This document shows, in pieces, positions 1 to 64,000 of a stretch of DNA of 64,000 bases; within the stretch, counting starts at the first letter, position 1; every line of letters begins with the position of its first letter. Source of the DNA: Basidiobolus meristosporus CBS 931.73 (taxonomy: Eukaryota; Fungi; Basidiobolomycota); the NCBI GenBank assembly GCA_002104905.1, contig MCFE01000077.1, positions 62,001 through 126,000 of the forward strand, read 5' to 3'. Under the pieces are notes generated by a model. It was not told the DNA's origin, did not search any database, and was given only the letters and a program-made list of their open reading frames with translations. The position numbers and the translations under genes were made by a program.

Positions 1-1860
1 TGATGTCATGCTCTGTTTCCATGACTTTGGCTGGAACCTTACAGCTTTATGCCACTGTACATTCACTGATTCCCATATGTCATGGTCTTTAGCTAGCACT
101 GCAAGGTCTAGTTCCTCACCAGCCAGTCTTTGCAATAGGTCCTTGCAGTATTCACCACTCAATAAGTATTTCTGATATAGTGCTCTGTTTCCACAAATTT
201 GGCAGGAGCCCAATGGCTTCATGCCACTATTCATTCACTGGTTCCCACACATCCTGGTCTTCAGGCAGCACTGCAAGGTCTAGCACCTTATGTACCAGTC
301 TTGGCAGTAAGTCCTTGCAATATTCAGGTGCATTTTTTTGAGCACTGCTCTTGAAGAAGCGCTGCAACCTCTTGGTGTACCTATTAATGTTCCAAAGCTC
401 CTCTGAAGGCATTGTGATAGTCTTTCAAGTTCTTGACATTGTTGCTTTGTCAGTCTGTTAGGTCTCTACTTGGTCAATAATGAATGATATGGAGGCTGTG
501 GTAGACAAGTTGTCTTTCACTGCAAACTCATCTACCTCTCTGGAGTTTAGCCCAACTGGCTGCACTTACAACTCTTGTGAAAACAGTGGCTTTCTTGTTG
601 GTAATTCTTGGCTACAATGAAATTCAGTATGCTCTATGCATACACCATTAATTAGCAAGAACTGCAGCTTTTTTCATATACTTCTCTCTCTCTAGTTTGG
701 GCAAACATTTCTCCTTTTACCTTTTTGTTTATCACTGTCAGGTCATGCACTGTTACTTTGACTGAGTGCTTCTTGAGGGGAACTATTCCTTTTCCTTTAT
801 AAATGTTATGCTGCTGTATCTGTGTCTGCCTGCTCTTCACCTATTAGTACTTTTCCAGCTACCTGGTGTCTCTTTGATGCTTGTTTTGAGCTTTTGGCTC
901 AGCTTGTAATGGGCTCTTAAGGAAGCTGCTGATTTTTAGCCATTGCACCTTGTTCTTCTGCCTTGAAAGTTTCTGCTATTTCTGAGATACTCTCTCAGCA
1001 TAAAAATGCTGGCACAAAGTATGCTTGCCTGTTTAAGCCAGGAAAATGCTCATGGAATAAGTCAAGCACATTCTGCTTTGCCTTGAATAACTGATTCTCA
1101 CATGGAATGCCAGCCTTAAGGTGTTGGCATGCTAGACTTCCAACAGCCTCTGGAATATTAGCCCACTCTGCATTATTGCACTCAATAGCTTCACAGATAT
1201 CCAATTTCTATTGATTTGTAGGCTATGGTATACACACCACATTGTCTCCCTCCCATGCTGTGATAGGCTTTTCTGTGGGCTTTATACTTGGGCACTGTTG
1301 GCGTGCTTCAAAGACTGTACAGTGTTCTTCTGCTGTCACATTGGAAATTGCTCAATTCTTGGCTGTGATATTGAGCAACTTGAGTTCCTTCTTGGCAGCA
1401 AAGATACTGCTTTCTCTACCTGGGACAGTGAATGCTCTACTCAAATTTTCACTTCATCCTGTCTCTAAAGTACTTTAGGACTTCACTGGGGAATTGTATC
1501 CATTCTATCAGCCACTGCACCCCATTACATGATTAATGCGCTGGTATGAGCTGATAACACACTTGCTAATACTGATGGCAATGCTACTGAAATGGCCATT
1601 TGCTGGTCTTTTGCCAGAGGTACTATGCTGACTGCATTCCCATCTGCCTGAGTGTTATAGACATGATGTTGTTCCACATAGAGTCTCAAATGCTTAATTG
1701 ACTTTGAGCCTGAGGAGTCCAGAATACTACATTCAGTGAGTAGTATGTGAACATGGCCTTCTTTGGACACAGTGCTGCGTTTTGCTTTGAATATCAAAGC
1801 AAGCTATTGTTCAATTGCTTTTCTGCTGCTGTCAGCAGTGGGGTATGGTAGAGAACCATA
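1..1860 (-). pseudogene. Decayed accessory ORF (ORF-A) of a CACTA-like element, copy 1, running off the window edge
   Basis: Collinear nucleotide homology to 22932-24853. The broken ORFs 227-412, 652-840, 995-1204 and 1525-1797 match the peptides of that copy. Confidence 0.75.
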
Positions 1861-2139
1861 CAACCATGTCTTATTATGTGGTAGGATATATATAGATGTG
1901 AGTTAGATCAATGGGTAAATAATGCTATATATACATGCTTATGTAGTGTCACAACATTACTTCTAATGCGTGCCAAGATAGGTCCTCATTAAACTTTACA
2001 TTCATACAGGTACAATGTCTCAAAACAAGACTGTCTCAGACTCATATCAGTAAATACAAAATGGTAATATAATAGCATTATGTTGCTGAATATCAAGCTG
2101 CTTGCCTGATGGCAAAGACTACATTGCTTAAACATTGTA

Positions 2140-2615
2140 AGATAAGAGAAAAAGACCATGTGGCAGTTATCACAAGCACCTCAGTCAGGAAGCATGCACA
2201 CAGCATAGAATGTACAAAATGGAGAATATCTAGTATTTTGCTACACAAGTCATATATGTGTATTCTTCAGGCACTAGTTTTGCAATAACATATTGCTAGT
2301 CCCTTTATGCTTCCATAATGTCACCTGGCTGCACTTGTTCCCTTAAGAAGCCTGAGTTAGGTCAGTTTTGATGCCTTTTGATTCACCTCAGCCTTGTAAA
2401 TATGGCCTGAAATGTTTGATCTCTGAAGAACAAGGCTTGCTGATGGAACCTGAGCCTATCTCCTTTCACAGCAGTACCCTACAGGAGCTTGTCAAAGTCC
2501 AATTATGCAATGAGAAAACTACTATGAAAAGTAAGCCTAGGATAATTTTTGGAGCCAAGTGAGGCCAATAATCCATATGCTGATGAATGTTGTGATGTTG
2601 TGGCTGAAGTAGTGG
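2140..2615 (+). pseudogene. CACTA-like transposase N-terminal fragment, divergent from ORF-A
   Basis: Homologous to 25091-25565 (AGAGAAAAAGACCATGTGGC and GGAGCCAAGT blocks). Confidence 0.65.
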
Positions 2616-2623
2616 CATGATTG

Positions 2624-3140
2624 AATATGGTTGCTGGTAGTATTACTTATGTAGCTTTGCATAGAGCATTTCTTGCTTCCTTTGCTTCTCTTACTCTCCA
2701 GACATATTTCTCTCCAAGAATGTTTACTTGTATGAGTATACCGGGTATTAATAAGTATCTTGATTGTGTGGGTTATTGCTGACTGTACTTGGTGAGTGGG
2801 AGAGCTTGTAGGTCAAGTCAGTACCACTTGGTTCAGAATAGCTTCCGATAGGAGGTAGTAAGGTAATAAAGACTTGTGTTTATTTTGTCCCAAATCTCCT
2901 TAGTCTCTTGCTTGGTTCAGTTGGGTAGATATATATCACTTGGGGGCTTAAATTATAGACAATGTGTTATAAAATAGGGGTGTGAACACCTTCCTATTAT
3001 GGTAAGTGTTCTAACTAGATAAGGGCAGGGATAGGAGGGAGGGCGCGTAGGGGAATCATAGGGAGGATACTGGGGGACTTTGGGTAGGACTCTGGGGAGA
3101 ACTCTTGGGCAAAGAGTGGGTACTGCATTTAGTACTCACA
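2624..3140. repeat. Unclassified ~517 bp insertion-like segment
   Basis: GATTG on both sides (2619-2623, 3141-3145). Ends in CACA and has G-rich tracts. No second copy in the window, and the left end is not TG. Confidence 0.25.
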
Positions 3141-3145
3141 GATTG

Positions 3146-4026
3146 TATTACCCATTCAGCTATTCTCTCTTGTGTACAACTTTCCTCTGTATTTACCTAC
3201 TAGTATGCCAAATCTGTTTAGATATTCAAGTACAAGCTCTAATCACACTCTGAAATGATTGAATATCTCATTGTAGAGCTGCTGCTTGCTGCTAAGCACA
3301 CCACTTATTAGCTTTTAAAATGCTGTAATACAACCTTATCTCTGACAATCCTCATGTATAAAAGCTGGCTCAGCCATACATTATCCCCTCCTCTGAATTC
3401 TGGATCATTTTCTGCTGAAATATTGGACTACTTGGTATCATTCTGCAGCTAAATATTTACCTAACAATTCTGGACTAGTCATGGTCACTGTAGGACTAAT
3501 TTACAGCTCTAAATTTGCCACTTTCTTCAGATCTATGATCTTATGATTATTCCCCTATAGTCAGGATCAAGTTAGAACTAATACTAACTATTATGTACTA
3601 ACCCTGAAACTGTTACAGAATGCTCCTGAATATTGAGAAACCCTCCTTACTTAGTGTTACAGCTGTATTACTTCTACAAAGGTATAAATACTGAGCTTCT
3701 TTATTAATAAACAACAGTTCAACTATTATCACTATTTCTTGATAAGTTCCTTATATCCAAATCACTTGTTAAATTGCAACATTTTCTACTCAGAGTTCTT
3801 TGTCATGCCTACTTCTTGCAGATGGCCTACTTGACAGGATGATGTTAAGCTCAAAGTCAGATAGTGCCCAAAACTTGACACTATGTGTCGTTCATATGCC
3901 CAAATAAAAGTGCCTCTGCCCTCCAGAAGGTCTATTAATATCTGACTGGGAAGGTATACAAAATACTCCTGATGTGGAACCTGTCACAGAACACGCTGGG
4001 ATATGAAAGTCTGTTAGAGCTTCTGA
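3146..4026 (-). mobile_element. PIF/Harbinger-like DDE transposase fragment, interrupted by a solo LTR
   Basis: Reverse-complement homology to 28520-28930 on both sides of the LTR at 3413-3781. Confidence 0.75.
3413..3781. mobile_element. Solo LTR, family 2 (369 bp)
   Basis: TG...CA ends, perfect 5-bp TSD TTTTC (3408-3412 / 3782-3786), and a near-identical copy at 8368-8734. Confidence 0.9.
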
Positions 4027-4880
4027 ATGAGTTCTAGACTCAAGTAATTAATCTCCTACATGATATAATGGTAGAATTATGTGGATTCTAAGTGCAATAT
4101 GCACAGTACTCTTCAAGGTAACAGTTCCAGAGTATCAGACTGAGGGTAGGTGAAAACCTTGAGGAATTAGAAGGTGTGCTTCAAGAAGAAAAATACAGGC
4201 TATGGCCAACTGCACCTAGATTGGACCAGTACACCTTGTAGGATTCAGTCCAGTCCATGCTAACACCCTTTACTTGAGTGCCACACACCAGGTTGATGCA
4301 CATTAGGTGAGTGTTTGTGGTTCAAAGCTAATTTTCCTGAATTTGTCAAACTGCTCAATTGGGCACAAGTCCTTTAGAGCAGGCCAATTTGCATTAAGAA
4401 GTTGCATCACATCAGATTCAGCCAAGGGCCATGGCAATATATCAAGTTGCGCTTTTGTGTCCTTTTACACCTGATCATCAGCAAGTTACTTCTGGTCTGC
4501 CTGCACCACAGGAGCCATTGGTAAGTAAGCAAACACATCAGCATTTGGCATTTCAGGACAGTTCTGCTGTGGTAGTGTATAAGTCCAAGGGAGAGATACA
4601 TTCAACACTTCTCAAGCGTTGTGTGTGGGCTGCACTCACTGGATGCAATAATCTCTGGCAAAGGCTTGCTAGGTATACTAAAGTTCTGTCTTTACTCTTA
4701 CGCAATGGGGAACAAAGCCAAAAGCTTGTCAAGTGAAAACTATTGAGCCACAATCCCCAACTTAACTGGTATCTTGACAAAGGTATATGTTGGGTACAGC
4801 ATCCTTTGAGATGACAACATGCTAAAACTTCCACAGTTAAAACAACTGTATTCAACACAGCCAAGCTGCAGCACAGCACT
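4020..4880 (+). pseudogene. Fragments of the Harbinger-associated ORF-B (4020-4560 on +; the 4560-4880 piece matches 17520-17830)
   Basis: Homology to the reverse complement of 18600-19020, 27000-27430 and 17300-17500 (HQQVTSG peptide). Confidence 0.6.
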
Positions 4881-5099
4881 CAATGACTAGGAAGTAAAAT
4901 TATGATAACAAGTACACAAGTAGCCCAGATGATATTTCAGAAGGAAGTATGTAGTAGTACAAAGTAAATCCATACAAAACACTTCCATGGTAGTCCATGT
5001 GATAAGAAAATAGAAGACAATAATGCAGTTGTGTTAAATTGCTATTATTGATCATGATCCAAATAGCACAAACTTTTGCAATCCAAACCAAGCTTTTGC

Positions 5100-5740
5100 A
5101 AATCAGTGACCATTGAAATTTAGGTGTAAGTTATATGGCAGTTGTCTCAAATGTGAGACAGAACCCCTAAAGATAAGCACCCTGCATAATTATACAGGAT
5201 CTGTAGCACCAGTACAGCTATTTGATCTGACTAGTACCTACCTGGTTGGTTGCATGCTAGCAATGACTCCAGCTCCAATCACTAAAATCATGGATTTACT
5301 TGCTTAATTAGTAAGATGTAGTATTTGTAGATGGATCAGGTAGCTTGTGTGTTGGACATTGAGCCAATTTGGGGCTCACAGCTTTGGGATACATTTAGGT
5401 AAATCAATCACTAACATACCATCCATTTGTAACTAGCGTAATCAAAATGGTAAGTATTAGTGTAGTTTGTTGTGTGATCAGCATTTAAATCTATTTACCT
5501 CAAAGAAACATTTCTGGACACCAGATTTAACCTGCCATAATAGTAGTGTCCAATTGCACATGCAATGCAAGCATTTTGAGTAGGTGCAATCATCTGGGCT
5601 AGCATCATTGTGTCAGATTGTGCTGTAGTGTACAAGATTGTCCCACATAGTGAAAAGTTGTCCAATGGCAATCCTTTATATTGGTGGCTACAACATTGCC
5701 CCTGATTGTTCTAAAAAATCCAGGATTGTGCCACAGGCCT
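5100..5740 (+). repeat. Repeat homologous to the reverse complement of 20700-21330, carrying a conserved intron-like signal
   Basis: Alignable by eye. Both copies keep AAAATG|GTAAGTAT. Confidence 0.65.
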
Positions 5741-5989
5741 GGGTACAGTACACTGGAACAAGACTACTATGTACATGGTACAAATTGACAACTGTCATGC
5801 ACTGGCAATAAATGGCTCAGAGACTGTACTGATACCAGCATGTACCAACAGTTGCATGGAATGCACACATGTATATGACACCATTGGGCAGTTTCTAACA
5901 TGTCACTAATCCATTACCATTGGACTAGTATTAGTGTTCTGATATACAATACTGATATAGTTATGGGCAAAGCATCAACTAATTGATCT

Positions 5990-6560
5990 GACCAAAAACT
6001 GATCTAACTTATTTATCAAGGAGTATATTATCACAGTACTTCCAGCCCTGCTTGTGACATGCTCTTGAAGAAGTTTTAGATTTTTATCACTGTCAAGTCT
6101 TTCACTGCTACTATGAATGATAGCTTCATTTACCAAACCACATTTTCTCTTTGATAAATGTTGCACCTATGCAACTGTTTCTGCAAGCCTGTTGCTTATA
6201 GGCACTCTGCTGGCCACTTAATATTTCTTTGCTGCATGTTATAAGCACTCAGACCTTCTAGGTATAACTACTGAAATAACCTGTTTCCATGACATTGACA
6301 GGAACCCTGTGGCTTTATACCTCTGTTAATTCAGTGGTATCTATACATTCTGTTCTTCAGCCAGCCTTGCAAGGTCTAGCACCTCATTTACTGGACTTTA
6401 CAATAAATCCATGCAATATTCATGTGCTTTTTCTTCAGCACTGCTCTTACCAAAGCACTGCAACCTCTTGGTGTGTCTATTAATGTTGCAAGGTTCCTCT
6501 GTAGTCATTGTAGTTGTGTATTGAGTTTATGGCAGTTTTGCCTTCTTTGACAATGGGATC
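5990..6560 (-). pseudogene. ORF-A fragment, copy 2
   Basis: Homology to 23680-23800 and to 180-420 (TTGCAAGGTCTAGCACC block). Confidence 0.6.
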
Positions 6561-6959
6561 TCTACTCTGAATACAATGGAGGATGTGGAGGCAGTGTTGA
6601 TGAGTTGCTTTTCTGGGTAAATCCCTCTTCCTCACTAGAGTATAGCACAACTGGCTGTACTACCAAATTGTGAGAAAACAGCTTTTGTCTTGTTGGCAAT
6701 TCTTCTTGGCTATGATGAAAACTAATGTTGCAGTTTATCATGCACATGGTACAAATGGACAACTGTCATGCAGCTGGTAATGTATGACGCAAAGACTGTC
6801 CCAACACCATCATGCACAAGCAGTTGCATGGCTACCACATCAGAAAATGGCACTGTTGCATGGTGTCCAGCAAGTCAGGAATCCACCACCATTGGGGGAA
6901 AATATTGCTCACACTCTGGATATATTCTGGTAATACCCCATCTAAAAAAGCTCAGGTAG

Positions 6960-9550
6960 CCCAACAATTATTGTGAAGCTATAAAGTACTGCACTCAGTA
7001 TCAATCAAGCACAAACGTATCGGAGATATTTAATGGCACACATTACAAGCAGTAAAGAAGCCAGGGCTACTTTGAGGGTATGTATAACCATGCCTATGCA
7101 TTGGCACTTGATGGACTCTCACTATACCAGTAATCTGCCAGCAAATCAACATATTGTAAATTACCATCCAACCTAGATATTTACCTGTACCCATTTCTGG
7201 AAGAATATCTGCATGCTTTCCAGCAGGAAACTATTAAATGGCCACCATATCAAAGTGCATATCATTTTCTGCACTTGAGATACCCTAGCCATCAGCAAGA
7301 TGGCCAGCTCTTCTGGATACAATGGATGGTACTACTGTCAAATGTTCAAAATCCTGGGGATGCCACATAACTCACACACATTATTATTGTCCAAATACTA
7401 GTACTAAGAGCAACATCTTCCCACAAAGGGGACATACAGAAGCTAGCACACAATTGCAGCAAAATTGGCAGCCCACAAGTCATTGGCAGGAACATGGAAT
7501 TTATTGGAAATTGGAGCTACTTGACATAGAGGGTATCTGTTGGAGCAAAAGCTTTTCACTGAGAGCAATGCCTTTGCTTTCAGCAATATCCTCATACTAG
7601 TGACCAAGTTGTACATGGGGCATTTACGCTGAATGAGCCCTTCAAGTCACTGGAGAAGTTTGCATGGACTGGCAAGAAATTTCAAAGTATTGGCACCCAA
7701 GAGTACTTCTCACAGGCTCCAATCAATATTCATACACATATACTATAATATAAATGCAAGGACTGGGTGAACTAGAAATGTGTTTATTTAGGTGGCCTTC
7801 AGAAGCCATTTTCACCAAAAAATAAGTTGGAAGCATTGGAAGTCATATGCTGACATTTCAGAAGTATTTACTCAGAAGTGTATCACCAACACAAACTTGA
7901 CACTTCTACAGCCTCTTTGCAGGGAGTTTATGATGGGATTAGAGCAGCTTTACTTGAAGAAAATGTTGAGCATATGGATCTCTGCAGCTACTGTACTCAT
8001 TCTCTGCTTTATCTTGCTTAGTCTGTGGAGAATATTGGGCTTTGCTTCACCTTTTGGGAGTTTGCTATGAAGTAGATATGTGAGTACATAGGAAGACAAG
8101 TCAAGTTGCAGATACTACCATATCCAAATCTCATCAAGAAGAGTACCTTCAAGTCCATCATGGATGTGTTGAGTTGGCAAAAGGAGGACAGCCAGGAAGA
8201 ATTGAGAAATCTGAGGACAGATGTGCACATGAGCCACATATGACTTTGGCATCAAGAAGCTAAGAAGCCCCATTGTGTGGGTAAACAATTATGTAATGCA
8301 AAGCTGGGTTGGGAGCAACAAGTATCAATTTTTATTAGCACAACCTTTCCAAAGCATGCCATGTTTCTGTTGAAATATTGGACTATTTGGTATCATTCAG
8401 CAGCTAAAAATTTACTTACCAATTCTAGACTAGTCTTAGTCACTGTAGGACTCATTTACTGCCTTAACTTTGCCACTTTCTCCAGATATATGATCTTATG
8501 ATTATTCCCCTATAGTCGGGATCAAATTAGCACTATTACCAAACATTATGTACTGACCCTGAAACTGTACACAATGCTCCTGAATATTGAGAACCCTCCC
8601 TACTTAGTGTTACAGCTGTATTACTTCTACAAAGGTATAAATACAGAGCTTCTTTATGAATAAACAACAGTTCAACTATTATCACTATTTCTTGATAAGT
8701 TCCTTATATCCAAATCACTTCTTAAATTGCAACAGTTTCTGGTGGCCCTAGGTCAATTTCTACACCATCTATTATGGAATGCATACAAATAAGAGCCAGA
8801 GTACACCAATAATGTGTATGTTACCAGTAAAACAAGGTGAATAGCAGCTTTGCAAGTATCATATTAAAAGGCCATAAAGTTGAGGTGATAGATGTTTGTT
8901 AAATGCAGCAGGTGCATGTGTAGGAGCAGTTAGGAAGCAGGAGGCCATGGCTTTTCCGACTTAAACTATGTGTGAAATACCCATTTTAGTAGTGGATGAG
9001 CAATTATATTTGGGGTGATTCTGCGATCAAGTATATGAATGGCACAAAGGGTGGTAGGAAAAGATAATACCATTTGGTGTATATGTATAGTAGCAATATA
9101 CAGGGCTAGCTGTAGGCTGTCTTGCTGCCATTTTAATGTAAGCAAGGTTTTGCAATGAGGCCATTGGAACACCATCAAATTTGTTGCCATATGAGGCTAT
9201 TGGATATATTGGCCAGTTAGGCTGCTCAAATATATGTAGAGTGCATTAAGATTGTTAGAATGCCATGCAATTTTTGTCAAAAGACCACATAAATACTGTC
9301 AAGGTTTTTACTTTATTTGGCAGCAATATTAATAATAATGTCACAACCCCACCATCAAAGTATGTGGAGGGTCAGTAATTTCAAGCTTCTGGTGCCACAA
9401 TGGACCTGTTGCAGTATCCTGATGGCTGATCTGGACTGTGTCCACCTAAAGGACCAAATTTGCTTTCATGAGGTGCAATGAAGCCTTTGTAATGTCAGCA
9501 GCTTGTAATTATTCACCATCATTATAATCTTTTGATGCAATTGTGAATGT
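6960..9550 (+). mobile_element. Decayed CACTA/EnSpm-like (Tnp2-type) transposase, internally deleted and split by a solo LTR
   Basis: Remnants of FNGxxY...YALALDG near 7030-7120 and HSLL...VENIGLCFTFWEF...PYPNL near 8000-8130. The 3' part is homologous to 26100-26960. Confidence 0.7.
8368..8734. mobile_element. Solo LTR, family 2 (367 bp)
   Basis: TGTTG...CAACA ends and a perfect 5-bp TSD GTTTC (8363-8367 / 8735-8739). The flanks rejoin to match the CACTA copy near 26100. Confidence 0.92.
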
Positions 9551-10375
9551 GTCTTGATATCTTACTGCTAAATAGGGAGATAAACTTTATGGTGCTTTGG
9601 CGGTCCTTGATTGGCAGATGAATGGCACTTTAATAGTCTTACTGCAGCCTACATGTATCTGAGAAGACCCAACTAGCCAGTACATGCAAATGCCACATAT
9701 GAAAAATAACTTGAAGGCCTTTTGACAGCTTTGATGTGGATATTTGTGGTATTGCAATGGCAGCATGGTAGTACACAGCTAGTGCTGCATGATCCTACCA
9801 TACCAATTTACCAGGTGGTATTTTCTTTCTCTACCTCCCCTTATGTCATCCAGGTATTCTACTGTAGAATCACTGCCATATACTTGCTCATCCACTACTA
9901 AAGTGGGTATTTCACTTATGGTTGAGTCAAAAAAGCTATGAACTCCTGCTTACTAGCCTCTGTGTGTGGGCATACCTACTGCAATTGACATACTTCTGTT
10001 ACAGGTCTTGGCATAAGAGTTGTAGAGGAATAGAGAGTTTAGCTGGTATTGTATTCACTAGAACTTGAACTGATTTTTATTGAGGTTCCAGCAGCTCCTT
10101 ATATACATTTTGCCAGATCAATTGCTGACTAATTGTATTTCCTAATGTAGGTTGTGGCTGATGACTCATTTGATTGCATCATCATCACCCAATAAGATCC
10201 TACTTAATATATCTATTTCTGTCTGATAAGGATCTGCTGATTCATTTGCTGACTAATGCTACTGATTAGATAGACAACACTCATATACTGATAGGCTGAA
10301 TATAAAACTAATTGATTTGACTAAGAATTGATCTAACATAAACATTCAAGCAGTAGATCAAAATGTTCTCCCCTA

Positions 10376-12436
10376 CTAAGGCCAAGAGGGTTCTCCTGAA
10401 TCTCTTTTCTTATGATACTGGTATCTTGATGGTTTAGTATTGTTGGCAAGTCTTGCAAGCTTGAGTCTGTCTCTGTGAACTAAATCTTTCCAGATATTCC
10501 CTTGTTTGTCCACAAGTTGGTAAGTTGCAAATAGCCATTCCTTGAAGATCTTGAAAGATCCTGACCATTGTGGCTGAAACTTCTTCCAAGTATTGTTTTT
10601 CAGCAATAAAAAGTTCCAGACTGTCAATGATTCTGGTTAAAAAGTCTTACCAAATCTCTGTTTCAGCTTCTCTGCACTTTGTGATGTTTTAGCCTGTGCC
10701 TCTTGACGTCTTTGTTCCAGCTGCTGGTGTCTATTTTGCTGACTGAGCTCATCTTCTAAAGTGTCTGTAAGCTTTGGTTGTGTGAGATCTCCTAGAATCC
10801 TTGGTTCACATCCATACACTAAGTAGAATGGCAATTGTTGGGTGGTGTGTGTAATCTGACTCTGCTTGCAAAGAGTGCTTGGTCTGTATACTCATCCCAT
10901 CTACTGACAGCTCCATTTGCATACTTGGTCAGCATTTCTCCAAATAATCCATTAAATCACTCCGTGACTCCATTAGTTCTAGGGTGATATACTAAGGTTT
11001 TCAAGTGTCTGATATGCTGCATTTCCAGGTAAGCTTTCAAAGTCATTGCCATAAGGTTTGCTCCTCTATTAGATAGAATCTCTATAGGGCATCCAGACTT
11101 CATAAGGACCTCATAGCAGATGAAACTTGCACCTTCTTGTTCACTGGCTACAGGTACGCTTTAGCCCCTGGCCATTTAGTGGCAGAGTCATTTGCTACTA
11201 TGATCCAACAGTTGCATTTCCTGGCAGTTGGCAGTCTTCCAATAAAGTCAATTCCCCATCTTTCAAGTGGTCTTACTGAGTCCAAGGGGAACAGTTCAGC
11301 AATTCTCAGTGGTTGGCCTTGATTAATTTGGCTATTTGGGCATGTTTTCACTAGCTTCTCAATGTCTTGTTTCATCCTGGGCCACCATGCTGTTGCTTTC
11401 ACAGGGCTATAGGTTCCTTCAATTTCAAGATTTCTATATCTGTTGTGTAGCTTATGAATTACATCCAGGCAAGCAACATAAGGGCAATAGGCAATAGGGC
11501 TTCCATTAACAACTCCATAGAGTGTTTCATCCTGTACCACAAATTTGCTGGCTTCATCCTGGATTTTCTTCTTGATCTCATCATCCACCTCATTAGAAAT
11601 GGCTTGGTCCTCCAAGTACATTGGTAATAGGCTAGGCCAATCTGCTTCATGCACCAAGTAGAGTTGTGCAACATGTTCAAATCTTGATAAGTCATCAGCA
11701 ACCGTGTTGTTTTTCCTATGGTGGTAGACAATCACCAAATCAAATTGCTGAGTGTATTCATTCCATCTTGTCATTCTTCTAGAGAGTACCTTCTGAGTAA
11801 ATATATACTTAAGGGAGGCATGGTCAGTCTTCACAGTGCATTTAACTCCTTCAATACAGCATCTCTATGTCTTCAAGCAGTGTATTATAGCAAGCATTTC
11901 CTTCTCATGCACTTGATAGTCTTGTTCTGCTGAGTTCAGTTTCTTGGATTCAAAGGCAACTGGGTAGTACTATCCCTGTGTTCTTAGCTCAACACTCCAC
12001 CAACTGCATAATCTGAAGCATCTGTACACAGAGTGAACCCTTTTCTGAAGTCAGGTATTCTTAAGCTTGGCAGATTAGCAAGTTCATTCTTGAGCATCTG
12101 GAAGGCAGTCTCACAAGCTATGTCTCACTTATAGGTATTTTCTTTGTTGAGGATATCTGTTAAAGGGGCTGCAATACTTGCAAAGAACTTGACAAATCTC
12201 AAATAATACAAAACCATTCCAAGGAACAATCTGAGTTCTGATATGATCTGGGGGTGCTTCAGATTCTTGATAACCTCAACCTTCTTAGGGTCTAAGGTCA
12301 CTCCTGTGCTAGTCACTATGTGTCCCAGATAATGAATGTGCTCCTTGAAGAATTCACACTTTGCTAGTTTGCCATATAGTTTGTTTTCTCTTAACACAGG
12401 GGCTGCTTTACATGAAGATGCAGAGCTATGTTTCAC
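10376..12436 (-). pseudogene. Gypsy pol remnant: RT C-terminus, RNase H, integrase with GPY/F-type tail
   Basis: ENKLYGKLAKCEFF, TDHASLKYIFTQK...RW, WWPRMKQDI...CPN, PLERWGIDFIG and KFQPQWSGSFKI. Multiple stops and frameshifts. Confidence 0.92.
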
Positions 12437-12538
12437 ACTCTGTGGCCAAGTATAGGCCCACTTGATCTCTCTGGCACACTATGGCATCATTTGGCACTCA
12501 TGGCTCAATGTGGCACTATCCAACAGAATAAGTCTATT

Positions 12539-12747
12539 AAGTAGGATCTTATTGGGTGATGATGATGCAATCAAATGAGTCATCAGCCACAACCTACATT
12601 AGGAAATACAATTAGTCAGCAATTGATCTGGCAAAATGTATATAAGGAGCTGCTGGAACCTCAGTAAAAATCAATTCAAGTTTCAGTGAATACAATACTA
12701 GCTAAACTCCCTATTCCTCTACAACTCTTATACCAAGACTTGTAACA
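12539..12747 (+). repeat. 5'-truncated LTR of the same Gypsy family, antisense inside the element
   Basis: Reverse complement of 13729-13940. Ends TGTAACA at 12747. Confidence 0.85.
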
Positions 12748-12836
12748 ATATGGGAGGTGAGTTCTAAGTCTTCTTCAAGTTCATCCTCCATGTTACTTTG
12801 CTCAAGGGCTTCAATAAGATTGAAGGTTCTTGATGG

Positions 12837-13577
12837 CTAGTGTCCATTTCTCCTCTGAGGGTAGTACTTTGCAATTTGTCCCTGCTGATGGCAATTGAAG
12901 CAAAGTCCTTTCTTCTTACATTTTTCTGAGGTAGGATTCTTCTGCATAGCTTCTATTTCCATTGGCACCGCTTCTGTTTGTCTTCTTTCATAATGATTGA
13001 AGCCTCTCTGATTAGTCCTTGTTGGCTTCCCAACTCCAAACATAGCTGAGTCATAGTCAATGGCAATCTTGAAGGTTGCTTTAATAGCCTGGGGTCTTTG
13101 ATAATTCACTTCCTTGCAAGTTCTTTCTTTCAACCCATCAATAAAGTATTCCATTTGATCCAGGGAATCTATTGTTTCAATTTGTCCAAGTTGACATCTA
13201 TATTCATAGATATACTCTAGAACCATTCCTTTCTGTCCAAGTGTCCTCAACTTTCTTCTTAGTAGTGTCTGCTGGTGTGGAGGTTCAAAAGCATTCTGAA
13301 TTTCTAACACAGACTCATCCCAGGTGGAAATGTAGGGCATCCCATCATGGTGGCTGACCTTATCTTGTTGTGGTATCACTATAGAGCTGCATATGCCAGG
13401 TAAGAGGCTGCATAATATAACTTGCTTTCTGGAGCAAATTCCCTTAGCCTTGAAGGCTTCTTCAATCTGGAAGAGCCAAGTTCCCAGGTTTTCATTGACT
13501 CTACCATGGTACCGGTTGACCTTCACACTAAAGTTGCTCTTGACAGGGTTTTGCTGGCTTTGCGCCATGGTAGTCAT
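12837..13577 (-). pseudogene. Gypsy gag (retrotransposon gag domain plus degenerate CCHC knuckle)
   Basis: WLFQIEEAF, LRRKLRTLGQKG, YFIDGLK and CFNCHQQGQIAKYYP. Confidence 0.88.
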
Positions 13578-14417
13578 TCCTTGTTGCTGCTGGCTAAGGA
13601 TCTGGAGTAACTATTGCTGTTGGGCCAGGATTTGCGGCATAGTATTCTTCCATCCTTGATTTTTGGACATCTTGAGGGAGGCTTCTTCTTTCATCAGGAG
13701 GGAGGTTTCTGGTTATTGCTGCTACTAATGTTACAAGTCTTGGTATAAGAGTTGTAGAGGAATAGGGAGTTTAGCTAGTATTGTATTCACTAGAACTTGA
13801 ACTGATTTCTATTGAGGTTCCAGCAGCTCCTTATATGCATCTTGCCAGATCAATTGCTGACTAATTATATTTCCCAATGTAGGTTGTGGTTGATGACTCA
13901 TTTGAATGCATCATAATCACCCAGTAAGATCTTACTTACTATATCTATTCCTGTCTGATAAGGATCTGCTGATTTATTTGCTGACTAATGCTACTGATTT
14001 GATAGATAACACTCATATACTGATAGGGTGAATATATAACTAATTGATTTGACTAAAAACTGATCTAGTTTCAGCATTAAAGCAGTGAATAATAACACTT
14101 CTCTCACCTCAACATTAAGGCTTTTCATTGTGATACTTACAAACATGCCATATTGATTGTATTGCTCATAGCATATACATCATGCAAACATATTCATGGT
14201 TGCTGCTGCTGTTGCCATGAATACCTCTGGATTGTCTGCAAAGTACTCTTTGGTACTTAGCCAATATCTTTCTGCACCCTGCTATATTCTAGCTCCCCTT
14301 ATTGGTATGCTCTAGTTCTTGTTTGCACAAATCCAATGTTGAAAGGTGTGCACACTGGCTTGTACCTATTATAAACCTGGCACACTTTGATGATGATGTA
14401 CTAATATGAATTTGTTG

Positions 14418-14785
14418 CATTATAATCAACTGCTTTACTGTTTAAGTTAGATCAGTTTTTATTCAGATCAATTAGTTTTACATTTAGCCTCTCAGTATAA
14501 CAGTATTATCTATCAAATCTGTGGTATTAATCAGTCAGTCACTCAGCAGATCCTTATCAGGCAGAAACAGATGTATCAAGTTGAATCAAATTGGGTGACA
14601 ATGATGCAATCAAACAAGTAATAAGCCACAGCCTACATTAGGAGAAACAAATAGGCAGCATTTGATCTGGCAAAATGTATAAATGGAGTGCTGGAACCTC
14701 AACAAAGATTAGCTCAAGTTTTAGTGAATACAATATTTGCTAAACTCTTTATTCCTCTACAACTCTTATATCAGCACTTGTAACA
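14418..14785 (+). mobile_element. Gypsy solo LTR (368 bp)
   Basis: Homologous to the two LTRs above. 4-bp TSD GTTG/ATTG with one mismatch; empty site near 26050-26070. Confidence 0.85.
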
Positions 14786-16879
14786 ATTGCTTGTTGTATC
14801 CAACTCAGCTTTGCATTACCTAACCAATTAACCATGCATTGGGGCAGCTTAGGCTCCTAATGCTAAAGGCATTAGTGTCTCCCTCTGCACATCTATCCTC
14901 AGTACTTTCCAACTCTTCCTGGCAGTCCTCCATGTGCAAACTCTCACATTCCTGATGGTGTGAATTCAGTTCATTTAGGCCAAGCATTTGTATTGATGCA
15001 TATGCATATGAATATCCGTTGGATCTTTTAAGAAATGCTTTGGTAAACAAATACTATGGAATACCTTGCAAATTCTGCTTAATTTTGCTTATCACCTAAA
15101 GCGTTAATTTAGCCCAAGATGTCCAAAATATAAACTGGTGACTAGTATAGGGATATTTTAGAAGAGCAAATGTATGGCTTCTAGTGGAATGTACTTGCTT
15201 CTACTGATTCCGCCCTTCTTTAGTGTCTCTAGTTTTCAGTTATTTCCATATTCTTGCCAAAAACTTATACAATGCCAGCTTTTCTGTAATTGCATGCTGA
15301 CTTAGGTCCTTTCTCTTCCTGAGCAGATGATGTTCATGGTATTGGTCCTTGAATGGTAATGATATGTGTGATTATGGAGTAAATTTCCTAGATTCCACAC
15401 ATTGAGTAGCAATACCATTCATTATGCCCAGTCAAGCTGGCCATCTTGCATATTGCTACAGTATCTCCAATGCAGATAATAATATGGGCTTTGACATGAT
15501 GTTCACTTACCAGGATATGGCTGGAGAGCATGCAAGACTCTTCCAATAACAAATATGGGCAGCTACATCAGTTCAACAATGATTTAGGCCCAGATATTAG
15601 TGAGACAACTATGAAACTTCTGCTTTTATACAGTAAGATTAGTGACATATTCAGGCTAATAAGGATATGTTGCTAGCAGGATTAGTTGGCAGGGCGCTTG
15701 TTCAGTGGGTAATTATCAAGTGCCAAAGCAGAGGAATGGTCATAGATACCTTAAGAGTAATCCTTGCTTCTTGACTGTTTGTAATTTTTGCCATCAAATA
15801 TTTATTGAAAACACATACTCTTGGTTAATAATCAGTGTGGTACTTTACAGCTTCACCATATTAGTTGACTGCATGAGCTTCTTTAGTCAGGGCTCTACTC
15901 AAATAAATCTGTATTATATATAATGCTATCCTTCAGTAGCTTGAACACCTGACAAGTTTGACACCTTGCAATGGTGGCACTTTTTGATGTGAATATCCTA
16001 CAACTTTTAACACAAGCTAGTATCAGAATGGATTCTGGCTCATATGTTGCCAGCTGCACTATAGTTCTCTCTTTGCACCAAGTACAAGGGAAGCTGCATC
16101 CTGGAATGATTTTTGCAAGAAATAGCAGTGGATCTTCAAAGCCCACATCACTGATATTGGTGGAAGTATGCCCCTTCTGTAGCAACAGCATTGTTTCATT
16201 CACCACTAAGTGGACAGCTGGGCTCACTGGGCTCCATAGAGTATCCTTGGTGTTTTTTCTACAGGAGTTGTCTCATTGCATATTGGCATTCTGCTGAGGT
16301 CATGCAAGGTACTATTTTCACAGGAAATGGGCTCACAATCCATTAGAAAGCCTTCTTCATCAGAGTTGTCACTCTGTGCACTATATTCAACAGGATGCAA
16401 TAGGCCAAAGGTCTCACAAGCTCACCTAACTCAGCTTGTGCAAGGTGACAAGTACAGCTAGGTGCTTATAAAGAGGTATCAAGTGGCTAGCAAAATATTG
16501 TTGGTATAGAAGTGACTAATGTCCACTCTATAATGACACATGCAGGAAAGCACTGGCTGTGATCTTTGTAGGACTTCCTAAGACATCTGTTTGCTTAATA
16601 ACTCAGAGGTTTTTTTCAATAGCCACATGGTCTTTTTCTCTGGTCTTGCAACATTGGATCACTATACTGAAAAGTGACATTTTGAGCCATGAGTGCCAAA
16701 CAGAGACGTAGTGTGTCAGAGGGAGATTGCCAATCTATACCTGGTCACACAATATGAAACATAACTCTTCAACTTCATGCAAAGTTGCACATGTGTCTCA
16801 CCCACTGTATTGCAGAGAGTTCAGTTTAAAACCTTTTTTGCATAGAATCATCTTGGATCAATGGTAATACCTGATGAGG

Positions 16880-17200
16880 CACTGAACCTGGCAGTACCAG
16901 CTAAAGACTAGCATATATGGGAGTCAGTGAATGAACAATGGCATAAGGCTGCAGGGTTTCTGCTAAAGTGATGGAAAATGGGCATTTTGCCAGAAACACC
17001 TATTAGATGATAGATTTTGATGGAGTGATATGTTAGGCATGAGGTTGAGCCTAGTATTAATGTTGAGTGCTGAGACTTGTATAGGTCATTACAATTGGCA
17101 ATTGTGTAATGACCATAGATTGACCAGCACTAATCCAATTTGCATGAATGAAAAGTAAGTGCCTCATTTGTGTCATACAGTAGAGAACACAAAAAAGAAC
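16880..17200 (+). pseudogene. ORF-A C-terminus and downstream flank (belongs to the inverted CACTA-like copy)
   Basis: Encodes WESVNEQWHKAAGF, compared with WEPVNEQWHKAVGF at 22950. 16995-17180 matches the reverse complement of 22730-22900. Confidence 0.65.
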
Positions 17201-17299
17201 CAATAGCTAATTGCTGTATGCTACTGTAGGTGGTAATATAGTGTCTGGGATCAGAAAGCAAAGATACCCATCAAACTTCACTAATTAATGAGTGCAATG

Positions 17300-19600
17300 C
17301 TAGAGCTCGGCTGTGCTGAGTTGCACCAGATGATATAATAGGACCAGCCTGAAGTGCCAAGCACTGACACATTCTTTTACTTGCCAAAGCTCCTGCGGTG
17401 GAGGCACTTCATGTGGGGCATTGTCAGTCAGTTCACCAGAAGTAACTTGCTGATGTTCAGGTGTGCCAGCATACGCAGGCATGACTTGATGTGTTGGCAT
17501 AGCCTTGGCTGGTTTGATGTGATGTTACATGTTGATGCAACTTGGCCCACTGTGGTGGTGTATAGGTCCAAGAGAGAGATATGTACAACACTTCTCAAGT
17601 GTTTTGTGTGTGGGGTGTTCACTGGGTGCAACAACCACTGGCAAAAGCTTGCTAGGAATACTTGGGCTCTGTCCTTAATCTAATGTGATGGGGAATAAAG
17701 CCACAAGCTTGTCAAGGGAAAACTATTGAGCTGCAATCCCCAACTTAGTTGGTGTCTTAACAAAAGTATGTGCAGGGTTCAGCGTCCTTTAAGATGACAA
17801 TGTACTAAAGCTTCCATAGTCAAAACAACTGTAAACTCCACCAGCAGGGACTTGATAAGAATGCAGCTGTGGTCAATAGTTACAAAGACAGAAAAGTATC
17901 TTTGCCTGTACAAGAATAAACTTGGGATAGAATCAAATATAATAAAAGATACCTTCTCTGAGTATTCCTCACAAGTAGTGCCTCCAAGGTCAGTTGGCTG
18001 TCAGCATGGTTTCCTGGGAGTGTCCTGTGGTTTGGGGTTGGAAGTTCAGGTAGCAGCAGGTAGCAGTGATCATACTAATCAACAAGTTGGTATATTGATA
18101 AAAGGGATGATGATATATTGCTGAGGGATAGCCTCTCTGATATACTTTTCTCACTGGCTAAGTGATTACTAATCATGGTGTTCTAGAAGGTTCTGGATAT
18201 CAATAGAAGTCTTGATGACATCAGATGACCTGAGAATGTTAGTAGGTGCCAGAAGGTTCTAAGAAGCACTGCACATCCAACCAATCAGAAATCAGTACCC
18301 TGAAACCTGTGTAACATAGGGATACCATATATGGTATAGAGAAGGTAGGGATGGTGACATGGGATGATCATGTGTGATGGGTACTGGCACGGGAACTTGC
18401 TTAGTATAGAAGCACTTACTGCTAGTAATCTTACATAAAGTGAGAGATAACTTATTCAATAAGGTAAGCAGGTGTGATAGTCAACCGGCTTATGGGATAG
18501 TACTGATCAGGTAGGACAAATGGGATAAAGCTAATATAAGGGTAGTAGAGAAATAGTGAAGTAGAAAATATAGGAATGTGCACATCTGTGAGTGGGTGTC
18601 ACTGTGACCCCACTACACCGCTCCAATGGACTCATGTTTATATGAGGAGCTTGGTGCGTTCTAGTAGTTTTGCTCTGAAGCACATGCATTAATCTGATGT
18701 GTATTGACTTGATAAAGGGTGCTCTTGTGAAGGGTGTTTGCATGAATTGAACTGACATGTGTCAGTGCACCAATGCATCATGGGATAGTAAGGAACCCAG
18801 TAAGGTGTGCTGGCATAATCTAGAAGTAGTTGTTTACAGTCTGTATTGTTCCTATTGAAGCTCACATTCTGATTCCTCAAGGTATTCACTCATCCTCTGT
18901 CTGGTGCTTTGGAACTGTTGCCTTAATGAGTCCTGTGTGTATGGCTCTTGGAAGCTACTTAGCTCCACTAATATATCACATACTACATTAGTCATATGAG
19001 GCAAAAACTCATTCAAAATTGCTTTGGTTCCCAAATATGAGGCTCAAACAGATGTGCTCTGACCATACTGTGCAAATTGCATGCAGAATTGTCTGCATGC
19101 ATCTCCCTCATCAAATCCTCTCACTCTTGGCTATTTGTGTTTTAAATACCTGTCTTGTTATATATCTTGCTACATACATCTGCTGGCATCTGGACATAGA
19201 GCTCATGCACACAGCTTTCTACTCAGATTCTTCCATCTCTGCTGACTCTGTGGGTATTGAGTTCTGCCAGATTATTGAGTAGTGCCCAAATATCTGTATG
19301 AAGGCTCTTCATAGACACATGGGTCATACTAAGATCATTTGGCAAGAACTTCAATGGATCTGACATTGACTTTCCAGTCCAGACCATGCTTGTGAGCAGG
19401 GGGATGAGTTTTGTCTGGGTTGAACTAAAGATGTGGTGGGACTTGGCATAAGGACCATGGTGCTGGATTTGGATACTTATATGGTAGTGTATTGGCAACA
19501 ACCCATTTATGAAATATATATGAAAGCAAAAGCAGTTGTTGTTTTTTCCATATATTATGATTGATGCATCTTGGATTGCATTGGCATAGATCATATCACA
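17300..19600 (-). pseudogene. ORF-B remnants (17300-17830 and 18560-19600) separated by unclassified repeat-like DNA
   Basis: Homology to 26990-27980 and 4020-4560. Shared peptide VELSxFQExYTQDSxRQQFQS. Confidence 0.6.
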
Positions 19601-19819
19601 TCAATTGCAGATTTCCTATTTGATTATAGACTTGTGCGTAAACCATCAATAAAGTCACCAAGTCACTGTTTGGGGGATAATTTTTGCAACATAATGATGG
19701 GACACATGGCAAATGATGGAGATTTAATCATAATGCATGGAAAATTTGATATATTATGCTGATTGCACCAAATTGATTCATATCACCTCTGCTCAATCAT
19801 GTACAAACTTTGATATGAC

Positions 19820-20655
19820 TTTCTCATAGAAATGGACTTTTCTCATTAATCTTATTGCTACCACTGGATTTCCTTTTGACACATTAGAAGAGATCTTCAC
19901 CAAGTACAGGATACCATCTACCCCAATCTACTTGAAGAGATTCCTTGTGAGGCTTCTGTGCTATTACAAGAACCATTGTCCCACAAGGTTTCATCCCACC
20001 ATTCATGGTAACAGAAGTCCCAGAAGCTTTCATTTCCTGCTGACAGCAATGGAGAACCACCTTGCAGAGGGTGTGAATGACTTAGAGCAAGCTTGGTATA
20101 CTGGGTTCAGAAGCTCCAGTAAACTTCCACATCCCAGAGTGTTTGGCAACAGGTTCCATATTAGTAGTGTTTTTGATACCTTCCCAGTCAGGATAAACAG
20201 TCCTTCAAGAGGGTAGCGGCATTTCTATTCTGGCAAATGCAAGGAACACTGCAAAGTATCAAGCACTGTCTGGCATTGAGGGTAACATCATCTGATTCAG
20301 TAGGCCATTTGCTGAAAGTAGGCATCACAAAGAATTCTGGGTAGAGAACCATCCAGAACTCAGTAGAGGGGAGAAATGTATGGCACACCTAGCATATTTA
20401 GATGAGGATTGTCAGAGGTTAGGATATATTACAGCTCATAGGAAGCCAAGAAATGGTGTGCTTAGCAGGAAGCAGCAGCTCTACAATGAGATATTTTATC
20501 ACTTCAGAGTTGGAGAAGAGCATACATCCGGGTTTCTAAAGAGATTCAGCATATTAACAGGTAAATACAGAGGAAGGTCATATATTGACAAAAACAGCAG
20601 AATAGGTAAGACAGTTAAGTTACTTAATAATGCACAGTATATTCATACAAAATGA
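19820..20655 (+). pseudogene. PIF/Harbinger-like DDE_Tnp_4 transposase, frameshifted
   Basis: FDTFPVRINSPS...HFYSGKCK and ITAHRKPRNGVLSRKQQLYNEIF..FRVGEEH..GFLKRFSIL match the DDE_Tnp_4 consensus. Confidence 0.82.
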
Positions 20656-20699
20656 CATCCACTGAGAGAAATAGACTTGTTCCATTTTACACTGCCAGA

Positions 20700-21330
20700 G
20701 TGCAGAGTGCAAGCCTCAGTCTCTAAGAGCAATCAGGCACAATATTATAGCTACCAGTAGGCAGCATTGCTCTTTGATGATTTTGTACCATGTGGGACAA
20801 TCTTGCACACTGTAGCATAATCTGACACAAGGAGGTTGGCACAAATGATTGCACCCACATATAATGTTTGCATCATATGCGCAATTGGATACCTCTATAA
20901 TAATATGTAAAATCCCATATTGGGATTTGTTTCTTCTATATGAATGAATAAATGCGTATTACACTCTAAACTACACTGATACTTACCATTTTGGTTACCA
21001 TCACCCCAATTGGATGGTTTCTCAGTGGTTAATTGGTCCAAAAGTATCCTGAAGCTGTCAGCCCCCAATTGGCTATTTGTCCAACACACTAGCTACCTGA
21101 TTTGCCACCAAATATTCCATTTTGCCAACTGAGCAAGTAAATCCCTGATCCTAGTGATTGGACAAGATGCCATAGTTAGCACAAAACCGATCAGATAGGT
21201 GCAAAACAGATCTAATGGCTGCACTGGTGCTACAGATGATTTATATATATCCAGGATGTTTATTTATAGGGGTTCTGTCTCAGATGTGAGACAACCTTAA
21301 TATTGCTTATATGAGAATTTAGTGATCACT
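20700..21330 (-). repeat. Repeat convergent on the Harbinger transposase; possible spliced cargo gene
   Basis: Second copy at 5100-5740. Conserved GTAAGT donor near 20990. Confidence 0.55.
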
Positions 21331-22931
21331 GATTTGCAATGGGTCAATATGAATTGCAAAAAAATGTGTTGTTTGAATCATGACAAATAATAGCAATTTA
21401 ATGCATTTGCATGATCTTCTCCTAGGTTTTTTTCTCACAAGGACTACTACTGAAGCATTTGGTAGTGATTCACTTTGCACACCTAAACTACTTCCTTGTT
21501 GACTATCCTCTTAGCTACTGGTGTATTCATAATAAATAATTTGCCTCCTAGTTTATGAGTTCAATGCTGCAGCTTGGCTGTGCTTGATTGCTCCGGATGA
21601 TGCTACTGAACCAGCCTGCAATACTACACATTGACACGTTCTTTGACTTGCCAAAGGCTCTGGTGGTGGAGGCACTTCATGTGGCTCATCATCAGTCAGT
21701 TCACCAGAAAAAACCTGCTGAAGGTTAGGTGTAATGGCATATGCACCCTATGAAAAGTTATTGAGATGATCCCATCAAAAGGCCGTTACAAAGTTAAAGC
21801 CCTGTGACTAAGAGGTACTGATCTTGTTGGGACACTGTCCAGAGACCATTGAAAAATAATTGCACCCCAGATTTCACAAAAAACTTGGTCAAAATTTTTC
21901 ATCACCACAATGTATAAGTGGCTTTTGATTGGTTCCCGGCCAATTTGCTCACTTTCTGATCCCAGACTGTTGTGCATCAACATTTAAAACTTAGCCAATT
22001 TTACTCTGTTTGAAAATTTAGTACCCTAACTGATTTTCCCTAACCCAAACATAACAAATCCCAGATACAGTTTATTTTATCCCACCTCAGAATCTATTTT
22101 TAGCTATCACACCTGAACTATTTTAAAATGGTCACTATGTGTTCAACCTATCTGCCAAGCTTTCCCAGGTGATTAGTCATCTGGGATCTATCCAACCACT
22201 GTGCAGTTGCCAAGACATCAGTTGATTGATGATGTAATTTTCATTTATCTTATGCACCTATGGACACCCAAATTGATTTCAATCAATCCAGTCCCTTGGT
22301 GCTTACTAATTCAACTTGATCAGAAAAGTATAAATAAAGTTTACTGAACCTTTTGGTTTAGTGTGTGTCTCAACAAAATTAGGATTCTGTCTCCGCAAAA
22401 ATAAGAATCCAACAATTCTGTTCTAGTTTCTATCCAAGCCTAGTATATCTAGCACTCTAAAGAACACCAAGCCTAGCCTGCCTAGCAAACAAATATTATT
22501 GTCTTTATTGCCAACCCAGCTATATCCAAGACCAATATTAGATCAGAATCTTTCTGCTAATATTTCTGCCACTCTCTGACAATTCTAAGATTCTGCACTT
22601 AATTGTCCCTTTGGTTCAGTTAAACCATTCAAGAATTTTATTACACTTTCTCTTGGATAAAACACAGACACTTTGTTGCCTCCCACATTTGTGTGAATTG
22701 ATTAGCTATTGCCTCTATTTCACACCCCTTACATCATGACTCAACAATTTCTCTTACTTTTCATGCGTACAAATTGATTTATTTCTGTAGAAACTTCAGT
22801 TGTACCTCTATTGCCAAGTGTATTGACCTAAACAAGTCTCTATACCCTACACTAACATTAAGCTCAACCCCACACTCAACAAGTAACTCCATTATAATCC
22901 ACCACCCAATAAGTATTTCTGCTGTAATGAT

Positions 22932-24853
22932 CTAATTCCATAACTTTGGTGGGAACCCAACAGCTTTATGCCACTGTTCATTCACTGGTTCCCACACATC
23001 CTGATCTTCAGCCTGCACTGCAAGGTCTAGCTCCTCATCTGCCAGTCTTTGTAATAAATCCTTGAGATATTCCAGTGCGCTTTCTTGAGCACTGCTCTTG
23101 AAGAAGTGCTGCAACCTCTTGGTGTGCCTATTAATGTTCCAAGACTCCACTGAAGGCATTGTGATAATCTTTTGAGCTATTGACATTGTAGCCTTGTCTG
23201 TCAGTGAGATCTCCGCTCTGTCAACAATGCAGGCTGTGGAGACTGTGGATGCTGTGGTAGACAAATTGCCTTTTTCAGTAAACTTATCTACCTAGCTGGA
23301 GTGTAGCTCAACTGCCTGTACTTCCAACTCTTGTGAAAACAGCTGTTTTCTTGTTGGTAATTCTTTTGGCTATGATAGGATTCAGTCTGTTCCTGGCTTG
23401 CGGCGTCAATTGGCAAGAACTGCAGTTTTTTTGCATGCCTCCCTGTCTCAGGCTTGGGTAGACATTTTCCCTTTACCTTTTCCTTTATCACTGCCAGGTC
23501 TTTCACTGCAACTTTGTCTGAGTGCTTCTTGTAAAGAACTACATTTTCTCCTGGATAAATTTGGCTCTGACTCATCTGTTTTGGCCTGTTTGTCCCTTGC
23601 TGGCACTCTTTTGGCAACCGGATGTTTCTTTTCAGCTTGTTCTGAGCTCTCAACCGTAGTTTTGACAGGCTCCTGTAAAAGCAGCGGGATTTTATCACCA
23701 CCAGGTCCTTCACTGCTATTTTGACTGGGTGCTTCTTGAGCGGTACTACGCTTTTTCCTTGATAAATGTTGTGCTGGTGCATCCATGTCTGCCTGCTTGT
23801 CCCTAATTGGTGCTCTTCCAGCTGCCTGGTATCTCTTTGATGCTTGTCTGGAGCTTTTGGCCCTGCTTGTAACAAGCTCTTGAGGAAGCTGCTGGTTTTT
23901 AGCCATGGCACCCTTGTTCTTCTGCCTTTGATAGTTTTGGCTATTCTTAAGATACTCTCTTAGCATACCAATGCTGGCCCAAAATCTGTTTGCCCATTAG
24001 AATGTAGGATAATGCTTATGGAGCAATTCAAGTGCATTCTGCTTAGCCTTAAGCTCCTGATGGTCCCATGGTGTGCCAGCCTTTAGCTAATGGCATGCTG
24101 GACTTCTGACAGCCTCTTGTATATTAGCCCACTCTTTATTATTGCATGCAACAACTTCATAGATCTTCAATGTCTTTTGACTTTTAGGCTTTGGTACAAA
24201 CACCAAATTGTCTCCCTCCCATGCTGTGGTAGGCTTTTCTGTGGGCTTTATCTTTGGGCACTCTTGTTGTGCTTCAAAGACTGTATGGTGTTCCTCTGCT
24301 GTTACATTGGGAAATGGCTCAATTCTTGGCTGTGACATTGAGCCACTTGAGTTCCTTCTTTGCAGCAAAGATACACTTTCTCTACCTGGGATATAGATTG
24401 CTCTACATTCATTATCTACTCCTCCTGTTTCTGGACTACTTCCTGATTTCTCTGAGCCATTGCATCTCTCCTATCAGCCACTGCACTTAATTGCTTCATC
24501 AATGCTTCAGTATGAGCTAACAACATACTTGCTAATATGGGAGGTGGTGATGTTATCATGACCACTTGCTGATCTTCTACTGAGGGTACTGCATTTGCCA
24601 CATTCCCATCTGCCTGAGCATAACAGTCAGCTTGTGGCTCCAAGGAGGTTCTCAATTGTCTACTTGACTGAGAGCCTGAGGAGTCTGCATTATTACCTTC
24701 AATGGGCACACTGTCTGCAGGGCCTTTTTTGGATGTAGCCCTGCTTGTTGCACTGAATATCAAAGCAAGCTGTTGTCCAACCTTTCTTCTGTTGCTGTCA
24801 GCAGTGGAGTTTGGTTGAGAACCAGACAACTTAGCTTTATTTTTTAGCAGCAT
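22932..24853 (-). pseudogene. ORF-A: ~600-aa low-complexity accessory protein with an internal ~65-aa duplication and a putative helical DNA-binding module
   Basis: Collinear ORFs 24416-24853, 24087-24368, 23448-23966 and 22932-23264, broken by stops and frameshifts. Confidence 0.65.
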
Positions 24854-25090
24854 ATATATGGAAGTGAGTCAAACCAAAGGGGAAATAGTGTTACATGTGC
24901 ATGTGTATGTGGTGCCACAACTTTATTTATAATGCTTACTATGGTGGGTCATCATTGAATCTTACATTCATGTAGGTGCAATGTCTCAAATACAAGACTG
25001 TCTTAAGTTCACATGAGTATTGACCAAAAAGTGATATAATAGCATTACATTGTTGAAGGTCAAACTGTTTGCCCCATAAACAAGACTACT

Positions 25091-26950
25091 TTGACTCAAC
25101 GCCATAGGAGAAGAGAAAAAAGACCATGTGGCTATTGTGGCAGGCCTCTCAGCTATGAATCATGCAGACAGCATAGGAAGTATTACAAGGATCATGGGCA
25201 GTGTTTAGCCACCCAAGTCATATTTGACCATTCATTGGTCATTACTGTACCAACATTATCTTGCCAGCCAGTTAATACTTCTATATTAGCACCTGGCTAT
25301 CTTTGTCACCTTGTGCAAACTGAGTCAGGTGAGTTTGTGATGCCTTTAGGCTCAACTCAGCCTTCTGAATATGGCATGCAGAGTGATAGCGCTGATGGAT
25401 TTTGAGCCTATCTCCCCTAACAACACTACCATATGTGAGCCCAGTCAAATTCCTATATGCAATGAGACAACACCCATTGAAACAAATGCCAAGGATACTT
25501 TATGGAGCCAAGTTAGCCCAGTAATCCATTTACTGGTGAATGATGTAATGTTGTGGCTAGAGAATTGATGCATTTCCACTAATATAACATTGTAGGATTA
25601 TTTGTTCAGAAGCGGATCACCAATGCCAACTTGACGCATGTACAGCTGTTCTGTGAGGAGTTTGGGATGAGATTTGAGTGGCTATACTACAAACATAAAG
25701 CTGAACATGTAGATCTCTGCCGCTACTGTATCCATTCTCTACTCCATCATGCACGGTGTGTGAAGAATATTGGGCCTTGCTTCACCTTTTGGGAGTTTCA
25801 AATGGAGCTGATGTGTGGGGAGATAGGAAGACAAGTCAAGTTGCAGGTACTACCATATCCCTATCTCATCAAGACTATTTCCTTCAAGTCCATCATGGAT
25901 GTGATGAGTTGGCACATGGAGGACAGCTAGGAAAAGTTGGAAAATACTGAGGACAAATGTGCTATGGAGACACCTATGCCTATGGCATTAAGAAGCTAAG
26001 CAGCCCCAATGCATGGGTAATCAGTTAAGTAATGCAAAGTTGAGTTGGGTACAACAAGCAACTAATTTGTATCAGAAAAACTCCACCAAGATATGCCGGA
26101 TTTTTTGTGGTCACAAGCCAACTTCTACACCATTCAATACAGAATCTACACAAACAAAGGCCAGAGTGCACCTATACAGGGGACTAGAATCCAGCTTGGA
26201 GAAGGAGTATATTGTCTAAATACCAAGAAGTTCTTTGCGGATATTCAGGAGGTATTGATAGCAGAAGTGGCAACAACCAAGCATATGTTTGCAAGATGTA
26301 TATGTTACCAGCAGTACAAGGTAAATGGCAACTTTGCAAGTATCACACTAAAAAGCTGTTAAGTTGAGGTGATAGAAGTATGTCAATTGTGGCAGGTGTG
26401 CACATTTGTAGAGGTTAGTAAGCAGGAGGCCATAGTTTTTTTGTTTCAAATTATATATGGAATACCCAAGGTAGTGGTGGGTAAGCAAATAATGCGAGGT
26501 GCTTCTATAGTGGAATATATGAATTGCACAAGGGGCGGTAGAAAAAGGAAATACCATTTGGTAAATTGGTACAGTAGCATTATACAGAACCAGTGGTAGG
26601 CTGTCATACTGCCAGCATAATAGCATTAGAGTCTTGCTGTGAGGCTGTCAAAATACCTTCAAGTTTCTTGTCATATAAGGCAATTGGATATCCTGGTCAA
26701 CTGGATCCACTTAAAATAGTTATAGGGCGCTGAAAGACCACAACAATACCATGCAAATATTGTCACAGCACCAATAAAATATTGTCAAGTTTTATCCCTT
26801 TATTTGGCTGTAATATTAGCAAAACACTGTCATGATCTTGTCATAGGATTGTTAGGAGGGTCACTAATTCCAAGTTGCTGTTGTTATGATTTCTCTAAAT
26901 GGGATCTTGACAGCTGATCCAGATTGGATCCACCTTCAGGGCCAAATTAT
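25091..26950 (+). pseudogene. CACTA-like transposase with the central catalytic region deleted at ~25565
   Basis: N-terminal CxxC...H (RPCGYCG...CRQHRK) joined directly to IHSLLHHARCVKNIGPCFTFWEFQME.MCG...PYPYL. The intervening sequence is present in the 15000-16300 copy. Confidence 0.75.
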
Positions 26951-26989
26951 TTTTCATAGGGGCAGGTGCAACTTGATGAGCTGGCATTG

Positions 26990-28976
26990 CCCTTAGCTGA
27001 GTTCAGTGTGATGCCACTTGGTGATGCAACTTGGCCTGCTCCAATGGACTTGTATATAAATGAGCAGTTTGGCAAGTTCTGGTGGTCTTGCTCTAAAGTG
27101 CACATGCTGACCTGACATATGTTGACTCAATGCAGGGGTGTTCTTGTCCAGGGTGTTGGCATAGTTTGAACTGGCATTTGTCAGCACACTGAAGTTGCAA
27201 GGGATAGTAAGGAATCCAGCAAGACATGCTGGTGCCATCCCAATGCTGTTGTTTGTGGGCTGTATTCATCCTCTTGAAGTTCACCTTTGGATTCCCCAGG
27301 GTACTCACTTACCCTCTGTCTGACACTTTGGAACTGCTGCCTGGATGAGTCTTGTGTATATTGCTCTTGGAAGCCACTTAGCTCTACTATTATATCATGT
27401 AGTACATTAGTCATTTCAGGCTAAAACTCATTGAAATGTCTTTGGTTCCCAAAGTTGAGGCACAAATGGATGTGTCCAGGCCATACTGAACATATTGCAT
27501 GCAAAATTGTTCCCATGCAGCTTCCTCACCAAATCCCCTCACTCTTGCTTATTCTTGATTTCAACACTTGTCTTGTTGTATATCTTCTTACATACATCCA
27601 CTGGCATCTTAATGTAAAGCTCATGCCACAGCTTTCTACTCAGGTTCTTCTATCTCTGTCAACTCTCTGGGGTATCTAGTTCTGCTATATTAATGAGTAG
27701 TGCCCAAATATCTGTATGAAGGCTCATCATAGATACTTGGGTCATACTAAAATCATTTGGTAAGAACTCAAATGGAACCAGCATCAATTTCTCCAATCCA
27801 GACCATGCTTTTGGGCTGGGGATAGGTTTTTTGTGGGTTGTACTCAAGATGAGTTGAGACTTGGTATAGGGACCATAGTGACAAATTTGGATACTTTTAC
27901 AGTAGTGTATTGGGATCAACTTGGTCTTATATGATATATATATGAGAAGCAATGTGATTGTTGAATTTTCCATATATTATATATGATGCATCTTGGATTG
28001 CCTTGACACAGATTGCATCACATCAGTTGCAGATCTCCTATTTGATTATAGACTTGTGACTAAAGCATCAATAAAAATACTAAGTCATTGTTTGAGGATG
28101 ATTTTTGCAACAAAATGATGGGATACATGGCAATCAATGGAGATTTAATAACCGTGCATGGAAAATCAAACAAATAAAGCCAATTGCACTAAATCAATTC
28201 AGATCACCTTGGCTCAATCACCTATGAATTTTAATATGACTTACTCCTCTGAATGATCTTTTCTTGTCAATCCCATCACTCCCACTGGATTTCCTTTTGA
28301 CACACCAGAAGAGATCTATACCAAGTACTGTGGACCATATTCCCCAATCTTCTCAAGGAGACCCCTTGTTAAGCTTCTTGGCTATTACAAGAATTACTAT
28401 CCCACAAGGTTTCATCCCACCATCCAGGGCAACAAAAGTCCTAGAAGCTTTTATTTCCAGCTGACAGAATTGGAGAACCACCTTGCAGAGGGTATGAATG
28501 ACTTAGAGCAAGCTTGGAATACTAGATTCAGAAGCTCCAGTAAACTTCCACATCCCAGAGTGTTCAGCAACAGGCTCCATATCCGGACTCTTTTGAATAC
28601 TTTCCCAGTCAGGATTAACAGACCTTCTTGAGGGCAGAGGCACTTTTATTCTGGCAAGTACAAGGCACACAGTGTGAAGTTTCAAGCTCTGTCTGACTTT
28701 GAGGGTAACATCATCTGGTTTAGTGAGCCATTTGCTGGAAGTAAGCATGGCAATGCACCCTGGGTAGAGATTCATCCAGAAATCAGTAGAGGGGGGAAAT
28801 ATATGGCAGACTCAGCTTAGATGTGAGAGGATTGTCAGATTAGGATGCAATACTGCCAATGGGAAGCCAAGGAATGGTGTGCTTAGCAGGAAGCAGAAGC
28901 TCTGCAATGAGATATTTAATCATTTCAGAGTGAGAGTTGAGCATACACTTGGATATCTGAAGAGATTCAGCATATT
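26990..28976. mobile_element. PIF/Harbinger-like element: ORF-B (-, 26990-27980) and transposase (+, ~28250-28976), truncated by Copia DNA
   Basis: Collinear with 18560-20560. HFYSGKYKAH and KPRNGVLSRKQ...FRVRVEHTLGYLKRFSIL. Confidence 0.8.
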
Positions 28977-28978
28977 GG

Positions 28979-29070
28979 CTGGGTTAATCAAAACTAAGCA
29001 AAATTAGATCTAATTCACTCAGATTGGTGTGGAACTATGCAAAATTTGTCTGTAGGCAGGATCAAGTATT
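28979..29070 (+). pseudogene. Old Copia copy, piece 1 (integrase start)
   Basis: Matches 30971-31062 (IKTKxKLDLIHSD). Confidence 0.8.
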
Positions 29071-29200
29071 TGTTGTAAAAATTTGTATTTCCACCTAAAT
29101 ATTCCCCTAACTTAGTCACTTAGATCATTACCTTCATATCCTAGCAAATACTGACCAAATTCCTTGTTGGGATTTACTTAGAATGTTTTCACCAAAACAC
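29071..29200 (+). repeat. Partial Copia LTR (first 130 bp) in tandem with the 5' LTR of element A
   Basis: TGTTGTAAAAATTTG... repeated at 29201. Confidence 0.9.
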
Positions 29201-29549
29201 TATTGTAAAAATTTGTATTTCCACCTAAATATTCACCTAACTTAGTCACTTAGATCATCACCTTCAAATCCTAGATAATACTGACCAAATTCCTTGTTGG
29301 GATTTACTTAGAATATTTTCACCAAAATACCAGGTGCCCAGAACATGAAAATTCTCAAAGTTGTCCAAACAGCCCCAAACTTTGCACAGATGTTCTTGGG
29401 ACCTTCCTTAACCTATTCTATGTGTTTGTAATGCCAAGACCATGTAAAAGTATAAATACTACTTTTACGTACAATAAATCATTAAGTGAAAACCACATAA
29501 TCTACTTGTTCTCCCGATCACTTCCAATATCTCCAAGACTCTTACAACA

Positions 29550-29561
29550 GGTTATGAGCCC
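29550..29561 (+). promoter_or_regulatory. Primer-binding site complementary to the tRNA-iMet anticodon arm (half-tRNA priming), overlapping the gag ATG
   Basis: GGTTATGAGCCC directly after the LTR end CA. Same at 42114-42125 on the minus strand. Confidence 0.85.
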
Positions 29562-32500
29562 CAAGCTGTCACTCTCTGCAATTTCTACTACTGCTATTAC
29601 TGGAATTTTTCTCTCTGCAGAAAAGTTGGATAGATCTAACTACCAAGTGTGGAAGGTCAAGATGAAGATGCTGCTACAAGAAAGAGGCCTTTGGGATATT
29701 GTCATGGGAGAAGAAAGCCCTCCTAAAAATGTGGGAGAAGAAGCCTTAAAGTACCAGAAGAAAGAACAAAGTGCCTTTAAATGCATTTGCCTCAATGTCA
29801 AGGACAAATTGTTAATTCAATGCTCAAGAGCAAAAACAGCAAAGAATGCCTGGAAAGCATTAGAGGACACCTACCAGTCATGTTCAGCTGCCAAGAAAAT
29901 GTATCTGAGACAGAAATTCCTTACTACAAAGATGCTGCCAGGAGAAGAAATGAAAAATCTAATTAACAGAATTACCCTACCGGTAGATGAGATGGAATTT
30001 GTGGGCGTACCAACTACTGATGAGGATGTAATAGTTACCATCCTGAATAGCCTAACTGCCAAGTTTCAGGGCCTTGTATCAGCCCTAGAGTCCAGAACTG
30101 AAGATTTGACCTTAAATTACATATATGGAAGGCTCCTGGATGAAGAATTAAGAAAATCAAGCGCCAATAAGAAGGAAGAAGAAAATGCTTTAATAAGCAA
30201 TGATAACCAACAAAGGAGGTACCCAAGACCCTACAAAGGCAACAGCAACCTATCTTGCAACTACTGCAAAAGGAAAGGACACACATCAGACCAGTGTCTC
30301 AAAAAGAGAGATTATCAGCAAAAGAAGCCTGAATATGGAAATGCTGCAACAAATGAAGATAGACTATTCATTTCTGCACTAAATATGACCACAAACAAGG
30401 ATTCTCAGACATGGTATATTGACTCTGGAGCTTCTCAACACTTCACACCAAAAAGAACTTTTACCCAATATCAAGAAATTCCAATTAAGAAGGTTTTCAT
30501 GGGTGACAACAGAACACTTGATGCAGTGGGAGAAGGAACTATCCAAGTAAACCTAAGAGGCAGTGCAGAAAGCCATACACTGACCTTTAAAGAAGTACTC
30601 TATGTACCAGAAATAGCCAAGAACCTACTCTCTGTAAGCAAGGCCATAGCAGAAGGACTCAGTTTCAGTTTTGACAATTCTGGATGCAGGATCACTGATC
30701 AAAATGGTGCCCATATTGCTTTGGGCATCAGAGATCAGAATCTATACAAGTTGACTTATATTCCATCATATTTGGAAGCCATTATAAGTAACTTAAGTGA
30801 AGAAACACCAATGCTTTGGCACAGGAGATTTGGACACATCAATTTTGATTATTTGCGTAAAATGATCAAAGATCAGCTAATTTCTGGAGTGAAAATTGAT
30901 CCCCCAGCTAATTTGGAGCACTGTGAAGCCTGCATATATGGGAAACAAGCCAGACAACCGTTCAAGAGCTCTGGGTTAATTAAAACTAAGAAAAAATTAG
31001 ATCTAATTCACTCAGATCTGTGTGGACCTATGCAAAATTTATCCTTAGGCGGGATGAAGTATTTAATCACTTTTATTGATGATTATACAAGATACACATG
31101 GGTCTACTTCATGGAGAAGATGGAAGAAGCTCTGTCTAAGCTCAGGGAGTTTAAAGCCATGGTTGAGAGAGAAACTGGTGAAAAACCAAGAAAATATGCT
31201 CTGCAATGGTGGAGAATATACCTCAAAACTCTTCATCCACTTCTGCAAAATTCATGGGATAAAGCAAGAGACTACTGTACCATACTCCCCACAGCAAAAT
31301 GGAGTAGCAGAACAAGCTAACAGATCAATAATTGATATGGCAAGATCTATGATCCATGATCAAAAATTATCCTATGATTTTTGGGCGGAATCAGTTGCCA
31401 CTGCTGTATACCTTAAAAATAGGAGTTAGAACAGAATACTTCGTGATTCTACTCCATTTGAAGCATGGCATGGATACAGACCAAGTGCAGAACATCTAAG
31501 AATATTTGGGTGTACAGCGTATGCCAAAAAACTGGCCGGAAATCAGTCAAAATTTGAGCCAAAAAGTGTAAAATGCATATTTTTGGGCTACTGCAATGAG
31601 AGTAAGGCATACAGACTCTACAAAGCCAAAGAAAAGAAGCTGATCAAGTTCAGGGATGTGTTGTTTGATGAAAATTCAAAATTTTCACAAAAAATGACAT
31701 TAGATGATGACAAAAATCTGATCTCAAGTCCACCAATAGTCAGGATTGAATCAGAACAAAACAATGAAAATTTTTTCACTCCAGAGGACTCTACAACCAT
31801 GGTTCAGCCAGAATCAGTGCCCAGGAATATCCCAGAAGTGTTCATTCTAGTATCAAATGCCCAGAGATCCAATTGTACAAGAAATAGCCAAAATTACTAT
31901 ATCAATGAGGGTGCAAACTTAGCCTATGCCTATTCAGTCCATATTGATGAGCCCCAGACTGTAAAAGAGGCCCTAAATAGCCCTCAGACAAAGTTTTGGA
32001 GATCTGCAATGACTGAGGAATATCAGGCCCTGATGGAAAATCAAACTTGGGACTTAGTCAAATTACCAATCAACCAAAAATCAATTGGATGCAGATGGGT
32101 CTTCAAGACAAAATACAAGGCTGATGGTACAATTGAAAGATACAAAGCAAGACTTGTAGCCAAAGGACACTCTCAAACAAAAGGACTTGACTATACTGAG
32201 ACCTTTGCACCAGTAGCCAAGTTTAATTCCATCAGACTAATGTTGGCTATTGCAGCCAAATATAAGTTTTTTATTCATCAAATGGATGTAAAAACTGTAT
32301 TTTTGAATGGAGAACTTGATGAGGACATGTATATGGACCAGCCTGATGGGTTAGTTGACCAAGATAACCCTCATTTGGTCTGCAAGCTTAAAAAGTCACT
32401 ATATGGTCTCACACAATCACCAAGAGCCTGGAATTGCAAGATAGATTCTTATTTGGAATCTTTGAGTTTCAAAAGGAGTAATGCTGACTATAGTGTATAT

Positions 32501-33520
32501 TATAAGTCAGATAGAGCAAATCCAGCTCTATTAGCACTATATGTGGATGATCTTATTAAAGCCACCAATAACCTAGAAACATTGAAAGAGACTAAATCCA
32601 GCCTATCTAAGTAGTTCAAGATGTCCAATCTAGGAGAGCTTAGTTACTACTTGGGGATTAAGTTGTCCATAGACAGAAGTACCCAGACTATTACCCTAAG
32701 CCAATCCAAGTATATTCAAGATATACTAAAGAAATACAAAATGGAAGACTGTAAACCCGGCAGCTACCCCAATGGAGACAAACATTAACTTGGTCAAAAC
32801 TCAACCAAATCAAGAGAGCTTGGTGCCATCTGAAAGCCCTGACTTTCCTTATCAATCTATGGTCAGCAGTCTGATGTATATCATGCTTGGAACACGTCCA
32901 GACATCTCATATTCAGTGGGAGTTGTAAGCCAACATAGCAGAACTATGGATCTGATCATATTGCAGCAGTTAAGCAGATTTTTAGATACCTAAAAGGAAC
33001 TGCTGATATCTTCTTAAGATTCACTTATAAGAATTCTGAACAGGATCTTGTGGGATACTCTGATGCTGATTGGGGACAGAATTTAGAAGACAGAAGATCT
33101 ACCACAGGATACACCTTTCTTTACTGTAAAGGAGCAATTTCATGGAATTCAAGAAAGCAACCAACCGTAGCACTTTCTACCACAGAGGCAGAGTATATGG
33201 CAGCCTGTGAAGCTACAAAAGAAGCAATGTGGTTAAGAAAGCTCTTTACAGATTTAGGCCTATGTCAAAAAACACCTATTACTTTATTTCAAGATAATCA
33301 AGGATGTATACAATTAGGTAGAAATCCAACTTTTCATGCTAGAACCAAGCACATAGATATTAGATATCATTTCATACATGAAGCTATAGAGAATAACTTA
33401 GTTAGCTTAGTTTACTGTTCTTCAGATGAAATGATTGCAGACATATTTACCAAACCATTAGCTAGAGACAAGTTTGAATATCTTAGGTCAAAATTAGGAC
33501 TAGTCAGCATGAACATTTAG
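29554..33520 (+). pseudogene. Copia gag-pol of element A
   Basis: CNYCKRKGHTSDQC knuckle, WYIDSGASQH protease, WHRRFGH...C..C, LIHSDLCGP, ARLVAKG, HQMDVKT, YVDDL and GYSDADW...RRST. Frameshift near 31190, stops at 31427 and 32612, frameshift near 32760. Confidence 0.95.
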
Positions 33521-33880
33521 CTGAGTGGGAGTGTTGTAAGAATTTGTATTTCCACCTAAATATTCACCTAACTTAGTCACTTAGATCATCACCTGCAAAT
33601 CCTAGAGAATACTGACCAAATTCCTTGTCGCAATTTACTTAGAGTATTTTCACCAAAATACGAGGTACCCAGAACATGAAAATTCTCAAAGTTGTCCAAA
33701 CAGCCCCAAAGTTTGCACACATGTTCTTGGGACCTTCCTTAACCTATTCTACATGTTTGTAATGCCAAGGCCAGGTAAAAGTATAAATACTACTTTTACA
33801 ATCAATAAATCATTAAGTGAAAACCACATAATCTACTTGTTCCCCCAATCACTTTCAATATCTCCAAGACTCTTACAACA

Positions 33881-34998
33881 ATATAAAGCTAATAGAGCTG
33901 GATTTGGTCTATCTGGCTTATATTATATACAATAGTCAGCATTACTCCTTTTGAAACTCAAAGATTCCATATATGAATCTATCTTGCAATTCCAGGCAGT
34001 TGGTAATTGATTGAGACCATATAAAGATTTTTTTTAGCTTGCAGACCAAATGGGGGTCATCTTAGTCAACAAACCCATCAGGCTGATACATATTCATGTT
34101 CTGATCAAGTTCTCCACTCAAAAATGCAGTTTTTACATCCATTTGAGGTATAAAAAACTTATATTTGGGTGCAATAGCTAGTATCAATCTGATGGAATTA
34201 AACTTGGTTACCAGTGCAAAGGCCTCACTATAGTCAAGTCCTTTTGTTTATTAGTATCCTTTGGCCATAAGTCTTGCTTTGTATCTTTCAGTTGTACCAT
34301 CAGCCTTGCATTTTGTCTTAAAGACCCATCTGCATCCATTTGATTGTTGGTTGATTGGTAACTTGACTAAGTCCCAAGTTTGATTTTCCATCAGAGCCTG
34401 ATATTCCTCAGTCATTGCAGATCTCCAAGACTTTGTCTGAGGCTATTTAGGGCCTCTTTTAGAGTCTAGGGCTCATCAATATGGACTGCATAGGCATAGG
34501 CTAAGTTTGTACCCTCATTAATATAGTAATCCAGGCTATTACTTATCTGGTTGGCTCTTCCGGCATTTAATACTGGAATGACACTTCTGGGATGTTCCTG
34601 GGCACTGATTCAGGCTGAACCATGGTTGCAGGGTCCTCTGGAGTGACAAAGCTTTCATTGTTTTGCTCATATTCAATCCTGAGTATTGGTGGACTAGAGA
34701 TCAAATTTTGACAATACCTGATGTAATTTTTGGTGAAAACTTTGAGTTTTCATCAAGCAATACATCCCTGGACTTGAGCAGCTTTTTGCTTTGGTATTGT
34801 AAAGTTTGTATGCTTTACTCTAATTGCAGTAGCCCAAAAATATGCATTCTTCACTTTTGGCTCAAATCTTGATTGATATCTGGGCAGTTTCATGGAATAT
34901 GCTGTACCATATTCTTAGATGTTCTGCACTTGGTCTGTATCTATACCAAGATTCAAATGGAGTATAATCACACAGTATTCTGTTATAGCTCCTTTTTT
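33881..34998 (-). pseudogene. Old Copia copy, piece 2 (integrase end to RT ALY), inverted relative to pieces 1 and 3
   Basis: Reverse-complement homology to 31420-32540, heavily mutated. Confidence 0.88.
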
Positions 34999-37900
34999 TG
35001 TTGTAAGAGTCTTGGAGATATTGGGAGCAATTTGGAGAACAAATAGATTATGTGGTTTTCACTTAATGATTTATTGATTGTAAAAGTAGTATTTATACTT
35101 TTACCTGGTCTTGGCATAACAAACACATAGAATAGGTTAAGGAAGGTCCCAAGAACATGTGTGCAAAGTTTGGGGCTGTTTGAACTACTTATCAAATTTT
35201 CATGTTCTGGGTACCTGGTATTTTGGTGAAAATATTCTAAGTAAATCCCGACAAGGAATTTGGTCAGTATTCTCTAGGATTTGCAGGTGATGATCTAAGT
35301 GACTAAGTTAGGTGAATATTTAGGTGGAAATATGAATTTTTACAACACTCCCACTCAGCTAAATGTTCATACTGACTAGTCCTAATTTTGACCTAAGATA
35401 TTCAAACTTGTCTCTAGCTAATGGTTTGGTAAATGTGTCTGCAATCATTTCATCTGTAGGACAGTAAACTAAGCTAACTAAGTTATTCTCTATAGCTTCA
35501 TGTATGAAATGATGTCTAATATCTATGTGCTTGGTTCTAGCATGAAAAGTTGGATTTCTACCTAATTGTATACATCGTTGATTATCTTGAAATAAAGTAA
35601 TAGGCATTTTTTGACATAGGCCTAAATCTGTAAACAGCTTTCTTAACCATATTGCTTCTTTTGTAGCTTCACAGGCTACCATATACTCTGCCTCTGTGGT
35701 GGAAAGTGCTACAGTTGGTTGCTTTCTTGAATTCCATGATATTGCTCCTTTACAGTAAAGAAAGGTGTATCCTGTGGTGGATCTTCTGTCTTCTAAATTT
35801 TGTCCCCAATCAGCATCAGAGTATCCCACAAGATCCTGTTCAGAATTCTTATAAGTGTATCTTAAGCAGATATCAGCAGTTTCATTTAGGTATCTAAAAA
35901 TCCGCTTAACTGCTGCAATATGATCAGATCCATAGTTCTGATTATGTTGGCTGACAACTCCCACTGGATATAAGATATCTGGACGTGTTCCAAGCATGAT
36001 ATACATCAGACTGCCAACCATAGATTGATAAGGAAAGTCAGGGCTTTCAGATGGCACCAAGCTCTCTTGATTTGGTTGAGTTTTGACCAAGCTAAGGTTT
36101 GTCTCCATTGGGGTAGCTGCCGGTTTACAGTCTTCCATTTTGTACTTCTTTAGTATATCTTGAATATACTTGGATTGGCTTAGGGTGATAGTCTGGGTAC
36201 TTCTGTCTATGGAGAACTTAATCCCTAAGTAGTAACTAAGTTCTCCTAGATTGGACATCTTGAACTCCTTAGATAGGCTGGATTTAGTTTCTTCCAATGT
36301 TTCTAGGTTATTGGCGGCTATAATAAGATCATCCACATATAGAGCTAATAGAGCTGGATTTGCTCTATCTGGCTTATAGTATATACTATAGTCAGCATTA
36401 CTTCTTTTGAAACTCAAAGATTCCAAATAAGAATCTATCTTGCAATTCCAGGCTCTTGGTGATTGTTTGAGACCATATAGTGACTTTTTAAGCTTGCAGA
36501 CCAAATGAGGGTTATCTTGGTCAACAAACCCATCAGGCTGGTCCATATACACGTCCTCATCAAGTTCTCCATTCAAAAATGCAGTTTTTACATCCATTTG
36601 ATGAATAAAAAACTTATATTTGGCTGCAATAGCCAACATTAGTCTGATGGAATTAAACTTGGCTACTGGTGCAAAGGTCTCAGTATAGTCAAGTCCTTTT
36701 GTTTGAGAGTGTCCTTTGGCTACAAGTCTTGCTTTGTATCTTTCAATTGTACCATCAGCCTTGTATTTTGTCTTGAAGACCCATCTGCATCCAATTGATT
36801 TTTGGTTGATTGGTAATTTGACTAAGTCCCAAGTTTGATTTTCCATCAGGGCCTGATATTCCTCAGTCATTGCAGATCTCCAAAACTTTGTCTGAGGGCT
36901 ATTTAGGGCCTCTTTTACAGTCTGGGGCTCATCAATATGGACTGAATAGGCATAGGCTAAGTTTGTACCCTCATTGATATAGTAATTTGGGCTATTTCTT
37001 GTCCAATTGGATCTCTGGGTATTTGATACTAGAATGATCACTTCTGGGATATTGCTGGGCACTGATTCTGGCTGAACTATGGTGTAGAGTCTAAGTTGCT
37101 GTTGCCTTTGTAGGGTTTTGGGTACCTCCTTTGTTGGTTATCATTGCTTATTAAAGCATTTTCTTCTTCCTTCTTATTGGCGCTGGATTTTCTTAATTCT
37201 TCATCCAGGAGCATTCTATATACATAATTTAAGGTCAAATCTTCACTTCAGGATTCTAACGCTGATACAAGGCCCTGAAACATGTCTGTCAGGCTATTCA
37301 GGTTGGTAACTATCACATCTTCATCAGTTGTTGGTATGCCCACAAATTCCATCTCATCTACCGGAAGGGTAATTATGTTAATTAGATTTTTCATTTCTTC
37401 TCCAGGCAGCATCTTTGTAGTAAAGAGTTTTTGTCTCAGATACATTTTCTTAGCAGCTGAACATGACTGATAGGTGTCTTCTAATGCCTTCAGGCATTCT
37501 TTTCCATTTTTGCTCTTGAGCATTGAATTAGCAATTTGTCCTTGACATTGAGGCAAATGTAGTTAAAGGCACTTTGTTCTTTCTTCTGGTACTTTAAGGC
37601 TTCCTCCCCCACATTTTTAGGAAGGCATTCTTCTCCCATGACAATATTCCAAAGGCCTCTTTCTCGTAGCAGCATCTTCATCTTCACCTTCCACACTTGA
37701 TAGTTAGATCCATCCAACTTTTCCGCAGAGGGAAAAATTCCAGTAATAGCAGTAGTAGACATTGCAGAGAGTGATAGCTTGGGGCTTGTAACCTGTTGTA
37801 AGAGTCTTGGAGATATTGGAAGTGTTTGGGAGGACAAGTAGATTATGTGGTTTTCACTTATTGATTTATTGAATGTAAAAGTAGTATTTATACTTATATC

Positions 37901-38142
37901 TGGTCTAGGCATTACAAACACATAGAATGGGTTAAGGAAGGTCCCAAGAACATGTGTGCAAAGTTTGAGGCTGTTTGGACAAATTTGAGAATTTTCATGT
38001 TCTGGGTACCTGGTATTATGTTGAAAATATTCTAAGTAAATCCCAACAAGGAACTTGGTCAGTATTATCTAGGATTTGCAGGTGATGATCTAAGTGACTA
38101 AGTTAGGTGAATACTTAGGTGGAAATATGAATTTTTACAACA
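34999..38142 (-). mobile_element. Copia element B (3144 bp), lacking ~1.54 kb from the Zn knuckle through integrase
   Basis: LTRs at 34999-35347 and 37794-38142. Deletion junction near 37092. RT-RH ORF 35359-37062 is open (567 aa). Confidence 0.93.
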
Positions 38143-41100
38143 CTCCCACTCAGCTAAATGCTCATACTGACTAGTCCTAATTTTGACCTAAGATATTCAA
38201 ACTTGTCTCTAGCTAATGGTTTGGTAAATGTGTCTGCAATCATTTCATCGGTAAGACAGTAAACTAAGCTAACTAAGTTATTCTCTATAGCTTCATGTAT
38301 GAAATGATATCTAATATCTATGTGCTTGGTTCTAGCATGAAAAGTTGGATTTCTACCTAATTGTATACATCGTTGATTATCTTGAAATAAAGTAATAGGC
38401 ATTTTTTGACATAGGCCTAAATCTGTAAACTGCTTTCTTAACCATATTGCTTCTTTTGTAGCTTCACAGGCTACCATATACTCTGCCTCTGTGGTGGAAA
38501 GTGCTACAGTTGGTTGCTTTCTTGAATTCCATGATATTGCTCCTTTACAGTAAAGAAAGGTGTATCCTGTGGTGGATCTTCTGTCTTCTAAATTTTGTCC
38601 CCATCAGCATCAGAGTATCCCACAAGATCCTGTTCAGAATTCTTATAAGTGTATCTTAAGCAGATATCAGCAGTTCCATTTAGGTATCTAAAAATCCGCT
38701 TAACTGTTGCAATATGATCAGATCCATAGTTCTGATTATGTTGGCTGACAACTCCCACTGAATATGAGATGTCTGGACGTGTTCCAAGCATGATATACAT
38801 CAGACTGCCAACTACAGATTGATAAGGAAAGTCAGGGCTTTCAGATGGCACCAAGCTCTCTTGATTTGGTTGAGTTTTGACCAAGTTAAGGTTTGTCTCC
38901 ATTGGGGTAGCTGCCGGTTTACAGTCTTCCATTTTGTACTTCTTTAGTATATCTTGCATATACTTGGATTGACTTAGGGTGATAGTCTGGGTACCTCTGT
39001 CTATGGAGAACTTAATCCCTAAGTAGTAACTAAGTTCTCCTAGATTGGACATCTTGAACTACTTAGATAGGCTGGATTTAGTCTCCTCCAATGTTTCTAG
39101 GTTATTGGCAGCTATAATAAGATCATCCACATATATAGCTAATAGAGCTGGATTTGCTCTATCTGGCTTATAGTATATACTATAGTCAGCACTACTTCTT
39201 TTGAAGCTCAAAGATTCCAAATAAGAATCTATCTTGCAATTCCAGGCTCTTGGTATCTGTTTGAGACCATATAGAGATTTTTTAAGCTTGCAGACCAAAT
39301 GGGGGTTATCTAGGTCAACAAACCCATCAGGCTGGTCCATATACACGTCCTCATCAAGTTCTCCATTCAAAAATGCAGTTTTTACATCCATTTGATGAAT
39401 AAAAAACTTATATTTGGCTGCAATAGCCAACATTAGTCTGATGGAATTAAACTTGGCTACTGGTGCAAAGGTCTCAGTATAGTCAAGTCCTTTTGTTTGA
39501 GAGTGTCCTTTGGCTACAAGTCTTGCTTTGTATCTTTCAATTGTACCATCAGCCTTGTATTTTGTCTTGAAGACCCATCTGCATCCAATTGATTTTTGGT
39601 TGATTGGTAATTTGACTAAGTCCCAAGTTTGATTTTCCATCAGGGCCTGATATTCCTCAGTCATTGCAGATCTCCAAAACTTTGTCTGAGGGCTATTTAG
39701 GACCTCTTTTACAGTCTGGGGTTCATCAATATGGACTGAATAGGCATAGGCTAAGTTTGTACCCTCATTGATATAGTAATTTGGGCTATTTCTTGTCCAA
39801 TTGGATCTCTGGGTATTTGATACTAGAATGATCACTTCTGGGATATTGCTGGGCACTGATTCTGGCTGAACCATGGTTGTAGAGTCCTCTGGAGTGAAAA
39901 AATTTTCATTGTTTTGCTCTGATTTAATCCTGACAATTGGTGGACTTGAGATCAAATTTTTGTCATCATCTGATGTCATTTTTTGTGAAAATTTTGAATT
40001 TTCATCAAAAAATTCATCCCTGGACTTGATCAGCTTCTTTGCTTTGGTATTGTAGAGTCTGTATGCCTTACTCTCATTGCAGTAGCCCAAAAATATGCAT
40101 TTTACACTTTTTGGCTCAAATTTTGACTGATTTCCGGCCAGTTTTTTGGCATACGCTGTACACCCAAATATTCTTAGAGGTTCTGCACTTGGTCTGTATC
40201 CATACCATGCTTTAAATGGAGTAGAATCACAAAGTATTCTGTTATAACTCCTATTTCAAGATATTCAGCAGTGGCAACTAATTCCGCCCAAAAATCATAG
40301 GATAATTTTTGATCATGGATCATAGATGTTGCCATATCAATTATTGATCTGCTAGCTTGTTCTGCTACTCCATTTTGCTGTGGGGAGTATGGTACAGTAG
40401 TCTCTTGCTTTATCCCATGAATTTTGCAGAAGTGGATGAAGAGTTTTGAGGTATATTCTCCACCATTGTCAGAGCATATTTTCTTGATTTTTTCACCAGT
40501 TTCTCTCTCCACCATGGCTTTAAACTCCCTGAACTTAGACAGAGCTTCTTCCTTTCTCTCCATGAAGTAGACCCATGTGTATCTTGTATAATCATCAATA
40601 AAAGTGATTAAATACTTCATCCCGCCTAAGGATAAATTTTGCATAGGTCCACACAGATCTGAGTGAATTAGATCTAATTTTTTCTTAGTTTTGATTAACC
40701 CAGAGCTCTTGAACGGTTGTCTGGCTTGTTTCCATATATGCAGGCTTCACAGTGCTCCAAATTAGCTGGGGGTTCAATTTTCACTCCAGAAATTAGCTGA
40801 TCTTTGATCATTTTACACAAATAATCAAAATTGATGTGTCAAGATCTCCTGTGCCAAAGCATTGGTGTTTCTTCATTTATGTTACTTATAATGGCTTCCA
40901 AATATGATGGAATATAAGTCAACCTGTATAGATTCTGATCTCTGATGCCCAAAGCAATATGGGCACCATTTTGATCAGTGATCCTGCATCCAGAATTGTC
41001 AAAACTGAAACTGAGTCCTTCTGCTATGGCCTTGCTTACAGAGAGTAGGTTCTTGGCTATTTCTGGTACATAGAGTACTTCTTTAAAGGTCAGTGTATGG

Positions 41101-42474
41101 CTTCCTGCACTGCCTCTTAGGTTTACTTGGATAGTTCCTTCTCCCACTGCATCAAGTGCTCTGTTGTCACCCATGAAAACCTTCTTAATTGGAATTTCTT
41201 GATATTGGGTAAAAGTTCTTTTTGGTGTGTAAAGTGTTGAGAAGCTCCAGAGTCAATATACCATGTCTGAGAATCCTTGTTTGTGGTCATATTTAGTGCA
41301 GAAATGAATAGTCTATCTTCATTTGTTGCAGCATTTCCATATTCAGGCTTCTTTTGCTGATAATCTCTCTTTTTGAGACACCGGTTTGATGTGTGTCCTT
41401 TCCTTTTGCAGTAGTTGCAAGATAGGTTGCTGTTGCCTTTGTAGGGTCTTGGGTACCTCCTTTGTTGGTTATCATTGCTTATTAAAGCATTTTCTTCTTC
41501 CTTCTTATTGGCGCTTGATTTTCTTAATTCTTCATCCAGGAGCCTTCCATATATGTAATTTAAGGTCAAATCTTCAGTTCTGGACTCTAGGGCTGATACA
41601 AGGCCCTGAAACTTGTCAGTTAGGCTATTCAGGATGGTAACTATCACATCCTCATCAGTAGTTGGTACGCCCACAGATTCCATCTCATCTACCAGCAGGG
41701 TAATTCTGTTAATTAGATTTTTCATTTCTTCTCCTGGCAGCATCTTTGTAGTAAAGAATTTTTGTCTCAGATACATTTTCTTGGCAGCTGAACATGACTG
41801 GTAGGTGTCTTCTAATGCCTTCCAGGCATTCTTTGCCGTTTTTGCTCTTGAGCATTGAATTAGCAATTTGTCCTTGACATTAAGGCAAATGCAGTTAAAG
41901 GCACTTTGTTCTTTCTTCTGGTACTTTAAGGCTTCCTCTCCCACATTTTTAGGAGGGCATTCTTCTCCCATGACAATATCCCAAAGGCCTCTTTCTTGTA
42001 GCAGCATCTTCATCTTCACCTTCCACACTTGATAGTTAGATCCATCCAACTTTTCAGCAGAGGGAAAAATTCCAGTAATAGCAGTGATAGACATTGCAGA
42101 GAGTGACAGCTTGGGGCTCATAACCTGTTGTAAGAGTCTTGGAGATATTGGAAGTGATTGGGAGAACAAGTAGATAATGTGGTTTTCACTTATTGATTTA
42201 TTGAATGTAAAAGTAGTATTTATACTTATACCTGGTCTAGGCATTACAAACACATAGAATGGGTTAAGGAAGGTGCCAAGAACATGTGTGCAAAGTTTGG
42301 AGCTGTTTGGACAACTTATCAAATTTTCATGTTCTGGGTACCTGGTATTTTGGTGAAAATATTCTAAGTAAATCCCAACAAGGAATTTGGTCAGTATTCT
42401 CTAGGATTTGAAGGTGATGATCTAAGTGACTGAGTTAGGTGAATATTTAGGTGGAAATACAAATTTTTACAACA
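37794..42474 (-). mobile_element. Copia element C (4681 bp), sharing its 3' LTR with the 5' LTR of B
   Basis: LTRs at 37794-38142 and 42126-42474. The middle LTR has a PBS on one side and a PPT on the other. Several frameshifts. Confidence 0.95.
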
Positions 42475-43286
42475 TATATGTGGACAATCTTATTATAGCC
42501 ACCAATAACCAAGAAATTTTAGAAGAGACTAAATCCAGCCTATCTAAGGAGTTCAAGATGTTCAATCTAGGAGAGCTCAGTTACTACTTAGGGATAAAGT
42601 TCCCCATAAACAGAAGTACCCAGACTGTCACCCTAAGCCAATCCAAGTATATTCAGGATATACTGAAGTAGTATCAAGTGGAAGACTGTTAACTGGCATC
42701 TACCCCAATGGAGACAAACCTTGACTTGGTCAAAACTCAACCAAATCATGGATTTTGAACAGGATCTTGTGGGATACTCTGATGCTGATGGGGGACAAAA
42801 TTTAGAAGACAGAAGATTCACCACAGGATACACCTTTCTTTATTGTCAAGGAGCAATTTCATGGAACTCAAGAAAGCAACCAACCATAGGCCTTTCTACC
42901 ACAGAGGCAGAGTAAATGACAGCCTGTGATGCTACAAAAGAAGCAATGTGGCTAAGAAAGCTGTTTTCAGATTTAGGCCTACTTTGAAAAATGCCTATTA
43001 CGTTATTTTAAGATAATCAAGGATGTATACAATTAGGTAGAAATCCAACTTTTCATGCTAGAACTAAGCACATAGATATTAGACATTATTTCATATGCAA
43101 ACCTATAGAATAGCTTAGTTAGCTTAGTTTACTCTCCTTCAGACAAAATGATTGCAGACATATTTACCAGACCATTAACTAGAAAAAGTATAAACACTAC
43201 TTTTACATTCAACAAATCATTAAGTGAAAGCCACATAATCTACTTGTCCTGCCAATAATTTCCAATATCTCCAAGACTCTTACAAC
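42475..43286 (+). pseudogene. Old Copia copy, piece 3 (RT YVD onward, RNase H) fused by deletion to the last ~100 bp of its LTR
   Basis: Begins TATATGTGGAC (YVD). GYSDAD...RFTTGY. LTR tail at 43184-43286. Confidence 0.85.
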
Positions 43287-43289
43287 TAG

Positions 43290-44580
43290 AATGTCATACA
43301 ATTCATGTCAAAAGACCACTTCAATACTGTCAAGTATTAAACTTCATTTGGCAGTAGATTCAGTATAATGCTGACACAATACTTACAAAAGAATATATAG
43401 GGTGCCAATAATTCCAAGCTGTCAGTACTATGACAGCCTCATTGCAGGATCCTGATGGTTGATCTGAATTGGATCCACCAGCTGGAGCAAATTATTTTTT
43501 GTAGAGAGTTTCCATTACTAGTTGTAAGCTGCCATACTGCTGTTATAGGGCCAACAGATGCCTGTATCAAGGCTGACAAAATACCATCCAGTCTTTTCCA
43601 TTGATGAAAATTGGATGTACTGGCGGGTTAGGTCTGCTCAAACAAGTATAGGCTGCTATAGAATTGTAAGAATGCTATCAAGATCCTGTCAGAGAACTGT
43701 ATTAACACTGTTAAGTTTGTTTACAAACTGAGTGTTGTAAGAATTTGTAATTCCACCTAAATATTCACCTAACTTAGTCACTTAGATCATTACCTTCAAA
43801 TCCTAGAGAATACTGACCAAAATCCCTGTTGGGACTTACTGGGAATATTTTCACCAAAATATCAGGTACCCAAAACATGAAAATTCTCAAAGTTGTCCAA
43901 ACAGCCCCAAACTTTGCAAACATGCTCTTGGGACCTTTCTAAACCTATTCTATGTGTCTCATATGCCAAGATCATGTAAAAGTATAAATACTACTTTTAC
44001 ATTCAAATGTTTATTAAGTGAAAACCACATAATCTACTTGTCCTCCTAATCACTTCCAATATCTCCAAGACTCTTACAACACTGAGAGGTAGCCCTAAAA
44101 CAAATAGTTTAGTCCCACAAGTGGATCCAATCCAGATCAACCATTAGGTTCCCACAAGGAGGCTGTCATAATGCCAGCAGCTTGGAATTGACACCCTCTA
44201 CACAATCTTATGATAGAATTTTAATGGCACTTTGCTGATTTTACTGCCAAATAAAGTTGAAACTTGACAGTGTCTAAGCGGTCTTTTGACAAAAGGTGCA
44301 TGGTATTGTAATGGTCTTCATGCACTCTACATGTATTTGAGCAGATCTAACCAGCCTATACATCCAGTTGCCTTATAGAGCAAGAGCTTGATGGTATTCT
44401 AGCAGCCTCATTGCAGTCCTCTTCTGGCATTATAATGGCAGTACAGTGGCCTACAGCTAGTTGTGTAAAGCATATTAGGTGTTAACTGATTCATTACCCA
44501 AGAGTAGTAGCTATTTCTATACCATGAATATATGTTAGGAGAATAAGCCCATTATACATGTTTCTTTAGATGGCCACCCA
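43290..44580. repeat. Two convergent fragments of the CACTA-like 3' region around a solo LTR
   Basis: 43290-43500 (+) matches 9260-9470. 44110-44560 is its reverse complement. Confidence 0.65.
43733..44081 (+). mobile_element. Copia solo LTR (349 bp)
   Basis: TG...CA ends and a perfect TSD CTGAG (43728-43732 / 44082-44086). Confidence 0.95.
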
Positions 44581-44591
44581 GATATAAGAGC

Positions 44592-44935
44592 TGTTGTAAG
44601 AGTCTTGGAGATATTGGAAGTGATTGGGAGAACAAGTAGATTATGTAGTTTTCACTTAATAAACAAATGAATGAAAGTAGTATATATACTTTTACATGAT
44701 ATTGGCATAACAAGCATGTAGAATAGGTTTAGAAAGGTCCTAAGAGCATGTGTGCAAAGTTTGGGGCTGTTTGAACTACTTATCAAATTTTCATGTGCTG
44801 GATACCTGATATTTTGGTGAAAATATTCCCAGTAAGTCCCAACAAGGATTTTGGTCAGTATTCTCTAGGATTTGGAGGTATTGATCTAAGTGACTAAGTT
44901 AGGTGAATATTTAGGTGGAATCACAAATTTCTACA
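44592..44935 (-). mobile_element. Copia solo LTR
   Basis: TSD AGAGC (44587-44591 / 44936-44940). The last 3 bp of one end are missing. Confidence 0.9.
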
Positions 44936-46566
44936 AGAGCAAGGTTTGTATTTTCTTGAACAATTATAAGGACCATATTATGGATATTTGATACTTGGGC
45001 AAGATATTCCAGGAAAAACACAAAAAAGAGATTGGGCAGAAAACAAAAACCATATTGACCGGCTAATTGCATATATTAAGTAGGAAGTCTACCATTGGAT
45101 AGATTCTTCTGTACCATAGCAGAGTGACTTATGGCAGCTCAAATAAATAATTGTAAGTGATACCTTGATGGAGCACATGTACTAGATACCACCAAGGAGA
45201 TGTGATTGTGAAAGAATTTGGAAGCAATAGCCAATATAAGATATGGGAATAATCAGAATAACACCCATTGACCAGCAACTGCAATATCTGACACAAGAGA
45301 TGGGTGATTCTATACAAAGTGTCATCCTATGGAAGCCATGGGGGAGTGTCATTTCCCTATGATATTGTTGAAGTGAGGAAGGGACCAGAGACAATTTTGC
45401 TTAGCCTTTGCCAAAAGCAAACCTTACAGAAATCGGATGAACATCCCAACTAACTTACATGAATGATTAGTGGAATGGGAGTGTTGCAGGAAACAACAAT
45501 GACCCCTATTTACTCTGATATATATATAAAGTATGACCTTGATGCTTCTCCAAGCCAATGAAAATCCACCAGGTACTTCCCCCCCCCTGCCCCATTAGAA
45601 TCTAGTGGTGGCGATTTATGCTAAACCTTGGGACAAACCTTGTAGGGTTAAGCAGTCAATCTGGTAAAGCTTGGACGAATCATCAGTTTGGGGAGTGTAT
45701 AGAAGATCATGAGGTTGGGGCCGAATTATGTGATATGGGATGGGCCCTAGAGAGGTGGACTTAGGGGCAGTGATTGATAATGCCTGTATTGGCAGGGACA
45801 CAGAAATGCCCCTGATCCCGACCAAACAATGAAATGGCTGACTGTTGGTTCAATCGGATTTGGCCACCGGTCTGGCCGTCCATCTGCTTTCCGCGACCAC
45901 TGGTTCAGGTTGGATGGTTCGGTAGTGACAGCGCCACGACGATCCAACGGTCAGAGTACAAGGTATGGATGAAAATCTCTTGTCAGGTATCCACTTGCAG
46001 TAGATCTCAGACCCTTGCAAGTGGAGTCAAGAATTCGCAATGTTATCCCGTCCTCAAGCACCCAAGACCTGTCGGCCAGCATATGGGGCTATGGTGTGGG
46101 AGCCGAATGGTCCGGATATCCGGGACCTCATCAACTTCACCATCCCCCAGCGCACTTGGAATATTCGCAGTGCAGGATGGGTGCCAATCCCAAGCATTGG
46201 TCATACATCACGATAAATGTCGCGAAACGAAATCCGGAGATCCGCCGTCCCCCACTAGCCACGATCTCCGGGGGATCCCACCCATATGCGGTAACAACAT
46301 CTCATGCGGTTTATTTATGAAACGAATCTTGGTTAGGGCCCAGATTTACATCAGGTTGAGGAAGTGATGTGGTCGTTCGATACCAAACAACCTCACATCC
46401 ATCGAGGGTGATAACTGGGTGGTGGTTAGGGATAGCCACGATAGGCTATGGCCAGGGAGGGGGCGAGCTCCTCCTTGGTGGGGCTATTTCCAATCTCTGT
46501 GTATTGTACTTCATATGCCACAGGGGTTCTCTTGTGAGAGATCAAGTCGACGGGCAGCCACACAGC

Positions 46567-48100
46567 TCATGCTGTGACGGCTACCCGCTCTGACGGAGTA
46601 TCGTTGGAATAGACAGGGACTGCCTCTTCCCTGGGAAGCTGGGGGAATACCTTGTTCATTAGCGACTCCATCTCCCGTTCGGTGGTCCTCACCATTGGCA
46701 CGCATTCGCCCAGGTTGCCCTTCTTGTCGAGGTACAGGTAGGACTCCGTGCCGTGACCTTCCATGGAAACTATCTCCAGATCACCGCCGAAGTAGCGGGA
46801 TATGATCCGGGTCATGGGCAGACCACGGATTTTTTCCGGATGGAGCAACGAGTTGTTCAGGTGACTCCAGATGTTCCCTACCTTGGACATGGGGATGCCG
46901 CCACCCAAATCGCTGACTCTAAAGCAAACATCCTCCTTGCCTTCGGTGATCCGAACTTGCAGAGTCGGCATGCTCCTGGGCGAAGCGCCAGTTGCCTTGG
47001 AATGCTCGATGACCGAACTGATGGAATGCTTCATCACCTGGAACAGGCTATCTGGGAGATAATTGTCCGCGGCCAGGACGGACAAGTCCGGATTCTTGGT
47101 GATCAGCTCCACTTTGGGGGAATCGCAACTGTAAGGAATGGGTCAGTTTGGGCCAGAAGACAAGTTCGATGAACGCGGCGCATTACCAATAGTACTGGCT
47201 ACACCAGTATCTGGCTCTCTCAATCGCCTGTTCGGCAGCGGCGTGTGGGGAGATCTCGTTGATTACTGGCTGGAATCCGTCTAGCTGATGGAGACTTTGT
47301 CCTACAAATCAACGAACCGTCAGCAGGGCCACTTTGGGAAGGATCCCTAGGATGCCGCTTACCAATCAAGAAGCCGGTGCCATAATTCAAGGACAAATAG
47401 TTCGTCAGGAAATGGTCCATTTGTTCTCGGATAAATGCCTGATCACGGTTACATCTCCGTTTCTGCTCTGACATCATATGATTTAAACAATCACGCAATG
47501 ATGTTAGGCTTTGTAACTGTCTGGATTGTAACACTCTTAGGGCCGAAGCGAATCGTGCTAGATGCTGGGGTTCGGCCGGGACAGCGAGAGAGGTGAGAGC
47601 ACTGCAAGCGCAACTGTGTGAGTGGTGGGAAGTCCAGAGAGTCCATCCTGTCGCTTGTTACCTGATATCTTCCAGCAGATCAAGAGTGATGTTCTGGATC
47701 TTGGCGTTTACTTGGGGGTCCATTGGCTCAAAGGGAAGGCGGGTGTTGAGCAACTTGATCTCTTGGCAAAGGCGTTTGGGGAGCTCTGAGTGAAGGAACT
47801 CCATAGGAGCAAGGAACTTCTCTTTCTCAGGTGCCTCAGTCACATCACTTAATCATCGTTAGTCGCTGGTTAGGCTACATAGTATGGGGAGAGTAAATAC
47901 CGGCAGAACAAAGAAAGCATTAATGAACTGGCAGGTGTTTGGCGCTCCATGGCGTACATCTGCTGCAACTGTGGCGTTGCAATATCGGTTATGATTTGGT
48001 GAACAGAGGAGCTGGACTACGGAACACTTACCGAAGTACGGCTCAAGGGAGCAGTTACCAATCGAGCAAAAACGTCCTTGTTCAATGCTCTCAAACACAT
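46567..48100 (-). CDS. Mitochondrial PDK/BCKDK-family (GHKL-fold) kinase-like protein, 412 aa, 6 exons
   Basis: Exons 48032-48100, 47901-47968, 47662-47847, 47363-47601, 47187-47301 and 46567-47128 splice in phase (1239 nt) through 53-63 nt GT-AG introns. Motifs FLHSELPKRL, SDLGGGIP, RYFGGDLEIVSMEGHGT. The N-terminus resembles a basic presequence. Confidence 0.85.
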
Positions 48101-49421
48101 GGTGGGGTTCATTTTAGGAGGAGGTGAAGGTAAACAAGCGAAGTTTGGAATTGTAAGGAAGCAATCTGAGTTTCATCAAGCCTCAAGACAGCTTGGCCTA
48201 TATATAGGGCAAACAGACGGTGTACCTATTGTAATATACCGATCCTATGAGATCCGGCATGTGCCAACCCCAAATGCGATCTCACACTTCCCACTTATTT
48301 GTAAACTGCAGCCATTCCCCTTTCCACCACCCCCCCTCTGTCTTGGAAGTGGTTTTGATTTACCCGGATCGACTGGCTCCAAGGGATATAACCTGCAGCC
48401 CAATTCCTCATCAAGTGTTGGATTAATAATGGAGCCATGCCGCCGGCTTCCATAGATTGGGGATCAATATGAAAGCGGCGGATAGGCGATAATGGCTTTC
48501 ACACGCTTCGGCAAAAATTCCATTGCAATGCAGTGGGATTTGATAGCTAGATCGCGATAGAAATTACTATAAACTGTTAGAGAAGCAAGTGCATTGTACC
48601 TTGCGCATATTTTAAACTATTACCATTAGAGGGTACTCGTTTGATTTTCCCTCCAGAATTCCCTTTAGAGGCAACCACCGAAGGTTGCTCTACTGAAGCA
48701 TTCGTGACACAGCGATGGACACGTAGGGAGACAGCTTACCGATCACGTAACCCACCCCGCAAGCCCTCCAGCGCAAGCAGACTTGATTGTTGTCTTCTCA
48801 ATGGAAGTATGGACAATGCATTTCTATTTCTACGAATAATTCACTACCGGTGCTTGCCTGGCTCATCCCACCAATGACTCACAGTGAGTGCAGTTGGTAT
48901 AACATTACGATCCTCTGCCATTGCAGTTGAATTACGTGGACTCGAGCAACCTGGTTGCGATGGCGAGCCCATGTTTTAAAATGCGATCAAAAGAAATATA
49001 CAGCCCGTGGGATCATGTGATGCCCAGCACTTTTCTACCTCATATAACCTATTTATGGCATATGCATTGGTTCATGGTCACGACACGTTGGAATAGCGAA
49101 AAGGAGTGCTTGCCGACAGAATACAGCTCTTCTCCCTAGCTGGCGGGACATAGGCACTGCCATTGTTTCGCAGCCTGTGTGCTATTATGACCCTTGATTA
49201 TCATGGGGGAAGAATTTTACTTGATACTTAAGAATCTCATTGTATGCTTGTATTACTCACTGACCAAGTAATTAGAACAACGTAAACAAATAAATCACAG
49301 ATAGAAGTGTGCTCAAGCTGCCATCAGATGCTGAAGAAGACAGATATTAAGAAACTACGAGTTTGTTCTTGTGCTCTCCGGCCTGCTGACTGCTTAGTGG
49401 GACTCTAACATCTAATTCCAC

Positions 49422-50842
49422 TTACTCCTCAACACCCGACGAAGACTCTTCGGTACGTTTCGAAGCTTCTTCATGAAAGGGCTCTTGGGGCGGCGCATTG
49501 TTTCCTAGGCTGTCTGCGGTGTCGGGATTGGGATAACGAGAACTGCTGGCAACCCTCTGAGCAATCCAGTCGAACCACTCTTCCTCGGACTTCCCGTTGA
49601 GGATTCCGATAATCATGATGGTCATGTTGTCGCAGCCAATGCCCCCAAGCTCACAGTTAGGTGCTAGGCATTTGTTCATTATATTCTCGCAGATTTGCTC
49701 GAGTGAGTTCTTGCCGGCAATCTCCAGACGAATGTAGTCTATCACTTCCTGAGAAGTCATGCAGTCCCAGATACCATCACAAGCGATGACGATGAACTCA
49801 TCCTCGCTCGTGATCGAATGCTCAGTGATGTCGGGGTCAGCTACATGCAATCTGGATTAGATCCGATGGGTGTGGCTGCAGAGACAACAACCCAAGGCTT
49901 ACCTGTGACCGCTTGCTCTTCAGCCGATAGCTTGCTGTTTTGTTTGAACTCAAAATCCCCGATAGCCCGGGACAAGGCTAGATTACCGTTGACACGTCCG
50001 AATTCCACAAATCCACCAGCATTGATGATACGCGCAGATTCCCCTAGGTGATACTTGGAATTAATTGCGACTGCGGCGATCCGGTCGGTCAACTACCACT
50101 TACCTTGATTGGTAGGTTTGTGATCAAATGACAATGCTTTGGCTTCTCCATTTATGCTCATGACAGCACGAGAATCACCGGCGTTACCCTACAAAGCAAT
50201 AAGCGTTTACTCGCTGAAGGGTGCACGTCGGGAGGTGGGAAACCATACCACATATATCTTGTTATCGGGGGAGATGGTAGCAGACACCGCCGTACATCCA
50301 GATGGATCATGCAGGAACTCTACATCTGGAACCGGTGTAAGTCACTATCGCTATCCGGAAGAGGCGGGACCATTACCTTTTCTTAGGTCCTCGTCGATGT
50401 CGAGATACCCGTGCTTTATCGCCAGCTTGTAATCCCCATTTTGGAATCCATTTTCTGCGATCTTTTTGTGCAGATTCTTTCCGCAGTACTTTGCCGCGCT
50501 TTGACCTTTGACGAAAGTTACAGCAAGTTAGCCTTTCGAGCTGGCCAACCGGGCTAAACAGGTTCATTAACGTACCACCATGGCCATCGAACACCGCAAA
50601 GAAGCTGACGTCAGGATGGGCATCGAGACTTAGCAAGCAAGAATGTGCATCTTCCATGGCTGGGTAACGGGAGGAAATAGAGTTAAAGGAAAATGGATCG
50701 AGCCACAGCCAATGCGCAAAAGAGCCACCAAAAGGATACTTATACGCCAACCCTGCATAGAAGAGGAGCCGTAGATGAATCTGGAGTTTCCTCCGCGGTC
50801 GGATTCTTTTCCGGTGATTGGTTCGGATAAGGTCTGTCCCAT
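49422..50842 (-). CDS. PTC2: Protein phosphatase 2C, Ptc2/Ptc3 type, 345 aa, 7 exons
   Basis: Exons 50740-50842, 50576-50659, 50377-50505, 50249-50325, 50104-50188, 49903-50043 and 49422-49840 are in phase (1038 nt). [57 protein letters not shown]. Confidence 0.95.
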
Positions 50843-52381
50843 GTTTTCGTTATGGCTTGGGTAGAATGGTTTTGTGAATGCTTTTGGGGCTACGTAAAGT
50901 GGCTTTCACTCTTTGGTGGGCAATGCGAAGACAAACGAACGTTTGGATTGGTTAGCAAGGTTCCTCTTGATGGTTTAGCAAAGTGCTGGTTACTGCTTTT
51001 GTTTCGTTGAAGAGAGAGTTCCTACTTGAGATTCTTGAATCTAAGGAAAGATGAGTCCTCGTGAAATGGACTATAATACACGAGGGAGAAGAGATAAATT
51101 GGAGAAAATTCAGGTAGCAAGAACTTCACGGCACGTATTTTAGTCATGGACATTACTGGCACAGATGGCCTATTTCGATCCGTGACGTTAATCAAATGAC
51201 GATTATTACTGATTGAGAAATTTTAGGGGAGAGGGGTTAGAACCCTAACCCTAGTCCTGGCCATTTCCTCTTCTTTTCTTCCTAAAAACCCATTACAAAT
51301 CATTTTCGCCTGTTCTGAAATCAACTGTTGCGGTAATGTATCGTCGATGACAAAAGCCTTTGGTCACGAGCCATGTCATGATCACACGTGACGTGGTCTT
51401 ATGCTTGTCTATATCTAGTAAATAACCCAGCAAAGTAAACACGCATTTGGCCAATTTCACCACATCATTGGTCCATACAATCAAAGTGTAGATACTAGTG
51501 CTAGAATTCTAATTTAATGAGCCTTGGCCAATTGCAGGTTCTACGAATACGATGGATTACATGTTTGAGGATCTAACCGCATGGTTTGCGCCTAGCGTTC
51601 CACTGGAATATCGCCAGCTTTGGGGTAAATACTCGGGTTGATGCACTAGAGGGTTGGTGGAGTAGCTGCTAATATCCAGCTTACAGTTGAGAATGGCGGC
51701 AAGATCCAAGCGAGCTACAAGGAGCGGAGCGTAGAATATCTGTTCAGTCAAACAGCTGAAGATTCCCACATCGAGGAGTAAATCCATTTGAGTCATTCCG
51801 TAATACGCACCACCTTGAATTTAACTTCTCTCCAGCTTACTTCGTCAGGGGGGCAGATTGGTCTTCAGTGCCGACTGGATACTACGCTCGATAAAAGTTG
51901 GTTATCGGCTCAAACTCGGCAAATTCCTTTTGTTCGAAGGTATAAACCCCGTGTGGTCTTTGAACGATTTGTATTAACTACTGACGCATAGATTCACTAT
52001 CGAGCCAGCAAACCACTGAACAGCAGAGTGAACCTTTGAGGGAACACGTAACGGTTGAAGCGGCGCAGTTTCGCATCTCTGCCCGGTCCGACTCGAGTAA
52101 ACAGCTGGCAAGCACGCCAACTCGATCCAAACGGGCGCAACAGGGATAATACAAGGCGATATAAATAAAGCATGGGTCAGGCCAAGTTAAAGCTCGGGTA
52201 TAGAACAAAATTCAGGCGGCCCCATGGTTCAACAGTAACGACGAGTGTTTGAGGTGTCCAGAAAGATGAGATTTTATTTTGTTGTAGATAAGGGGCTTGG
52301 GGAGGAGATGAGATGAGCGCCGTGTATTTGAATAAAGGGAGGGTGGGGTGTGATGGTCAGAGGGGTCCTTCAGAGACTAGC

Positions 52382-53107
52382 TTAGATGGCTTTGTAGCCG
52401 CTGTCATAGTTGTAAGATTCAGTGTACGATGGCCCAGTCTTGTAGGCTGTGCGAGCACCGAAATTGCTCTTGTATCCAGTATGGCTACCTTTGAAGTACT
52501 TCTTCCAGTCATCTTTGAGGCTTTTGATGAGGTCGCCGTATTTACCGGTACCTGCTTCAGCGATGGCGAGGCCATAACCCTGCTTGACACCAACCTCATA
52601 TCCCGTCTTCTCACCTAATTCAAAGCCTTGTTTGAAACCTGCGGTCTCACCCTTTCTCTCGGCAGCTTTCTCAGCCTTCTCATATCCGTTCCAGTATCCC
52701 TTGTCGACACCATCACGCACTCCATCTTCCCATCCAGAGACAACTCCTTTGCGTTGACCCTTGAAGCTACCTTGAGCCTGTCCTTTCCCGAACCCTTCTT
52801 TGCCACCCTTGACATAGCCTTCCTTGAATCCCGATTTGCGGCCAACATTATATCCGTTCTCGTATTGGTTATAGTAATTGTTGTACCCGCCTCCATAAGA
52901 CTTGGTTGGCTTCACCCAAGGGCGTTTGACCTTTTTACCATAATCATCATTCCCATACTCCTTTGCCTTGTAAGTCTTGGTAATGGGCTTCACCAAGACC
53001 TTAGGCTTGGGTTGGTCGTATTCAACATTCTTCACCACCTCCTCTGCGGACACCAAGGTAGTAGAGAGTGTAGCCAACGCACACAAAGCAAGAATGGAGA
53101 ATTTCAT
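52382..53107 (-). CDS. Secreted Gly/Lys/Tyr-rich protein with G-x-x-x tetrad ladder (paralogue 1, 241 aa)
   Basis: Signal peptide MKFSILALCALATLSTTLVSA at ATG 53107. Intronless, TATAAA at 53183-53188, clear paralogue upstream. Confidence 0.88.
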   Translation of the reverse strand: MKFSILALCALATLSTTLVSAEEVVKNVEYDQPKPKVLVKPITKTYKAKEYGNDDYGKKVKRPWVKPTKSYGGGYNNYYNQYENGYNVGRKSGFKEGYVKGGKEGFGKGQAQGSFKGQRKGVVSGWEDGVRDGVDKGYWNGYEKAEKAAERKGETAGFKQGFELGEKTGYEVGVKQGYGLAIAEAGTGKYGDLIKSLKDDWKKYFKGSHTGYKSNFGARTAYKTGPSYTESYNYDSGYKAI

Positions 53108-53182
53108 GATGGAGATTATGATGAGTTGGGAAAGGGACAAGTGCAACCACTGGTAAGGATGGGTGATGGCTGAAGAATCGCC

Positions 53183-53188
53183 TTTATA
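53183..53188 (-). promoter_or_regulatory. TATA box of paralogue 1
   Basis: TATAAA ~76 nt upstream of the signal-peptide ATG, matching the layout of paralogue 2. Confidence 0.6.
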
Positions 53189-53310
53189 CTCGATTTCCGT
53201 CGTTTCAGATACGACTCCTTGAAGAGGAAACACCCATCTAACAGTGTCACCATTGTTTCAGGATCGATCTTCATTTGAATCACGTTGAGCATCTGAAACG
53301 ACTGCTAATG

Positions 53311-53468
53311 TAGCGTACACACTGTAATGTCGCATCCACACAGGGTGTGTCGTTCTGTCATGTAGCACCCGCACCAAAAAGGTTGGCACCATCCACACAG
53401 GGAGTGCCTATCTATACCATAGCATCCACACAGGGAACACCATTCTATAACTTAGCATCCGCACAAGA
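53311..53468. repeat. Array of a 14-bp motif (GCATCCACACAGGG), mostly at 33-bp spacing
   Basis: Copies start at 53332, 53365 (degenerate), 53389, 53422 and 53455; a weaker one near 53313. Confidence 0.75.
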
Positions 53469-53633
53469 AGTGCCAGCAAACTCACAAAGGTGCATGCGCT
53501 GATCATTACTTTCGATCCATAAACGTTGCGCACTCGAGGTTATTTTGCAGAAATGAACTTTATTCAGGAATGTGAGAAAGACAGAAAGGTAAACTTATGA
53601 GGGGGCGAATGTCAACAAAATTGGGTTCACTCT

Positions 53634-54620
53634 CTAATACTGGATCTTGTTGACACCCGTGTCATATGAGGTGTACTTGGTCTCGCTCCAGCCATTGCCA
53701 CCATCATACTTGTTTTCACCCCAACCATAGCTCCCACCGTTGTATTTGTTGGCGTCCCAACCACTACCGGCACCGTTGAACTTCTTGTCATCCCAACCAC
53801 TACCGGCACCGTTGAGCTTCTTGTCGTCCCAACCACTACCAGCACCGTTGAACTTCTTGTCGTCCCAACCACTACCGCCACCGCTGAGCTTCTTGTCGTC
53901 CCAACCGTAGCCTCCGTCGTTGTAGAACTGTCTCCAACCGTTCTTGAACTTCTGGATCAGTTCTTCGTAATTCCCAGTGTGGGCATTTGCGGCGGCCAAG
54001 GCGATTCCTTTCTTCAGGCCTAGCTGGTAGCCAGCCTCTTCACCAAGCTTAAGACCCTGTCTGAATCCTGCGTCCTGTCCTTTCTTTTCAGCGATTTTTT
54101 GGGCTTCGTCGTATCCTTTCCAGTAGCCATTGTCGACTCCGGTTTGGACCCCCTCAGCCCAACCGCTGGCGGCACCCTTTCGCTCGCCCTTCGCATCTCC
54201 CTTCACGAAGCCTTTTTTGAAGCCTTTCTCAACTCCGGTCTTGTATCCGGGCTTATAACCGGCCTCGCGGCCATTGTTGTAGCCTACATCCCATTGGTCA
54301 TAATGGCTCTCGTAATCCTTGCTATTCCCCTTCTCTTCCCATCCGCCCTTCCCCTTGTTAACCTTGATGGGGCTGGTGCGAACCACCTTGGCGGAACCCT
54401 TTCCACCATTGCGGTTGTAGGTTCCTTTGTCAACCTTGATGGGGCTGGTGCGAGCTACCTCGACATAATCCTTCCCATCATCGTAGCCATAGGATTCCTT
54501 GTCAACCTTGATGGGGCTGGTTCGAGCCACTCCGATCTTCGCCTTCTCCTCTTCAGCGGCCGACACTAACAGAGATGGAGAGGCACTGACAATTACGGCG
54601 AAGATGAGGGAGTATTTCAT
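53634..54620 (-). CDS. Secreted Gly/Lys-rich protein with G-x-x-x ladder and two further repeat blocks (paralogue 2, 328 aa)
   Basis: Signal peptide MKYSLIFAVIVSASPSLLVSA, 3 x 24-aa repeat, tetrad ladder, 5 x 12-aa repeat. Confidence 0.9.
   Translation of the reverse strand: MKYSLIFAVIVSASPSLLVSAAEEEKAKIGVARTSPIKVDKESYGYDDGKDYVEVARTSPIKVDKGTYNRNGGKGSAKVVRTSPIKVNKGKGGWEEKGNSKDYESHYDQWDVGYNNGREAGYKPGYKTGVEKGFKKGFVKGDAKGERKGAASGWAEGVQTGVDNGYWKGYDEAQKIAEKKGQDAGFRQGLKLGEEAGYQLGLKKGIALAAANAHTGNYEELIQKFKNGWRQFYNDGGYGWDDKKLSGGGSGWDDKKFNGAGSGWDDKKLNGAGSGWDDKKFNGAGSGWDANKYNGGSYGWGENKYDGGNGWSETKYTSYDTGVNKIQY
53746..53915 (-). repeat. 36-bp coding tandem repeat (GSGWDDKKxNGA)
   Basis: TCCCAACC anchors at 53755, 53791, 53827, 53863 and 53899. 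Confidence 0.95.
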
Positions 54621-54715
54621 GGCGGCGAGAAAGAGACGAGGAGAGGTGAGTGGAAGATGCAGAAAGTTGGAGAACTATCGGATACACCAGCCTTGACTCC
54701 CTCAAATCCATACAC

Positions 54716-54721
54716 TTTATA
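54716..54721 (-). promoter_or_regulatory. TATA box of paralogue 2
   Basis: TATAAA ~96 nt upstream of ATG 54620. Confidence 0.6.
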
Positions 54722-55293
54722 GGAAATTAAGAACACCGACTCATGCAGGATGCAAATGCTCCTTGTTTCGTCTTGCTTTGGATGGTGGTCATCGTATGAA
54801 ACCTACCATCCAAACCTCCTTTGGTTTGAAAGCACTGCAGATTGTCCATTCATAACCTCTGTTTCGATGATCAAACCATTGATACATATTGGGGCATTCT
54901 GGTGCCGAATTTTCTTACAAAGCAAGGTGTTCTGCTACATGTGAAGATCAGTCACCCTAGAACTTTGGGGAGCCACCGGTTTTCGTCCCACAGCCAATTC
55001 AAGTTGGACTGTTACCAGCAACATCATCGCCAGGAATCGCCAGTATGTGATTCCCTCTTTACAAGTCCCAATTTGGCCAGCTTCCGTGGATTGTGTTACG
55101 AGGTTGTTATCAGCAGCCCAGATTAGGCTAGCGGTTCATCCATCTCCTTTTTCGCTCCCTCCATACGACGGTTCACATGAGGTCCCGCCATTGGAGGAGT
55201 GAAATTACTGTAAAACCTTTTCCAAGATACGCTTATTTTGTCGTGGAAAATCTATCTATATACCGTGCATCCTCCTTGGCAGAGGTTCCAGCA

Positions 55294-56799
55294 ATGAAGG
55301 TCCACCACTTGTACAGAAAACTTTTGACCAACTCGCCCAACATATACCAACCCCCGCTCGCTCTCAGCTTGGCTCGGACTAGGCGCCTCAAGTGGCTAGG
55401 AGTCGGGCTATGCTTGCTGTTGCTGGGAGCTGCGTTCTTCCGAAGCATCTTGACAATACCAACCACCTTGGACATCTCTCCAAAGGACCTTGCTGCCCTC
55501 ACTTGCCCCTCTCTCATGCTCCCTGCTACTCCAGTATCCTTCCATGGTTCATGTCAAGAGATTCCATCTCTGGACGAGAAATTCCGTGTTTTCAATTGCA
55601 AGTCCCCAGATACGTGCATGGTGGGGTATGTTGAGATCCAAAGGGTCAACAAGGATTACTGTGAGGAGGCCAAAAAGATCGACTACTCACCCAGCCCTGT
55701 CCACCAGGAATACTTTGGTCGTATCGATGGACCGGATACTTTCTACGTGAACTTCACCGGTGCGCAGAAACTGGCAGTGTCTGAATGGCAGTTCCGCGAG
55801 GACTGCAGTTATCGCTTTCCGTATACCTTTCACAACTCAGGGGCTGTCCAGCTCAGCATCACCCATGTATACGACGGGTTCAGAGGGGTGAATGAGGTTT
55901 CCCAAGAATGGCCCGAGTATCTCGGAAATGTAGTTGTTCAGGACCATGAGGACACCATATGTCCCCAATGTCCGGCTACAAATACGAGCGGCCTCCAGTC
56001 CAATGAATCCACCTCTATTTGTGACGACGAGCGGCCTGTTCGAGGGGCTTGGGTCCCTTGGCAAGATACGGCTCTTTCTACCTCGGGATACCTATGGTCT
56101 CCCCTAGGGTGCGTGTATACGCACAAGATCAAACCAATCCAGGAGAGAGCGTGCCTGGCTAATCCGCGCTCTATTCTATTCACCGGAGATTCCCAAATTC
56201 GGGTCACCTATGACAACATATGGAGACGCTTCGATGGGCAATTGGGTAGAATCAACACCTTGAATCGGTTCCTGGATCGCAAGAAGGTGATCAAGAACGT
56301 AACCTTGTATCATCACAAAGACGTCTTCCTGGAGGACATAGCCGGCCGTACGCCGGCCGAATTGCTGACCTACGACACCATCGTGTTCAACTTCGCCCAG
56401 TGGCCGGCGTCCGGGCCCAACAATGGTGGCCATTGGACCACCGAGAAATTCCTCTCAAGGTTGACGAATGTAACGGACTACCTGGCGGGAATTCGGGACT
56501 CACGCCCGAAGGGGAAGCCATTGCGCTTGATATGGCACGGAATTCACGCCTTTTCCACCACCAATCCCTATTCCAAAAGCCGTATCGACTGGCGTACCAA
56601 CCCTCGGCTGAAGAACTGGAACGTATTTGCCGAGGATATAATGAAGGGACACGGGATCCGCTCGATCAACTCTTTTCAGATCACTTATCCAATGATAGAT
56701 ACCAGCCCTGATAAGGCCCATTACTTCGGTACAGACGCCGAAGAGGCCATTGTAGATGAAACTCTACACAAGCTTGACTTGTGTGAACCAGTGTACTAG
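55294..56799 (+). CDS. Type II membrane SGNH/PC-esterase-family protein (NXPE/TBL/Cas1-like), ~501 aa
   Basis: Intronless ORF 55177-56799; the likelier start is ATG 55294. One hydrophobic anchor (WLGVGLCLLLLGAAFF), Cys-rich stem, ILFTGDSQIR and C-terminal DKAHY (GDS / DxxH). Confidence 0.78.
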   Translation: MKVHHLYRKLLTNSPNIYQPPLALSLARTRRLKWLGVGLCLLLLGAAFFRSILTIPTTLDISPKDLAALTCPSLMLPATPVSFHGSCQEIPSLDEKFRVFNCKSPDTCMVGYVEIQRVNKDYCEEAKKIDYSPSPVHQEYFGRIDGPDTFYVNFTGAQKLAVSEWQFREDCSYRFPYTFHNSGAVQLSITHVYDGFRGVNEVSQEWPEYLGNVVVQDHEDTICPQCPATNTSGLQSNESTSICDDERPVRGAWVPWQDTALSTSGYLWSPLGCVYTHKIKPIQERACLANPRSILFTGDSQIRVTYDNIWRRFDGQLGRINTLNRFLDRKKVIKNVTLYHHKDVFLEDIAGRTPAELLTYDTIVFNFAQWPASGPNNGGHWTTEKFLSRLTNVTDYLAGIRDSRPKGKPLRLIWHGIHAFSTTNPYSKSRIDWRTNPRLKNWNVFAEDIMKGHGIRSINSFQITYPMIDTSPDKAHYFGTDAEEAIVDETLHKLDLCEPVY

Positions 56800-57727
56800 T
56801 CCGTAAGCGTATGTTAATTCTCTCGACCACTTGATGTAATAAATCTCACCTATTTGGGAATGTGTGACCAGGCTGGGGGCCCATGTTGGGAAGTATCCAG
56901 AAATACATTCCGCAATTACTTGTAGATAGAGTTGTGGCACTGCGCATTCGGACCCAGCGACTGTGGATCTACATATCCGCATGCTACGGACTGGATTCGA
57001 TCCACAAGGATCTAGTGGGCTTATACGAGTCGACATGCAAATCTAAGCAGCACCATACAGCAAGCTCGTTCACAGCATGAAAACGCATATGCAAATCCTC
57101 TGTGTCGCTTCAAGGGGAACGCCGAAAGACACGGCTACCAAAAGGCAGTACAGGTTGGTCAGGCCAATCTGTGCGCCCCTTTCAGATGGTTAACGATTCA
57201 CCCGCCGTTGTATGATCCTGTGGGAATCATTGGTGGCTGGATATTGATGATGTCTTCATTTATATTAATAGATGAATCTGGATAGATCATTGGCAGGAAA
57301 CCATGGGACTTCAGGACATCCAGGTGAGTAGGAATGCCACGGATTCCTAGCGCCTCATTGATTCTAGGGATGTGTGAATATGTGGGTGCTGCACAAATCT
57401 GCAACTGCTATGTTTTGTCGAATCTCCCGTATCTGAGTGGATCCCGCTCCTCTCACTCATATTCGCCCAGGCCGATTTCTTCTTGCTTGACTTTCCCCCT
57501 TCCCAACTTGGCTCTTAGCCCACACCTTCATTGCTGCCCCTCTTAGAGCCCTCTGCTTCTCCCACCACCCCCACCCCTACCTGCCGGCTTGGAATTCGGT
57601 TGATACTCTCGCCCAGGCCTTATCTATCTACCCAGTGAACAGCCCTCAACCAAGCGTGAAGAAACTCCCACCCGACAAGACCGTTCCCTAAGCCCTTACC
57701 AGTCGACCAGTAGTCTCTTACTTCATC

Positions 57728-59234
57728 ATGACCAAACCAGACTTGTTCGAAAGACGAGCATCACTGAGCGTGGCCGCGAAGCAGACGACGAAGGACGATT
57801 TTGAGGTACCTTTGTTGAATATTTTACCCCTCCTCACCCCCGCACTTACGGGAGAATCCAATTCCGTTGGGCTGGAGGTGGAAGAGAGACCTTCGCAGAG
57901 GCTAATCCTATGTGTATTTTAGCTTGACAAAAACTCGACTGGCGAGTCTTCCTCACAGGCCGGCCCCGCGAAGCACATTATCCCAACTCCTCCCTCCTCA
58001 CCTCTCGTTTTGACAACCCCCAGGGGTGGGGCTTCCTCTGTACTGAGTCTCCAACAACAACAACAACACCAGCAGCAGCAGCAACCTTATGTTTCCTCCG
58101 CACCAATCTCTCGTGCGCTTGAAGCTCCTCACAAGCCCTGCGACTTGGTGAGTTCAAAGTGCAGTACTTTTTCACCCACTGTTAATCCAACCACCGACCT
58201 AGAGGCATCAGTCGGTACCTTGAAAACGGCCAAACACCAGCATTTCGCCCCCGAGCTCCTCTATAAGATCTTCTCCTATCTATCCTTCACCCAATCCACC
58301 CTGGGCACGTGCGCACTCGTGTGCAAGCAGTGGAACACCATTGCGTGCACCATACTCTGGCGACGACCCATCTTCACCTCCCTCCAATCGGTTGAGAAAT
58401 TCATCTCCGCTCTAAATATAGACCTCACACTACAACCAGAACTCTCCTCGTTCCCTCCACCCTGCCCAGCCCCTCCTCCTCACCGGCTCCTCGGCGGCCA
58501 CATCAACCAATGCTGGTGGGGGTGAGGTCGAAGTTGGGTCTTTCAAATCCAACGACCAGCATGGGGATGGGAGCGGGAATCACTCGAACTTTGTGGCACA
58601 GAGATATGCCTCCCTCGTCCGAATCATCGATTTCACTTTGCTGGACGAGATCCATCGAAACAGCACCGTACTATCACAGCACATAGTTCGACTGATCCCC
58701 TTGGTGCAGCCAAGCCTTCAGTGCCTTGACCTAGGGTTCAACAAGGGGGTGAAGAACTTCGACTTACAGCGGCTCTCGCCGTGGCTCTCGAACCTGACCT
58801 CCCTGAACCTCGCTGGAGGCAGCCGCACCGACATAGTGCTCACTAAGCTGAGCAAACACTGCCCGAACTTGACCCGGCTTTCAGTCAGCTGGAACTCCCA
58901 GCTCACGGACTTTGGGTTCGTCGAGATGGCAAGACATTGTCGTAAGCTTCGGGCCCTTGACGTGACGAACTGCGCCCAAATCACCGACACCGGGGTAATG
59001 GCGCTGGCGGTGTACTGTACACAGCTACGAGTGCTGAGCGTCTCTTACTGCCAGTGTGTCGGGGAGGTGGCGATCTGGGAGCTGGTGCGAAGCTGCAAGG
59101 AGTTGAAGCTCATCAACGCCCTGGGATGCATCAACTTGTCGAGAAGGTTCCCGGACGAGTTGAAGCTGAAGTACCCGGAGCTTCTGATCAACGTCCCGGG
59201 GGTGCTTCCTTTTTACTATCCAGAGATCGCCTAG
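57728..59234 (+). CDS. F-box / leucine-rich-repeat protein (FBXL/Grr1-like) with an unresolved +1 frame switch near 58422-58525
   Basis: Exon 57728-57805, intron 57806-57922, then polyQ and F-box (PELLYKIFSYL...CALVCKQW). Cys-containing LRRs in 58593-59234. Confidence 0.82.
58052..58084 (+). repeat. CAA/CAG microsatellite encoding QQQQQHQQQQQ
   Basis: Directly visible. Confidence 0.9.
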
Positions 59235-60755
59235 ACTTTCCCCACCCACAACCGTATCTCTCACCGCCCTAACCACCAACCCTCATACTCCCCCTCAACC
59301 CCACGCTCCACTTTGAAGCCCTTAGTTTATGTTAATTTCCCTCGAGAATCTCCCTCACGAATCCGATCATATCAGTGAACGAAGTGAGGTCTATATATAA
59401 CACTACCCTGTGTATCAACCTACAGGGACATTTTGTTGATTTAAGCAAGCGAATGAGCCGCTACTCTAACCAAGTTAGTACACCCCCACACTCTCTACCC
59501 ATTCGCCCACTTCCAACGCCCTCCATCCGTGACGTGGTCGCGTTCCTTTGTAATTTCCATGGAAGGAAATCCGGGAAATCAGCAGTCACCTAGCTATATT
59601 CACCTCCCTCCAGATCGAATCCCCCCTAATCCCCCACCACCATCACCGCCCCTACCCATCCCCATCCTCATTGAACTATCGATAAAATTCAGCCAACTCC
59701 CGGAACCCCCATTGAACCCCGTTCATCTTCACCCACATCGATCAGCACACCTCTTTGATCTCAAGGTTGGTGTGGATGTAGATGTGTAGAGGTGTTCATG
59801 GCGGCGTAGACCTCGATGGAATGATCTAGATTCCCTGCTCAGTGCCTGTGCTACATAAAATCCCCCTCCCCAGCATGCAGGGTAACATTTCGAGGTTACG
59901 ACCATAGTACTTGGATCACTCACAATATATCGTGTACTTGGGTACGTTCTCGAACCCGAACTGAACCATCCCGCTGCCTCCAGGAGACGCCACCCCTTGC
60001 TGCCTATGTCGCACGAGGAGGCACTCTGAGGTGTGGATGACCAGAGCTGACGAGCGAAATCGATGGGGTGTACAGTACAAATGAAGTAACAATGATGTTT
60101 GGGGCGGGGGTCGGAGTGGGAATGGGAGCGGGACAAGGAGCAGGATGAAGATCAACATGAAGGTAAGGCGAGGTAAATTGGTGCCAGTAAATGTAAACGT
60201 CAGAGAATCAAGAAATTGGCCGAATGTTTTAGACGAAACCAACATTTTTTTTTCTTATTTCCTTTTTCAGTTTTTTTCATGGAATTTTTTTTCCAGCTTG
60301 GTCAACTAGTGATTCGAACGAAGAAAAAGTTCTCGTAAAGGAGAGAAGAGGAGAGAGGGGTAGGGGTAGAGGATATTTAGGGTACACAGTGATATGGGTT
60401 ATCATCTAGAACCAAACATGAGCGACATCCGAAATGTTCCTTATGTCTTTTACAGGTTTTTTTGGGGTTTTCTGTTCTAACTAATAGCTAAAGAAGTGGA
60501 TCGTTGGAAAATCTTGGAAAATTTCGAGCTCGGCAAGAAAAAAAATGAATCGGCCTGTGGTTGGGGGAGGTGGGGACGGGTGGCGGGAGTAGCTGGAATT
60601 CACCAGATACTCTCCGGCCCCCACTCCTCCTCAAAAGTGGATCGGCAAAATGTAAGCATATGGATGAACCCGTGGATTGCCCATCAGGTTCCTACAAAGT
60701 CAGTTTCAGAACGAGAGATTCCCTGAGTCCCGGGGCCCGCTTGGCGGGGAGCTAT

Positions 60756-61562
60756 TTACAAAAGATATGACTGCAACGGCTGATGACGAGTGAAACTCTC
60801 ATTAGAACGATTTCTCTTATAAGAATGTTTACTGCAAGCGACGAGGTCGTTGCTCAACGTGAGTTGGCAACCACAGGGGGCTCGAGTAGGCTGTGCATCC
60901 CAGGCTTGTGCTTGGGCGGCATTGCTTAAGCTTTGTTGGAGTGTGCTTAACCATTGATTGTACTCATCAGCGCTAATGAACAGGTCGTAACGCAAAGCGG
61001 TCAGGAATTCCACCTCCACAAAATTCAACACATGAAGAGGAAACCCTGCGGTCTCGGACCAGGTTTGGTTGGTGTAAACCAGGTCGTCGTGAAACTTGGC
61101 AGCGGTTATCAAGGCGACGGTAAACAACAAGAACTCATGGCCGGGCTCGGGCTTCGCCATGGGGTTGTTTACCCTGTATTTATGGAGATACTTCACACTC
61201 AGAAGAATGGACGCCGAGCTGATGTACAGCTTACGCATAAGCTCCTTGGCGTAATTTCTGAAGGCAGGGCTCGCGGAGTGAGAGCCCCATGTAGTGCTTC
61301 CATGAACAATATTGTAAACCACATCGGCAATTAAGCCAGTGATATCAGGGTGGTCTTCCAAGCTCGGTGCGGTGAACCCGTTAGCGGAGTGCATCGTGGG
61401 CACCGGCTGTTGGACCATACCAGTGGACTGCAACGCAGGCTGTTGGTATTGAGAACTTGAGTGATGATAGCAAGGGAAATAACCTAAATTTGAACGATTC
61501 GAGTTACCATTAGAAGTGGTGTTGGGTCCAGACCAAATATAGTGGGATTCCAAGCTGTTCAT
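60756..61562 (-). CDS. Pho85-type cyclin (Pcl/Clg1-like)
   Basis: Cyclin box FRNYAKELMRK...SILLSVKYL...ALITAAKFHDDLVYTNQTWS...LNFVEVEFLTALRYDLFIS. The ORF is open to 61745, so the start is uncertain. Confidence 0.85.
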   Translation of the reverse strand: MNSLESHYIWSGPNTTSNGNSNRSNLGYFPCYHHSSSQYQQPALQSTGMVQQPVPTMHSANGFTAPSLEDHPDITGLIADVVYNIVHGSTTWGSHSASPAFRNYAKELMRKLYISSASILLSVKYLHKYRVNNPMAKPEPGHEFLLFTVALITAAKFHDDLVYTNQTWSETAGFPLHVLNFVEVEFLTALRYDLFISADEYNQWLSTLQQSLSNAAQAQAWDAQPTRAPCGCQLTLSNDLVACSKHSYKRNRSNESFTRHQPLQSYLL

Positions 61563-63218
61563 AAACGATAGCAATTCAAGTATGAGGTTATTCAAATGGT
61601 TCCCTTGTCTATCTAACGACTCTTCGTATGTAAAGAAAGGGGTGGGGAAGGCGGTGATCACCAGAAAAGCAGAAGCAAGTTCAGTGCGATAACGATTCAT
61701 CAGGGAACGACCCAGCCTTATATAGGCCGCACTTCCTGTCATCAATTAACCACTCAAACACATGAAAATGGAAAATGGAAAAATAAGTCAGTTTCAAATC
61801 AAATTTATACATGCTGAATAACAGCAGCTGGGATTTATTGGGGGTGGGCCAATGGTTACATGGGAATGGATCATGGCTCCTAGGCAGAATCTATCATTGA
61901 TGGCTGTTGATTCGCGGTTTGAAGATAGTGGCCAACTGCGGTCATCAGTCATCTGACGAAAGCCCTTATTGATGAGAAGTTGTAGAATAATAAGCATTCA
62001 TGCAGCCGACCAAGCACTTGTCCAACTCATCTAGTGCCGCGGGTGTTGGTACCAGAAGACGGCTTATGATGTAGTGTAATTAACATCAAATTTGACGTGC
62101 GGCTCGACCATCGCAGTGATTCGTCAGACCTTTGTTTTGCTGAGTGCCCTAGTTAGAGCGGCATTCAGCTCTCCCCGATGATTGGCTGCACCCATCGTGA
62201 ATCAACCAACCCATGCCTATCGACCCGGCCTGGAATGCCAATTGGACGCTGGGGTGGTTTGCGGCCGGAGTTGTCAGTGACTAGGTGCAGCAGCGCTCCC
62301 TTAGTAATTAGCGATAATGACTGTTCAATGAATGCGCGATTGCGGGTAGGGCTTTGGGCGAGGCTGCCGGAGTCTCAATCTCCCGGACTACGCCCCAATC
62401 TTTCTAGAAGATCCAATGCCGAAATTGACGCATGCATCCCACACATACCTCCAATGCAAGGAAAACACTCTTCACCATCTGTGGTGCTGCGTTATTTGAT
62501 ACGACCCGACTCCTATATTCCCCTTAACACCCAGCAATTCGGTAGTCGATAATCACATGAATATGCTCTAAGCCACACATTGATGCCATTGATTGGTTCA
62601 TATCTCCGTGTAGGTGGCCTGACCAGTGTATATTCGCCAAGGTGGGTGGATATGCTGGCTGGCCTCTGCTACGGCGTTCTTAAAGCTGGCTATTGAGGCG
62701 AGGTATTCGCAGTGTGAGTATATTATCTAGTGTTGGCGTTCTCGTGGCATCCAACTGGGCTCATTCATATCTGAGAATGCGGTGATCTGAAATGAGATGG
62801 TTGTGCCACTGACAACAGGTTTGGATGTCTGGAATTGTGCCCTGTGTGCAGCCGGCGAGGTGTCGTGAAGGAAACCAAGTTGGGTGGCAGCCTGGTGTGT
62901 AGCGGGTTCATAGAGGAGTCATGAAGCGGGTATGTGCATTGGAGTCTCGTGATTCCAATGACGACACATCATAAATACCTATGGAATTATTCAGTCTTAT
63001 TTAAGTATGCTCGGTTTAGATATTTTACCAAAAAGGGGAGATAATGGCAATGGAGTGTATGAATTCAAATGAAGTTTAGCTATAGGGCTTAATCCATTTT
63101 CATCCTAACCCATAGCTTTGCCCGTTCCCCCGACTTCACTCCATGTCCCACAGCCAAGTCAGCACCAACAACAGTACCCCTTCTATGCAGACGAGCCATC
63201 TGAGTCAGGAGAAGCACA

Positions 63219-64000
63219 ATGGGAGAACACATGCCGCCAAAGCGAAGGAAACTAAGTCTGGCCGATAAAGAGAGTCAAGGTGAACGCAAAGCAGACAGTC
63301 GTTCTTCAACCCCAGTCTCCCGGGACAACTCCTTCCAAAAACATAAATCCCACCAGAGCGGGAAATCTGGGAATTCGTTTTCTGGCGACTCTCGCAAGAA
63401 AGGGAAAAAGCAACGGGCCCTAGTCGAGGTGGATTTTGTGAGCAAGCCCGAAAGTTACAAGAAGGTGAAGTCATCCCGGGACTTGTCCCCCCAAAACGGC
63501 CTCAACACAGCTGGTAACGAGTCTAATCCCAGCACTTCTATGGATGTGAAAATTTCAGCTTGGCACGCACTTGGTCCTATTGAAGGAGGAAGAAACGGCT
63601 CTTTGGGCTCTGGTCAGCTCCACAGAAAAGGAAAAAACTACAAACCGGTGAGTGAGAGGCGAGCGACTGCGCAGAAGGAGAATCGCAACGCTTCTAGGAA
63701 AAAAAACACTCCTACTCGTCCAACTTCTATGAACCCTTTAGCACCTGAGTTCGTTTGGCGAGATGAGCCGAATAGAGCATCAGGTAAACAGACTGTTGTA
63801 CCCAACGAGCACAGTTTCTCCAACAAGCTTGAGAAGCGTATTGCTGAAGAAACCAAGGGGCTCGCAGAGTCCAACGACAGCCATCACCAAAAGCAAGGAT
63901 GACCCATCTTTAGGCACGACCGCTACCAGTAAACTTAGAGTTGACTGTCCAGAATTCAAACCCTCCCTGAACTTTAATTTCTCCAAGCTTAATCTAAACC
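63219..64000 (+). CDS. Start of a basic, disordered protein with PAM2 (PABP-binding) motifs; runs off the window; +1 frame switch between 63742 and 63899
   Basis: MPPKRRKL NLS-like start and SMNPLAPEFVW. The +1 frame is open from 63742 to the end and encodes SKLRVDCPEFKP. Confidence 0.65.

Follow-up and report, generated by a model that had tools for sequence, protein, structure and literature searches.

Yae1 and Lto1, also named YAE1D1 and ORAOV1, form an adaptor pair in cytosolic Fe-S protein assembly, and the deca-GX3 motifs of both are needed for the pairing of these two different ladder proteins (PMC4523923). Mutation of the deca-GX3 glycines of Lto1 weakens the Yae1–Lto1 complex, and Paul et al. 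reported the deca-GX3 motif in no other eukaryotic protein (PMC4523923). In an AlphaFold 3 model, a Yae1-domain protein and Lto1 intertwine as a coiled coil whose glycine interface is continuous (PMC12810181). FliH contains ladders with the pattern AxxxG(xxxG)mxxxA, which were proposed to dimerise through helix-helix contact and whose extreme rarity was stressed in the same study (PMC2674601). Until now, the GX3 ladder has been regarded as a rare feature, seen in FliH/YscL and in the cytosolic Yae1–Lto1 pair.

Two genes encoding GX3-ladder proteins, A and B, were identified on the minus strand of the window, the whole 64,000-nucleotide stretch of Basidiobolus meristosporus CBS 931.73 DNA that was analysed. 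As in Yae1 and Lto1, the Gly-x-x-x ladder of the encoded proteins keeps a single phase, is predicted to be helical and often has an aromatic x1 residue. Yae1 and Lto1, which are small and cytosolic, lack a signal peptide and have ladders of 10 units (about 40 residues), whereas A and B have 26 units and a putative signal. Lto1 has a functional C-terminal Trp, whereas A ends in I-Q-Y and B ends in K-A-I, and the flanks of A and B are rich in Tyr, Gly and Lys, unlike those of Yae1 and Lto1. With FliH/YscL (SctL), stator-like regulators of type III export ATPases, A and B share a GxxxG ladder, which in FliH is of variable length and closed by Ala units. FliH differs from A and B in being cytoplasmic and bacterial, with m of about 2–10 on average and a C-terminal FliI-binding domain. 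Relative to the FliH pattern, the ladder of A and B has two closing and two internal Ala units and none at the N-terminal end.

Two ladder genes with putative export signals

Gene A (53634..54620, minus strand) was delimited from the open reading frame list, its translation and alignment, and is an intronless coding sequence for a GX3-ladder protein of 328 amino acids with a putative export signal. The ATG is at 54620 and the stop at 53634; a TATAAA box lies about 100 nt 5' of the ATG (54716..54721, minus strand) and an AATAAA signal 70 nt past the stop (53559..53564, minus strand). By sequence inspection, residues 1–21 (54558..54620, minus strand) resemble a signal peptide with a V-S-A end, an architecture common to all family members. 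The GX3 ladder occupies residues 113–216 (53973..54284, minus strand) and has 15 Gly, two Ala, seven Gly and two Ala units at period 4, as defined from the sequence and from hydropathy and shuffle analyses. N-terminal to it, Tandem Repeats Finder and the peptide repeats revealed a young 72-bp tandem repeat of 2.5 copies (54353..54530, minus strand), which encodes ARTSPIKV[DN]K units. Residues 219–235 (53916..53966, minus strand) would form a short amphipathic helix after the ladder, the counterpart of the second predicted helix of B according to the alignment and the AlphaFold2 model of the B core. At the C-terminus, a tandem and peptide repeat search found seven 12-residue GW[DGS][DAE][KNT]K[FLY] repeats, encoded by a 36-bp DNA repeat with 90% matches (53673..53906, minus strand). 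The whole protein contains no Cys. The exact sequence of A was absent from the protein collection searched, and a word-index search with full-length A gave zero matches, A itself included; its low-complexity repeats probably swamped the candidates. A aligned with B and with the proteins P0002, P0015 and P0028.

Gene B (52382..53107, minus strand; protein P0001), taken from the open reading frame list and its translation, is likewise an intronless coding sequence for a GX3-ladder protein with a putative export signal, here of 241 amino acids, and its exact sequence was found in NCBI, UniRef and EukProt. The listed frame opens with GTG at 53233, and the first ATG is at 53107. A TATAAA box about 80 nt 5' of this ATG (53183..53188, minus strand) sits within the longer GTG-started frame, which supports 53107 as the true start. 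Sequence inspection again placed a signal-peptide-like N-terminus with a V-S-A end at residues 1–21 (53045..53107, minus strand), and the single Cys of the protein, residue 9, falls inside it. The ladder of B (residues 85–188; 52544..52855, minus strand) has the same 15 Gly, two Ala, seven Gly and two Ala units as that of A and is predicted to be one continuous helix. It is followed by a predicted short amphipathic helix at residues 191–207 (52487..52537, minus strand), which is helix H120–136 of the core in the AlphaFold2 model, and an AATAAA signal lies about 104 nt past the stop (52273..52278, minus strand).

Both genes were taken as intronless since the frames are unbroken from ATG to stop and full-length relatives can be aligned over the entire proteins. 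In the N-termini of A and B, inspection shows Lys as the second residue, a hydrophobic core and the V-S-A end. They resemble a signal peptide, and from this we infer that the proteins are secreted. The mature proteins contain no Cys and have a pI of 9.0 and 9.5, respectively, and the composition of A and B includes 16–18% Gly, 13–15% Lys and 7–10% Tyr. The size range for such Cys-free fungal proteins is 22–33 kDa. The initial annotation had described two secreted-type paralogues with a signal peptide, a TATAAA box, no introns and no Cys beyond the signal, and each of these elements was located, the signals by inspection. The gene neighbourhood of A and B gave no pointer to function.

Conservation of the 26-unit ladder

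The unbroken, in-phase ladder of small residues comprised 26 units, or 104 residues, in both A and B. The initial annotation had reported 15 Gly, two Ala and seven Gly units in one phase; this order was exact, but the length given, 24 units or 96 residues, fell short, as the phase is kept through two additional Ala units at the end. A run of at least 10 consecutive small-x-x-x units in one phase was thus found in both proteins (26 each). In 20,000 shuffles per protein, the longest period-4 run of Gly, Ala or Ser reached at most 11–12 units (mean 4–5), compared with the 26 observed. Chance does not account for the ladder.

All 26 ladder positions matched between A and B, while x1, x2 and x3 were identical in 13, 9 and 10 of 26 units, respectively, or 41% of x positions overall. 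The earlier claim that x positions and flanks had diverged was correct. The A–B core showed 48.5% identity with saturated synonymous sites and a dN of 0.39. Only 4 of the 26 ladder codons were identical and the longest shared nucleotide run was 8, so the identical ladders do not stem from gene conversion or from a duplication of recent date. A and B are, judging by this divergence, old tandem duplicates that have become diverged paralogues.

A small family, known, with the exception of one protein, only from Basidiobolus, comprises A, B, P0002, P0015 from B. ranarum and P0028, an unlinked paralogue in B. meristosporus. Its members are putatively exported, lack Cys and have a high content of Gly, Lys and Tyr. 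These five proteins aligned without gaps over all 26 units, and their flanks were gap-rich. Between the two clades of the family, x-position identity fell to 17–27%, and yet specific x residues were invariant, namely Tyr at x1 of units 1, 4, 14 and 22, Arg at x1 of unit 2 and Trp at x2 of unit 14. Tandem Repeats Finder yielded no DNA tandem repeat for the ladder itself. The few shared codons, the saturated synonymous sites, the lack of a DNA repeat and the gap-free alignment show that the ladder is maintained by selection. Conservation of ladder length held within the Basidiobolus family, where 26 units are fixed, but not beyond it, with 45 units in Smittium and 11–92 in the wider class of ladder proteins.

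These results bear on the alternative that A and B are disordered, secreted low-complexity proteins rich in Gly, Tyr and Lys, whose task could be adhesion, coacervate formation or the filling of the wall, and in which the period-4 glycine is a by-product of repeat expansion and no rod is formed. The amino acid composition given above and the young low-complexity repeat arrays in the flanks of A fit such proteins. Disordered regions tolerate insertions, deletions and phase slips, however, whereas the ladder kept its phase without gaps in five proteins even where x identity was as low as 17%. Repeat expansion is also at odds with codons randomised between A and B in a ladder that is no DNA repeat, and disorder with the invariant Tyr, Arg and Trp residues. 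We consider this alternative unlikely.

Relationship to Yae1, FliH and exported ladder proteins

Pfam Yae1_N (PF09811) was the only Pfam family that touched A and B, with scores of 21.2 and 25.3 bits, respectively, both under the gathering score (27.5 bits). Two paralogues, P0028 (29.2 bits) and P0015 (31.6 bits), exceeded this cut-off, so the family straddles it, and UniProt automatically names both 'Yae1 N-terminal domain-containing'. The motif of A and B therefore does not lie outside known families; it is the GX3 ladder as modelled by Yae1_N, which is also of the FliH type. The NCBIfam FliH equivalogs scored 21–35 bits over the A and B ladder only, compared with cut-offs of 180–293, and Pfam FliH gave no match in A or B. 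On sequence grounds A and B belong to neither Yae1, Lto1 nor FliH, and their family is an exception to the statement of Paul et al. on eukaryotic deca-GX3 proteins.

The Yae1_N match and the resulting UniProt names would also be expected if A and B were cytosolic Fe-S maturation adaptors of the Yae1/Lto1 type, or another intracellular GX3 dimerisation pair, whose N-terminus does not function as a signal; the arrangement of two neighbouring genes with equal ladders is also reminiscent of the Yae1–Lto1 heterodimer. The resemblance to Yae1_N is, however, limited to the glycine pattern, the ladder has 26 units instead of 10, and A and B lack the C-terminal Trp/Phe of Lto1. Moreover, a hydrophobic N-terminal segment with a small-x-small end was present in all six fungal members (the five family proteins and Smittium P0016), each of which has a signal-peptide-like start by inspection, and P0015 and P0028 contain N-glycosylation sequons (N-x-S/T). 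A cytosolic adaptor role is thus very unlikely.

The best fungal match outside Basidiobolus was P0016 (OLY81161.1) of Smittium mucronatum, a gut-dwelling member of the Zoopagomycota. P0016 resembles A and B in its signal-peptide-like N-terminus and long GX3 ladder, but its ladder has 45 units and it carries a Cys-rich C-terminal domain. Its identity to B was 32% over 41% of B in local BLASTP and 23% in the A3 alignment. Pfam does not support its 'Epsin-1' label, since its sole match at E<=0.001 was Yae1_N. In the literature on the Basidiobolus secretome, on Yae1_N/PF09811 and on secreted GxxxG coils, no description of the Basidiobolus ladder family was found.

A profile search returned 733 cluster representatives with ladders of 11–92 units, nearly all of which looked bacterial or phage-like, with lipoprotein-like N-termini. 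Among the best 149 of the 733 matches, 73 had an export-like N-terminus, so that in sequence databases GX3 ladders extend beyond intracellular and membrane proteins, the setting of the examples named in the initial annotation. Some matches carried phage-tail or cell-surface domains (Phage_tail_C, PEP-CTERM, SH3_3). Exported and phage examples include P0003/P0004, P0033 and P0060, whose N-termini are lipoprotein-like, P0024, which has Phage_tail_C, and PHROG 4785. All bacterial or viral ladder proteins that bear any name are called 'hypothetical', and when annotated phages were searched by tblastn with a ladder protein of the phage-tail kind, the matches were limited to 'hypothetical protein' entries and a single variable-region feature. 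These exported and phage proteins resemble A and B in having long GX3 ladders outside the cytoplasm, often of the form G-Y/F-x-x, but their ladder length is free and they share the glycine pattern and not the family-specific residues. The use of the ladder as a module beside surface or tail domains suggests that it serves as a rod or stalk in these proteins.

Since nearly all profile matches were bacterial or phage-like, the family may have been taken from bacteria or phages of the gut, a habitat in which exported GX3-ladder proteins are common, with domestication following in Basidiobolus and as a separate event in Smittium; the genes are intronless, and the fungal matches bearing names came from only two gut-associated genera. 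Family-specific peptide patterns, however, gave no confirmed relative when run against the genomes of 185,579 GTDB species of bacteria and archaea, IMG/VR and JGI metagenomes, and the same was true of a second metagenome scan with P0002, whose contig has 904 nt. Profile scores dropped from 245 to 102 bits past the Basidiobolus family, with the glycine pattern alone shared beyond it, TATA and poly(A) signals of eukaryotic type accompany the A and B genes, and so simple a repeat can emerge independently. We regard a bacterial or phage origin as rather improbable.

Predicted helix and a proposed secreted rod

AlphaFold2 with a 60-sequence alignment, in which the register of distant ladders is ambiguous by multiples of four, modelled the B core as one helix over core residues 5–114 (B residues 76–185; mean pLDDT 73.9), followed by the second short helix. 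With a 6-sequence alignment, the model was helical throughout with a pLDDT of 35, too low for use, and the ESM Atlas model had a pLDDT of 0.46 and no feature match. The ladder of A and B is therefore predicted to be alpha-helical, a call which depends on the alignment of distant ladder proteins, as the low values with the shallow alignment and in the ESM Atlas indicate; these low values would also suit disordered chains. PDB sequence searches with A and with the family profile matched only a Plasmodium low-complexity insert, and yielded no solved long GX3-ladder structure for comparison. A Foldseek comparison of the 60-sequence model with the PDB was empty, an outcome to be expected when the query is one long helix.

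The hydrophobic moment of the ladder was 0.30–0.34 at 90 degrees and 0.01–0.05 at 100 degrees, which means that the apolar stripe spirals and forms no straight amphipathic face. A collagen- or polyproline-like structure was rejected, as glycine occurs at every fourth residue and not at every third, and so was an amphipathic beta strand or amyloid, as the moment at 160–180 degrees was only 0.01–0.03 in A and B. Mean Kyte-Doolittle hydropathy of the ladder was about -0.9, and 30–32 of its 104 residues are charged.

Glycine zippers are found in some pore-forming toxins, and A and B, as putatively secreted, basic and Cys-free proteins, could be imagined as pore formers of this kind or as antimicrobial helices that insert into membranes. 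The ladder is too hydrophilic for this, its best 19-residue window (0.13–0.33) being far under membrane-spanning values, and the straight amphipathic face is missing. The paralogues P0015 and P0028 are, furthermore, acidic to neutral (pI 5.6–6.6). The pore-former considered in the initial annotation is thus disfavoured, and membrane activity in general is very unlikely.

On balance, A and B are probably exported Cys-free proteins whose 26-unit ladder helix pairs through a glycine stripe into an extracellular rod. The ladder would form a single continuous alpha-helix of about 110 residues and about 15 nm. Since a small residue recurs every 4.0 residues and the helix turns every 3.6, the stripe of glycine and mostly aromatic x1 residues would wind around the helix. 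A lone ladder helix is not expected to be stable and would pair, glycine face to glycine face, with a second one. By analogy with the deca-GX3 motifs of Yae1–Lto1, from whose genetics and models this pairing is inferred, the product would be a tightly wound, right-handed, two-stranded rod. Either a second copy of the protein or a paralogue whose ladder is equally long may act as the partner, and this would account for the lack of tolerated insertions and deletions in the ladder. Acid/base pairing of paralogues was rejected, as the ladders of all five family proteins have a net charge of +2 to +6. The Tyr/Gly/Lys-rich flanks, together with the young repeat arrays of A, would project from the rod ends. 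The cell wall, the spore surface or the extracellular matrix is the likely site of action, and the role may be structural or adhesive. The earlier proposal of a secreted fibre, wall or adhesive protein, possibly a length-matched dimer, therefore survives in that a rod or fibre is still the best reading, with a motif that is not wholly unknown.

A more specific version is speculative, and we give it a low chance of being correct: A and B, perhaps joined by P0028, might assemble into an obligate rod, matched in ladder length and about 15 nm long, with the shape of a steep right-handed coil of at least two strands and a continuous glycine interface; adhesion of spores or conidia, or the architecture of the wall, might be its function. 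If true, extracellular fibrous proteins of eukaryotes would gain a new architectural class in the obligate ladder rod, which would also offer a first tractable model for the many GX3-ladder proteins that are exported or belong to phages, a set that is unstudied and has no solved structure. A and B represent a eukaryote putatively exporting a ladder 2.6 times longer than deca-GX3 and fixed in length, and the profile search adds hundreds more ladder proteins, some reaching about 90 units, that bear export signals or phage-tail domains. Being small and Cys-free, A and B would be convenient for the first structure determination of a long GX3 rod, and whether period-4 glycine leads to a steep right-handed coil is a matter of interest to coiled-coil theory and protein design. 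Basidiobolus would gain a lineage-restricted set of putative surface or matrix proteins.

Genes A and B and their predicted products

Two neighbouring minus-strand genes, A and B, encode proteins with a ladder of G-x-x-x (GX3) units, in which a small residue (Gly or Ala) occupies every fourth position. The ORF of gene A ran from ATG 54620 to the stop at 53634 and encoded 328 aa. The ORF of gene B was listed as beginning at GTG 53233; its first ATG was at 53107 and its stop at 52382, giving 241 aa. As the TATAAA box of gene B (53188-53183) lies inside the longer GTG-started frame, ATG 53107 was favoured as the start. Gene A had a TATAAA box at 54721-54716, and AATAAA was found 70 nt after the stop codon in A and about 104 nt after it in B. 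Both frames were unbroken, and over their whole length the proteins aligned with full-length relatives, leaving no need to invoke introns. In each protein, Met-Lys was followed by a hydrophobic core some 15 residues long and then by V-S-A. This arrangement matches that of a cleavable signal peptide, and both proteins are probably secreted. A contained no cysteine, and B a single one at residue 9, within the putative signal. The initial annotation had described the TATAAA boxes, the signal peptides, the lack of introns and the lack of Cys beyond the signal in the same way.

At about 46 kb of the window the G+C content shifted from 37-42% (1-46000) to 46-53% (46001-64000), and A and B are located on the G+C-richer side. 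The spacer between A and B contained a 33-bp tandem repeat (53390-53475, 2.6 copies, 75% matches). The divergent neighbour of A is a 540-aa ORF on the plus strand (55177-56799) with numerous Cys residues and a hydrophobic anchor at its N-terminus. The 'GDS' and C-terminal 'D-x-x-H' motifs seen in it by eye recall SGNH/PC-esterase-type enzymes; the ORF had no Pfam match at E<=0.01.

Length and maintenance of the ladder

In both A and B the ladder consisted of 15 Gly, 2 Ala and 7 Gly units in a single phase, exactly as initially annotated. The extent of 24 units given there was too short, since two more in-phase Ala units follow, and the unbroken run is 26 units or 104 residues (A residues 113-216; B residues 85-188). 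The longest run in 20,000 shuffles per protein was 11-12 units.

The 136-residue cores of A and B were 48.5% identical, with a dN of 0.39 and saturated synonymous sites. The two proteins agreed at 26/26 ladder positions and at 13/26, 9/26 and 10/26 of the x1, x2 and x3 positions, respectively, so the reported divergence of the x positions was confirmed. Only 4/26 ladder codons were identical and the longest nucleotide run shared within the ladder was 8, which excludes recent duplication and gene conversion as the cause of the matching ladders. Tandem Repeats Finder detected no DNA tandem repeat in either ladder. Judged from these comparisons, the sameness of the two ladders is upheld by selection.

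In gene A alone, young repeat arrays flanked the ancient ladder on either side. Tandem Repeats Finder placed the N-terminal array at 54353-54530 (72 bp, 2.5 copies), with 24-residue units containing 'ARTSPIKV[DN]K'; a single 'ARTSP' unit was retained in the JGI relative P0002. The C-terminal array (36 bp, 4.8 copies, 90% matches) lies within seven 12-residue Trp-containing units (53673-53906).

Relatives of A and B and the wider class of ladder proteins

A word-index search with B returned B itself (P0001), P0002 (JGI data set, 56% identical) and weak matches to bacterial proteins with lipoprotein-like N-termini. With A as the query no matches were obtained, and the exact A sequence was absent from the protein collection searched. 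Because the claim of an undescribed protein depended on the absence of relatives, an exhaustive profile search was run with an alignment of the A core, the B core and P0002. This search yielded 733 cluster representatives at E<=1e-3, 47 at E<=1e-10, and P0002 only at E<=1e-30. P0028 (Basidiobolus meristosporus CBS 931.73, ORY05313.1) and P0015 (B. ranarum, KAK9761004.1), both short matches, proved to be true family members, and the third fungal match was P0016 from Smittium mucronatum.

As the six-protein alignment showed, the five Basidiobolus-type proteins were gap-free over the 26 units, so ladder length is constant within the family. Gaps were abundant in both flanks, in agreement with the flank divergence noted initially. 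Conservation of length held for this family and not beyond it, as the Smittium ladder has 45 units. When A, B and P0002 were compared with the other clade, P0015 and P0028, identity at x positions fell to 17-27%. In the latter clade the internal Ala pair was replaced by Ser/Gly or Gly/Gly, three Gly units by Ala or Ser, and the last unit by Asn or Val, leaving a small-residue run of 25 units. A few x residues were invariant: at x1, Tyr in units 1, 4, 14 and 22, Arg in unit 2 and Glu in unit 21; at x2, Trp in unit 14. These residues and the strict phase contradict the reading of A and B as disordered low-complexity adhesives. P0016 (OLY81161.1) also had a signal-like N-terminus, a Cys-rich tail and a Pfam match to Yae1_N only; its public name, 'Epsin-1', looks wrong.

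Yae1_N was the sole Pfam family touched, with 21.2 bits for A and 25.3 bits for B against a cut-off of 27.5, which P0028 (29.2 bits) and P0015 (31.6 bits) passed; UniProt automatically names the latter two 'Yae1 N-terminal domain-containing'. A cytosolic Yae1-like adaptor is nevertheless contradicted by the putative export signals, ladder length and termini: the Yae1/Lto1 ladder has 10 units, whereas A and B have 26 units and a putative signal peptide and lack the C-terminal Trp. NCBIfam FliH models scored 21-35 bits against the ladder, far below cut-offs of 180-293, and A and B lack the FliI-binding domain of FliH. Thus, A and B were ruled out as Yae1, Lto1 or FliH. Trost and Moore reported that the GX3 ladder is extremely rare outside FliH and that a long ladder has never been solved (PMC2674601); our sequence searches of the PDB found no long GX3 ladder structure.

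Among the top 149 of the 733 matches, in which ladders were counted from six units up, the longest ladder per protein was 11-92 units (median 26), and one match had no ladder. An export-type N-terminal hydrophobic segment was present in 73/149, and several matches had lipoprotein-like N-termini. A Pfam scan of 106 matches gave Yae1_N (99), FliH (5) and Phage_tail_C (4), with LRR_5, SH3_3, CBM_5_12 and PEP-CTERM in one member each. The 20 matches looked up were 'hypothetical' wherever named, fungal labels aside, and the matching PHROG families are of unknown function. The export-type N-termini, phage domains and names indicate that the GX3 ladder is a widespread module, often extracellular or phage-borne, which appears to be unstudied. 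P0024, P0034, P0036, P0041 and similar matches joined a long ladder to the phage tail tip domain Phage_tail_C and matched PHROG 4785, which suggests a fibre or stalk role in phage tails. The A/B family may stem from bacteria or phages; this was not supported when bacterial genomes, viral contigs and metagenomes were searched with family-specific motifs. In Pristionchus pacificus transcriptomics, Yae1_N-match genes were enriched among genes induced by bacterial diet and were read by the authors as 'ribosome-associated' (PMC13068944); non-Yae1 ladder proteins may occur in nematodes too.

Predicted helix and proposed pairing

AlphaFold2 on the 6-sequence alignment gave a helical model with a pLDDT of 35, and the ESM Atlas model was poor. 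With 60 sequences, picked for full-length ladder matches, the AlphaFold2 model comprised an uninterrupted helix across core residues 5-114 (B 76-185), a five-residue break (115-119) and a 17-residue amphipathic helix, with a mean pLDDT of 73.9. Since the alignment of distant ladder proteins could be shifted by multiples of four residues, this result supports a helical ladder and not a fold. Foldseek with the predicted B core found no matches, as expected for a lone helix.

The ladder was hydrophilic, with a mean hydropathy of about -0.9 and a best 19-residue window of 0.13-0.33. The hydrophobic moment in A and B was 0.30-0.34 at 90 degrees, 0.01-0.05 at 100 and 0.01-0.03 at 160-180. Judged from these values, the apolar stripe, formed by Gly and mostly aromatic x1 residues, spirals round the predicted helix, and it makes neither a straight amphipathic nor a beta face, nor a membrane span. 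The initial interpretation was partly supported: the probably secreted paralogues with a probably helical ladder stood, and the pore-former was contradicted by hydropathy.

With standard helix parameters, a small residue per 4.0 residues was calculated to advance 40 degrees per unit, or one stripe turn per 36 residues. Two ladder helices would keep glycine on glycine only by steep right-handed wrapping, as in the classical GxxxG crossing. Such pairing is consistent with an AlphaFold 3 model in which a Yae1 domain and Lto1 coil around each other along an unbroken interface of glycines (PMC12810181), and with the weaker Yae1-Lto1 binding of ladder glycine mutants (PMC4523923). A 110-residue helix would form a rod roughly 15 nm long. 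A partner, self or paralogue, matched unit for unit would explain why the ladder has no insertions or deletions while the flanks vary freely. The net charge of the ladder was +2 to +6 in all five Basidiobolus-type proteins, so a signal of acid/base pairing was absent. We conjecture that the Tyr/Gly/Lys-rich flanks and the Trp repeats of A make surface, wall or adhesive contacts. On their predicted features, A and B are a known motif class in a new form, secreted, eukaryotic, 26 units long and fixed in length, and would belong among a large, undescribed class of exported ladder proteins.
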